Positions 1 through 64,000 of a stretch of 64,000 nt of DNA are shown here, piece by piece. Both the position numbers and the translations under genes were made by a program. Under the pieces are notes generated by a model. It searched no databases. It was not told the DNA's origin and was given only the letters and a program-made list of their open reading frames with translations. Each line of letters starts with the position of its first letter. Position 1 is the first letter of the stretch. Source of the DNA: Eledone cirrhosa (Eukaryota); the NCBI GenBank assembly GCA_964016885.1, contig OZ024749.1, positions 51,398,001 to 51,462,000 of the forward strand. The letters run 5' to 3'.

Positions 1-3000
1 GAAAGGGTGATGCTAGAGCTGTGAAATCTTGCATGCATTAATTTCAACTCTACTGCATTGTTTCTTTCTAGAGACTATATTGAACAATAAACCTCATTTG
101 GTCATTCCATGAGAGTATCTTGGTCAAATTTCGAACTTTTCAAGCCAACCCTCATATATATATGATGATGATGATATATATATATATATATATATTATCA
201 TGATCCACACTAGCATGGGTTAAAGGGATTGTCCTATTTGAGGCTTATATATATATATATATAATTTCAACTCTCCTTATTAATAACTGCATTGTTTCTT
301 TCCTGGGACTAAATTTAAAAAATAAACCTCATTTGCTCATTCCATGAGAGTATCTTGGTCTGCCTATGAACTTTTCAGCCGACCCTCCTTAATACGTAAA
401 TACTTCCCATTTGTCATTAGAGGAAATTTCTTTACTGAAGTAAGTAAACGGAAACACTAGAAAAATGATTATCCATCAAAATTTCATCTTCAAAATTGTT
501 TCTTAATACATTCCTTGTACAGAACATGTTTTTTAAAGTAGGCGAGGTATATTTTATTCCATGTTAATATACAAAACATCTATTTCCTTACTATCCATCC
601 ACCCTCCAAAATAAATATTTGTCATTTCCTGTCTTTAACCTTCTAATGTTTTTGAAATATTCTCAGAAACATCCGTCACTTAAAAAGTGGAATTTCCTAT
701 CAAATGTTTCAAAACCTAAATTTCCTTCATGGTACTGCTGCTTATGTGTAGATATTTGGTTTCAATTAGTAAAAGCTAGGCCAGTGATATGTTATAACAC
801 TAACATGACAGGATATCTTTCTAAAGCAAAAGTCTAAATAATTTAACACATGGCAAGATGGATGTCCTGCATTGAATTTTAATGCCCTGTATCACATAAA
901 ACATCATTATTAGCAAGACATACTTGAAAAAAACAAAACAACACTATGACTGTATCACATTAAACATTTTAAGTCTTTTCTCTAACACTGCACATTTTCA
1001 CAGAGATCAGTCTACCAGTAAATATACTACAAAATATTTCAATTAACAGCAATGTTTTTAGATATTTTCTACTAAATCATTACAGGATGTTGAGAGTTGA
1101 TTCTTAACGTCCTGTACCACATGAAACCGCATTAGCAAGACATTCTTGAAAAGTGCAAAACAACACTATGACTGCATTACATTCAAAATTAAAGCCTATA
1201 ATTTCATTTACTGCAAAATTTGTATCATTATCACTGTTTAGCATCTATTTTCTATACCTGCATGGGTTAAACAGATTGTTACTGAGTCGAGACTTGTTAG
1301 GAGACTACATCTTGCTTGTACATTCCCCTTTTGGTTTGATTTCTGTGGCTAAATATAGTATTATATAAGGCAAAATCTTTTAACATTATAAGAGGTAAAA
1401 TTATGATATAAATATGTATATATGCATGATCCTCTCATTCCTGAGTGAATCACGGGGATGCTATATTGACATACAGCATTTCTAGGGCATTTTAATACTT
1501 GGTGGAACCCATCTCTTCTCAAGTCTGAATATAGCAGATTTCTTCCAGAACACAATAGATTGTGAGAGAGAATGGACGTGAGAAAGAGATATAGAGAGCA
1601 AACTAACACCAGTATTAAACTGGTACTTTTTTATCAACCTTTAATGGATGAAAGGCAAAGTTGACCATGGGCAGGATTTGAACTCAGAGAGCAGAAAGCC
1701 AAAACAAATACTGCAAAGCATTCTATCTGATGTTCTATTAATTCACTGCCTGATATAAGTATATACACTTACATATAGCTTTTATACAACATCAAAAGTC
1801 ATAAACATAAACATCTAAAGTTAAGATTGCTATTCATGCAAATTAAAACTGCATAAGTACTTATTAAATATTTATAGGATAAAGATCTAAGAGATTTTTA
1901 GTAAGTGGCAGTTTTTAAAATGATATTTTTTCAATCTATAATCTATATTCCATCTATATTCCATCAAAGGTTATAAATGTTTGTTTTTGTCAAGGATCAT
2001 GACCATTAGGTATTGATGTGGTAAGAGGAATGAAAGAGATAAAGTTCTTAAGTTACAGGAAAGGAAATTATATATTAGGAATCTTCTCTAAAGATTTCCT
2101 TTCACTAATCAAATCAATTATATCAGAACCTAAGTGCAACAAAAATTGTTCTCAGTGGACTCAATGTAGATGATATTTCCTGTAGGACTTTGTATAAACA
2201 TTTTAGTAGGGTTGCCTTCATTGTTTTATTTCTCTTTCTATTTTTTGTTATTTTTATTATTATTTATTTTATTTATATAGTCTCATAACTAAAAAGGCTA
2301 TAATGTTCTTCTCCCCAGGGTCTCATAAAGCTGGTGCCAAGCTGTAGATACAGTAGTTTTGTAAATGAAAATCAAATGTTCCTCCACATGATATAATGTT
2401 AGCCTATTCTGGGCAACATTTCCTACAAAGGAGGAACCTAACATTCAAGGATAGGTGACTGAAGAATACATAATTCAAGGAAATTCAGCAGTGGTTATAA
2501 ATTTACTCACAACTCCCGACTTGTGAGTAAATAATCCATAGATCCAGCTAAGGAATTACCCTTGAAAAATGGTTTTCTATTTACTGATAGTCTATCGAAC
2601 CTAGAACTGCTTCAGTCAAGAAAAAGGGGTTGGGTTATATTGTTTAAAATATATTGTAGTTTAACTCAGAAGCTTTATCTAGTTAAAAGAAGTCTTCCAT
2701 CTAGTTAATATTATTACCAAGGACAGTTACTTTATGATTGGTGGACAATATAGAGAGTAATATAGACGTAATAAATTACATCAACATGCAATGACTCTTT
2801 GTCTAACAAAGTTCTGAAAGAATTGTTCAGGAAATAGAATATGGCCTAGTGACAAAATGTGTTTTTGTTATATATATATATATATATATATACAAACATT
2901 ATATATAAACATATATATATATACATTATATACAATATATACATACATCATATATATATATATATCTTCTATCTCTACCAACAGGTGTTCCCACAGAGTA

Positions 3001-3191
3001 CCAGCTGAATTTTACTTTTCTCAGTGCAAGTATTTTATCCCAATTTCCTGTTACCTCCATTTCCGGCTATCTTATTTCTCACAACTCAACATTTTTTTTC
3101 TACTGTAGCTGGTTCACTAAACAAAATATGCACTCAATAACCTATAAGATTTGCTGATTATGTATAAAACCAGTCAGCCCTTCTTTCTTAC

Positions 3192-3210
3192 GCAAAACAG
3201 TTCCTTCAAA
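3192..3210 (-). CDS. Possible 19-nt micro-exon (FEGTVL+1 nt if phase 0) of the minus-strand gene
   Basis: Minus strand reads ...ttttttttctgtttttgttttcAG|tttgaaggaactgttttgc|GTAAGaaag: long polypyrimidine tract plus good donor in non-repetitive sequence. No homology evidence. Confidence 0.3.
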
Positions 3211-3426
3211 CTGAAAACAAAAACAGAAAAAAAAACAAGGTATCCTGAAATACATATTTTTGTGGACATTGCTAATTAGATATTAATTAAAAGCATCAAG
3301 GGATTAAATTATTAGTTAAATGATATTGATTACTAAGTAGTCATTTGGGGGGGACAGAAAATGTTATGTAACTGTGTATTTAGATGGAAATATAGATTTA
3401 ATACTATTTAGTCAAAACAGGAAGGG

Positions 3427-3475
<49 letters not shown>

Positions 3476-3480
3476 TATAT

Positions 3481-3648
3481 GTAAAAGGTAAACAGAAATA
3501 ACAACACAATCGGTACAGTATATGGAAGGAATATATTAGGTTAACACTTGAAATAGCAGAAAGAGGGTCTTAACATTTTGGACGTTAGCCCTGCATCAGA
3601 AGAAAGAATGAGAAATAAGATAGATTGAGGGGACAGGTGGGGTGGAAT
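3481..3648 (-). mobile_element. Short HHR-bearing element family C (decayed); related copies at ~36700-36800 (+) and tail at ~49455-49480
   Basis: Minus strand: tctt-CTGATGC-agggctaacgtcc-aAAAtgtt-aaga. The 36715 copy has intact CTGATGA...GAAAC. Shared tail caag(c/t)(g/a)ttaa..ctaatat. Confidence 0.5.
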
Positions 3649-3659
3649 ATATATATATA

Positions 3660-3865
3660 ATGTTTAATATAGAAATGACTTCTACAAGACTAGAATTGTT
3701 TCATTCAAAAGAAATCATCAGGGCTTTCCTGGTGATCTCTTTTGAATATGAAACAGTTCTTGTCATGTAGAATTCATTTCTATATTAAGCATGATGTTTA
3801 CACTCTACTAATGTATTGAGTACCTTACTTACTGTGGTTACCCCCGATTGAACTCTGGACTCACA
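3660..3865 (+). mobile_element. Inverted HHR-bearing element family B (decayed); second partial copy at ~23937-24060
   Basis: Diverged arms 3660-3722 / 3728-3792. The left arm on minus reads cCTGATGAtttcttttgaatGAAACaattctagtcttGTAgaagtc. Tail actctactaatgtattgagtacc resembles the family A tail. Flanked by (TA)n. Confidence 0.55.
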
Positions 3866-3891
3866 TATATATATATATTTTTATATGTGTG

Positions 3892-3930
<39 letters not shown>

Positions 3931-4692
3931 GAGGGGGAGAAATGATTTGTGTATGGCCCTTACACTATTTGGTCTGATAAATATTTAAAATATTTCTAAA
4001 ATAAAAATCCAACAATATAATTACATAATGACTAGATACGGTTTAAAAATTGATATGTTTTTACCTTCTCTATAATAACATTACCATGAACCAAGAAAAA
4101 AAAAAGTTATTTAAAAGATCTTAGAAAGAGGAATAACTTAGATGGTATCAAAACCTGCAAAGAACATATCTCGAGAATCGAGAAATAAAACTGGATACTG
4201 ATTATTCAAGCAAAAAATGAAATGAACTGGAATCTATTTCCTAAATTAATTAGCAAATGTTGTATCACCTTTTATAGTACCTCTCGGGGCTCAGGTGTAA
4301 GATTTCAGGATGAAAATTATAAGATAACTTTAGCAGTTTACCTCTAGGATCTGAAACAGCTGCAGTGATGCAGTTTAAATCTGGCAACTTTTATTAGTGT
4401 ATTTCCTTGGATTTATTGAGATTTGTGGGAGTGGGTTGGGGAGGGGGGGGGGGGAGTTGCTTAGTCTATTTGGCAATCATTCTACAGGGTGTCCCTAAAC
4501 TCTGGACATATGAAAATCACAAATTAAGATACTTGAGGGACCACATCATGAATGAATGAATGAATGTCTCCAAATTGACAGAAATATAGAGTTAATGCTT
4601 TGGGGTTCATGTGAATCTTGAAAAGGATACGTGATATAACATCAGCAGTTAAGTTACCAAACTTAAAATTATTAACGTTAGAACAATTACAT

Positions 4693-4773
<81 letters not shown>

Positions 4774-4777
<4 letters not shown>

Positions 4778-4925
4778 GGTGGGCTAAAAGTTCATAGACT
4801 GACTATGAAGTAGCAATGCTTGAGCTGTGAAATTTTGCATGCATTCATTTCAACTCTTCTTATTAATAACTGAAAAAATGAAACTCATTTGATCATTCCA
4901 TGAGAGTATCTTGGTCAACCTTCAT
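4774..4925 (+). mobile_element. Tc1/mariner-type MITE family (copies also at 1-155, 263-390, 12541-12783, 13598-13680, 38870-38950, 49960-50160)
   Basis: TIRs (c/t)gagggt..gctgaaaagttcataggctgac / gtcagcctatgaacttttcagcc.accctc in TA context; shared internal sequence. Confidence 0.8.
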
Positions 4926-6309
4926 ATATTGTATGTACGTTATTGTATCTCTACAGAATCATCATCATCTTCATCATCATTTTTACATCCATTTTTCCAA
5001 GCTTGCAAGGGTTGGACTAGATTGTAATTGATTGAAGCTGTTCCTTCCATGACCCTCAAACACTACATACACATCCATATTTTCTGCTATTTTCACTAAA
5101 CTCTTGAATTTCCACCCAACACTCACACCCCACCTAACCCTTAATTTTCTATCTCTCCGTTTCCACCAATAATCTCTCCTAATCTCTAGAAATATGCTGC
5201 AAGACAAACTCTTTGATCCTACCATATCTCATTTTATCCTAATCATTTCAAACATCTCATAACTGACAGAAACAGGTGTAAACAACCACATCACTTATCA
5301 CCTTTAATATCTCTCTCTCTCTGACTATCTTGACAGTTCCTATTACCAGTGCTATTTTGTTAAATGAAAAACATTACCAAAAGCAGTATTGTTGCTCTCT
5401 CATCAACATAGCCTTTGATCATATCTTTTGCCACAACCTCCAAGCAAAATTCTTCCATCTGTCTTTCATCTCTTGGACTGGAAATATTTTATATGTATTT
5501 TGAGTGCTATTTCCAACTTATATATATAGATGTATGTATGTATGTATGTATGTATGTATGTATGTATGTATGTATGTATATATGTATGTATATATGTCCG
5601 GGAGAGATGACCCCTTAGCCTTTGTCAAGGCAGAATTCTTTGAGAAGGAAAACTCTGATATAACACCTGCAACCCTGATGGTATCCAATGATGTTGACTT
5701 GTTCTTCTTTTTGGTAAATATCATCTTGGTTAAGAGAGTGGGACTGGCTTTGTGCAGTGCCTTTGCTTACTATAAAAGCTTCACGGTACAGGCATGGCTT
5801 TATATCTGGAGATCTCTCTGCACTTGTCGTCACATGGTACCATGGGCCCAGCACTATGTGTCAATATTTGTCACAAGTGTAGTGTTTGTACCAAGAGTTT
5901 GCTGGACTAAAAAGTCACACTTGTTCAGCGCATCGGTAGGGGTTCTCCTACATGGATATAAAGTAGTGGCCGTACTCGAAAACGAGTTGGCAGCCACTAT
6001 ATATATATGTAATCTATAAACTCTAATGTTCTTCAGGGGTTAGTTATATATTTCACGTTCTCCTTCCTCCACAGAAGTAACCTGTTTACAGATATTTTGA
6101 GTGTTATTACCAACTTATATATATATAATCTATAAACTTCAATGTGCTTCGAGGTTTAGTTATATTTTTCACGCTCCCATTTCTCCACAGTAATAACCTG
6201 TTTACTAAGTTGTTAGAGAATCGGACAAAATATTTTGCAGCATTCAGTTACATCTTTTTCAATGTATTTCAAATAATATTATTATAGAAAGAGTTACTCT
6301 TATTATTAT

Positions 6310-6582
6310 CAAATCCCGCAGAGGTTAGCTTTGCCTTTCATCCTTACGAGGTCGATAAAATAAAAGTACCAGTAATGCACTGGGATAATTGCTGGCCTTG
6401 TGCCAAAAGTAAAAAAATTATCATTATTATTATTGCTAGCATAGTTACGTCCCTTTATGGTCTGAGTTCAAATCCCGTCAAGGTTAACTTTGCTTTTTAT
6501 CCTTACGGGGTCGATAAAATAAAGTACCAGTAATCTACTGGGTAATTGCTGGCCTTGTGCCAGAAGTAAAAACAATTATTTC
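6310..6582 (+). mobile_element. SINE family 1, two tandem 5'-truncated copies
   Basis: Same core and tail as 27223-27420. Confidence 0.8.
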
Positions 6583-6604
6583 TAATCTCACAAACTGTCA
6601 TATA

Positions 6605-6830
6605 CAGAGTGAGTCATAAGTAACTGGACAGTTAATATATTTTCATTGCAAGGTTCACAGATAACTTTTTAAACATCTGCTTATTTGAGCATAATCAACC
6701 ATGGATATAGTTTTTTAAACTACTTTTCTTTGATGTATTTATAATTTTGTAATGTAGGACCAGTATTTTAGTAAATATCATCATTTGGAATATAAATGAT
6801 AGACTGCCCGGTTACTTATGACTCACCCTA
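6605..6830. mobile_element. Tc1/mariner MITE
   Basis: TIRs cagagtgagtcataagtaactggacagt / actgcccggttacttatgactcacccta with TA flanks. Confidence 0.75.
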
Positions 6831-7562
6831 TATATGACACCTCACTTCATTACCCTTTCACTTTTGCAAACATGTGTCAGCCATATGCACCTTATCTAAT
6901 TTTTATTGCTTCTTCCATGAATAATCAGTTTGACTTATCTAAGAATGGTATTTCCATCATAACTCCCTCCCATGAACAACAACCATCATCATCATCATCA
7001 CCACCATGATCATCTTTATGTCAACGTTTTCATGCTAGTATGGATTAAATAGGGCTTTCAGAGGCACATTTTTATAGCTGGATGCTCTTCCTGATACCAA
7101 TCCTTTTAGTCGCTTCTTACAACATGCAGAGATATGGTGTATCTATTCTGAACCAGATATACAATGAATGCTAAGCTTCTCAATGTCTGATCCTCTTTCA
7201 TGGCAACCACACATCTATATAAGTGCCAGAACTATAACCAAAGGGTTTCTCTTCAGGGATAGAAATTATTTCAGCCCTGATGATTGCTGACTTTATAGAC
7301 TTTAAGTGTAGGCCACATTAAAGTACTGCCCACATATCTGGGAAGTATTTGAGGTTCTAGAAGGTTCTGCTACACCCAAATATTCTTATCCAGATATAAG
7401 TGTAGGCCAACATTAATGTACTGTTCACATATCTGGGAAGTATTTGAGGTTCTGCTACACACAGAAATATTCTTATCTACATATAAAATAGGAAAGGTCA
7501 TCAAACACAGACCTCATTATCCATGTCGTGAAAATGTTAGTTGATTTATTTTTTTGTTACTT

Positions 7563-7696
7563 ACCATATATTCTTGAATATAAACCGACTCAAATATAAG
7601 CCACATACGTGCACACACACACACACCACCTCATTTTACCATCAATTTTTTGGGGGGGTCACATATTCCTCAGCTTATATTCGAGTATATGTGGTA
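7563..7696. mobile_element. pogo/Tc2-like MITE
   Basis: Imperfect TIRs taccatatattcttgaatataaaccga / tcagcttatattcgagtatatgtggta. Confidence 0.55.
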
Positions 7697-8227
7697 ATTC
7701 TTCCAAATTCTTCATTGTTTTCAAAGTTAATTGAAACATAAGCTGTACATTTCATTAGATATAAATATGGTTACAAAAGGAAGAAGAAACTCATAAAAAG
7801 ATCTCTTTTTTGTTTAAGTTTTAAACATGTTCTTTGTTGTTACAACTGCAGTCCCTCTAATTGATGTTTAACTTCTGTAGCTGAATTGTATTAGAAATTC
7901 ACATGACCAAAGAATTATCCTGAAAACTAAGTTGCTAATAATAAACTAACTTTATTTATTCTAAATTTGATTTGTTTTCTTACCACATGATAAAGAAAGT
8001 TATACAAATATTGATACTTAGTAATAAAGGATATTTATCTAAACATATTTTTGTCTTATTGTCAATGAACTTTAGAGTTAAAACCTGATATTAAATAGTA
8101 TATAATTAGTAACCCGAAGTTAATATTATTTTGAGAATCGTCATTAGATAAATTCTAAGTTCACATGTATATATTTAATAAGCATACATTCATCTTCATT
8201 GTCAGTTTAAAACTCAAGTCTATTTTT

Positions 8228-8560
8228 GCAAATGTTAGAGAAAGACAGAGCCTGGATGAACTGAAGGAGAAACTGGGTTTAAGAGGAATTTGAAGGGGGT
8301 GCAAGAAAGAAGTCTGCATTGGTGTGGACATGTGATGCACATGGATGATAATCATTAGGTGAAGAAGTACCAGGAAATCCCAGTAGAGGGAAGCTGCAGT
8401 AGAGGTAGACCAAGGAATGCCTGTGTGGAGGTAGTGAGAGCTGATCTCAAATCACTGAGACTCACAGAAAAGATGATGAAGGAATGCAATGAGTGGAGAG
8501 ATGCTGTGCTGAAAAGGACCAATCCAACCAATACAAGCATGGAAAAAAAGATGTCAAACT
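8228..8560 (+). mobile_element. RTE-clade LINE 3' fragment (disrupted ORF)
   Basis: Translation ...LDELKEKLGLRGI / VQERSLHWCGHVMHMDD...VEGSCSRGRPRN..EVVRADLK..EWRDAV matches the RTE C-terminal 'W.GHV..M...G.R.RGRP..W' signature; contains stops and a frameshift. Confidence 0.8.
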
Positions 8561-8997
8561 TCAAATAGTTTTGATAGATTATTGCCATTTTCTCAACAGT
8601 GCCTATTTAAGATCTCTCTACATCAGTCCTGTCCAATGGGAGAGTCTTGTACTCTCAGTTGCTTAGCACTACAGAAACCGAGATAAACACCAGCCTGATG
8701 AGGGCTTGAGACAGGCTTTAGATATTTCAGATGCCTGCTCTACAAAGGGAAAAAGGAGTTTAGAATTATATATGAGAGAAAGGCACTGATTTTACTAATT
8801 TGCATATCAGTACATTTGCTGCCAGTGTATATACAGATATTTTGATGAGTAGAATTGGGGGCTGTTATTCATAAGTACTGTTAAGCTGCTTCCTGCCTCT
8901 ATATAGAAAACTTAAAGAAAGTACTCTTGATAAGAAAGCAATAACCACTCGAAACTAGTCAAGTTATTCTTGACTCTGTCCTGTGTTTTAATACAGG

Positions 8998-9027
<30 letters not shown>

Positions 9028-9029
<2 letters not shown>

Positions 9030-9221
9030 GGAACCAGTAAGACCCCGACAGCTGAGCTCAAGCCGTTTCGACGGCTAATTCTGGACTGAATTAGCCGTCG
9101 AAACGGCTTGAGCTCAGCTGTCGGGGTCTTACTGGTTCCTATTACCCACTCTACTACCTCAAGTATTGAGTACTTTGGTGCGTTATGGTCCACCTGGTTC
9201 CTTACCACATTTCCTTCGTTA
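9028..9221 (+). mobile_element. Fold-back hairpin element family A, copy 1 (HHR 3'-half, Penelope-like pLTR)
   Basis: ~55-bp perfect arms (9027-9142) plus an ~80-bp unique tail with gtattgagtac, within (TA)n. Contains GAAACGGCT-tgagctc-AGCTGTC|ggggtc. Confidence 0.75.
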
Positions 9222-11571
9222 TATATATATATATATATATATATACATACACACACATACACATCTATATATATATATATATATATACATACATACATAC
9301 ATACTTTAAATCTTCATGAGCTCTATCTAATACAACAGCTGAGCTATATAATTTCTTTGATTCAGACATGCACACATAACTAATACCAATTTTGTTTGGT
9401 ATATCAATACATATATAATAGTGCTACTTAAACTAAGTTACTTATAGCAGGGCAATATAGTCACACTCTACTATCCAAATAATCGAGTACTCTGTTGAAT
9501 AATAGTCCAACTAGTTTAATCCTGATATATATATATATATATATATAATTTAAATTTATGCAAGAAATTATTTCTAGCCTTTATTTAAAATAATTTTGAG
9601 GTTAGAACCTTTAGAAAGAATAAAGGAATTTAACACCCAAAGTATTCCATTTTCAAACTAATTAGGTCTCATCTACTGTGTAATAAGAACCATACATGTT
9701 CTCTCTCAGTCAGTTTGATCTAATGGGACCCAAAATAGCATTTCTGCCAAAATTAGATTTGTATGTTCTCACTGGGGGTTTTATCTTAAAAATTGTTAGA
9801 GTGCACGATGAGTAACACATTATTTAGAGAGAGAGAGAGAGAGAGAGAGAAGAAATATGGGGTGGGGGTATACATCATTGATCTCTTAACTTCATGTGGG
9901 GCCCTATATGGGTTCCATCACGACATATGGCATTTGTGGGAGGCATTTAAACCTGGTAGAGCCCTCCACTCTCCAAGTTTTATCACAGCTGATTTCTTCC
10001 AGCCTTGATGAGATGGGAAAGAAAGTTTGTTTGTGGTATGACTTGAACTCAAATCCCAGAGAGCTGGAACAATTACTGGGGAAATATTCTATCCGATTCT
10101 CTGTAACAACTCTGCCAAGCTATGATAGTAGTATACCATTTTTACCCAGATACTAAATTTCCAATAACTACATGACTGGTACTTTTTTTTATCAACCTCG
10201 AATGGATGAAAATCAAAGTTGACCTCCCTCAAAATAGGTCAAATCTGCATTATAAAAACTAGACATATAAAAAATAAAAAGGTACATTCATTTGGGGGAT
10301 TGGAAAATCAATTGAAATTACACCCAAAAAATATATCATTAGCTACAATGGTTTCTTTCATTAGGGATGTAATTAATTAAACATTATTTTGGGGTCACTA
10401 CATTAAATAGGTTAGCTCACTCTTAGCTATACATCCTTAATGCAGAAGGCATCCCTGGAAATGGATTTTTTTTTTTTTTAAATCTCAGACTATATTTTCT
10501 CTCGCTTATTCTTAAATCTGCTAACTACATGTTTGACTTAATATATGTTTTACTGAAGAGATCTAATAAGATGAAAACATGTCTGAAGTTGACACCGTAC
10601 TTACTCCCATTGCATGTCACCATTCTATTTTTTATCAGTTCGAATTTCAGAGTTGCCTCCCTTGTCTTTCCTAAGAAGGATTGCCATTAACACTAATGAT
10701 GTTTCATCTATCACTGGTATATTTCAATTAAAATTCTTTGCCCCTCACTACATTAAAAATGCTAGCATGCGCCTAACTTTTTCTTTGTTTTTTTATTTAG
10801 AAAATTACCCTTTGGAAAATTTCCACATATATTTACATATTACAGAAATTTGTAAAAGGTATATTTTCTTAAATTACTAATTAAGGAAAAAGTTCTCATC
10901 TCAGAATATTGAAAGCTTTGAGTGAAGGTTTGTAGGATGTAATGATGCTTGCACAGATAACTGAAGAAATGTTTTATTTAAATAATACTATTCTACATCT
11001 TTTAGCTTCAAGAAGAATTCAAGCTGACTGCTGACTCATCATAATGTAAGTTGGGCCATTCCAAAGCTATCAGTTTACCACACATCTTCCTCACAGACTG
11101 CTGCTAACACAAACAGCCATTGTATAAACAATTCGAAAGGTTACCTACTAAAAAGAAGTCACTAAATAAGATTTACTAAGGAACTTGAAATAAATAAGTT
11201 GTATATTTCTTATCTAAATAATAACTTATGTCAGTCATTTCAGAATTATCATGATTATGGAAGAAGAAAAAAATTAGCAGCAAATTAATAAAATAAGACA
11301 AAAATTGAGATAAAATATTTAGAAGATATATTTACATGAGATAGAGTTGTGAGAGAATTTCTGTAAAAGTGTTTAGCTATGAGAAATAATTTGTGCTTTA
11401 TTTAGTCTTAAATTTTTTTATTTTTTTTAATTATAAGAACAGGGATGCTTATATTGTAAATTGTTATTGAAATAATAAGTTATTTGTTTGTGGTAGTTCA
11501 ATAATACTTTCAGGTCTATCAGAGTATCAATATGATGGTTCTAGACATTTAGTACCTCTTAGTGGTTTAAA

Positions 11572-12272
11572 GGTTTCTGATTTAAGCACAAGGTCAACAG
11601 TTCTGAGGGGGAGGAGAAAGTCAATTAAATCAATCACAGTACATTACTGGTACTTTATTTTATTGACCCCATAAGGATGAAAGACAAAGCCAACCTAGGC
11701 AGAATTTAAACTCAGAACGTAAAGGTCCATAACTCTATGCCACAAAGCATGTTGTTCAACTCTCTGCTGATCCACCAATACTGATAATAATTGTTTCTAG
11801 TTTTGGAAAAAGGCCAGCTATTACCCCAGTGTATTACTGGTTCTTTATTTTACCGACCCGGTAAAGATGAAAGGCAAAGCTAACCTTGGCGGGATTTGAA
11901 CTCAGACTGTAAAGGCCCATAACTCTATGCTGCAAAGCATGGCGTCCGACTCTCTACCGATACTACCAATCCACCACCTTTATTATAATAATAATAGTTT
12001 CTGATTTAGGTACGCAGCCAGCAATTTTGGGGAGAGGAAAAAGTTGATTAAATCAACTCCAGTGTGTTACTGGTACTTTATTTTATCAACCCCTTAAGGA
12101 TGAAAGGCAAAGCTAACCTCAATAGGTTTGGTCTCTGATTTAGGCACAAGGCCAACAAATTTTGGGGAGGAGAAAGTTGATTAAATCAACCCTAGTGCAT
12201 TACTGGTACTTTATTTTATCAACCCCATAAGGATGAAGAGCTAAAGCTAAAGCAAATCTTGGCAGGATTTAA
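11572..12272 (-). mobile_element. SINE family 1, cluster of ~4 copies
   Basis: Repeated actggtactttattttat..accc..taaggatgaaaggcaaag core. Confidence 0.8.
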
Positions 12273-12540
12273 TCTCTCTCCTTCTCTATCTCTAAGCAAT
12301 CTTCCTGACTGACTTCACACTAAACTTCCACATCAAATGGGGGCTATCAGAATATAATTAATTTATCGTGAAATGGAATGTAAGAACAGCAGACTTTATT
12401 TGAATTAAATCAGATCCAGATATCTGATCAAATGGCAAAGCTGAACTAAGTGGCTAATAAAACTGATAAATTCCTGATAAAATTATTAGTTTCTTCCAGA
12501 ACAACATGGAGATGAAGAAAAACAAAGTCAACTACAAACA

Positions 12541-12783
12541 TACGAGGGTGAGCTGAAATATTCATAGGCTGACTAAACTGACTAAACCCATGCTAGCATG
12601 GAAGATAGACGTTAAATGATGATGGTGATGATGATGACTATGAAGGAGTGATGCTAGGGCTGTGAAATCTTGCATTAATAACTGCATTGTTTCTTTTCAG
12701 GGACTATGTTGAAAAATATACCTCAGTTGATCCTTCCATGAGAGTATCTTGATCAGCCTATGAACTTTTCAGCCAGCACTTGT
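12541..12783 (+). mobile_element. Mariner-type MITE interrupted by an RTE-type 3' tail (~12585-12636)
   Basis: Both TIRs present; aacccatgctagcatggaa..gacgttaaa(tga)n is inserted after ctgacta. Confidence 0.75.
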
Positions 12784-12888
12784 ATGTGTATATATATATA
12801 TATATATACACACACATACACATATATATTCTATTATGTGTTCCAGCCAAGGGGCTGAGGCCATGCTGGGGCACTGCCATTTTTGGAA

Positions 12889-13008
12889 ATGGCTTACAGT
12901 ACTTAGAGTTCCCAAGTGGTCACCATCTAAGTACTAACTAGGCTCAACATTGCTTAACTTCAGTGATCGGACAAGAACCAATGTTTTCAGTGCGATATGG
13001 CCATAAAT
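12889..13008 (-). pseudogene. 5S rRNA-derived sequence (CpG-decayed), head of a putative SINE3
   Basis: Reverse complement atttatggccatatcgcactgaaaacattggttcttgtccgatcactgaagttaagcaatgttgagcctagttagtacttagatggtgaccacttgggaactctaagtactgtaagcc is collinear with animal 5S rRNA, including box A (AGTTAAGC) and the TTAGTACTT-GATGG-GACC region. Differences are mostly C>T/G>A. Confidence 0.9.
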
Positions 13009-13071
13009 ATATATATATATATATATATATACGATATTAACAAATGGAAACTATATTTATAAAACCATATT

Positions 13072-13136
13072 TATTTCATTATACATATTTCAAGGACACC
13101 AAGTTAAATTATGGTGTGCTTTCATCAGACAAAATA
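13072..13136 (-). ncRNA. Mirror copy of the same hammerhead ribozyme on the minus strand
   Basis: Exact reverse complement of 13349-13413 in the left IR arm (tcatcag at 13122-13128). Confidence 0.7.
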
Positions 13137-13348
13137 TAATATAGATCAGTTTTATAAATAAATATTTTCTCTTTTTCTCTCTCTCCTTCTTTTTCTTTCT
13201 CTATAACCCAACGGCTTATTTTAAAATAAAAATATCCAATACTAATAATAATATAAGTAAACAACTCCACTATCGGGGAGCTTCCAACAGTAATGGTTGC
13301 ATTTTTTAAGGGTATGTCAATATTTATTTATAAAACTGATCTATATTA

Positions 13349-13413
13349 TATTTTGTCTGATGAAAGCACACCATAATTTAACTTGGTGTCCTTGAAATAT
13401 GTATAATGAAATA
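13349..13413 (+). ncRNA. Type I minimal hammerhead ribozyme (predicted cleavage after 13405)
   Basis: Order on + strand: tattttgt (stem I), CTGATGA, aagcacacc/ggtgtcctt (stem II), GAA, ATA-tg-TAT (stem III), A|, atgaaata (stem I partner; 8 bp with 2 G-U). Confidence 0.7.
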
Positions 13414-13540
13414 AATATGGTTTTATAAATATAGTTTCCATTTGTTAATATCGTATTTTTACACCAAATACTTGTTGAGTGCTTTATATCAGTTATAAAA
13501 ATATTTGCTTGTTGTATCCCAACAATTTAAATAGAACTTT

Positions 13541-13596
<56 letters not shown>

Positions 13597-14657
13597 TAAA
13601 GGTGGGCTAAGAAGTTCATAGGCTGATAATGAAGGAGTGATTCTAGAGCTGTGAAATCTTGCATGCATTAATTTCAACCCTCAGTTGTGTCAAAGACATG
13701 ACAACCTCCCTTGCGCACTCAGTAAAATGTGAGATTCTACATAAGCAAGACACTGATCCCTGGATTGTCTGGGAGATGAGTGGCCCTGCTTCAGTACTCA
13801 CTTGGTTATAGTAGACCCATCCAACCCTTGCTAGCAGGGAAAGTGGGTGTTAAAACAATGTTAATGATGGTGTGTGTGTGTGTGTGTGTGTATCTACATT
13901 AGTGTTTGTGTGTGTAATAGTGTAAAATATTGCATTAAGTTGCATCCCTTTACATAAAAAGGTAACTTATCAATTTAATGGAAAGATTGATAAAATACCA
14001 GGCTAAAATAAGTCCTGGTTTCAATATAATTCACTCAAAGAAAAACCCATTGAAAATAGTGTCCGAGCATTACCACAGCCAAATGATTGAAACCAGTAAA
14101 AGAAGAAATTAAAAACAAACAAAATAGTAAATTAAGTGAATGAAAACAGAAAATAACTTCCAGAAAATCTGGGACTACTGGAAGTTAAGGCAAGCAATAC
14201 AAGGCAACACCCAAAATAGAGAAATGAAAACTGTCTCTCAGACTCTCAATGAGGTTATATAGACACCAAAAAAATATGAGAGTAAAATTTCATTTCATTG
14301 ACAGAAGATATGGACTAAAACCAGCAGACAACTTATACTTATATACAGCACAGTGATGTTGACTAAGTGATGTTAATATGATAGGTTGTTTAGTCAACAG
14401 TAGTTAGTGACTGGTGTGTGTATCTGTGTGTGTGTCTGTGACTACTGTTTGTGTGTGTATGTGACTGGTGTGGGTGTGTGTGGGGGGGTGTCTGGTGTGT
14501 GTATGTATGTGTGAGTGTTTGTGTGTGTGCTGGTTTTGAAGTGTAAAAGTTGGTAAAACAGGAGAAAGTATACTGCTCAACTATTGCCATCCTCGCTGTG
14601 TACTTCAGGTTTCAGTTAATATATCTTCCACTTCCTTCCTTTCTATATTAATAATCT

Positions 14658-15830
14658 TTCACTGTTACATACTAACTACATACACTGTTACATACTAACT
14701 ACATACACTGTTACAGGCTAACCATATACGCTGTAACATACTAACTACATACACTGTAACATACTAACTACATACACTGTTACATACTAACTACATACAC
14801 TGTTACAGGCTAACCATATACACTGTAACATACTAACTACATACACTGTAACATACTAACTACATACACTGTTACATACTAACTACATACACTGTTACAG
14901 GCTAACCATATACACTGTAACATACTAACTACATACACTGTTACATACTAACTACATACACTGTTACATACTAACTACATACACTGTTACAGGCTAACTA
15001 CATACACTGTTACAGGCTAACTACATACACTGTTACATACTAACTACATACACTGTTACAGGCTAACCATATACACTGTAACATACTAACTACATACACT
15101 GTAACATACTAACTACATACACTGTTACAGGCTAACTACATACACTGTTACAGGCTAACTACATACACTGTTATATACTAACTACATACACTGTTACATA
15201 CTAACTGCATACACTGTTACATACTAACTACATACACTGTTACATACTAACTACATACACTGTTACAGGCTAACCATATACACTGTTACATACTAACTAC
15301 ATACATTGTTACAGGCTAACTACATACACTGTTACAGGCTAACTACATACACTGTTACATACTAACTACATACACTGTTACATACTAACTGCATACACTG
15401 TTACATACTAACTACATACACTGTTACATACTAACTACATACACTGTTACAGGCTAACCATATACACTGTTACATACTAACTACATACACTGTTACATAC
15501 TAACTACATACACTGTTACATACTAACTACATACACTGTTACATACTAACTACATACACTGTTACATACTAACTACATACACTGTTACATACTAACTACA
15601 TACACTGTAACATACTAACTACATACACTGTTACAGGCTAACCATATACACTGTTACATACTAACTACATACACTGTAACATACTAACTACATACACTGT
15701 TACATACTAACCACATACACTGTAACATACTAACTACATACACTGTAACATACTAACTACATACACTGTTACAGGCTAACTACATACACTGTTACAGGCT
15801 AACCATATACACTGTCAAATACTAACCACA
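14658..15830. repeat. 23-bp minisatellite (actgttacatactaactacatac / actgttacaggctaaccatatac), ~50 units
   Basis: Direct tandem array with interleaved unit variants. Confidence 0.95.
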
Positions 15831-17003
15831 CATACACTACTACATACACTGCCACAGATTAACCACACAAACACTGCTATATACATAACATCACAATTCA
15901 CTATTTAATAACCTTCTGCATGTGGGTATGAGTGTGTGTCAGATTTAACCCTTAAGTCTGCCATTTTTCTCCTGCCCTAATATGTCAACCACCTCATAGT
16001 CCTGGCCGACAAGATGGTGAAGACATTGCCCTGGAGGACAGCAATGAAAACACACTGGAACAACCACTCCACCTCACAGAAACCGCACTGCAACCAAAAG
16101 ATGGCCAATTGGCAGATTAGACAGGAGATCTTCAATCATAGTCTAACATTACTTCAATAACTTCTGTTACTCTGGACTATTTTGCTGTTTGCTACCCCTT
16201 ACCAAATCCTACTCGATACACTCACCCCACCCACCCTATCATCATTTTAACTGTGTCCCATTCATAAATCCTGCACCACACCTTCTTCTTCAGCCATCCT
16301 TTTCCTCAAAATGCAACCCTCTGAAAATGTTCTTCCTATCCTTGTTTTCTTTACTGCAGTGGATGGGTGGGTGGGTGAGTTGGTGTCTATAAAGTTAATC
16401 AGTGCCATGTGTGTGTGAGTATGTGTGCGCATCTGTACATGTGTGCATGTGAGTGCAAATGTGAAAATGTAAGTGTGCATGTGTATGTGTGTGTTCTTGT
16501 GCATGTGAAAATCTTTGTGTGTGAGTGTGTATGTGCATCTCTGTGTTCATGTGAGTGCATGTGTGTATGCATGTGTGAATGGGAAAGTGCATGTGTGCCT
16601 ATGCACGTGCGTGCACTTGTGCATGAGGGTGCAAATGTAAAAATGTGTGTTGTCATTGTTCATGTGTGTATACATGTGTGTACATGAGTGTGCATCTTCA
16701 TTGAAACATCTTATTGAAAAACAGAACTATGTCTCAGTTTTACCATTTCTATAATTCTTTCCTGAGTCTTTGATATTTACAGAGCCTAGATTCAACAACA
16801 GACCCTTCTAACTTCTTTACAGCTTCCCTTTCTCCCTATTTTTTCTTTAAACCCTTTTATGCTTATTTTACCCCCTATTGGTCTTCCTTATTTAAACTTT
16901 TTTTATTTTATTTTTTATTCAATTATCTCTATATATCTTGTTTTGTTTTTTCCTTTTGTGTTTTGTGTTGTTTTTTTTGTTTTTGTTTCTCAGCTGTTAA
17001 GTC

Positions 17004-17231
17004 TTAACCCTTTAGCATTTACATTACTCTATATTTACTATTGTATTTTTGTGGTAAAAGCTTTATCTTACATAATTATCTCACATAATATCGAATCTGC
17101 GAGATTTTGATGTTATTTATTCTGAGAACAATACCTTGATGTCAGTATGAGTACCACGTATAGCCGGTTTAAACAGAAAGAGGTGAGGGAATTCTGGCCA
17201 GATATGGCCAGTTTAAATGCTAATGGGTTAA
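17004..17231. mobile_element. piggyBac-like MITE
   Basis: TTAA-ccctttagcattta ... taaatgctaatggg-TTAA. Confidence 0.85.
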
Positions 17232-17640
17232 TGATATAATATTATACAAAACTCAATAACACACACAGACAGAGTGTGTGTGTGCAGCCTTACAACAAAT
17301 TTATAATACGTAACATTAACACCAAATTATTTCCTCCTGGTTACAGATAGAAACCTGATGTCAATACAAACGAGTAACAGCCACAAGTGTTCCTATGAAT
17401 CATAACTACAATACAACAACAACAACAGCAACAACTGAAGCAACAACAACAGCAGCAACAACAACTGCAACATCCATTATGGAAATATTTCCATAAAGAA
17501 GAAGATAAGAATAGCAAAGTCCTTAAATATTAATTAACATTAAAGATTAATTGTTTCAAAGAGAATATATATATATATATGTATATGCATGTATATATAT
17601 ATATATATGTATATGTATGTATATTTGTTTCAAAGAATAA

Positions 17641-17671
<31 letters not shown>

Positions 17672-18159
17672 CATACATACATACATACATACATACATAC
17701 ATACATACATACATACATACATACATACATACATACAAATATATATATATATGCATAACAGATTTATTTTCTTTAATGTTTTGGCTTTCATGTCCTTTGA
17801 GACTCTTGGGGTGAAAGTGGTTGATGTTCTTCTTGAGTAAACTGCAAATCAACAACTGCATAGAAAAACATGGCCATGGAAAGAATTCCAGAGGACTGAT
17901 GTTTTGGGGGAAGGCTTGGCATGTTGCTCCAGTACATTCCACTGAGAGTTAGTACCAGCAGTAGCTGGGGAGTTAATCTTGCAAGAGGCTGGCATCCTGT
18001 CCAGGAAGTGTCTTGTACTCTTAGTCGCTTAATGCCAAGGAAATTGAGGAAAAGCACCAGCCTCATGAGCCTTAAGTTTAGAACAGACTTTCAATAGAAT
18101 TAAGAAGCTTAATTTTAATGGATGAAACTTTTGGTTAGGAAGTTAGACTTTTGATTATA

Positions 18160-18328
18160 ATTGTTTCTACTTTTGGCACAAGGCCAGCAATTACCCAGTG
18201 CATTACTGGTACTTTATTTTATCGACCCCGTAAGGATGAAAGGCAAAGTCAACCTCGGCGGGATTTGAACTCAGATCGTAAAGGGACGTAACTATGCTGG
18301 AAAGCATGGCGTCCGACCCTCTACCGAC
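18160..18328 (-). mobile_element. SINE family 1 copy
   Basis: Reverse complement of the family consensus. Confidence 0.8.
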
Positions 18329-19224
18329 TTTTGATTATAATGTCATTTGTTTGGTTCCTGGACAAGGTGCTGTACTGTGTTCTTGAGCAAAACATTTTAT
18401 TTCATATTGCTCCAGTACACTTAGCTGAAAGTGAGTACCAGCAGTAGCTGGGGAGTTAATCCTGCAGTAGACTATTGTCCTATCCAGGGAGTCTTATACT
18501 CTCAGTTGCTTAACACCCAGGAAACCAGGAATAAGTACCAGCTTGATTAGCCTTTGGGTTAGAACAAACTTTAACTGAGTACAAGACCCTATAGCAGGGT
18601 AATGAGGGGCTAAGGGGTACCTAAGACTGGTGGGCCTGGTTGGAGAGGAAAACAAAATCACCCAGCTCTGAGGAAATAACACATCTGTAGGTCAGAGGTT
18701 AAGATGTGTAGGGGTGAGTGATTCTGTGCCAGTCAGTAGGAGGCATTTTTTTTGGGGGGGGGGGAGGGGGGGATGAAAGTTCTGTGTGTATGTGTGTGTG
18801 TATATGTGTGTATGAGCAGCAGCAGTATCATTAATGAAGACAGAGTTTACATGTGTGTGTGTGTGTGTGTGTGTGTAAAGTATTTTCTAACCCTAAAGAG
18901 GAAGTTCAGATTATAAAATGGGGTTTTAGTTAATAAGGAAATAGAAAAAAATCTTTAAGAAAAAAAACAAGTTGAAACTAGAGTGTAGCCATATTTTCAT
19001 TGAGGCAGACACACACCACATATCCATACACACACACACCACATATCCATACACACACCACATATCCATACACACACACACCACATATCCATACATACAC
19101 ACACCACATATCCATACACACACCACATACATAGGAACTATAGCAGAATGGGAACCTATGAGTAAGATGTGGTCATCTAACATGTCTAGGCTTTGAACAT
19201 GACAACCCATCTTACATCATATAG

Positions 19225-19892
<668 letters not shown>

Positions 19893-20163
19893 GATCATTA
19901 CCAGTTTCTAAATGTTAGGGTATAAACTTCAATATCTAAGACAAGTATTCCCTTCTTTACAGTCATATAAACATCATTTAAGACTTTCTAGTGTTCCCTT
20001 CCTTCCATTATTATGTCACACATTGCTACTCCTTCTCTCTCTCTCTCTCTCTCTCTCTGCCTTACACAATTTGCCACAATTCTTCTCATATGATTCCCTA
20101 TTTCATACATTGCCTCTCCCCCTCTCTTTATTTACTCTATGTTTTTTCTCTCTCTCTCTCCCC

Positions 20164-20194
<31 letters not shown>

Positions 20195-20619
20195 CATAAA
20201 CAGAGAAAGCTATTAGCGATACTCCGACCAAATTCCAACTCACTCAACAAACATTAGGAAATACCGGAGTATATTCCCAATTAAACGTTCAGAGTGCTAA
20301 CTATATTGTATTGTGTGGATAATTGGCTGTATTAATTCATATGAGATATATTAAAAATCTCATTGTGTATATATATATACCCTTGCAAGCAGGGAAAAGC
20401 GGACGTAAAATGATGATGATGATATATCATCATCATCATTTTACGTCCGCTTTTCCCTGCTTGCAAGGGTGAGATGGGAACTGATACTGGCTTGATTTCT
20501 ACAGCTGGATGCCCTTCCTAACACCAACCTCATTTACAGTGAGTGCTGGGTGCTTTTTTGCCGTGGCACCTCCACGGCCACTTTGCAGTGGAATGATAGG
20601 GACCTCAGTCCCTACCATC

Positions 20620-20760
20620 TCATTTCTACAGCTAAGTAAACTGGAACAATGTGAAATAAAGTCTCTTGCTCAAGGAAACAACACATCACCCGGTCTGAGA
20701 ATTGAACTCACAACCTTTCGATTCCAAGGCCAATGCTCTAACCACTAAGCCATATGCCTC
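20620..20760 (-). mobile_element. tRNA-headed SINE family 2 (CORE-like); body/tail fragments at ~8625-8720, 17925-18090, 18350-18572
   Basis: Minus strand: ggaggcatatggcttagtggttagagc...gagttcaattc...ccttgagcaagagactttatttcacattgttccag. The matching body is seen at 18375-18440. Confidence 0.65.
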
Positions 20761-21147
20761 CATATATGTATGTATATATTTATTTATTAAAATAACAGAT
20801 TAAATTTTAAGCAAAGAATTGCTGCTTATCGAACCCTCTTTGGATTTTGGTCTTCACATTTATTATTATTACTATGTATATATATATATATTTCTCTTTT
20901 ACTCTCTTTTTCTTCATCTCTCTCTCTCTCTCTCTCTCTCTGCCTTACACAATTTGCCACAATTTTTCTCATGATTCCTTATTATGTCATACATTGCTGG
21001 CCTCTCTCTTCCTCTCGCTGCCTTACACCATTCCCCATTAATCATCTCATATGATTCTACAATTTCTACTTTGTAACAACTGATTCAGAAGAGCTGTGAT
21101 TTCAAACTGAACCAAATACACTGGAAAGATAACTAAAGATCTTAATA

Positions 21148-21435
21148 ATGGTCTCTGATTAGGGACAAGGCCAACAATTTTGGGGAAGTGAGGAGGGGTG
21201 TCAATTAAATCAACCCCAGTGCATTACTGGTACTTTATTTTATTGACCCTGTAAGGATGAATGGCAAAGTTAAAGCTAATCTTTCTTATTCTTTATCTCT
21301 AACCAATCTCCCTGACTGACTTCACTCTAAACTTCAACCCCAGTACATTACTGCTACTTTATTTCATTGACCCCGTAAGGATGGAAGGCAAAGCTAACCT
21401 AAATGGAATTTGAAATCAGAAAGTAAAGGGCCGAC
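21148..21435 (-). mobile_element. SINE family 1, two truncated copies
   Basis: Core motif present twice. Confidence 0.7.
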
Positions 21436-21480
21436 ACCCCACTACTGTCTTAAAAATACAAAGGACACATTGGATGTTGA

Positions 21481-21703
21481 TTAACCCTTTAGTATTTACA
21501 TTATCTATAATATTGTATTTTCATGGTAAAGGCTTTACCTTACATAATATCTCGCATAATATCGAATCTATGAGATTTTGATATCATTTATTTTGAGAGC
21601 AACACCTTAACATCAGTATGAGTGGCCAGTTACAGCCAGTTTGAACAGAAAGAGGTTAGAGAATTCTGGCCGGATACGGGCGGTTTAAATTCTAAAGGGT
21701 TAA
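21481..21703. mobile_element. piggyBac-like MITE
   Basis: Same family with TTAA TSDs. Confidence 0.85.
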
Positions 21704-21780
21704 GGCCACACTATAATAACAACAACAATCTCAGTCTAAAATATTTGTTTAATATGATGATGATGACTATGATGATGACT

Positions 21781-21815
<35 letters not shown>

Positions 21816-21818
<3 letters not shown>

Positions 21819-22915
21819 AGCAGGGATATATAGCTAGAGGGTGTCTTTACCCCATTGACCAACATACTAGGGTATATATATATATATAGATGATGATGAT
21901 GATGGTGGTGGTGATGGTAACTATGACACTGATGACCCCCAATGACTGTAGGGATATATAGCTAGAGGGTGTCTTTACCCCATTGACCAACATACTAGAG
22001 TATATATATATAGATGATGATGATGATGGTGGTGGTGATGGTAACTATGACACTGATGACCCCCAATGATAGCAGGGATATATAGCTAGAGGGTGTCTTT
22101 ACCCCATTGACCAACATACTAGAGTATATATATATAGATGATGATGATGATGGTGGTGGTGATGGTAACTATGACACTGATGACCCCCAATGATAGCAGG
22201 GATATATAGCTAGAGGGTGTCTTTACCCCATTGACCAACATACTAGAGTATATATATATAGATGATGATGATGATGGTGGTGGTGATGGTAACTATGACA
22301 CTGATGACCCCCAATGATAGCAGGGATATATAGCTAGAGGGTGTCTTTACCCCATTGACCAACATACTAGAGTATATATATATAGATGATGATGATGATG
22401 GTGGTGGTGATGGTAACTATGACACTGATGACCCCCAATGATAGCAGGGATATATAGCTAGAGGGTGTCTTTACCCCATTGACCAACATACTAGAGTATA
22501 TATATATAGATGATGATGATGATGGTGGTGGTGATGGTAACTATGACACTGATGACCCCCAATGATAGCAGGGATATATAGCTAGAGGGTGTCTTTACCC
22601 CATTGACCAACATACTAGAGTATATATATATAGATGATGATGATGATGGTGGTGGTGGTGGTGGTGGTGGTGGTGGTGGTGGTAACTATGACACTGATGA
22701 CCCCCAATGACTGTAGGGATATATAGCTAGAGGGTGTCTTTACCCCATTGACCAACATACTAGAGTATATATATATAGATGATGATGATGATGGTGGTGG
22801 TGGTGGTGGTGGTGGTGGTGGTGGTGGTAACTATGACACTGATGACCCCCAATGACTGTAGGGATATATAGCTAGAGGGTGTCTTTACCCCATTGACCAA
22901 CATACTAGAGTATAT
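21816..22915. repeat. ~124-bp tandem repeat, ~9 units
   Basis: Units start at 21816, 21944, 22068, 22192, 22316, 22440, 22564, 22709, 22854; internal (TA), (GAT) and (GGT) tracts vary in length. Confidence 0.95.
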
Positions 22916-23049
22916 ATTTATAGTTACACTTTCATAAGGGGATTTGTCATCATCTTTGTCACCAACATCATCATGTCATCATTGTCACCACCATATGTGT
23001 GTATGTGTGCATCTGCAACACAGAGACAAGGATGAAACTATAACATGTA

Positions 23050-23084
<35 letters not shown>

Positions 23085-23277
23085 TGAAGGAAAATTTTCT
23101 CCCAATCTTGCTTTCATCTTTTTTATAAGTACACCTTATCCAGCATCTACACACCCCCTGTTTATTCTTATATATATATATATATATATTAATAAAAGGA
23201 ATTCCAACTTTGTCTGATTTACTCGTTTTATTTACAATCCTTTAAAATTTATAATGGTTTATATATATATACACATA

Positions 23278-23359
23278 CAGGGTGTCCCAAAAAATATATT
23301 TATATAAAAATATATTTATTAATGTTCTGTTGAAGTGTGTATACATTTTTGGGGAGACC

Positions 23360-23362
<3 letters not shown>
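23278..23362. mobile_element. Tiny Tc1/mariner MITE (85 bp)
   Basis: TA-cagggtgtcccaaaaa ... tttttggggagaccctg-TA. Confidence 0.7.
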
Positions 23363-23401
<39 letters not shown>

Positions 23402-24359
23402 GAAAGGTATAGAAAATATTGTAGCAAAAAGCCAACAGTATTCCATAATATATATATATATAATCTCGAATTAGTACCATTGAACCACATGTATTATAAA
23501 CAACTTGCATATTTCTACAAGTACATTGTACCTGTTGAGGTATTCATCCACTTTTATATATATATATATATGATGATATATATATATAATTAATGAGTTT
23601 CTCATTACATATATATATAGCGATAATGAGAAATTCCAAGTAGCATCTCAGAAAGACTTAACTTTCAATAAATATTCTCCTCTAATTTGCTACCGAGTAG
23701 ATTTTTTTTTCATTGTTTTGCATTTTACAGCAGGATGAATCCACTTTTGTAAATAGCAATGTAAAAGTCAGAGCTGCAATTTACAAGGATATACCATAGT
23801 ATATATATAATTCCTCTCTACCTAACCTTAATGAATTCTGTCACTAAATATAGGTGTTTGCTTTAAGGGTTTTCATCCTATTTTATAGCATCTCCGTGCA
23901 TAAGCAGACTACTATATATATATATATATATATATATGACTTCTACAAGACTAAAACTATTTCATTCATATGAAATCAGCAAGAATTCCTATACTCTACC
24001 TATGTATTGAGTACCTTTTTTTAACTGTGGTCTTTTCCCAATCTTCATCAGGAATCACACCTTATCTATTTATCATCATCATCGTTTAACGTCCATGGGT
24101 TTGGACGGGAATTTTCCCACTTGAGGCAAGATTGGTTGTCTTGCTCATATAGGACTGTCTGGCGGGTTTTCTACGGCTGGATGCCCTACATAACACCAAC
24201 CACGTTTACAGTGTGGACTGGGAGGTTTTTACCGTGTTACCTACACGGCCACATTACAGCGTAGACTGTGTGTTTTTTTGTCGTGACACCTACACGACCT
24301 CATTTATTTAGGACTGGATGTTGTGGAACCAATATATATATATATATATATATATAATA

Positions 24360-24512
24360 TAAAAAGAAAGGAACAAAGAATCAGTGTTGCATCATAACAT
24401 ATTTAATAACATATTACATGTGTTTCACTGTCGATCAGCTCGAGGAACGATCTATCATTGATTGAACCTGACTCTGGAATCAAAAGATCCTCAGATGTAT
24501 GTATATATGGTG

Positions 24513-24546
<34 letters not shown>

Positions 24547-24760
24547 GTTGTTGTATGGTTGCAATTAAATGCGTCCGTGGGTAGTATGCCGTTTTGAGCA
24601 CTCGATGCTCGTGCAGAGCAGAGTATATTATTATAGATAACGAGGAATCAGAGTTGGGTTCAATCTGTAACAGATCCTGCCTTGAGCTGATCAACGGAGA
24701 AAAATATGTAATATGCTAATAAATTGTGTTTTGATGCATTACTGATTCCTCATTACCTAT
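24360..24760. mobile_element. Old inverted pLTR-like element (diverged arms ~24375-24480 / ~24645-24755)
   Basis: Arms are recognisable reverse complements. Minus arm has gctg-atcga-cagt-GAAAC-acat-GTA. Flanked and split by (TA)n. Confidence 0.4.
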
Positions 24761-24793
24761 AATATATATATATATATATATATTTTTATATAT

Positions 24794-24998
24794 AACGAAG
24801 GAAATGTGGTAAGGAACCAGGTGGACCATAACGCACCAAAGTACTCAATACTTAGGGTAGTAGAGTGGGTAATAGGAACGAGCAGGACCCCGACGGCTGA
24901 GCTCAAGCCGTTTCGACGGCTAATTCTGGACAGAATTTTGGTCCAGAATTAGCCGTCGAAACGGCTTGAGCTCAGCCGTCGGGGTCCTACTCGTTCCT
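24794..24998 (-). mobile_element. Fold-back hairpin element family A, copy 2
   Basis: Reverse-orientation near-identical copy inside (TA)n. Confidence 0.75.
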
Positions 24999-25001
24999 TT
25001 T

Positions 25002-25040
<39 letters not shown>

Positions 25041-25043
25041 ATT

Positions 25044-25074
<31 letters not shown>

Positions 25075-25479
25075 AAATACACATATATATACATATATAT
25101 ATATATAATTATTATCATTATTATTATAGGAATAATATCTACACTCTACTTCACTCTAGTTTTCTTAAGTATTCCTTCATACATATGTGTAGTTGTGTGT
25201 GCATATATGTGCATGTGTAAGTGTGTAAGTTGTGTAGGTGTATGTGTGTATGTGTAACAAGACTCCATCTCGAAGACAGAGTTTCAGGTTGCTGACCCTC
25301 CTTGAGGTACATCACCCTCCACACATCTGCTGCGATAGTGCAACTGCTACATACTAACACAGACACACATACACACACACACACACATACAGACACACAC
25401 ACATACATAGAGACACATATACATGAATTCACACCCATTCTACATCACATATCATTTGCCTGAGAAGTTAAAGCCTAGA

Positions 25480-26790
25480 CTAACCACCACCATCACCACC
25501 ACCACTACACCCCATCACTACCATCACCATCACCACCACCATTACCACCACTACCACTACACCCCACCACCACCACCATTACCATCATCACTGCCACTAC
25601 ACACACTACATCCCACCACCACCACCTTCACCATCACCTTCACCATCACCTTCACCATCACCACCACCATCATTACTACTAGCTTCCCTCCTACTTCCTT
25701 TCTCCCTGCCTCTCTCTCTCCCTCTCTCACACACACTCGCACCCCACCCCTCCTCTAGCAGATATGTGGTTACTACTCCACCCAAAACCAACTTGATGCA
25801 CCACACCCCACCGCCACCACCACCACCAAGCCCTCTTCACGTCATCATTTCAGACCCTCAACCAACCACCCAGTCCTTTCCTCAACCACCACCCTCCACC
25901 TCCCAATAATTTCTTCTAGGAACTGCTGCATTCATCACTCCCCTCACCCTTGATCTACCCCCTTTCCACACACTCCACCACCACCATCATCCTCCACCCA
26001 CCTCCACCACCTCGTCACCTTGTTGGAACTCCCTCAAACTCACGCCCCACCACCACCACATACTCCAACACCACCACCACGAAACCACCACTACCTCGAC
26101 ACCACCACCACCACACACTCCATTACCACCATCACCACGACACCCTCTTCATCTACCCACACTCACCATCACACACCACCACCACCACCATCTCGACACC
26201 ACCACACCACCACCACCACACACACCACCACCACGACACCACGACACCACCACCACCACGACACCCTCTTCATCTACCCACACTCACCATCACACACCAC
26301 CACCACCACCATCTCGACACCACCACACCACCACCACCACACACACCACCACCACCACCACGACACCACCACCACCACGACACCCTCTTCATCTACCCAC
26401 ACTTACCATCACACCACCACCACCACCTCGACACCACCACACCACCACCACCATCACGACACAATCATCACGATACCCTCTTCATCTACCCACACTTACC
26501 ATCACACACCACCACCACCACCACGACACCACCACACCACCACCACCACGACACCATCACCACGACACCATCACCACGACAAACTCTTCATCTACCCACT
26601 CTCACCACCACCACGACACCATCACGACACCATCACCACGACAAACTCTTCATCTACCCACTCTCACCACCACCACGACACCATCACGACACCATCACCA
26701 CGACAAACTCTTCATCTACCCACTCTCACCACCACCACGACACCATCACCACCACCAGTGTCACCCTCATTGGAACTCCCTCAAAGTCAC
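25480..26790. repeat. (CAC/CCA)-rich low-complexity region with higher-order unit cacgacaccctcttcatctacccac
   Basis: Tandem degenerate units; the core is bounded by ttggaactccctcaaa direct repeats (~26021, ~26770). Confidence 0.9.
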
Positions 26791-26894
26791 ACTTCCTGCC
26801 AAATGTCAACCTTCAAATATTGAAACCGAGTAACAACCACACAGAACGCAAATAAAAATAAAAATAAAAATAAAAATAAAAATAAAAATAAATT

Positions 26895-27200
26895 CCAACA
26901 GTCTGGAAAAGTCTTTCAATGTTGGATATAGTACTACTAATAATATTAATATAATAACAATATGGTACCCTGGAAGCGTCGAGTGGTTCAAGATTGGTGG
27001 GGTACCTAAGTTTTCCCTGGGTGGTTCTCCACCCTCACTCCATTGGAGATTTTATTGGTGTAATTATATTGTTAATTGTTTTTTGTTAATTTCTTATTTT
27101 TTTTACTCAATTTTATTTTATTGTAATCCCCCACCCCCAACTGTCCCTGTCTTTGTATTGTCCCCTATTTGTGGACCCTTGTGGCCAATAAAGAAATTAT
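26895..27200 (+). mobile_element. Non-LTR (L1/Tx1-like) 3' end; related copy on minus at ~35941-36190
   Basis: Both end in ...tttgtattgtcccc...tgtggc(c/t)AATAAAGAAA. Clade assignment is tentative. Confidence 0.45.
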
Positions 27201-27222
27201 TACTATTATTTCTATTATAATT

Positions 27223-27420
27223 AGGGCGGTGAATTGGCAGTATCGGTAGAGGGTTGGACGCCATGCTTTGACGCATAGAGTTACGGCCCTTGCCATTCTG
27301 AGTTCAAATCCCGCCGAGGTTAACTTTGCCTTTCATCCTTACGGGGTCGATAGAATAAAGTACCAGTAATGCACTGGATCATTGCTGGCCTTGTGCCAAA
27401 AGTAGAAACAATTATTTCTA
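27223..27420 (+). mobile_element. tRNA-derived SINE family 1 (Meta-domain-like core), full-length young copy
   Basis: gggcggtgaattggcagtatcggtagag (A box) ... gagttcaaatccc (B box) ... gcctttcatccttacggggtcgataaaataaagtaccag ... ggccttgtgccaaaagtagaaacaattatt. Confidence 0.85.
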
Positions 27421-27982
27421 TTATAATTATTAATGGCTTTGTCTTTCATCTTTACCGGTTCGATAAAATAATGTACCAGTGATGCACTGGGAACCGGTTT
27501 AATCTTTAATCGATGTTTCCCTTTTCACCAAAATTGTTGGCCTTGTGCCTAAATTAGAAACCAATTTTTTAACATCCGCTTTTCTATGCTAGGATATATA
27601 TGTGTATATATATCATCATCATCATCATCATCATCGTTTAACGTCCATTTTCCACGCTAGCATGGGTTAGACGTGTTGTCCCATTTGAGGCAAGTTAGGT
27701 CAGGTGACCGTATCTTACTCACTGTAAGAATGAAAGACAAAGCTAGGTAGGATTTGAACCGAGAATGTAAAGGGCCGTAACTATATGCCACAAAGCATGT
27801 TGTCTGATACTGTACTGATTCTGCCAGTTCACTACCCTTAACATGCCAACACAAGAACAAGAATGAAGGGTTCATTCTACTGACATGACTTTTTAAATGA
27901 GGCTTGTTTGCATAATTGCAAACGAATCGAATGTTATTATTAATATTCGAAAAACTCAGATTACATTTATTAGAGAGAGAGC

Positions 27983-28015
<33 letters not shown>

Positions 28016-28400
28016 GGGGAGAGAGAGAGAGAGAGAGAGAGATATTACCGCCACCATATATCTATATCTATCAATATATCATCATTTTTATGTCTACCTT
28101 TCATATATATATATATTTATATAATTTACAATATTTAAAATATTGAATTTTCTCAAGAATATTTCCAATTTAATTGATAATTCGTCTAAAATTTCTAAAA
28201 TCAGAACCGTGACCATTTTAGGCATTGGTATTCTAGCTAGTAATCAACTGTCAGAACTGTCTCGTGTATATAGCTGATGTGTTAGTGTGCATATTTATAT
28301 ATATATATATATATGTGTGTATGTATATCTCGTATATATATATATACGTAAGTATGTATGTGCCTGTGTATGTGTGTCTGTGTTTGAGTGCACGCACCTG

Positions 28401-28443
<43 letters not shown>

Positions 28444-29792
28444 ATATATATTACAAATTGAATAACGTTTGGAAATGTCCAACAGAAATTCCATTGTTCG
28501 ACTCACCGATTGATTCTACAAGATGCTAGGGAATTATCTTAGTTGTTTATTTTGTAAATAATTATCTATTACGTATAAATGTGTGCATGTGTGTTTCTGC
28601 GAGTGTGTATGTATGTGTATGTATATCTGTGTTTATGTTTGTGTGTAAGTGTGAAAGTACCAGGTGTCATTTGATGGGATATTTTGTTTAGAATTTATTT
28701 AAAAGTTAATTTTCCACTAGACTTCATTTCATCTTTTATCGTTTATTTCTTAAATTATATCTTTTAAAAAAAAAACTTTTTCAAAATTATTTTTGTGTAT
28801 ACACGCTAGATTGTCTAAATGGATCAACAGTTTGTAAATAACTATTTAGGGAAGGAGATATTTTAAAAAAATATAGATCTATGAAAATAATAAAATATCT
28901 TTTTGAAAATTCATGACAGAAATTGTTGATTAAAAGTTTAAATCGTTTGAAATGTCTCTTGTTCTAGAATCGTGTTTCCTTAGAACGTCATTCGCCATGT
29001 TTTTTCTCAAATAATGATTGCTCCCTCGTTCTCCTCATCCTTCAGTGTTGCTTCTTTTAAAAGTTAAGAATAAATAATTTTTTTGTATTTATTTATTACA
29101 TAAGTAGTTTTCTTAGTTTCCTTTCTCTTTTACCTTTCTTTTTTTTAATATTTTTAACATTTTAGAGGGGGGTTTAATATTTTTAAGAAAATATAATAAA
29201 GTATAAATATATAAATATATTTGAATTTGCAGACGACGTTTGTAAATGTCGTGTCTGGACATTTTTAAATGATCGAAATATTAATCAGTATTCCTTCCAC
29301 ATACTTTAAAACAATAATTAGTTAGAGTAATTAATTATCTAATGAGTTGATTTGCTTCAATAAAATTCCAACTACAAGCTACATTATTCATTTGTTTATA
29401 TTCACAGAAAAAAAACCTTTTTTTTGACAAGTATTTTCACAAAAGAATCATATACGTTTTTTTTTTTCCATCGATTTGAAGTTTTAAAAGTTCTGTAAAT
29501 GTTTTATAAATCGATTATCAAAGCATTGAAAACTAATCGATATTTCTACGATTATATTATCTTCATACAAAAGGTCATACCGTTAAGAATATAAAAAGAT
29601 TATCGATATTTTAGTGTTTAAAAAGAAAAAACTATTTATTGCGCTAGTAATACTTACATAGATTAGATTTTACGATCATTTCCCGACAAATGAAAGATTA
29701 AAACGGGACAAGTTATCAAGAAAGACACCATTGATGAAGAATATGAGAACGAAGAGAGATAGAAAGATGAAAAGTTTTTGTGTAAAACTTAC

Positions 29793-29876
29793 CGCTTCTG
29801 TTTCCTCAAATCTCACCGCCAGTAAAATTAGCAAAATGCTGGAAACAAAACACTTGGCTAAAGGCTTTCCGTCCAT
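29793..29876 (-). CDS. Putative first coding exon of a secreted/membrane protein (signal-peptide-like MDGKPLAKCFVSSILLILLAVRFEETEA), phase-0 donor
   Basis: ATG at 29876 and 28 codons ending GAA GCG, then a consensus donor GTAAGT (plus strand acttac 29787-29792). Basic N-region, hydrophobic core SILLILLAV, and a T-E-A end resembling a signal-peptidase site. Lies just downstream of a CpG-retaining promoter-like region. Confidence 0.6.
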
Positions 29877-29899
29877 TATAAATTTGTTTATAACTTGAT

Positions 29900-30341
29900 T
29901 AAAAAAGTACCTATCCTTTCTTCGGACTTAATATTTAACATCATCCAGAAAAGAAAAGTCTTAGCCGCAAACGTTAAGAAAGTTTCTTTTGCTAAAGCTC
30001 GAGACGTACATTAGATACACACCTCCATGTTGTCTCAAAACGGAGGCTGACACATGGTTAGACGGTGAGAGAAAATTATTCGTTCACTCCTCCGACACTC
30101 TTTAACTCCGCCCACCAACTTAGGCAACCAGCGCTTTCTAACATTTGTTTTATCATATTATTTTTATTATTATTAATATTATATTATATTATATCATATA
30201 ATATTATTTAACTAGTTTTTTTTTAAACGACATATTAATTATCAATCGATATTTCATCATCATCATTATATTATATTATATAATAATATTTAACTATTTT
30301 TTAAATGACATTAATTATTAAATATTTCAACATCATCATCA

Positions 30342-30409
<68 letters not shown>

Positions 30410-31345
30410 CATCATTTTTATTTTTTATTTATATAATAATAATTATTATCAATATTAATATTATTAAAATAATTTATCAAAATTACTTAAATTTGGTTGG
30501 CGGTGTGGGAGGGGGGGGGGGGGGTCGTTTGTTTTTATTTTTTCTTTCGTTGATTTTTTTTTGTTATGTTTTGTTTTTTATGTCTGTTTTGTTTTAAATC
30601 ACATCGACTGGTTAGATAGAAATACATACTTTAGGAAAAACTAGTTTTTCTACAGTAAATTAAGGTCATTTCTAAGTGACATGTTTTATAAAAATAAATA
30701 TATATATATATATACCATAAAACTAACGAATATAAAGTTCATTCATTATTTTATTTTATTTTTATTTTATTTTATCTTATTTTTTTCAATGTTAGTAACA
30801 GACAAGAAGGAAAAAAATACAAATTTATTTTAAAAAAATAATAAATATAAATATATATGGTGGTGCCCCAGCTATGGTCTCAACCCCCTCGGCTGGAACG
30901 CAAATAAACAAATAAATATATAAAAAAATATATATCACATATTTTATTAATTGGCAAAATTAAAATATATATATAATTATATGCGATTAAGGATGTCCCT
31001 TCTTATTTCTACATATGTATAAATAATTTTTTGTGAAAATTGTTATTATATTTTTAGATAATTTAGTTTTTTTTTTATTTATTTTATATTAAATAAAAAT
31101 TTCGAAATGAAGTTCAGTAACATATTGTTGTAGTTATTGTTATTGTCGTCGCTTATACGTAGTTTTAGCCGAGCAGCTGTCTTTTAGCAAGAAAAAAAAA
31201 ACCGGGAGATTGAGGTGGGGGGGGTTTCCGCATAGCTCCGCCCATCAATTAAATCAACGAACTTTGCAGTATCTAAGTGAGGCATATTGAAGTAGTTTTC
31301 TTGAGGTGAGTGAATCTATGGCTGAAAGTAGCTAGTGGTAACGGG
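29900..31345. promoter_or_regulatory. Divergent (head-to-head) promoter-like region
   Basis: CpG dinucleotides retained and few TEs. Identical CTCCGCCCA GC boxes (CCGCCC at 30108-30113 and 31238-31243). X-box-like GTAGCTAGTGGTAAC at 31328-31342 and half-site GGCAAC near 30123. Flanked by outward-facing exons with consensus donors. Confidence 0.5.
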
Positions 31346-31576
31346 CTGTTACTTTTACAGGACTAGTTGATTCTTGTAGGTGCCATTTTTTTTCCACTTT
31401 GCTACCCACCGGTGGTGTGCAAGTGGAAGAATTTTGATCTTTAAGTAAATTTGAAGACGGCAATTTTTACATCGAATATTTTAAGCGCGAGAAACTACAG
31501 AGAAAAATATAGCTCCCGATGTTATTAGAAAGCTTCTGAAAATGTATTATCAATCTAACAAATTAATACTTTCAGG
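31260..31576 (+). other. Putative 5' exon(s) of a plus-strand gene; possible short coding start MYYQSNKLILSG (ATG 31542)
   Basis: Follows a GC box. Ends at CAGG|GTAAGT (GT 31577-31578) followed by T-rich intron-like sequence. Internal GAG|GTGAGT donor (31306) with acceptors at 31360/31379 suggests a small 5'UTR intron. Start coordinate approximate. Confidence 0.45.
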
Positions 31577-31752
31577 GTAAGTTTCTTTTTTTATTTTTAT
31601 ACTTTGAAAAAAACATAGTTAATTTTTTTTTTTTTATATATATATATATGTATTTATATATATATGTATTTATATATGTATCTTCTTTTCAAGAATTTCG
31701 CGTTATAATTCTTTTTATCGGCTTGTCCATCAGATTTTTGTTTCTATCATCG

Positions 31753-31952
31753 NNNNNNNNNNNNNNNNNNNNNNNNNNNNNNNNNNNNNNNNNNNNNNNN
31801 NNNNNNNNNNNNNNNNNNNNNNNNNNNNNNNNNNNNNNNNNNNNNNNNNNNNNNNNNNNNNNNNNNNNNNNNNNNNNNNNNNNNNNNNNNNNNNNNNNNN
31901 NNNNNNNNNNNNNNNNNNNNNNNNNNNNNNNNNNNNNNNNNNNNNNNNNNNN
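31753..31952. other. Assembly gap (200 N)
   Basis: Run of n; contiguity of the two halves of the window is not guaranteed. Confidence 1.
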
Positions 31953-33204
31953 GAAAAGCAGAAGAACTGCGAAACCGGTAAAGGAACCAAATAAATATAT
32001 ATTTTAAAAATAAGACTCCAGTTGCATTTTCGATTTCATCTTTTTTTCTTTATATATATTTATATATTATGTGTGCATCCCAATGCAAATGATCATAATA
32101 ATAGTTGAGAAAAATCAGGTAAAATACACCACCACCGCCCACCACCCTTCTGGAGCAGAAAAATGTGGACGTGGGTAACTGCAAGGAATTGAAGCCCCCA
32201 CATCTCTTGGGTACCAGAAGAGGGCGTTAACCACTTGACAAAGTTCTGTATCTTTCCCTATAATCCCCACCCCGCATCCATCTCCACCCAACCCCACCGA
32301 CACCCTAGCTTTCATTTCCTCTTCCAACTGAGAGATATAACAGACAGAGAGGGAAGGGAGAAAGGAAGGAAGGAAGCAGCCTTAGAATGGAAGAGAGGGG
32401 GGGGGGAGCGAAATGAAAGAAGGAAGGAAGGAAGCAGCCCAAGGATGGAAGAGACAGGAATAGTGGAAGGGTGGTGGGAGTAAGAGAGGAAGGAAGCAGT
32501 CTTAGAAATGGAAGAGAGTTAGAGAGGGGGGGTGAAGGAATAAGCCCAAGGATGGAAGAATGGAAATTAAACTTGACCTTCCTGGGAATTGAACTCATAA
32601 CATAAAGAAAATATGTTGAAAACGGCCGGAGCTCAGCCGTCGGGGTCCTGAATCTTTTCATATATATATATACACCGTCCTAACCCATGCTAGATTTGAA
32701 AATGGACGTTAAACGATGATGATGATGATGACACACACACAATTGAACATCACACACAATCACATCCACATACACTCATAAAGAAGCACACAATCACACA
32801 ATCACACACCTACACATACAGTAACCAAAAACGGACACACACTCGCAACACACACTCTCTCTCATTCTCACACACACACACACACGCAAACTCACACACA
32901 TGTACATACACACGAACACACACATGTACATACACATGCTCATACACACACACACGCAAGCTCACTCACCTACACTCACACCCACACATGTGGACTTACA
33001 CACGCACCCACTCACATATACACACATGTACTCAGGCACAGACACCTACACACACTCACGTTCATGTTCTCACACACCTACAAACGCATACACACACACA
33101 CACATGCACACATATTCATGCATTCACACACACCTTACACATACACACACACCTTTATATTGGAGCACACAGTCCTCCATTTACTGTAGGAATGTAAAGA
33201 TATT

Positions 33205-35155
<1,951 letters not shown>

Positions 35156-35314
35156 GGAGTAGTATGTGGGATAGCTTGATAGGTAGCCCTTCTAAACCCG
35201 TGTGACCTATCTACCTGGGAATTTATTCAGATCCCTTATTCTGTTCTGATATACTATACCTGTAAAACATCTCTCTCTCTCCCCCTCTCTCTCCCTCTCT
35301 CTCTCTCTCACCCT

Positions 35315-35386
<72 letters not shown>

Positions 35387-35537
35387 TCATTTCACAGTTC
35401 AATGATAAATGAACAGGGTGGGAGTTAGGGGTGGTTTGGTGGTGTAGGGAAGGAGCTGACTGCAAAAAATTGCTCCAGTATTTGTATTTCATATGATAAC
35501 TGATGCTTGATAAAATATATATATATATATATATAAA

Positions 35538-35742
35538 TAGGAACGAGTAGGACCCCGACGGCTGAGCTCAAGCCATTCGATGGCTAATTCTGGACCAAAA
35601 TTTTGTCCAGAAATAGCCGTCGAAACGGCTTGAGCTCAGCCGTCGGGGTCCTACTCGTTCCTATTACCCACTCTACTACCCTAAGTATTGAGTACTTTGG
35701 TACGTTATGGTCCATCTGGTTCCTTACCACATTTCCTTTGTT
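35538..35742 (+). mobile_element. Fold-back hairpin element family A, copy 3
   Basis: Near-identical copy inside (TA)n; loop ctggaccaaaattttgtccag. Confidence 0.75.
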
Positions 35743-35910
35743 ATATATATATATATATATATATATAACCATCATCTATATATATATATGTGTGTGTTTG
35801 TGTGTGTGTGTGTGTGTATATATATATGTATATATATATAGAGAGAGAGATATTATATCATCATCATCATATATATATATATAACCATCATCTATATATA
35901 TATGTGTGTG

Positions 35911-35942
<32 letters not shown>

Positions 35943-36375
35943 TCTTTATTAGCCACAGGGGCACAAAAGAAGGGGACAAATACAAAGGGGGGGAGTTTTA
36001 CATACAATAAAAACGTGTAAAATGTTATCACAGATGGAATTTAAAAGTTAGTCGATTTTTCCCCAATAGAGGGAGACAGTTTATATGGGTAACACATACC
36101 CCCGAAAAAAAATGTGCAACCCTCATCTCCAGGAGTACGAAGAGCTTGTACTCCTTTCCTCTCCTCCTCCTTTTCCTCAACATACAGGCTGAGAGAGAGA
36201 GAGATATTATATCATCATCATATATATTATAGATAGATATATACGCATAGATATTACATATATATAGAGATAGATTTATATATATATACGCATAGATATT
36301 ACATATATATATTTATTGGCAGCATAACCCTCCCAATGTATAACAATATATATATATATGTGTGTGTGTGTGTGT

Positions 36376-36800
36376 TATTGTTGGCAGGTGTGAGAATGAG
36401 CACTCAATACTGATGTAAAATTTTAAATATTCATTTTATACTGATTAAAAGAGGTGAGCCTTGTTACTGTGGAGTTTCACCTACTTACTCACAGACATGA
36501 CTGATGATCTTGTGAGTATGGTGAAACTCCAGAGTAACAAAGCTCATCACTTAGCCATAATATATGTGTGTGTATGGAAAAATATATGCATTCAGGTGGT
36601 TGTAGTGGTGGGAAAACTTTAGTTGCACACTTTACAACCTGGTTACTGACACAGTTTCAAAATGGCTGACTAAATCCAAAACTTTCTTATTCTCATCTGT
36701 CCTCATTCTATCTTCTGATGAAGGATCAACATCTGAAACATTAAAACTCTTTTTCTACTGTATCAAGCATTAAAACTAATATATATCATATTTATATTGT
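36376..36800. mobile_element. Cluster of three HHR-motif elements between microsatellites
   Basis: (1) Inverted repeat 36455-36548 with GAAACTC-ca-GAGTA and CTGATGA in the loop, plus gtattgagtgc on minus. (2) GAAACtgtGTC on minus at ~36648-36658. (3) CTGATGA...GAAAC at 36715-36739. Confidence 0.5.
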
Positions 36801-36801
36801 G

Positions 36802-36849
<48 letters not shown>

Positions 36850-37845
36850 ATATGAGTATGTGTATGCACTTGTATTGTATATATGTTTTATATATAATAT
36901 ACATATATACATATATTTCTAAATGCCTATATATATATTAATATATATATATATATATAGGCATTTAGAAATATATGTATTATATGTATATATATGTATG
37001 TATATTATAATATAACATATATACATATATTTCTAAATGCATATATATATACATATACATATATTTCTAAATGCCTTATATATATTATCGTTCAAGGAAA
37101 TGACAAAACAGAAGTACAAAATTATTAGTTTCACGCTTTATATGGAAAAGGGGAAAGAAAGTTCAACATATGTATGTGTATATATCTATCTATATATATC
37201 TATCTATATATATATTCATATATATTTATCTATAATATATATATTATATATTATATATATATATGAAAATAATAGGCTGCCCGTTGCAAATGGTGGGGCA
37301 TGTGAAAAAGTAGGTCCTTCATCAGTGACCCTCCAACCCGTCCCAGGCATTTCATCGCTTTAAGGGCCATATGCCTCAGGTTGGTGCGAACAACGGCTAA
37401 AAAAAGTCGTTGGGACACGTAAACAAAGGGGACGCCAGGGTTAGTATACGTGTGTGTGTGTTGGATTAATAACCTCTCACCATAACAAATAAGAAAGATG
37501 TATTAAAGACCAACATACATAAACTATAACCCACAAACTTCCTAACAGACAACTTGATGTATTAGATGCCATAATGAGAGATACAAAATATATGTTTTAC
37601 CACACAAGCAGCAGCTGGGACGACATGAAACCACTGGTAGTTTACTTCGCTGGTTGTATTACTAAATTCAACACTGATTCAATATAGATAGGCTGAAGTA
37701 GGATGGGTTTTTATCTAACTGACAAGCCCTACAAGCTATTGTATATCTTCTCAAAAAAAAAAATCTATTTCTTTAAAGGGGACCTATAAGATAGTTTACT
37801 TATATATATGTGTGTGTGTGTTGTTGTTGTTGTTGTTGTTGTTAT

Positions 37846-38032
37846 TGGATTGGCAGTATCAGTAGAGAGTCGGACGCCATGCTTTGCAGCAAAGAGTTAT
37901 GGCCCTTTATGGTCTGAGTTCAAATCCTGCCAAGGTTAACTTTGCCTTTCATCCTTATGGGGTCAATGAAATAAAGTACCAGTAATACACCGGGATAATT
38001 CCTGGCCTTGTGCCAAATGTAGAAACAATTAT
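37846..38032 (+). mobile_element. SINE family 1 copy
   Basis: A/B boxes, core and (att)n tail. Confidence 0.8.
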
Positions 38033-39039
38033 TATTACTATTATTATTATTATTTATCTAATTTATGTATGTATTATTTATTTGTGAACAATAGCATCAT
38101 TGGTTACAGGTTTAATGGTTCACTGCATTTCTGGCAGTTAAAGGGAGCAGGGAGTGTCTGTAACTTGATGCAGAACAAATATGTTAAAGCATTCCACCCA
38201 TAAACCACTAGTTTTTGTTGTTGTTGTTTTCATTTCTTATCATTGTGTATGTTCTTCAATGGAATTTTGATACATTAGCAATATAGAAAAATGTTTAAAT
38301 TAAATTATTTTTAAAAATACATGTTTACCTCGGATTACGTTGTTTTGAGTTTCGTCATTTTCAATGTTACAGTGGTTTTTCTTAATTTCATATGGCAAAA
38401 ATAAACCTTCTGTTATGTCAATTGATTCAACTTTATGTCGGTCTGCCAAAAATATCAAACCATAAAAAAAATCATTTAAAAAAACAATATAAACTTATAA
38501 AATCATACTTAACCCTTTAGCATTTAAACTGGCAATATCCGGCCAGAATTCTCTCACCTCTTTCTGTAACTTTCTGTTCAAACTGGCTGTAACTGGCCAC
38601 TCATACTGATATTAAGGTATTGTTCTCAAAATAAATAACAGAAATCTCATAGATTCGATATTATGTAAGATAATTATGTGAGATAAAGCTTTTACAGAAA
38701 GGGCCGTAACTCTATGCGTCAAAGCATGGCATTTGACCCTTTACTAATACTGCCAATGTAGGGAATACTTATTAGTGGTTTATAGGGAGAGGGGGGATAA
38801 TTTGACTTAGGTCTTGACCTCTGGAACCAATCAACTGTATAGGGTGAAGTATATCTGTATACAAAAGTCACTTGAAAAGTTCATAGGCTGACCAAAATAC
38901 TCTCATGGAATGACCAAATGAGGTTTATTTTTCAACATAGTCCCTGAGAAAAAAAACTTCTGTTCCTTCCTTCTGTTCCTTCACTGATCCCAATTAAATA
39001 TACTTGTTAACAATGGAATTTAAAGAAAGAGAAAATACA

Positions 39040-39300
39040 GTGAGAGAGACTGTGTATGAAAGACAGATAGATATCAGCAAGTAACACCTGAAGTTTATTG
39101 CCAACCGTTGTGGCTAGCTTGTATGTATGTTACTTGAGACACCGTTTGTCAACCAAGACGTTATATGTTCAGAAAAATTGTTCGTGAAGTGATTTGTTTG
39201 TGATGAGAGCTGTTCGTGAACCAAAATGTTCGTGAACCAAAATGTTCGTGAACCAAAATGTTCGTGAACTAATGTTTTTGTGAACCGAGGTTCGACTGTA
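39040..39300. mobile_element. Tigger/pogo-like MITE end with internal 16-bp repeats
   Basis: (gttcgtgaaccaaaat)x3-4 ending gaaccgaggttcgactg-TA. Confidence 0.5.
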
Positions 39301-39940
39301 TTTTAGTTTTCAGGCTAAAAACTGCTGATTCCAGTGACAAGAATGAAGAAAGCAAGACATCTAAATACCATCTGTTCTAACAGCTTTTACTGTCTAAGAT
39401 ATGCTTGCCTGGAAAACAGCTGCATAATAGTGTGTGTGTATATATATATATGTGTGTGTGTGTGGGTGTATATATATATATGTTTGTGTGTGTGTATGTA
39501 TGTATATATATATATATATGTTTATGTGTGAGTGTATATATATATATATATATGTTTGTGTGTGTATATATATATATGTTTGTGTGTGTATATATATATA
39601 TGTTTGTGTGTGAGTGTATATATATATATATATATATGTTTGTGTGTGTGTGTATATATATATATATATGTTTGTGTGTGTATATATATGACTGTTCTTT
39701 TAACTTATAATTGTATACACACACACACACACACCCATACGTACAGACACCCACAGACATACTTACCTGTATATAGATATGTATGTGGATGTGTGTTTGT
39801 GTGAGCGTTTGCATTAGTGTGTGTGTGCATGTGTGTTTGCTGTGTGTTGGTATGTGCATGTGTATCTGTGTGTGTGCATGTGTGTAGGTGGATATGTGTA
39901 TGTACATGTGTGTATGTGAGCATGTATGTGAGCATGCATG

Positions 39941-39979
<39 letters not shown>

Positions 39980-42407
39980 ATTATAGTTCTGAGATTTCAT
40001 CTCTTTCACAAATGTGTTTTCCAAGACTGTCACTGGGTCTGTAAATAATTGCTGAAGTACATACAAAATACAGTATTTATAGCTAACAATATATGTGTGA
40101 CTGTGTGTGTGTTTAAGACACTGTCTCTTTTTATGAGGTACATGCTAGTATTGTGCCTGTGGACGCCATGTGGCTATATTGTTAAGAATTTCCCTTCCAA
40201 ATCCTGAAGTCTCAGGTTTGATCCCACTGTATGGTGTCATACAAAATTCAGTATATATAGCTAAGAATATGTGTGGCTGTGTGTGTATTTATGATGCTGT
40301 CTCTTTTTTATAAGGTACATGCTTGTAAATGTATGTGCTTGAGCATAGGATCGGATTTAGGTTTTGTGGGGCCCAGGGCACTCCAGGTTTTTTGGTGGGG
40401 AGTTCCTCATACACAAAAAATTAGAATACATGGCAAACCCCCCAATTTTAGATATCTAAGTTAGCTTGGTGCAAGTAATTGGAATTGAAAAGTTATACAT
40501 ACAGGTATTAAATTCAAAAATTCTAACCATCCTAAAACTAAAAAGCCGAGCTGAGGGCACAAATAAATTGCTATGGCCATCGCTGGTAGGGCCCCCCACT
40601 GCAGGGGGCCCAGGGCATGTGGATGCAGTATGGCTATATCGTTCAGAATTTCATTTCATAATCATTAGGTCCTAAGTTTGTTATGTCCAAATTCTTCATT
40701 GATTAATTTGAATACGGTGTATTTTATGAGAAATAAGGAAATGAAAGGGTTAGGAGGTATCTTGTCTGCAACCACCGTCTGGGATCCTGATACCTGGTGC
40801 AAACATTTAGACTAGGGCTCCTGTCTGGGAGTACTTCCTTTCTATTCCTACCACAAATCTTTGAATCCCTGAAAAATTCGACAAAATTACTGCCTTTCTT
40901 CTTCTGACAACCATGAAAAGAAAAACACGTCTACCCCCTTTTATTCAAAAGAATAATACTTGCATTAATATATTTCTTAAGTATAAAAAAGTATAAAAAT
41001 AATTTTAATAAAAATATTATAATATTTCAAGGGATGTAACTCTAATATGAATAGCAAAGAGTTATGTTTCTTAGTTTTGAGTACATAACACTTATTCCAT
41101 ATTTTTAGGATAGTAAATACCTTGTGTTGTTGTTGATTTTTTTACATATAACTTAGCTAAGGAAAGAGGTGCCCATGATATTTTAAAGGGCTTCCTACAC
41201 TTGTGGTTTGAAGGAAAGACGTTAACCTCAGACTAGACAACCTGGTCTAAATTTTTGCAACGTAATGGACTCTGCTAAGGGCCTAGTGATGATATAAACA
41301 GAAACAAAGTGTCAAACTAAATAAAGTAGATTCTCCTATTTTAAGTTCTATAATGATCTGGCACACGGAAAAGCCAAACTCCCTTTGTCATCATCTCCAT
41401 CTCTCTCACCCTCCTCATCTCTCTGTATTATGGGTAGATGGGGTCCCATGTGCTGGCCGCACAACTGCCCCTGCGGACAGAATGGAGAAGGCGTTTTCCC
41501 GGAGGATGGTAAATGAAATGCACTGGAAGAGCCATTCCATCTAGTGAGGCTCACACCTGCGGCTGGCCAGCTCAGTGCCTATGGTTGTAAGTAAGGAGGT
41601 AACCCTAGGGCTAAGGATACCAGAAATCTCCACTGTTAATGACCGCAAACCTGTCAGAGAATAACTGGTACTTGGAGATGATGATGAGGATGATATTAAA
41701 CCTGATTCTGGATTAAGAGTAAGACAAGGGAATGGTGGTCCCTATGATGGGTTTACACTCACAGGTTTTACTTATACTGAATTTCATTTACAATATATAG
41801 GAAAAGTGAACCAAGGACAATGCCCCAGCATGGCCTCAACTGGAACTGGTAAAAGAGTATAAATAATGTTGATGATGATGATGATATATTCCATACCCCA
41901 AAGTAGCAAAACAACATTAATTACACAAACTGGAATACAAACATGTTTTATTTCTAATTAACACACTTGCACTTAAATATACACACTTAAGGGCCCCTCA
42001 CAGAATCAAAAACACCTCTCATGTATATGTACACACATACACATATACACATGCACATATATTTAAGCATAAACTGCTACACACACCCTCATGTATAGAC
42101 ACACATATGCACACACACTTAACACCTACACATATTTAAATATAAGCAGTTAAACATGCCACATATGTGCACATAAACACACATGTACATATATTTAAAT
42201 ATATACACTTAAACACCCTTTATGTATAGACACAAACACCCACCCACACACATTGAACTTAACATACATATATTTAAACATACACACACAAACATAACAT
42301 ACAAATACACACTTAACATACACATTTAAACATACACACTTAACATACACATTTAAACATACACACACACACTTAATAAACACACATTTAAACATACACA
42401 CTTAAAC

Positions 42408-42595
42408 ATAACTGTTTCTACTTTTGGCACAAGGCCAGCAATTACCCCAGTGCATTACTGGTACTTTATTTTATCGACCCAGTAAGGATGAAAGGCAAAG
42501 CTAACCTTGGCAGGATTTGAACTCAGAACATAAAGGGCCATAACACTATGCTGAAAAGCATGGTTTCCGACGCTCTACCAATTCTGCCAATCTAC
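42408..42595 (-). mobile_element. SINE family 1 copy
   Basis: Reverse complement of the consensus. Confidence 0.8.
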
Positions 42596-42764
42596 ACTTA
42601 AACATAATAATGATGATGCTAGATATTACATAGGTAGATAAAGATGATGATGATGACAGAGAAAATGATGACAATGATAAGGCTGATAACTATGTTGGTA
42701 TAGAGAAGTAGTGCCCATAGCCCTTATTGACCCCTACTCCTCCTACCCTACCCACACACTCCCT

Positions 42765-43290
42765 CCCAGTCTGATGAGATTGATACAGATCATCTACCAT
42801 ACTCTGAACGCCTTGATTCCCTGGACATGGATACAATGAAGCTCCAATGTCAGGCAACTGACTTGGTAAACACTCACAAAATTATTAACCATCTTGCCAA
42901 CAACAACCCTGAGTACCCTTTTGATTTCCATGTGTCTAACACACGTGGGCATGCCCACAAAGTCAGAAAACAACACAGCTCCCATGACTTTCGGAAACAT
43001 TTTTTCACCACGCTCAGAGTTGCTGAAGCATGGAACAAACTACCTACATCAGTTGTTAGCTGTCGAAACACTGCATCCTTTAAAACCTCCATGCTTCCTG
43101 AAATTCGCCAGCACTGTACCTGATATCCACCCCACCCAACCTCCGTACACGTGCATGCATGTGTGTCGTGACTCATACACTGTTCATTTTCCTGACGTTT
43201 ATGCATTGTTCTGTGTACTATGCATCCACCTTTGATGAATTGTAGTGCACCTGAGCACTGTACACAATAATTTCATTATTATTATTATAT
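42765..43290 (+). mobile_element. CR1/L2-clade LINE 3' end (ORF2 C-terminus plus 3'UTR with (ATT)n tail)
   Basis: LPYSERLDSL...TRGHAHKVRKQHSSHDFRKHFF.LRVAEAWNKLP..VV....ASFK is the typical CR1 ORF2 C-terminus; followed by a 3'UTR and attattatt. Confidence 0.85.
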
Positions 43291-43299
43291 TATATTCAA

Positions 43300-43862
43300 G
43301 GGCGGTGAATTGGCAGTATCGGTAGAGGGTCGGACATGCTTCCCAGCATAGTTACGTCCCTTTACGATCTGAGTTCAAATCCTGCCGAGGTTAACTTTGC
43401 CTTTCATCCTTACGGGGTCGATAAAATAAAGTACCAGTAATGTACTGGATAATTGCTGGCCTTGTGCCTAAAATAGAAACAATTATTATTATATTCATAT
43501 CTACTTGAAGATTTGGTTGATCAAAAGTCCTTACTGAAATAATCCTTTTAATAATAAACACCAATAAAGACAGTTTTTTTCAGTCGACTTAATCGACTTT
43601 CCCCTCCCTACAAATTCCACCCCAAACAAAAAATATTGGCCGAGTGCCTAAATCTGAAAGCATTATTTAGTGGATTGGCAGTATCGGTAGAGGGTCGGAC
43701 ATGCTTTCCAGTGTAGTTACGTCCCTTTACGATCTGAGTTCAAATCCCGCCGAGGTTAACTTTGCCTTTGATCCTTACGGGTCGATAAAATAAAGTACCA
43801 GTAATTATACTGGTATACTGGGTAATTGCTGGCCTTGTGCCAAAAAGTAGAAACAATTATTT
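43300..43862 (+). mobile_element. SINE family 1, two full copies (43300-43488, 43670-43862) plus a fragment
   Basis: Consensus match; the first copy sits directly in the (ATT)n tail of the CR1 element. Confidence 0.8.
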
Positions 43863-43974
43863 AATTACAGTAAAAAGTGGGCACAGTTTGTTGGTTTACT
43901 ATTTTCCACTAGAACATTCTAGAACTCTTAGAAATGCCACAGTAATGTCACCTCTTATAGAGAATATAAACAAG

Positions 43975-44259
43975 CATGTATGTGTGTGTATATATATTGT
44001 CTGTCACTGTTGTGATATATGTGTGTGTGTATATATATGTGTGTGTCTGTCACTGTTGTGATATATGTGTGTGTGTATATATATGTGTGTGTCTGTCACT
44101 GTTGTGATATATGTGTGTGTGTATATATATGTGTGTGTCTGTCACTGTTGTGATATATGTGTGTGTGTGTATATATGTGTGTGTCTGTCACTGTTGTGAT
44201 ATGTGTGTATGTATATATATATGTGTGTGTCTGTCACTGTTGTGATATATGTGTGTATG

Positions 44260-44304
<45 letters not shown>

Positions 44305-45600
44305 CACTGTTGTGATATATGTGTGTATGTATGTATATATGTGTGTGTCTGTCACTGTTGTGATATGTGTGTATGTATATATATATATGTGTGTGTGTGT
44401 CACTGTTGTGATATATGTGTGTATGTATATATATATGTGTGTCACTGTTGTGATATATGTGTGTATGTATATATATATATGTGTGTGTCTGTCACTGTTG
44501 TGATATATGTGTGTATGTATATATATATGTGTGTCACTGTTGTGATATATGTGTGTATGTATATATATATATGTGTGTGTCTGTCACTGTTGTGATATAT
44601 GTGTGTATGTATATATATATGTGTGTCACTGTTGTGATATATGTGTGTATATATATATATGTGTGTGTCTGTCACTGTTGTGATATATGTGTATGTATAT
44701 ATATGTGTGTGTCTGTCACTGTTGTGATATATGTGTGTATGTATATATATATATATATGTGTGTGTGTATATATGTGTGTGTCTGTCACTGTTGTGATAT
44801 GTGTGTGTATGTATATATATATATGTGTGTGTGTGTCACTGTTTGATATATGTGTGTATGTATATATGTGTGTGTGTCACTGTTGTGTTATATGTGTGTA
44901 TGTATATATATGTGTGTGTCTGTCACTGTTATATGTGTGTGTCTGTCACTGTTATGATATATGTGTGTATGTGTTTTCATCAATGTTATATGTGTATGTA
45001 TATATGTGTGTCTGTCTCTGTTATGATGTGTGTGTATGTCTATGTGTGTCCAGTGTTATGTGTATATGTATATATGTGTCCATCAGTGTGTATGTATGCT
45101 TCCATCAGTATTGTGTGTGTATATGTATATGTATTTTCATCAGGGCTATATGTGTATGTATATATGTGTGACCATCAGTGCTATGTGTGTATGTATATAT
45201 GTGTGACCATCAGTGCTATGTGTGTATGTATATATGTGAGACCATCAGTGCTATGTATGTATGTATATATGTGTGACCATCAGTGCTATGTGTGTATGTA
45301 TATATGTGAGACCATCAGTGCTATGTATGTATGTATATATGTGTGACCATCAGTGCTATGTGTGTATGTATATATGTGAGACCATCAGTGCTATGTGTGT
45401 ATGTATATATGTGAGACCATCAGTGCTATGTGTGTATGTATATATGTGTGACCATCAGTGCTATGTGTGTATGTATATATGTGAGACCATCAGTGCTATG
45501 TATGTATGTATATATGTGTGACCATCAGTGTTATGTGTGTATGTATATGTGAGACCATCAGTGTTACATGTGTATGTATATATGTGTGACCATCAGTATT
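43975..45600. repeat. Compound minisatellite: gtcactgttgtgatat(TG/TA)n units grading into 35-bp gaccatcagtgctatg(TG/TA) units
   Basis: Direct tandem arrays. Confidence 0.9.
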
Positions 45601-45720
45601 ATATGTGTATGTATGTTTTCATCATGGTTATCAGCATCTAGATGTTTATATATGTATGTACATAAATATATATGTACAAGCATCTCTTTCAATCCAGTGT
45701 CTCTCTCTCTCTCTCTCTCT

Positions 45721-45811
<91 letters not shown>

Positions 45812-45870
45812 TATACAAAATGCATATATACATATAAATACATAGATATATAGATATATATATTTATATA

Positions 45871-45923
<53 letters not shown>

Positions 45924-46111
45924 GTATATGTAGTTGTGTGTTTTGTGTATATACCTTCATGTAGCTCTCTAGATGTTAGTGTGTGAGATTGTGTTGGGGT
46001 GGTTTATCATTTCAACTGCAGTTATTATATTAACCAACTAAATGTCAAATGTTTTACTTTGAAATGGAAATAACATTCATTTAATGTCTCCATCACCAAA
46101 AGAATTAACAT

Positions 46112-46200
<89 letters not shown>

Positions 46201-46696
46201 ACACACACATCTATCAATGAAACTTCAATATAAAGAATATATTTCTATCAGTTTGTGAAGAAATTCTTAGCTAATATTTCAAATTATCAACTATTGATAA
46301 ATTCTTCAATGTTTTATAGAAAAACTTTTTTTACCAATACTATTATTATTATTATTATTATTATTATTGTCATCATTAAACATGGCGAGAGAGAAAGAAA
46401 TTGAGAGGCATCGTCAGCTAAAAATGGCTGTATTGAATTACATCTCTTTACCTCCTAAATTTAAAGCCTTCTCATGTCAACAATGTGTTTCATCCTTCTG
46501 CGTGTTGGTAAAATAAGTCCTAGTCAAATACTGGGTCAATTTGTGTGTGTGTATATATATATATACATCCCTCCATCCATGTATCTAAATGTATATATAT
46601 TCACCCTCTATGTATATATATATATATATATATATACATCCCTCCATCCATTCATCTAAATGTATATATATTCACCCTCTATGTATATACATTCAT

Positions 46697-46734
<38 letters not shown>

Positions 46735-46952
46735 CCCTCCATCCATATATCTAAATGTATATATATATATATATACATGTGAACCTAATAAAGCTTTATT
46801 TGTCTGCCTCTCTGTTTTGTTCCCGTCTAAATTTGCACTATATATATATATATATATATACACACACAAAAATTTAAGGGATCATAACATAGCAATCATG
46901 TATATTTGTGTTTCTCAATGGAAAAGCTCAATGGACATATATAGGTATTTGT

Positions 46953-47372
46953 ATGTCGTTTAGGTGCCATGATAAAAAGTACCCAGTCCACACTGTAAAG
47001 TGGTCGTTTAGGTGCCATGATAAAAAGTACCCAGTCCACACTGTAAAGTGGTCGTTTAGGTGCCATGATAAAAAGTACCCAGTCCACACTGTACAGTGGT
47101 CGTTTAGGTGCCATGATAAAAAGTACACAATCCACACTGTATAGTAGTCGTTTAGGTGCCATGATAAAAAGTACCCAGTCCACACTGTAAAGTGGTCGTT
47201 TAGGTGCCATGATCAAAAGTACCCAGTCCACACTGTATAGTGGTTGTTTTGGTGCCATCATAAAAAGTACACAATCCACACTGTATAGTGGTTGTTTAGG
47301 TGCCATGATAAAAAGTACACAATGTATAGTGGTCGTTTTGGTGCCATCATAAAAAGTACACAATCCACACTA
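46953..47372 (+). repeat. 48-bp tandem repeat (~8.5 units) inside an RTE-tailed SINE that continues to ~47555
   Basis: gtcgtttaggtgccatgataaaaagtacccagtccacactgtaaagtg repeats, then ...ttggtgctaggaagggtatgcagcc...aacccat...(gat)n. Confidence 0.85.
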
Positions 47373-50179
47373 TAAATAAAGTTGGTGCTAGGAAGGGTAT
47401 GCAGCCATAGAAATCAAGCCAAAATCAGTTCTGTATGAGCAAAACATAGTCATCTAATCTGGCTTATCTCACATCAGGACAACTCATCTAACCCATATTG
47501 GTGTGGTAAAATGAACATTAAACTGTGATAATATTGATATTGATGATGATGATGATAAGTAAGTCATTAATGTGGTGAAGAAAAAGTTTGCAAGATATAA
47601 CTGCAACATCCCATGATGCATCAGAACAAGCTACATCAGAACAAGCTGCATTGGTGCAGGCTGCAAAGTTTCCATCTAAAAAAATGAAAGACAGATGCTA
47701 GAAGAAGTGGTTATATTAACTTTCTCATGACTATATCTCTAATGAAATACACTCCACTTCAATTAATTAATAAAATATTTTGAAGGATTTACTTTTAGTA
47801 AATCCTTCAAAATGTTTTATTAATTATTTCATCATCATCATCATCATCATCATCATCGGTTTTATGTGCGCTTTTCCATGCTTGCATGATGGACACATAT
47901 ATACAAACACACATAACACCGATGGACACACATAGATATACACTCATAATTTTGGCTGGGGTTTACTGACTGGATGCCCTTCCTATCACCAACCACTTTA
48001 CAGCAAGGACTAAGCACATTGTTCGTGCCACCAGCACAAGAGAGGTTGTCTTACTAGGATAAAAACTTTCATATGTAGTTCTTATATAAAATTATGTGTA
48101 TATATATGCATATATATGTTCACATATGTATGTATGCATATGCATATGTGTATATGTATGTATGCATATGTATGTCTATCTATGTATGTATGCATATATA
48201 TGTATATATCTATGCATATATATGTATATATCTATGCATATATATGTAAGTGTGAGTGTACAATTTATTCTTACATAACTTCTTGATAAAAAAATATTAT
48301 AAGAATCCTAGTTTTACAAATCCACCAATTTTTTTTTTTATTCCATTTATAAAAAAAAAATGGAGTCTGTTTTAAAATAGACGAAGAAATATGTAAATGG
48401 CAATAATAATAGTAATGATAACGGTGTTACATCATAGCCCTTAGTTCATCTCTCTACCAACAGTAGAGAGTTTACTTCGAAGAATCAACTCTGGGATGTG
48501 AAGTATTAAATTACTTCCACATCTCTTCTTGTTTATTTTAGGGATTTTTTGTTTGCTTTCCTTTTATTTTTTCTGTCCTCTTTCCGTTTTTTTTTCGTTT
48601 TTTTTTTCTTTTTCTTTTTGGGTATTTTTTTTCGGAGGGGGGGGGGGTTGTTAAAGCGACATCCAAATATAGTAACAAACGTGCAAATAGAGATGAGGTC
48701 ATTTTTTTAATATATTTTTTGGTCAGAATATTTCATCTCCACACACACACACATACACACATGACTGTACTCTAGTACATACATAATACATGGGTGTGGT
48801 ACTGTTGTACCAGTGGGTGTTGCCTATAGGAGAAGGAGGAGGCGAAGGAAAGAGGCAAAGAAGACGGCAAGGAAGAAGATGAAGGCAAAGAAGACGGCAA
48901 AGAAGAAGAAAACAAAATGTCTGAAACTGAAGCAGTTTTCTTTAAAATGACGTCTGTGGGATGTTACAATAAATGTCTGAGACAGTTCTTCAGAAAAAAA
49001 AGAAAAAAAAAGAAGTAAACCAACCAACATTTGTCTGTGGGATGGTAATTCTTTGACATCAATTCTTCAGCTATATAGACATTACTCATTCCAGTCACCC
49101 CAGCTGACTCAGTCTGTTGACAAGGTTATTTGCCTATCCTGGGCCCGTGGGTGGAAATGTGAGAATTCTGGGAAACTAACTTTGTATATTAAATTTAAAC
49201 TATATCTATATCTTTATAGTTTTGGTTACTTGTTTGGTTGTTGTTGGTGGTGGTGGTGGGTTTTCTTTTTAAATCAAGCAGCTGTGCTTGTCTATATATT
49301 TCTATATATATAGATGAATGTTTGTTTATATATATACACACACACACACATATATATACACACATATATATAATCATATGCTTATATAGACATATATATA
49401 TAAATACACATATATATATATATATATATAAGTACATATGAGACTTATGCGACTCCATCAAGCGTTAAACTAATATACCATAGATGTATTATATTGTTCA
49501 CTTGAGGGAGCCAGTTTAGTTGGCCACCACTCAACCATGAAGTAGGTTGTACTGGATTACATGGTACCAGTAGCCAGCAGAACCCTGACCTGACCTGAGT
49601 TTTTAGACTATCACAATTTAATTGTCCAATTTCAATGTCCTAATCTATCCATCTCCTCCCCACACTAGACATTTCTTTGTTTGTCAAACTTGCCAAAGAC
49701 TTTTAAGATGGAAATCTTATTCATGGTTAACATTACATTTAAAATTCTTCATTTCATAATTAGAATAATATACAAATGTCAGGGAAGTGAATATATAAAG
49801 TTGTATCAATTAATTATATTGCTTCCTTGGTATTGGTGTTGGTAGTGTTTGTCACTCTACTTATATTGCAGTTTCATTTTGAAATATGTGTGGACTGTGT
49901 GTGTGTGTACATGCATATATGTATGTGCATGCATATGTGTGTGTATATGTATCCATATATGAGAGTCAGCTGAAAAGTTTATAGTCTGACCAAGATACTC
50001 TCATGGAATGACCAACTGAGGTTTATTTTTCAATATAGTTCCTGGAAAGAAACAATGCAGTTACTAATAAGAAGAGATGAAATTAATGCATGCAAGATTT
50101 CACAGCTCTAGCATCAATCCTTCATAGTCAGCCTATCAGAACTTCTCAACTGACTCTCATGTGTGCATATGTGAGTGTT

Positions 50180-51787
50180 TATAGTATAAAATCGTTAGAG
50201 AATACTATAGAACCCTAATAGTATTGTATCAAGTTCTTATAGTATACTATGTATGTAATCCTTATAGTACAGTATCAAATCTTTATAGTATAGTATCAAG
50301 TTCTTATAGTACAGTATCAAGTTATTATAGTTTACTATAGACTCCTTATAGTACAGTATCAAGTTATTATAGTTTACTATAGACTCCTTATAGTGCAGTA
50401 TCAAGTTATTATAGTTTACTATAGACTCCTTATAGTACAGTATCAAGTTATTATAGTTTACTATAGGCTCCTTATAGTATAGTATCAAGTTGTAGTATAC
50501 TATAGAATCCTTATAGTACAGTATCAAGTTATAGTATACTATAGAATCCTTGTATTATAGTGTCAAGCTGTTATATTATACAATATACTCCTCATAGTAC
50601 AGTATCAAGTTGTTATAGTATACTATAGACTCCTCATAGTATAGAATCAGTTGCTATAGTATACTTTAGACTCCTCATAGTATAGAATCAGTTGTTATAG
50701 TATACTTTAGACTCCTCATAGTATAGTATCAGTTGTTATAGTATACTTTAGGCTCCTCGTAGTATAGTATCAGTTGTTATAATATACTATAGACTCCTCA
50801 TAGTATAGTATCAAGTTGTTATAGTATACTATAGGCTCCTCATAGTATAGTATCAAGTTGTTATAGTATACTATAGACTCCTCATAGTATAGTATCAAGT
50901 TGTTATAGTATACTATAGGCTCCTCATAATATAGTATCAAGTTGTTATAGTATACTTTAGGCTCCTCGTAGTATAGTATCAGTTGTTATAGTATACTATA
51001 GACTCCTCATAGTATAGTATCAGTTGTTATAGTATACTATAGGCTCCTCATAGTATAGTATCAAGTTGTTATAGTATACTATAGGCTCCTCATAGTATAG
51101 TATCAAGTTGTTATAGTATACTATAGGCTCCTCATAGTATAGTATCAAGTTGTTATAGTATACTATAGGCTCCTCATAGTATAGTATCAAGTTGTTATAG
51201 TATACTATAGGCTCCTCATAGTATAGTATCAAGTTGTTATAGTATACTATAGGCTCCTCATAGTATAGTATCAAGTTGTTATAGTATACTATAGGCTCCT
51301 CATAGTATAGTATCAAGTTGTTATAGTATACTATAGGCTCCTCATAGTATAGTATCAAGTTATTATAGTATACTATAGACTCCTCATAGTATAGAATCAG
51401 TTGTTATAGTATACTTTAGGCTCCTCGTAGTATAGTATCAGTTGTTATAGTATACTATAGGCTCCTCATAGTATAGTATCAAGTTGTTATAGTATACTAT
51501 AGGCTCCTCATAGTATAGTATCAAGTTGTTATAGTATACTATAGGCTCCTCATAGTATAGTATCAAGTTGTTATAGTATACTATAGGCTCCTCATAGTAT
51601 AGTATCAAGTTGTTATAGTATACTATAGGCTCCTCATAGTATAGTATCAAGTTGTTATAGTATACTATAGACTCCTCATAGTATAGAATCAGTTGTTATA
51701 GTATACTATAGGCTCCTCGTAGTATAGTATCAGTTGTTATAGTATACTATAGGCTCCTCATAGTATAGTATCAAGTTGTTATAGTAT
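50180..51787. repeat. 42-bp minisatellite (tagtatactataggctcctcatagtatagtatcaagttgtta), ~38 units
   Basis: Direct array, homogeneous at the 3' end and degenerate at the 5' end. Confidence 0.95.
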
Positions 51788-51883
51788 GGAGGATGTATAA
51801 GTATTAATTCATTTGTCTGCAGTCATTCAGCAATATATCTCACCATACACATTCTTTCCTTTGCTTCCTTCCGCCATAGCCAA

Positions 51884-52008
<125 letters not shown>

Positions 52009-52520
52009 AGCAAAAGGGATATTCAATTTGTTAGTAATTCATTTATTTAATATCATTGAATATATATATGTATATATATATATACATATAAAAAAAAATG
52101 AATCATATATATATATACATATATATACATATATGTGTGTGTGTATATATATATATGTATATATATATATGTGTGTGTGTGTATATATATATAGAGAGAG
52201 AGGGAGAGATCCCTCTCTAATGCTTTCTGTCAGTGCCTTTTTGTCAACATATTCCCATTTCTCTCCCTCTCTGACCCCTATCAAATCTCTGCCCTCTCCC
52301 TTCCAGCCCCCCCCCCCCCTCCGTCTCGCTTCCTTCTTCTCAACATCTCCACATTTTCCACTCCCCTTTCATTTTCTCATATTTCTCCCCTGCTATACTA
52401 TTTCTCTCTCTATGTATATATATGTATATATTATATATATATGTGTGTGTGTGTATATATATACACATATATATATATATATACACACACGCACACATAC
52501 ATATATATATATATATATAT

Positions 52521-52707
<187 letters not shown>

Positions 52708-52852
52708 CACACATACATATATATATATATATGTGTGTATATATATATCTATATCCAGAGAAAACCAGTCACAGCCCACATCTGTTTCACTTCCTCCCTT
52801 ACAGCCCACATCTCTTCTTCACATTCCAAGAATTAGGATTCTTCTTCTTCTT

Positions 52853-52885
<33 letters not shown>

Positions 52886-53024
52886 AAAGATAACAATCTA
52901 GAAAGGAAATTGCAGACTTTCACACTTTACTGTCATAGAGGCTATCGTGGAGGGGAGGGGAGGGTAAAAGAATAAAGACATTGAGCAACAAGTAGATTAA
53001 AGCTCATACACACAACCAAATAGA

Positions 53025-53056
<32 letters not shown>

Positions 53057-53060
<4 letters not shown>

Positions 53061-53264
53061 AACCAGTAAGACCCCGACAGCTGAGCTCAAGCCGTTTCGA
53101 CGGCTAATTCTTTTTTTTTTTTTTTTTAGTCCAGAATTAGCCGTCGAAACGGCTTGAGCTCAGCTGTCGGGGTCTTACTGGTTCCTATTACCCACTCTAC
53201 TACCTCAAGTATTGAGTACTTTGGTGCGTTATGGTCCACCTGGTTCCTTACCACATTTCCTTCG

Positions 53265-53266
<2 letters not shown>
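53057..53266 (+). mobile_element. Fold-back hairpin element family A, copy 4
   Basis: Near-identical copy inside (TA)n; loop partly replaced by poly-T. Confidence 0.75.
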
Positions 53267-53336
<70 letters not shown>

Positions 53337-54416
53337 ATATATATATATATAGGAACTAAAATTTATGAGAGATATATTTTAACTTTAATTATATCTCATA
53401 TAAAATAATACAACTGGCTTTCCACAAAATACATATGTATTCTACAGGATCCATAGTAGATGGTTGCTTATAATAGAACCCTTTCTTTCTCTCTCTGGAA
53501 GGCGTGTCTGAGGAGTCTGCCTGACATCCCCACTACCACCATCCCCACTACCACCTTCTCAGGAATAAGTGGGTGAAGAAGAAGAAAACTATAAACTATC
53601 TCTAGATAATTCAGATATAGGTTGACATTCACTATAATCCTTAATAAAAAGTGACATTACCATCTGTTTTCATTCATTCATACTTATTATATCGTGACAT
53701 CTATTCCTCATTCTTGGAGAGTTATCAGAATATATTTGGAGGGAAACTCTTTGTAAACATAATGGTTATTTAGTGTGAGACAACAATGGAAGCATTAAAA
53801 AAATATTTGATGTTGCTTCAATTTTTATTTTTTTCAATTTTGGGCGGAGGGGAGGGGGTTGTAGTGAGGGGTAGTGAAAGAACTTTCCATATCAGACATT
53901 TCAAGAATTTAAACATCAATTCTATAATTTGATTAATTTTTATTAATTTATCTCAGAAAGGGCACCCCACTGTAAAAACCACGCCACCAAAACCATTAAA
54001 AGGGCTCTTCAATCTGACAACCTCTTAAGTGTCGGTGATTGCTGATCAGTAATCTACATGGATAAACACACCCAGTACACACACTGTAGAGTGGTTGGTG
54101 ATAAGAATGTCAGCTGTTGAAAACCTGATAAATAAAGGGTCGGGTAGACTTTTCAGTTGTGTTAAAGACATGACTTACTCCCCCTAGTGCTGGTGCCATC
54201 ACAAAATGCACTCAGTGGAATGTCGGAACATATGTCAGATGCCCCCTAAGGCCCATCTGAGATAGTCAGTACATCCATTTGAGGACTGACTTGGTTTGGG
54301 AAGACCCATCAAACCCTTGCTAGCAGAGAAGACAGATGTTAAATAATCATGGTGGTGGTAGTGGTGCTGGTGCTGGTGGTGATGATGATGATGATTTCTT
54401 ACATTTCTTTAGGCTA

Positions 54417-54958
54417 TTAACCCTTTAGCATTTAAACCGGCTGCATCCAACCAGAATTCTCTCACCTCTTTCTATTCAAACCAGCCATAACTAGCCACTC
54501 ATACTGATGTTAAAGTATTATTCTCAAAATGAATAATATCAAAATCTTGTAGATTCGATATTATGTGAGGTAAAGCCTTTAACGTGAAAATACAATAGTA
54601 TATATAGAGTAATCATCATCATCATCACCATTTACGTCCGCTTTTCCCTGCTTGCAAGGGTGGGATGGGTCCCATTCAGCACAACATCTCTCCACTTGTC
54701 ATGGTCCTTCGCCATCTCCTCTGTGAGCTTCAGCGATCTGAGGTTTGCTCTCACCACCTCCGCCCATGTTTTTCGTGGTCTTCCTCTACTGCATCTTCCT
54801 TCCAGCGGGATTTCTTGGCACTTATTTACCCAGTATCACATGTCCATACCATCGCAGTCTTCTCTCCCGCACACCACAACTTATCCCTCTTATACACAAT
54901 TTCTCTCTCAACTCATCTTTGCTTGGTCGTTCACTCAATGTAAATGTTAAAGGATTAA
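54417..54958. mobile_element. piggyBac-like MITE split by an RTE fragment (partial copy also at 38509-38695)
   Basis: Left part 54417-54613, right part 54937-54958. Confidence 0.8.
54614..54936 (-). mobile_element. RTE-clade LINE 3' fragment inserted into a piggyBac-like MITE
   Basis: Homologous to 8228-8560, ends in a ...gcggacgtaaa(tga)n tail. The interrupted MITE resumes at ~54937. Confidence 0.8.
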
Positions 54959-56989
54959 GGTATTACAAAGCCTATCCCTTCCTCAGTAATTCTTCACAAC
55001 AGAAAAGTGACAGCTTTGGGAAATAGTCCCTATATAGAGATAGTATTTAATTGACCTAGTCGCTGAGCTGTTATGCAAAGGAGGATAAAATATTATATAC
55101 TGTACTTGTTTTACAACATTTGACTTGAAGTAATAAATTTAAATTTCTAATAAGTGATTAACAAGAATAGAACGTAACTCCTTTATTCTTCTTCAATAAC
55201 GTCTGCCGTGTGTAACAATTAATAAAAGAAAACAAAACAACAATACAACAAAAGAGAGGAAAGGGAGGAAAAGGGCAAAGGTTGTAAAGCTATGGGGAGA
55301 GGGTGACAGACTCTACACCTGAGTCAGAGTGGTGTTTCAGCTGTGTCCCCTATCTACCAGTCACAACTCCTAGCAGAAATATAACAAATAGAAACTGCTA
55401 ATGTAACCAAATCATGCTACTTGTTCTATAACCAGCTCTCTATCATATAAATCTACCACTATCCAGCTCATTTATCACTGAACTAAGCTCTCTATCATAT
55501 AAATCTACCACCATCCAGCTCATTTATCACTGAACTAAGCTCTCTATTATATAAATCTACCACTATCCAGCTCATTTATCACTGAAAGAAGCTGTGAGGC
55601 TGTTTCTTAACTGTTTACACTTTTGTAAGCGGAAACATCTCAGATTTCTTCATGTAATTTTTGTATCTTTCTCTGACCAGCTTGACTCCCTCCCTAGATG
55701 TAATTGTTAACACTACTACTGGTCAATTTACTTTTTATCTTATTTTCCGCTATGATATTAGTGTAAACAGAATGAATATTGTTTAGACTAAGTTTTGAGT
55801 AGGAAATTAATATCTTTCAATTTCTTCAACTAACAACTGGCAGCCATTTTTTTTAGAGACAGTGTGAGGATGCAGAAGGCAAAATATTTGGTGATGGGAG
55901 ATGGTGGTTGCAATTTTTTGCTTGAGTCTACTCCATATTGTCTCACTTATGATTCATTTTTTACTCCCCTTACATTGGTGCTGCTCTACCCCCACTTACA
56001 TTGGTGCTGCTCAGGACCAACAAACGACCACCCAGTAAGAGAAATAACTAAACAAACAAAGATATAAAATTAAAATAAAACACTAGTCTAGTTTGTTTTA
56101 TAAATGTAATGTGTTTCAAGGCACTGTTTTTGTCAAAATTCCGTGGGTTTTTTTGTGGGGTTTTTTTTTTCTCTATTTTACATGCTCTGATTTAAGCAAA
56201 AACAGAACCAGTTTGTTATGGTGTAACCAGTTTGTTATGGTGTAACCAGTTTCTATATAGCCTTCTGTCTTTCAATTGTCTATATCAGCAAATACCAAAA
56301 TACCAGACCAAATATGGGTCAAAATTTAAACCTCAAGAAATGTTGTTTTCAGTGCACACATTTTTGCATTATATTGTAAAATTGCATTTGTTTTTGCTGC
56401 TGGGTGTATGTGTGTATGTAAGTGAGTGTGTGTATGTGTGTGTGTGTGTGTTTAATTGTGTAATTGTGTGTGTATGTTTATATGTAATGTACAATAAATT
56501 GTGTGTGTGCATATAAATATGTATGTTCACATAATTCTGTGCGTGATTATAAATATATGTGTATGTCCACATAATTGTATGTGTGAATATAAATGTGTGT
56601 GTTTGTGCATATAATTGTGTGTGTGTGAGTGTGCATATGTGTGTGTGTGTATATATATAATTGTGTGTGTGTGCATATAATTGTGTATGTGTGAGTGTGC
56701 ATATAAAGGTGTGTTTATATTTATATATAATTTGTATGTATTAGATTAAAGTCTATATCCATACCTATCTGGTGGGGGGGGGGGGTCATTTACTTTTGGC
56801 AATAATGTGTGAAATTTATCAAATTAGCTAATTCTTTCTTTATTTCTAACTGTTTGAGACTAGATTCGTTTACACATGTCGTTCAGTGCATTAGTTCAAG
56901 TTTTGCAGATCTTGCACCATGTGCATTAGTCCAAGCTTATAACACATGGCAGCTGTTTGCAATATATACTTATAGTGCACTAGCTGCGA

Positions 56990-57500
56990 TGTTATAAGCT
57001 TCTACTGGGTGCATTTCTCATGTAGATCACTAACACTAGGAAAGCTGTCATGTCGTTGACTCAAACTGAAATATCCTCCTAATATTTTGTTTAAAGCTTT
57101 CTACAACTGGATGCCCTTTCTCCCGCTAACCACTTCACATGTACTGGGTGCATTTATGATGTAGATCACCAACATTAAGGGACTGCCTTGACCTGACTGA
57201 AGGATCTTCTCAACCCTCTGTTTGGCAAGCTTTCTACAGCTGGATGCCCTTTCTCCTGCCAACCACTTTACAGCATGTACTGAGTGCTTTTATGATGTAG
57301 ATCGCCAGCACTAGAGAGACTCATGTCTTTGACCTGCCTGAAGGATCTTCCCAACATTTTGTTTGGAAAGCTTTCTATGACTGGATGCCCTTTCTATCGC
57401 CAACCACTTCACAGCATGTACTGAGAGCATTTATGATGTAGATTGCCAGCACTAGGAAGGCTGTCATGTCCTTGACACAACAGAAGAGTCCTCCTAATTC
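56990..57500. repeat. ~128-bp diverged tandem repeat (4 units) derived from a SINE body
   Basis: aagctttctac..ctggatgccctttctc..gccaaccactt.acagcatgtactg units. Confidence 0.75.
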
Positions 57501-57951
57501 TTGACTGAAAAAAAAAATTAATGAACAATTTTAAAAAGGATTAGTAAGAAAGCAAAGAGGTAAATCCCCAAATATAAAACAAAAAAAAAAATCAGAAAGG
57601 AATGAAATGAGTAAATAAAGGGATTGAATAAACCATATTGTCAGTTAATTTCCTATGTGTTAATCAAATTAAGTTAATGTCTTGTCTTCATAGACAGATG
57701 TCATGAGCAGCTATGAAAGATTTTGTAAACACGTGTCAAAAAAGTATCAACAAATCTTGTAAACTGTGTCTCAAGTTAACTTAAACGTATAGACAAGAAA
57801 TCCATAGTTAATGTAAATATAACAGACATTTCACATTTACTTTATTATTTTATTTTGTTTTGTTTTATCACTTCTGGAACCCTCCTCCCACCCCTCCCGG
57901 TCATATTTACGACCATGAAACCATTTGGTAATGCAAAAATAAGTTGAATTG

Positions 57952-57959
57952 TTTATATA

Positions 57960-58015
<56 letters not shown>

Positions 58016-58073
58016 GGTTTGTATGTATATATATATGTATATATATATATAGGTTTGTATGTATATATATATG

Positions 58074-58107
<34 letters not shown>

Positions 58108-58117
58108 TATATGTTTG

Positions 58118-58154
<37 letters not shown>

Positions 58155-58159
58155 GTTTG

Positions 58160-58199
<40 letters not shown>

Positions 58200-58209
58200 T
58201 ATAGGTTTG

Positions 58210-58250
<41 letters not shown>

Positions 58251-58259
58251 GTTTGTATG

Positions 58260-58293
<34 letters not shown>

Positions 58294-58301
58294 TAGGTTT
58301 G

Positions 58302-58335
<34 letters not shown>

Positions 58336-58341
58336 GGTTTG

Positions 58342-58375
<34 letters not shown>

Positions 58376-58383
58376 TAGGTTTG

Positions 58384-58417
<34 letters not shown>

Positions 58418-58427
58418 GGTTTGTATG

Positions 58428-58458
<31 letters not shown>

Positions 58459-58465
58459 GTGTATG

Positions 58466-58496
<31 letters not shown>

Positions 58497-58785
58497 GTGT
58501 GTGTATATATACATATATGTATATATATATATATGTGTGTGTATATATACATATATGTATGTATATATATATATGTGTGTGTGTATATTACATATATGTA
58601 TGTATATATATATATATATGTGTGTGTGTATATATACATATATATATGTATGTATATATATATATATATAAATTTATATATGTATGTGTATGTATATATA
58701 TATATATATAAATTTATATATGTATGTGTGTGTATAAATATGCATATATATAGATATAGATATATGTAAGTGTATGTATATATAA
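57952..58785. repeat. Long (TA)n array with ggtttg/gtttg interruptions
   Basis: Seen directly. Confidence 0.95.
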
Positions 58786-59469
58786 ATCTACCACTATCCA
58801 GTTCATTTATTATGTGTGTGTGTGTATAAATATGTGTATATATAGATAGATAGATAGATAGATAGATATGTATATATATGTGTGTGTGTGTGTGTATGTA
58901 TATCATCATCTTCGTTTAACATCTATTTTTCCACACTGGCATGGGTTATATATATATATATATATATACACACACATAGATATATAGATAGATAGATAAA
59001 TCTCATATATAGGCATGTGTGTATTGTTTTAAATATGCTCTGTTGATTGAACTGGCTCATGTCTTGTTCTAATTCCATTTCCTAAGTATTTTCATGCAAT
59101 TGTAAAACTGAAGTCTTTGTGTTGTTTCCTTTGAATTATTTTGATACAACATAGTATAAGAGGAACATTTACAAAGTGAGGTCAAAGAAGGTGTACTCAG
59201 ATAATTAAAGCAAAGAAAAAAAAAAAGATTAAAATAAGGGTAAAAAGATAAAAAAAATATATAAACAAACAAATAAATAATTAATTAATTTTTTTTTTTT
59301 TTGTTATATTTAAACCAGTTATGACTGTCTGACATTTTCTTGACATTGATTGCAATGTTAAATTTTAAAGTTTATTGCTTTTATTTGCTTGTGTCATGAT
59401 GGCAGATGGTATATCACCATCATCATCATCGTTATCATCGTCATCATCATCATCATCATCATCATCGTT

Positions 59470-59521
<52 letters not shown>

Positions 59522-59634
59522 CTGATTAACAAAAAAATAGATACTATTTTGCAGTGAGTTTCCTAGACATAAATAATGTCAAATACATAAATATCCCAGT
59601 TTTATTGGTTCTCCTTGGCCCTTGGGTGGTAGAC

Positions 59635-59863
59635 TTAACCCTTTAGCATTTACATTACTTTATATATACTATTATATTTTCACGGTAAAGGCTTTACCTT
59701 ACATAATTATCTCACATAATATCGAATCTACGAGATTTTGATATTATTTATTTTGAGAACACTACCTTAATGTCAGTATGAGTGGCCGGTTAAATCCGGT
59801 TTTAACAGAAAGAGGTGATAGAATTCTGGCCAGATACAACTGGTTTAAATGCTAATGGGTTAA
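59635..59863. mobile_element. piggyBac-like MITE
   Basis: Same family with TTAA TSDs. Confidence 0.85.
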
Positions 59864-61994
59864 TCCATCATGGTGTTGTTGTTGTCATTCACACTCAGTC
59901 TGTTTGTGGTGTCCCCTCTCATATTTTCTGTCTGCATTAGCTTCTCAAGTGACAAATAACTGCAGAAGCTACTAGAAATATACAAAGGGGCATTTCTTAG
60001 GGTAAACTGTGATGAGAAAGAAATCAGTGTCAGCATATACATACAGATGATGTCATCATAATGATGTCAGACATCATAGAAGTGGAAGAGGATGTAGATG
60101 TGGTTGTGGTTGGCACCATTTTAAAGAGATACAAGAATACAAGACTACGTACCCAGGCTGGGGATTATTGATATAGTAAGCCATGACAGACTAGGGGAAG
60201 TATATAATACTTCTCACAGTTGAGAAGAACATAAGGTATGATAGACAGTGAATATAAAGGCTTGATAAGTGAAAATAAAAAGGAAAAGGAAAATGTTTAA
60301 ATAGGGAAGGCCAACAAGAGGAAGAATAAGTATAAGAGAAGAAAAATTGAAAAGGAAAAGAAGGGAAGCTGTAAAGATGCTAGAAGTTTCTGTAGTTGAA
60401 TCTTTTCATAATGGAGACTTCTAGTGTCCTTGAGCCTGGTTATATGATACAAAGCTGTTTATTTTAATGGGTTTATTATATTTATCTAAAAAAAATCTTT
60501 TATCATAATTTTACACAAAATCCTTTCTTAAGTTATGCTCCAGTTTAATTTAATTTTAACATATGCTACCCCGAAAAAAAAATATTCAAAGATATACAAC
60601 GAACCTGCATAAAAAAAAACAGGATGCTAGATGAGAATAATGAATTGGTTACAAACTTTTACCAAATATTTTTGATAAAAGTTTGAATATTTACAACACA
60701 GGTGGGCAGTGAAAACATTTTCCCCTGTGAAAGTGGGCCATGATGCAAAAAAGGTTGGGAAACCCTACGTATTCCCTTTATAAGCCAGTTTCTGCCACTA
60801 TGGTCTTGCTCCCTTTGCCTAAAAATGTAGGGAGTACCTTAAGTGTTAAAAGCTACCATGACAGCTACGGATGACAGAAGTTACAATTTCTTAAAGAAAT
60901 CTAATAACTTTATATTCTTCTTCTTTGTCCACTTATTCCTGGGAGGGTTGTAAGGGGAAAGGCCTCAAGTATTCCTTCCAGCAGGTCATGTCAGAAGCAA
61001 CCAACTCTAATTGATCTGGCTGGCTGGGTCCCCAATCAAGACCATAACATCATATTAACCCTCTCGTTACCTCAATTCTAACGAAATATTTTGTATTTTA
61101 ATTAATTAATGAAGAAATTTTGGGAGGATTTACTAAAATTGCAAAGAGTACTCAATATATTAGGAGAGAAGATAGAAATATATTTCAGATATCTTCTACA
61201 GGACAAAAACGGTTTCATTCATTAGAAATCATCAGGATCAGATGGTTTCAAATCAATAAAACAATTCTTGTCCTGCAGAAGTCATTTCTATATAAACTAA
61301 ATTTGTGTGTGCGTGTAAGCGTATATATGAGTGTGTGTATATGTGTACACGTATGTGTGTGTGTATATATGTGTGTGTGTACACGTGTGTGTGTGTGTGT
61401 GTGTACACGTGTGTGTGTGTATGTGTGTACACGTGTGTGTGTGTATGTGTGTACACGTGTGTGTGTGTATGTGTGTACACGTGTGTGTGTATATGGGTGA
61501 CACGTGTGTGTGTGTGTATGTAGACATGTGTGTGTATGTGTGTACACGTGTGTGTGTTTTGTGTTATATATGTCTTTCTAAAAACTTTTTTTGCATTCTT
61601 GATAGTGCATGAGTAACCATGTCCATTGGTAACAGATTTTGAAGACAGTGTTTTAAAAAACATCTGTAGAGATATGTAGAATGCAGAATTACATTGCAGA
61701 TCTTTGATTGGTTAAATTTTGCTGCATTGCATAACATTCTGCAACTAGATTCCACTCATCTACACTGTATTGTTTTCTTTTGTTTAGTTTTATGTTTTTG
61801 GTTTGTTTTGTTGTTCTTATACATAACTTTTCCCATATGTGGTAAGAAACATGAGACCATAAATTCAGGTTAATTAAAAAAAATATTTGTATTATTAGTT
61901 TAATATTTCTAAGTCATTTTTTTTATTATTATTTTTTATTTATTTTTTGTTTACTTTAATTACAATAACTGATAAAGTTTTCATCTATATTTAT

Positions 61995-63098
61995 CGCCGA
62001 GGTTAACTTTACTTTTCATCCTTAAGGAGTCGATAAAATAAAGTACCAGTAATGCACTGGGGTTGAATTACTCAACTTTCCCCCTTCCCTCTCCCAAATT
62101 ACTGGCCATGTGCATATAGTATAAATTATTATTATTATGAGTTCAAATCCCGTCGAGGTTAACTTTGCCTTTCATCCTTACGGGGTCGATAAAATAAAGT
62201 ACCAGTAATACACTGGGATAATTGCTGGCCTTGTGCCAAAAGTAGAAACAATTATTTCTATAGAATCTGTTTATTTATTTATTTATTTATTAAAATAACA
62301 GATTAAAGTTTAAGATTAAGATTTTAGTCTTCAAATTTTTATTATTACTATATATATAATATATATATAATATATATAATGTATAATGCATATGTGTGTA
62401 TATATATCAACATCATTATCATTACCATTTAACGTCCATTTTTTCAATACTAGCATGAGTTAGACGAGTTTGCCCATTGTGAGACAAGTCAGATAAGGTG
62501 ACCATGTCTTGCTCAGGCAGAACCGTTTCTGGCTTGGTTTCTATGGCTGGATGCCCTTCAAAATACCAACTACATTTACAGTGTGTACTTGGTGCTTTTT
62601 GTCATGGCACCAAAATGACCGATTGACAGGTTGGACTAGGTGCTTTTTCTCTCTCAAATTGTTGGCCTTGTGTCTCAATCAGAAACCATTGTTTATTACG
62701 GCAGTGGATTAGCAGACAATATGATTTGTGGCATAGAGTCTCAGCTCTTTATGCTCTGAGTTTAAATCCCACCGAAGTTAGCTTTGCCTTTCATCCTTAC
62801 AGGGTTGATAAAATAAAGTACCAGTAACATACTGGAGTCGATTTAATCAACTTCCCCTCCTACCAAAATTGTTGGCCTTTTGCTTAAATCAGAAACCATT
62901 ATTTACGGGTGGTGGCTTGGCAGTATCGGTAGAGGGTCGGACGCCATGCTTTCCAGCATAGTTATGTCCCTTTGCGGTCTGAGTTCAAATCCCACCGAGG
63001 TTAACTTTGCCTTTCATCCTTACGGGGTCGATAAAATAAAGTACCAGTAATGCACTGGGTAATTGATGGCCTTGTGCCAAAAGTAGAAACAATTATTT
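61995..63098 (+). mobile_element. SINE family 1 cluster (4 copies) with an RTE-tailed SINE on minus at ~62410-62650
   Basis: Repeated consensus matches. Confidence 0.75.
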
Positions 63099-63779
63099 AC
63101 TCTGAAGAATTTATATGAATATTAAGATGAAAGTCAGAACCAATTACCAAAGTATTGTTGGTTAGTAAATTGTGTAACAATTGGTAAAATACAGGATATT
63201 TTGACATCAGACAGGAAGACAAAGAATTAAGTTGACAAATGTAAATTCAAAGGTCACATATTACACCAAGTCAAGTATCATTATAAAACAAATTGATACA
63301 ATACAAGGAAATAAATTTAAGACTCATCACCTATAATTATTTTATAGCAGAGATCAGCCCTTCAAATTCTACATAAATAAGATTTGGATATTTGCTCATT
63401 TCTCAGACATAAAATAGTGGGGTCAGGTATAAATAAATGGTAAGTCCCAAACTTGGTCCTACTGTGTGGCATCTTGGACAAGTGTCAGTTACCATAACCT
63501 CGGGTCAATTCATACCTTATGAATGAAGTTTGGGTAGACAGAAACTGTTCGGAAGCCTATCAGATGGACTGTGCTTGTAATTCAAAGAGCCAGTCTTGTG
63601 TCATGCTGAATCTCCCTGAAAATTTCATTAAGAGTACACATATGTCTGTGGAATGTTCAGCCACTTACACATTAATTCCATGAGCAAGCTGTTCTGCTAA
63701 TCAAACAACAGGTACACTCCTCACCAAAACCAACAGAGGCCCCTTCCAAGAGTGAATCCATAAAAGTCATTAATTAAAT

Positions 63780-63992
63780 ATTTCTAGTATAGGCACAAGG
63801 CCAGTAATTTGGGGGAGGGGAAAGTCGATTGAATCGACCCCTGTACGTTACTGGTGCTTTATTTTATCGACCAGTAAGGATGAAAAGCAAAGTTAACCTC
63901 AGCAGGATTTGAACTCAGACCGTAAAGGACCGTAACTCTATGCTGCAAAGCATGGTGGCTGACTCTCTACTGATACTGCCAATCCACTGCCC
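63780..63992 (-). mobile_element. SINE family 1 copy (long variant)
   Basis: Reverse complement of the consensus with the gatttaatcgacttccc insert. Confidence 0.8.
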
Positions 63993-64000
63993 TCATACCA

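Follow-up and report, generated by a model that had tools for sequence, protein, structure and literature searches.

The question raised by this locus is why four short hairpins, each built from one half of a hammerhead ribozyme, lie in (TA)n tracts of one window, i.e. the whole stretch of 64,000 nucleotides analysed here, in a genome of 3.0 Gb. All four copies are surrounded by (TA)n, have identical outer ends, and are 86–100% identical to copy 1 (9028–9221), which was used as the reference (E 1e-68 or better). Each is a perfect or near-perfect hairpin of 50–60 bp per arm with a tail of ~79 nt on one side (Table 1). The tail-bearing arm reads as the 3' half of a hammerhead, comprising the stem II 3' strand, GAA, a 6-bp stem III that contains one G-U pair in copies 1 and 4, GUC and the stem I 3' strand. 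In copy 1, the loop of stem III is palindromic. The core 5' half and the stem II 5' strand are not present in any of the four hairpins. The initial annotation had recognized both the half-ribozyme and the common (TA)n boundaries of the four copies, and they were found at the places it gave.

Table 1. Positions of the hairpin copies and their parts in the window; arm lengths are counted back from the cleavage site
Feature	Position	Strand	Remarks
Copy 1	9028–9221	+	Arms 41/35, no spacer
Copy 1, tail-less inverted arm	9030–9087	−	From the short 3' end (17 nt past the cleavage site) back to the initiator-like A
Copy 1, tail-bearing arm	9088–9139	+	Up to the short 3' end; begins 6 nt inside the putative RNA 5' end
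Copy 1, hammerhead 3' half	9092–9127	+	Pairing from the parent fold; supported by covariation
Copy 1, stem II 3' strand	9092–9099	+
Copy 1, GAA	9100–9102	+
Copy 1, stem III	9103–9121	+
Copy 1, C17	9122	+
Copy 1, stem I 3' strand	9123–9127	+
Copy 1, tail between the two 3' ends	9140–9218	+	~79 nt; continues into 5' UTR and ORF in tandem copies
Copy 2, subfamily B	24793–24998	−	Arms 40/40; 9-nt A/T-rich spacer
Tail-less arm fragment	32620–32660	+	Older subfamily of the same Penelope-like element
Copy 3, subfamily B	35538–35743	+	Arms 40/40; 9-nt A/T spacer; few private substitutions
Copy 4, subfamily A	53057–53267	+	Arms 36/41; long T run immediately before the initiator-like A

Tail-like sequence is seen in the window at 9464–9516 and at about 23990–24020. 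Degenerate motifs resembling a minimal hammerhead with the canonical CUGANGA core occur at 3721 (−), 61235 (−), 36715 (+) and 10553 (+), and probably belong to older Penelope families. An isolated, full-length 5S rRNA copy is located at 12891–13008 (−) with a score of 81.8 bits.

The hairpins are the shortest insertions of a Penelope-like element

Genome-wide searches returned 33,297 exact matches to a 27-mer of the arm and 12,854 matches to a tailed-hairpin pattern, which permitted only 55–100 nt between the two stem I halves; the same patterns read backwards, as a control, gave 0 matches. The family first described as having four copies has that number only within the window. In a sample of 94 hairpins, consisting of the first 90 matches on one contig and the four window copies, (TA)n is found at the left flank in 84 and at the right end in 82. 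Many arms are unfolded and continue upstream into shared sequence, and at longer loci an ORF adjoins the arm. The window hairpins are the shortest insertions of a very abundant 3.5-kb Penelope-like element. Most insertions of this element are hairpins of 190–210 bp, and the hairpin subtypes follow the subfamilies of the parent.

The order of parts at locus L058 is arm, tail, ORF, 3' region and arm. Its ORF is open for 719 aa from the first ATG, with reverse transcriptase (RT) motifs (FD, YRDD) and a C-terminal VIY-YIG recognized by inspection and alignment. A head-to-tail array with a period of 3,542 nt has two open ORFs in the examined stretch; it terminates at the tail end, beyond which lies (TA)n. 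At L214-L215 (G000:C1, about 91.473–91.494 Mb), at least five tandem 3.54-kb units are found together with an inverted long partner, and both of the ORFs seen there are open. Homologues of the ORF account for 2,054 of 8,000 scored proteins, nearly all of them unnamed, and the best full-length ones listed are ~40% identical. Pfam and PDB searches gave no match to the ORF and no credible match to its relatives.

The ORF has the motifs of the Hydra clade, including DKT, a CNCxxxxxC linker, CxxC and CxH but no CCHH, with one Cys between VIY and YIG. At the RWK motif of that clade (PMC8557442, accessible part), the ORF reads RWR, and six aligned relatives read RWK or RWR. These motifs and the (TA)n target agree with membership in the Hydra clade, as judged by comparison of descriptions only. 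The features of EN+ Penelope-like elements are present, namely partial tandems forming pseudo-LTRs, an inverted 5'-truncated copy and a one-sided tail; the accessible parts of PMC8557442 and PMC3846280 treat inverted 5'-truncated copies and a one-sided tail as standard in these elements. The insertions carry two fixed 3' ends, 79 nt apart, one on each side. The initial annotation had named ends of a Helitron or MITE type among the grounds for its refutation; the ends are the retroelement's own two 3' ends.

Two class assignments were rejected. The inverted structure of the hairpins and their missing core 5' half do not agree with a non-LTR retrozyme, and their variable junctions and retroelement 3' ends do not agree with a MITE or a Helitron/Helentron. 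At L063:2548-3044, three solo tail-less arms lie in tandem with (TA)-rich spacers, likely through local duplication. In four contig sets of unclear kind, both 3' ends pass into (TA)n and depth piles up on the hairpin part; such sets cannot reveal a transcription start, and the best-matching ones may be the source sample. A look through sequencing runs listed no RNA set that contains the family, which is uninformative about expression.

A predicted hammerhead with a U3-A8 pair in the parent

The initial annotation proposed that unfolded parents would read CUGANGA upstream of stem II. Unfolded parents do exist, but with the core UUGANAA. A genome-wide search for CUGANGA upstream of the arm gave 23 matches. 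When inspected, these proved to be junctions or foreign, and none is a parent of a young subfamily; the proposed test fails because the core of the parent has U3-A8. The parent pseudo-LTR contains a complete type I hammerhead arrangement, with the core U3 U4 G5 A6 N7 A8 A9 flanked by stem I (5 bp) and a long stem II. Three stems, the 3-8 pair, G10.1-C11.1, A15.1-U16.1 and NUH are all found in the parents, by which the parent is classified as a type I hammerhead and putative self-cleaver. The minimum free energy fold of the parent is a three-way junction. It is no more stable than those of shuffled sequences (z −0.25), and stability alone is therefore no evidence for the ribozyme. Rfam reported no hammerhead on the parent pseudo-LTR or among the best 150 of 246 window matches, and a generic hammerhead descriptor gave nothing useful for tailed relatives in the examined loci.

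A pattern for the 5' half, with most of the core fixed, positions 3 and 7 free, and A or G allowed at position 8, matched 5,201 arms genome-wide. Among the first 100 listed, position 8 is A in all and position 7 takes all four bases; position 7 varies while the remaining core positions are kept. Position 3 is C in 17 of these 100, giving a C3-A8 mismatch in part of subfamily B. The mismatch would be expected to weaken cleavage. Since many B parents are C3-A8 and yet subfamily B is abundant, cleavage may not be needed. The older subfamily (110 pattern matches) has kept the core, with U3 in 22 and A8 in 21 of 25 loci and C3-G8 in one. One stem II pair is G-C in 45 of 46 young copies versus A-U in 23 of 25 old ones, and a second is U-A in 46 of 46 versus A-U in 19 of 25. 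The predicted parent ribozyme shows, in these alignments, two-sided compensatory changes in stem II between subfamilies. The U3-A8 pair is a known natural covariation (PMC3088659) and occurs in Schistosoma Penelope elements (PMC4209133), according to the accessible parts of both papers. Searches based on CUGANGA miss thousands of U3-A8 ribozymes of the kind predicted here.

In cofolding, a complete ribozyme is predicted when the parent 5' half pairs with the free 5' end of the putative transcript. The hairpin RNA was suggested initially as a trans-cleavage substrate, for which it appears poorly suited, as the parent 5' half fails to open the hairpin in the cofolding model. At L058:3860-3875, the stem II 3' strand and the stem III 5' strand can pair into a 6-bp hairpin with a 4-nt loop, which can serve as an alternative fold of the half-ribozyme when the 5' half is absent.

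The arms stop in the stem II loop

The 94 hairpins have 188 arms, of which 179 were scored against subfamily-matched parents and nine, being short or having indels, were left out. All scored arms end at most 47 nt from the cleavage site, with end positions spread from 28 to 47 and a peak at 40–41. This spread, and the fact that the junctions differ in all four window copies, contradict the earlier description of a hairpin folded back exactly at stem II. The stem II loop, which is ~30 nt long, contains an initiator-like A 41 nt upstream of the cleavage site, and the stop point of the arms is this A or lies slightly short of it. The A belongs to a YYAGT motif, which we take to resemble an initiator and which is the sole feature of the loop kept in the older subfamily. 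A TATA-like run lies 29 nt upstream of the A, but it is lost in the older subfamily and was downgraded as a candidate TATA box for that reason. Inspection by eye against the consensus found no downstream promoter element.

The same limit is seen genome-wide in subfamily A, where 8,839 arms reach position 35, 1,550 reach 57 (the block tested at 57 includes a polymorphic site) and 1,864 reach 84. About 79% of subfamily-A arms stop at this wall with little loss beyond it, and a minority overshoot it by a few to 15 nt. Apparent extensions to positions 42–44 are found only where the parent has T; at sites with a parental A, the arms still read T (11 of 11 at position 44), as would be expected if the cDNA carried an A tail. 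The T run of copy 4 may likewise correspond to such an A tail.

From the sequence pattern we infer that the stop point is the transcription start of a capped element RNA, so that the RNA 5' end would hold only the 3' half of the ribozyme and the 3' pseudo-LTR the whole ribozyme. If the RNA begins in the ribozyme loop, the absence of the other ribozyme half from the hairpins would be accounted for. The initial annotation had suggested RT template switching at stem II; reverse transcription is retained as the origin of the fold, but the boundary fits an RNA 5' end in the stem II loop.

A non-parental G before the putative start

A non-parental base precedes the A in 1,638 subfamily-A arms. In the first 100 listed, inspected by eye, this base is G in 63, C in 33 and A in 4. 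Among the scored arms, those ending at position 41 are followed by G in 13 of 25 cases, versus 18 of 91 for those ending at 35–40 (Fisher p 0.002). Where the parental base at that position is C, in another subfamily, 14 of 30 arms have G, three of these being ambiguous. The hairpins L216-L221 (six, picked for that feature) have the G on both arms, and the solo copies L223 and L227 begin with G directly after (TA)n. Six of 12 unselected G cases are ambiguous, in that the G may derive from the other arm. The extra G is probably the signature of a copied cap, as judged from the DNA; an extra cap-derived G is described at full-length L1 insertions in the accessible part of PMC11702581.

Agreement between the arms and diversity of the junctions

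The two arms belong to the same subfamily in 90 of the 94 hairpins, versus 29% expected from subfamily frequencies, and disagree in four. The initial observation that copies 1/4 and 2/3 differ in both arms together extends to the genome sample. Rare variants are common to both arms at L078, L092, L126 and L155. The agreement is not proof of one template, as age differences between subfamilies or mismatch repair of the hairpin could contribute. Arm lengths correlate within pairs, tending to be both short or both long; among 64 listed insertions with a long arm, 29 have a long inverted partner (counted by eye) versus 12% expected if the arms were independent. Of the 35 singles, 20 were examined: a short partner was present in one and a long partner in another, and the others lacked a complete partner arm.

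The junctions are made afresh, with 54 different strings among 69 readable hairpins and the commonest found four times, which is at odds with the initial view of a mobilized half-ribozyme unit. Junctions with a loop of zero nt occur, and some contain templated insertions. The tail may sit on the longer or the shorter arm, the tail-less arm being the longer one at L055 and L058. Solo arms at L001:1463-1510, L005:1342-1518, L009:1536-1654 and L016:1518-1588 are joined at or near the putative start to a palindrome of unrelated DNA, which is probably target-site DNA, as if a free end had copied the flank. At L010:1380-1511 and L015, two arms share upstream a stretch of unrelated sequence that itself belongs to a different family of inverted repeats.

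Proposed mechanism and alternatives

We propose, with a probability of roughly 0.75, that the hairpins are minimal insertions of the Penelope-like element made by two internal primings near the 5' end of one capped RNA, followed by run-off. Transcription would start at the A in loop II, giving an RNA that begins with the ribozyme 3' half and ends with a full pseudo-LTR. The endonuclease would cut (TA)n on both strands, and both target strands would prime on the same copy of the repeat, with one strand starting from the tail end and its counterpart from the nearer site. When priming takes place on the 5' copy, both cDNAs would stop on reaching the cap, at lengths of about 58 and 137 nt, with a C templated by the cap and often an A tail added. 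Joining of the cDNAs head to head by end-joining, with trimming, would produce hairpins, whereas priming on the 3' copy would yield long copies, inverted or solo. Read-through, a template jump or a circle could restore the sequence that lies upstream of the start. In vitro, a Penelope protein cuts and extends both strands, with two internal starts that bound the tail and without a need for ribozyme cleavage (PMC11167929, accessible part).

It is unlikely that a single priming at the tail end is followed by run-off, after which the cDNA snaps back, copies itself up to the nearer TA-like site and joins the target. Such self-copying accounts for the identity of the arms, including the rare variants shared by both, and for the templated insertions in some junctions, and self-priming has been proposed for Penelope palindromes, albeit on an antisense template, in the accessible part of PMC3846280. 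It does not agree with hairpins in which both arms have their own extra G, with zero-loop junctions, with a tail-less arm that is sometimes the longer one, or with the constant position of the tail-less end, at which long solo copies also terminate on their 3' side. We regard it as quite improbable that the wall is set by RNA structure or processing, either as an RT stall in the stem II loop or by central trimming of long palindromes after insertion. The wall does lie just above stem II, beside a weak apical hairpin, and long inverted repeats are unstable. However, an RT approaching from the 3' side reaches stem II already at position 24, and the arms extend beyond it; stalling or deletion adds no non-parental G; solo copies begin at the same base; and long palindromic copies persist.

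The fixed outer ends and the high copy number would suit a non-autonomous hairpin element (a MITE, a Helentron or a kind of retrozyme) that is mobilized whole and is a substrate for trans-cleavage, and retrozymes have been proposed to stem from pseudo-LTRs (10.64898/2026.07.22.740005, accessible part). We consider such an element very improbable, since the junctions are diverse, the subtypes track the parent subfamilies, the outer boundaries on both sides coincide with 3' ends of the parent itself, no hairpin was seen to contain tandem full-core monomers, and the predicted cofold with the parent 5' half leaves the hairpin RNA closed.

Two primings on one capped RNA leave room for a more speculative extension, which we put forward only tentatively. 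The promoter may be placed in loop II purposely to split the hammerhead, with the 5' end supplying the 3' half and the 3' pseudo-LTR the 5' half. Pairing of the ends, or a terminal repeat, would then circularize the RNA or permit a strong-stop jump, regenerating the pseudo-LTR and tandems. Cofolding predicts −11.9 kcal/mol for the long-range pairing of the RNA ends. If this is true, the 41-nt terminal repeat left by cleavage, or the end pairing, regenerates the pseudo-LTR and seamless 3.5-kb tandems, and the hairpins are a genomic record of thousands of failed strong-stop transfers.

Comparison with known systems

Elements of this class are already known, as are their inverted structure, their tail and the U3-A8 core. 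The literature searched, which lacks most subscription papers, yielded neither a run-off wall marked by a cap nor a start site dividing a ribozyme in two. Drosophila Penelope has its promoter in the pseudo-LTR, and the regeneration of the pseudo-LTR was described as having no obvious mechanism (PMC2377424, accessible part). Self-priming on an antisense template, favored in the accessible part of PMC3846280, is not supported by our data for this Penelope-like family; the sharp 5' wall and the cap-like G on either arm point to a sense, capped template with two primings at one RNA end. The later insertion steps are left unvalidated in PMC11167929, as far as its accessible part goes. Here, more than 12,000 young insertions record the insertion step in their sequence, and the family offers exact predictions (start site, two RT starts and cleavage site) together with intact ORFs for an in vitro test. 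Repeat libraries could misfile such hairpins as MITEs.

The Hydra-clade elements in the accessible part of PMC8557442 and its file S2 are alike in having a C-terminal GIY-YIG, DKT, a CxCX5C linker, no CCHH, and CxxC and CxH near the end, as well as a (TA)n target, a hammerhead near the 3' end, an inverted 5'-truncated copy and a one-sided tail. Differences are seen in the unit size (3.5 kb here, generally under 3 kb there), in the tail (about 79 nt versus a typical 30–40), and in the core, which is U3-A8 with long stems II and III here and C3-G8 with short stems in the Hydra rows of file S2. The single cephalopod family in that source has a different ribozyme sequence, and, unlike in the Hydra clade as described there, most insertions here are hairpins of 190–210 bp.

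In Poseidon PAc (PMC11167929), too, cutting and extension involve both target strands, RT initiates internally at two sites that define the tail, and insertion does not require ribozyme cleavage. That system belongs to another clade and was studied in vitro, and the accessible part of the paper describes neither run-off products at the 5' end nor a start within the ribozyme. Schistosoma Cercyon, in the accessible parts of PMC4209133 and PMC3088659, is similar in the core covariation in a Penelope pseudo-LTR, the palindromic loop III and the motifs near each other on opposite strands. Its ribozymes are minimal, whereas the predicted ribozyme here has a 6-bp stem III and a ~30-nt loop II with the putative start site. 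L1 twin priming (PMC11702581, accessible part) likewise involves a second priming by the other target strand and an extra G at full-length 5' junctions. L1 inversions, however, rearrange non-overlapping parts, while in the mechanism proposed here both cDNAs would copy the same stretch and thereby form a palindrome.

Follow-up and report, generated by a model that had tools for sequence, protein, structure and literature searches.

Paired inverted arms of a putative Hydra-clade Penelope-like element in Eledone cirrhosa end at two different fixed sites

Introduction

Does a hairpin-shaped insert that carries a hammerhead ribozyme motif on each strand serve a regulatory function where it stands, or does its shape record the way in which a retroelement was copied into DNA? 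This question is raised by a 515-base insert without an ORF in Eledone cirrhosa, located at 13029-13543 of a 64,000-nucleotide stretch of contig OZ024749.1 (assembly GCA_964016885.1, positions 51,398,001 to 51,462,000), which is referred to here as the window. An initial annotation, made from the sequence alone, described the insert as the product of a very recent event and proposed that it acts within the pre-mRNA of a host gene as a switch between self-cleavage and sequestration in double-stranded RNA.

Several published observations bear on this question. In Craig 2021 (PMC8557442), Hydra-clade Penelope-like elements (PLEs) are characterized by DKT in place of DKG, RWK, a CxCx5C linker, CxxC and CxH, by the lack of GxKF/Y and CCHH, and by insertion into (TA)n; they are generally shorter than 3 kb, which is a tendency and not a diagnostic. 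The same paper describes the PLE insertion unit as "often" comprising a partial tandem, an inverted 5'-truncated copy and a one-sided tail of 30-40 bp, and treats the origin of the inverted structure as an open mechanistic question. For the Poseidon element PAc of Anolis, the tail is flanked by two internal start sites of reverse transcription; in vitro, both target strands undergo cutting and extension, and hammerhead cleavage is assisted by protein and is not needed for insertion (Frangieh et al. 2024, PMC11167929).

Results

Anatomy of the insert

The annotated inverted repeat is real and exact, with 138 bp at 13029-13166 matched by 13319-13456 across a spacer of 152 nt; no other exact inverted match within 12800-13700 is longer than a 28-bp stretch of (TA)n. 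The span first assigned to the repeat, 13029..13543, does contain it, but position 13543 marks where an 87-nt single-copy tail stops and not where the repeat does (Table 1). Arms of this family end either at a site that we call A (13456) or at a site that we call B (about 13543, which is A plus the 87-nt tail), and the window copy joins a left arm ending at A to a right arm ending at B, with no more than about one extra base at the junction (13166/13167). The left arm, on the minus strand, matches the 3' end of a full-length copy (L107), and in ORF-bearing copies the equivalent of the 87-nt tail sits between the 5' pLTR and the ORF leader. Tracts of (TA)n flank the insert on both sides.

Table 1. 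Features of the insert and its flanks, in window coordinates.
Feature	Position	Strand	Remark
Left-flank (TA)n target microsatellite	13009..13028	.	First 3 arm bases possibly microsatellite too
Left arm: 138-nt 5'-truncated copy of PLE 3' end (pLTR)	13029..13166	-	Terminus is site A
Type I hammerhead motif	13066..13143	-	Core from 13128; predicted cut 3' of 13080; mirrors the plus-strand motif
Spacer: single-copy part of right arm (PLE 3' UTR / pLTR)	13167..13318	+	Polypyrimidine tract at start
5'-stop hotspot common to the family	13269..13276	+	CACT motif; window copy reads through
Right arm, duplicated portion up to site A (13456)	13319..13456	+	Element 3' end
Type I hammerhead motif	13342..13419	+	Extended stem I, CUGAUGA 13357-13363, stem II, GAAA, stem III; predicted cut after 13405
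Tail of 87 nt, site A to site B	13457..13543	+	Single-copy
Right-flank (TA)n target microsatellite	13544..13590	.	

The surroundings contain further repeats. A 5S rRNA-like copy (12891-13008, minus strand, 81.8 bits in Rfam) abuts the TA tract with its 5' end, shares no more than 90% identity with the other copies found and is an old dispersed pseudogene; none of nine other 5S-like copies has the element within 1.5 kb, so that its adjacency to the PLE is attributed to chance. The window also holds a two-unit tandem of about 120 nt (12000-12250) and a short-period minisatellite (14660-15000).

The hammerhead motif

Each strand carries the parts of a type I hammerhead as annotated, with a CUGANGA and GAAA core, an NUH triplet and three stems of which stem I is open, and CTGATGA is found at 13357 (plus strand) and 13128 (minus strand). 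In the plus-strand motif, stem I pairs 13349-13356 with 13406-13413 as described previously and extends for six pairs more than was stated. Stem II pairs 13364-13373 with 13384-13393 with one C-C mismatch, and is followed by GAA(A), by a stem III of 3 bp with a 2-nt loop (ATA-TG-TAT, forming the palindrome AUAUGUAU) and by the AUA triplet, which does occupy 13403-13405. An Rfam search of the insert returned no hammerhead, at neither the gathering score nor E 10, and the motif call consequently rests on inspection and on variation within the family.

Among 48 copies picked by their flanking sequence, core position 7 varies in 10 and takes all four bases, while each other core position differs in 0-1 of the 48. 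An alignment of 22 copies (the window copy and 21 of 30 loci, leaving out five partner arms and four copies with deletions or truncation) shows two-sided changes at 3 of 9 pairs of stem II, and 93.3% of 582 stem cells are paired as compared with 39-53% in slid controls. The number of two-sided cells (24) was reached in 0 of 500 shuffles and the number of pairs with a two-sided change (4) in 91 of 500, figures that are inflated by the relatedness of the copies; the 3' side of stem I was partly fixed by the probe. Subject to that relatedness, the pattern points to selection on the source elements. A separate array with a 124-nt period is present at window 21900-22900, in which each of seven units contains CTGATGA; no GAAA follows a short stem there, so this array is probably not a retrozyme.

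A Hydra-clade family with intact ORFs

We consider it nearly certain that the insert is the scar of a PLE insertion, and by its sequence it appears to be pLTR material from a high-copy Hydra-clade family that is a new family of a known kind. One related locus (L034) has a pLTR with hammerhead, the 87-nt tail, a broken ORF, a 3' region of 1.8 kb and a second hammerhead, and its 3' end corresponds to window position 13456 and is followed by (TA)n. This order of pLTR, tail, ORF, 3' UTR, pLTR and (TA)n is shared by L034 and L107, with the pLTRs direct in L034, both direct and inverted in L107 and inverted in L110 and L111. The L107 copy (L107:1447-5945) measures 4,499 bp including the 5' pLTR, which is above the tendency for less than 3 kb. 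Its 3' region (L107:4013-5945) is about 1.9 kb in length, making the family about 4.5 kb and longer than described Hydra-clade families. Additionally, L034:510-1762 (plus strand), 3 kb upstream of the Hydra-clade copy, contains a broken PLE of another type with RT and GIY-YIG-like frames, which we take to be Neptune-like by its motifs.

Loci picked for long open frames include intact ORFs of 742 aa (L105 and L107) and 745 aa (L108). The L107 ORF contains RWR, DKT at 118, YRDD, CNCRNKSNC at 601-609, CDLC at 699 and C-x-H at 726, as well as a VVY...YVG / RFNNH region; it lacks GxK[FY] and has no cysteine pair within the GIY-YIG core (no CCHH). When L107 was aligned with 64 of 120 listed homologs, these motifs were conserved across the 65 proteins, with DKT present in 58 and the RWK/RWR column occupied by K in 47 and by R in 14, R being the residue of the window family. 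Searches of Pfam and of PDB sequences gave no label to the intact ORF or to the broken ORF pieces; Pfam matched one of the 65 members to RVT_1 and one to GIY-YIG, and a PDB profile search of the ORF family was blank. The nearest named protein is from Argonauta hians (39%), and the assignment as reverse transcriptase and endonuclease rests on the motifs together with a by-eye likeness to Hydra-1_Obim.

Compared with what PMC8557442 reports for Hydra-clade PLEs, the family has a putative C-terminal endonuclease, the same DKT, CxCx5C, CxxC and CxH without CCHH, the same (TA)n target and the same kind of type I hammerhead with a tiny palindromic stem III. For example, the Penelope-13_HM element described there has an inverted 5'-truncated copy with the same hammerhead on both strands, as does the window insert, and the protein blocks of Hydra-1_Obim resemble those of L107 by eye although its hammerhead differs in sequence. 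The window family departs from those descriptions in having RWR instead of RWK, a length of about 4.5 kb with a 3' region of 1.8-1.9 kb as opposed to less than 3 kb, an 87-nt tail and tens of thousands of arms.

A short, non-coding, high-copy, hairpin-shaped sequence with a hammerhead could also be a MITE, a fold-back DNA transposon or a retrozyme with true terminal inverted repeats. We regard this as vanishingly improbable, as arm lengths and junctions vary in every copy, which largely refutes it, and ORF-bearing copies of 3-6 kb are delimited by the same ends. Non-LTR retrozymes consist of tandem 170-400-nt units that each carry a hammerhead (bioRxiv 10.64898/2026.07.22.740005; for context, see also PMC11722881), whereas the window has no tandem hammerhead units, only two opposed arms.

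Copy number and age

The core 23-mer has 4,971 exact matches in the 2,996-Mb genome (0 for a control). Genome-wide matches number 32,907 for a 31-mer located 3' of the cut site and 11,136 for a sister-subfamily motif with a non-U base at position 7. Eleven minus/plus pairs lie within 300 bp of one another among the first 100 core matches listed, which by extrapolation gives roughly 550 inserts with the exact 23-mer on both strands. An automatic call finds two arms in 49 of the 87 core-bearing groups in the fetched loci, a lower bound in view of very short partner arms in L047 and L064; the 38 of 87 groups that were not paired automatically show one arm only, and some of these have very short or missed partners. 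The two-armed geometry is thus a common insertion product of the family, and the special recent event that had been supposed is not supported.

The identity of the arms had been taken to imply great recency. The identity itself holds, but 0 differences in 138 positions allow a divergence of about 2% (95% bound). Among 32 insertions with arms of at least 80 nt, mean arm-arm divergence is 2.4%, and three, the window copy included, have perfect arms. The window copy has two near-private substitutions (13275 and 13463) in about 210 single-copy bases, a rate at which about 2-3 arm differences would be expected and at which zero has a chance near 0.1. It is young for the family and not provably very recent. 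A two-armed insertion at L024:735-1177 has identical 168-nt arms that lie 7% away from any other arm in the sample, and its left arm carries a changed core (CCGATGA); identical arms that are this distant from other copies indicate that arm identity may also come from homogenisation or from an unsampled (dead) source.

The perfect identity of the arms would also be expected from an assembly or library fold-back artefact at the window locus. This explanation is very improbable given that the two arms end at different biological sites, each next to its own (TA)n and a distinct flank, and that an asymmetric 152-nt spacer is present. Furthermore, 29 of the 32 insertions have diverged arms, so that the geometry is real in this genome.

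Predicted folding and the proposed switch

The view that a host pre-mRNA carries the ribozyme as a cleave-versus-dsRNA switch draws on the intact core and stems of both strands and on stem II, which when folded alone has a predicted probability above 0.9. On either strand, however, the antisense arm is transcribed about 240 nt ahead of the sense ribozyme, which leaves no co-transcriptional window for the ribozyme, and in the predicted fold of the full insert the test pairs of stem I and stem II have probability 0.0 on both strands. Predicted folding energies are -229/-239 kcal/mol for the whole insert versus -8 to -13 for the ribozyme region. Stem III of the monomer has a predicted probability of 0.0 even alone, and a duplex of its palindrome is predicted to contribute only -2.2 kcal/mol.

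A dimer is not available to rescue cleavage. According to Cervera and de la Pena 2014 (PMC4209133), minimal hammerheads of metazoan PLEs cleave weakly and need tandem dimers, in agreement with what the initial annotation stated for motifs with a tiny stem III. The motifs reported there are type I with a short palindromic helix III, as found here; they are expected to act as tandem dimers with low activity, whereas in the window the second copy is antisense and would block instead of complementing. Each strand has one sense ribozyme, and no further copy of the element lies within the window.

In the window and 30 kb of flank, 150 of 190 candidate frames gave no Pfam match above the cut-off and no host exon was found, which is weak evidence since such a scan could miss short or unannotated exons. 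The only match among these frames was a sub-threshold one to DUF7657 at 61692-61913. In addition, the motif is kept on both strands in 13 of 56 two-armed insertions, so no local function is needed to account for this layout. Given the order of transcription, the lost stems and the missing dimer partner, we hold the switch to be extremely improbable. If the insert is transcribed, folding predictions suggest that it would likely form a hairpin and not a switch, with the hammerhead in this scar a passenger that would be locked in duplex in any read-through RNA.

Arms pair site A with site B

To describe the arm ends across the family, we used two samples, drawn largely from the initial 130 Mb of contig C1. 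The first comprises 82 loci representing 99 of the first 100 listed core matches (two duplicates dropped), 28 ORF-selected loci (two duplicates dropped) and the window, and the second comprises 74 loci picked by the downstream 31-mer. In the first sample, which has nearly as many B ends as A ends (91 and 98), automatic calling of 63 adjacent minus/plus end pairs gave 58 A+B, 4 A+A and 1 B+B (p 8e-13 for 58/63 against 0.5). By eye, three of the A+A pairs and the B+B pair are internal sites of longer arms, which brings A+B to 62/63 and leaves L024 as the remaining A+A case. All 33 pairs of the second sample are A+B with no correction (p 1e-10). The two samples together are A+B in 95/96 pairs after correction, with 5/96 departing from this rule before it; one insertion in L035 duplicates another, and for pairs of more than 700 bp the partners were assigned by adjacency, so that neighbours could be among them. 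Ends adjoin TA repeats in 173 of 189 cases in the first sample and TA or CA repeats in 104 of 109 in the second.

The L035 duplicates (L035:1048-2296) are two complete two-armed insertions that form inverted duplicates 340 bp apart, and reflect either a larger palindrome or an assembly effect. At L050:4543-4684 a 142-nt insert lies at the arm junction and by eye resembles a dispersed repeat at window 12060-12125; it represents either foreign template taken up at the junction or a later insertion.

Junctions of 46 short insertions show 1-10 nt of overlap (21), blunt joining (4) or extra bases, mostly few (21). In 35 of 45 short insertions the B arm continues at least 20 nt beyond A, and in 10 of 45 it comprises hardly more than the tail; of the two arms, A is the one extending further 5' in 35 of the 45. 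Arm positions and lengths in these short insertions are approximate, and the sample was chosen for the core motif. One recurrent 5' stop is evident at 13269-13276, where 22 of 90 arms in short insertions start and where several subfamilies have CACT by eye. This hotspot is likely either the RNA 5' end (a transcription start) or a pause site of the reverse transcriptase; the first possibility would account for the many arms of 188 nt and 275 nt. The 5' start of L107 lies about 14 nt upstream of the hotspot. The right arm of the window copy extends 102 nt 5' of 13269, which implies that its template included 3' UTR and tail, as in B-ending copies such as L106.

None of the first 30 arms start at the ribozyme cut, and no more than 1-3 of 100 start near the cut, with no clear peak (the nearest are L200 at about 13408 and L163 and L187 at about 13397-13400); in the second sample, 95 of 100 arms continue through the cut-site region.

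Discussion

We are confident that the insert represents an ORF-less Hydra-clade PLE insertion in (TA)n, composed of two head-to-head arms for which reverse transcription was likely primed once on each target strand. That this priming used two sites as well as two strands is the reading that we favour, with moderate assurance. An endonuclease would nick both strands of (TA)n, after which one 3'-OH would start cDNA synthesis at B and the second would do so at A, probably from a single RNA; each site has a few TA-like bases with the potential to pair with (TA)n. The B cDNA would usually continue through A by strand displacement, or would follow the A cDNA, and a B cDNA that runs through A copies the ribozyme region twice. 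The two cDNA ends may then be joined by end repair with little homology. A stricter version is more tentative, though nearly as likely to be right as wrong: the pair would be obligate and coordinated, the two target strands would be primed on the same RNA, one at each site, and displacement would duplicate the ribozyme region.

Two other routes to the inverted structure need to be weighed. A single cDNA started at B could fold back, copy itself and be cut at A by the endonuclease (for the idea concerning the tail, see Craig 2021), which would also give A+B pairs and identical arms. Fold-back is geometrically possible in the window copy, where the B arm spans the whole A arm (13167 versus 13319). 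However, a fold-back copy cannot exceed its template, so the longer 5' reach of the A arm in most short insertions disfavours a single self-copying cDNA, as does the subset in which the B arm is little more than the tail; we judge this route unlikely. Alternatively, the arms could derive from two RNAs, held as two templates by a dimeric enzyme or used in two successive events at one TA tract. A dimer has been predicted for the lizard enzyme (PMC11167929), and the arms overlap, which one RNA allows only with strand displacement. The distances between copies point both ways: mean arm-arm divergence (2.4%) is below the 4.5% to the median other copy (n=32, p 2e-6), which speaks against two RNAs, and is not below the 1.7% to the nearest other sampled copy, which speaks for them. 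Independent events would moreover yield A+A or B+B about half of the time, as against 1/96 observed after correction and 5/96 before it. Two RNAs are thus rather doubtful, though less so than fold-back, and priming at two sites on the two strands is the account that we retain.

Published mechanisms resemble this account in part. The PLE unit in PMC8557442 likewise has its inverted arm placed 5' and its tail at a single end; that paper speaks of "often" where our counts show a near-strict A+B rule (95/96 after correction), and gives a tail of 30-40 bp where ours is 87 nt and confined to one arm (62/63 and 33/33). PAc shares the two start sites of reverse transcription around the tail and an AT-rich target, and uncleaved RNA is its main template, which may be compared with the 95/100 arms that pass the cut-site region here. 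It belongs to another clade, its reverse transcription starts inside the ORF whereas ours starts 5' of the ORF, and its start sites are non-homologous to the target and equal between strands (PMC11167929), in contrast to the few TA-like bases at both A and B. The absence of any start-site difference between strands for the lizard enzyme in vitro argues against strand-specific priming at A and B (PMC11167929). The many copies of this family with a single arm also weigh against the account. In the literature searched, with most subscription papers outside our reach, we found no explicit A+B rule or twin-priming account of PLEs, and beyond the papers cited we found nothing on octopus PLE hammerheads or editing.

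In twin priming of L1, primers from the two target strands produce an inverted 5' part that is joined by microhomology. The second primer of L1 lands variably and the parts are not known to overlap, whereas in the present family it has a fixed site and overlap between the parts is usual.

The window locus itself is ordinary, and the value lies in the A+B rule of the family, which ties two published start sites of reverse transcription to the inverted structure of PLE insertions. The fixed and different end sites of the arms likely reflect how the element is copied into DNA. If the pair is obligate, a single twin-priming reaction at fixed sites would have left both the PLE tail and the inverted arm, and this family, with tens of thousands of arms and intact ORFs, would be the best substrate with which to prove twin priming. 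Head-to-head PLE scars would silence their own hammerheads in read-through RNA, which corrects a tempting reading of such loci as switches. The family would at the same time be an abundant source of long hairpin RNA for its host; in a coleoid cephalopod such as E. cirrhosa these hairpins, numbering hundreds to thousands, could be candidate substrates for RNA editing.
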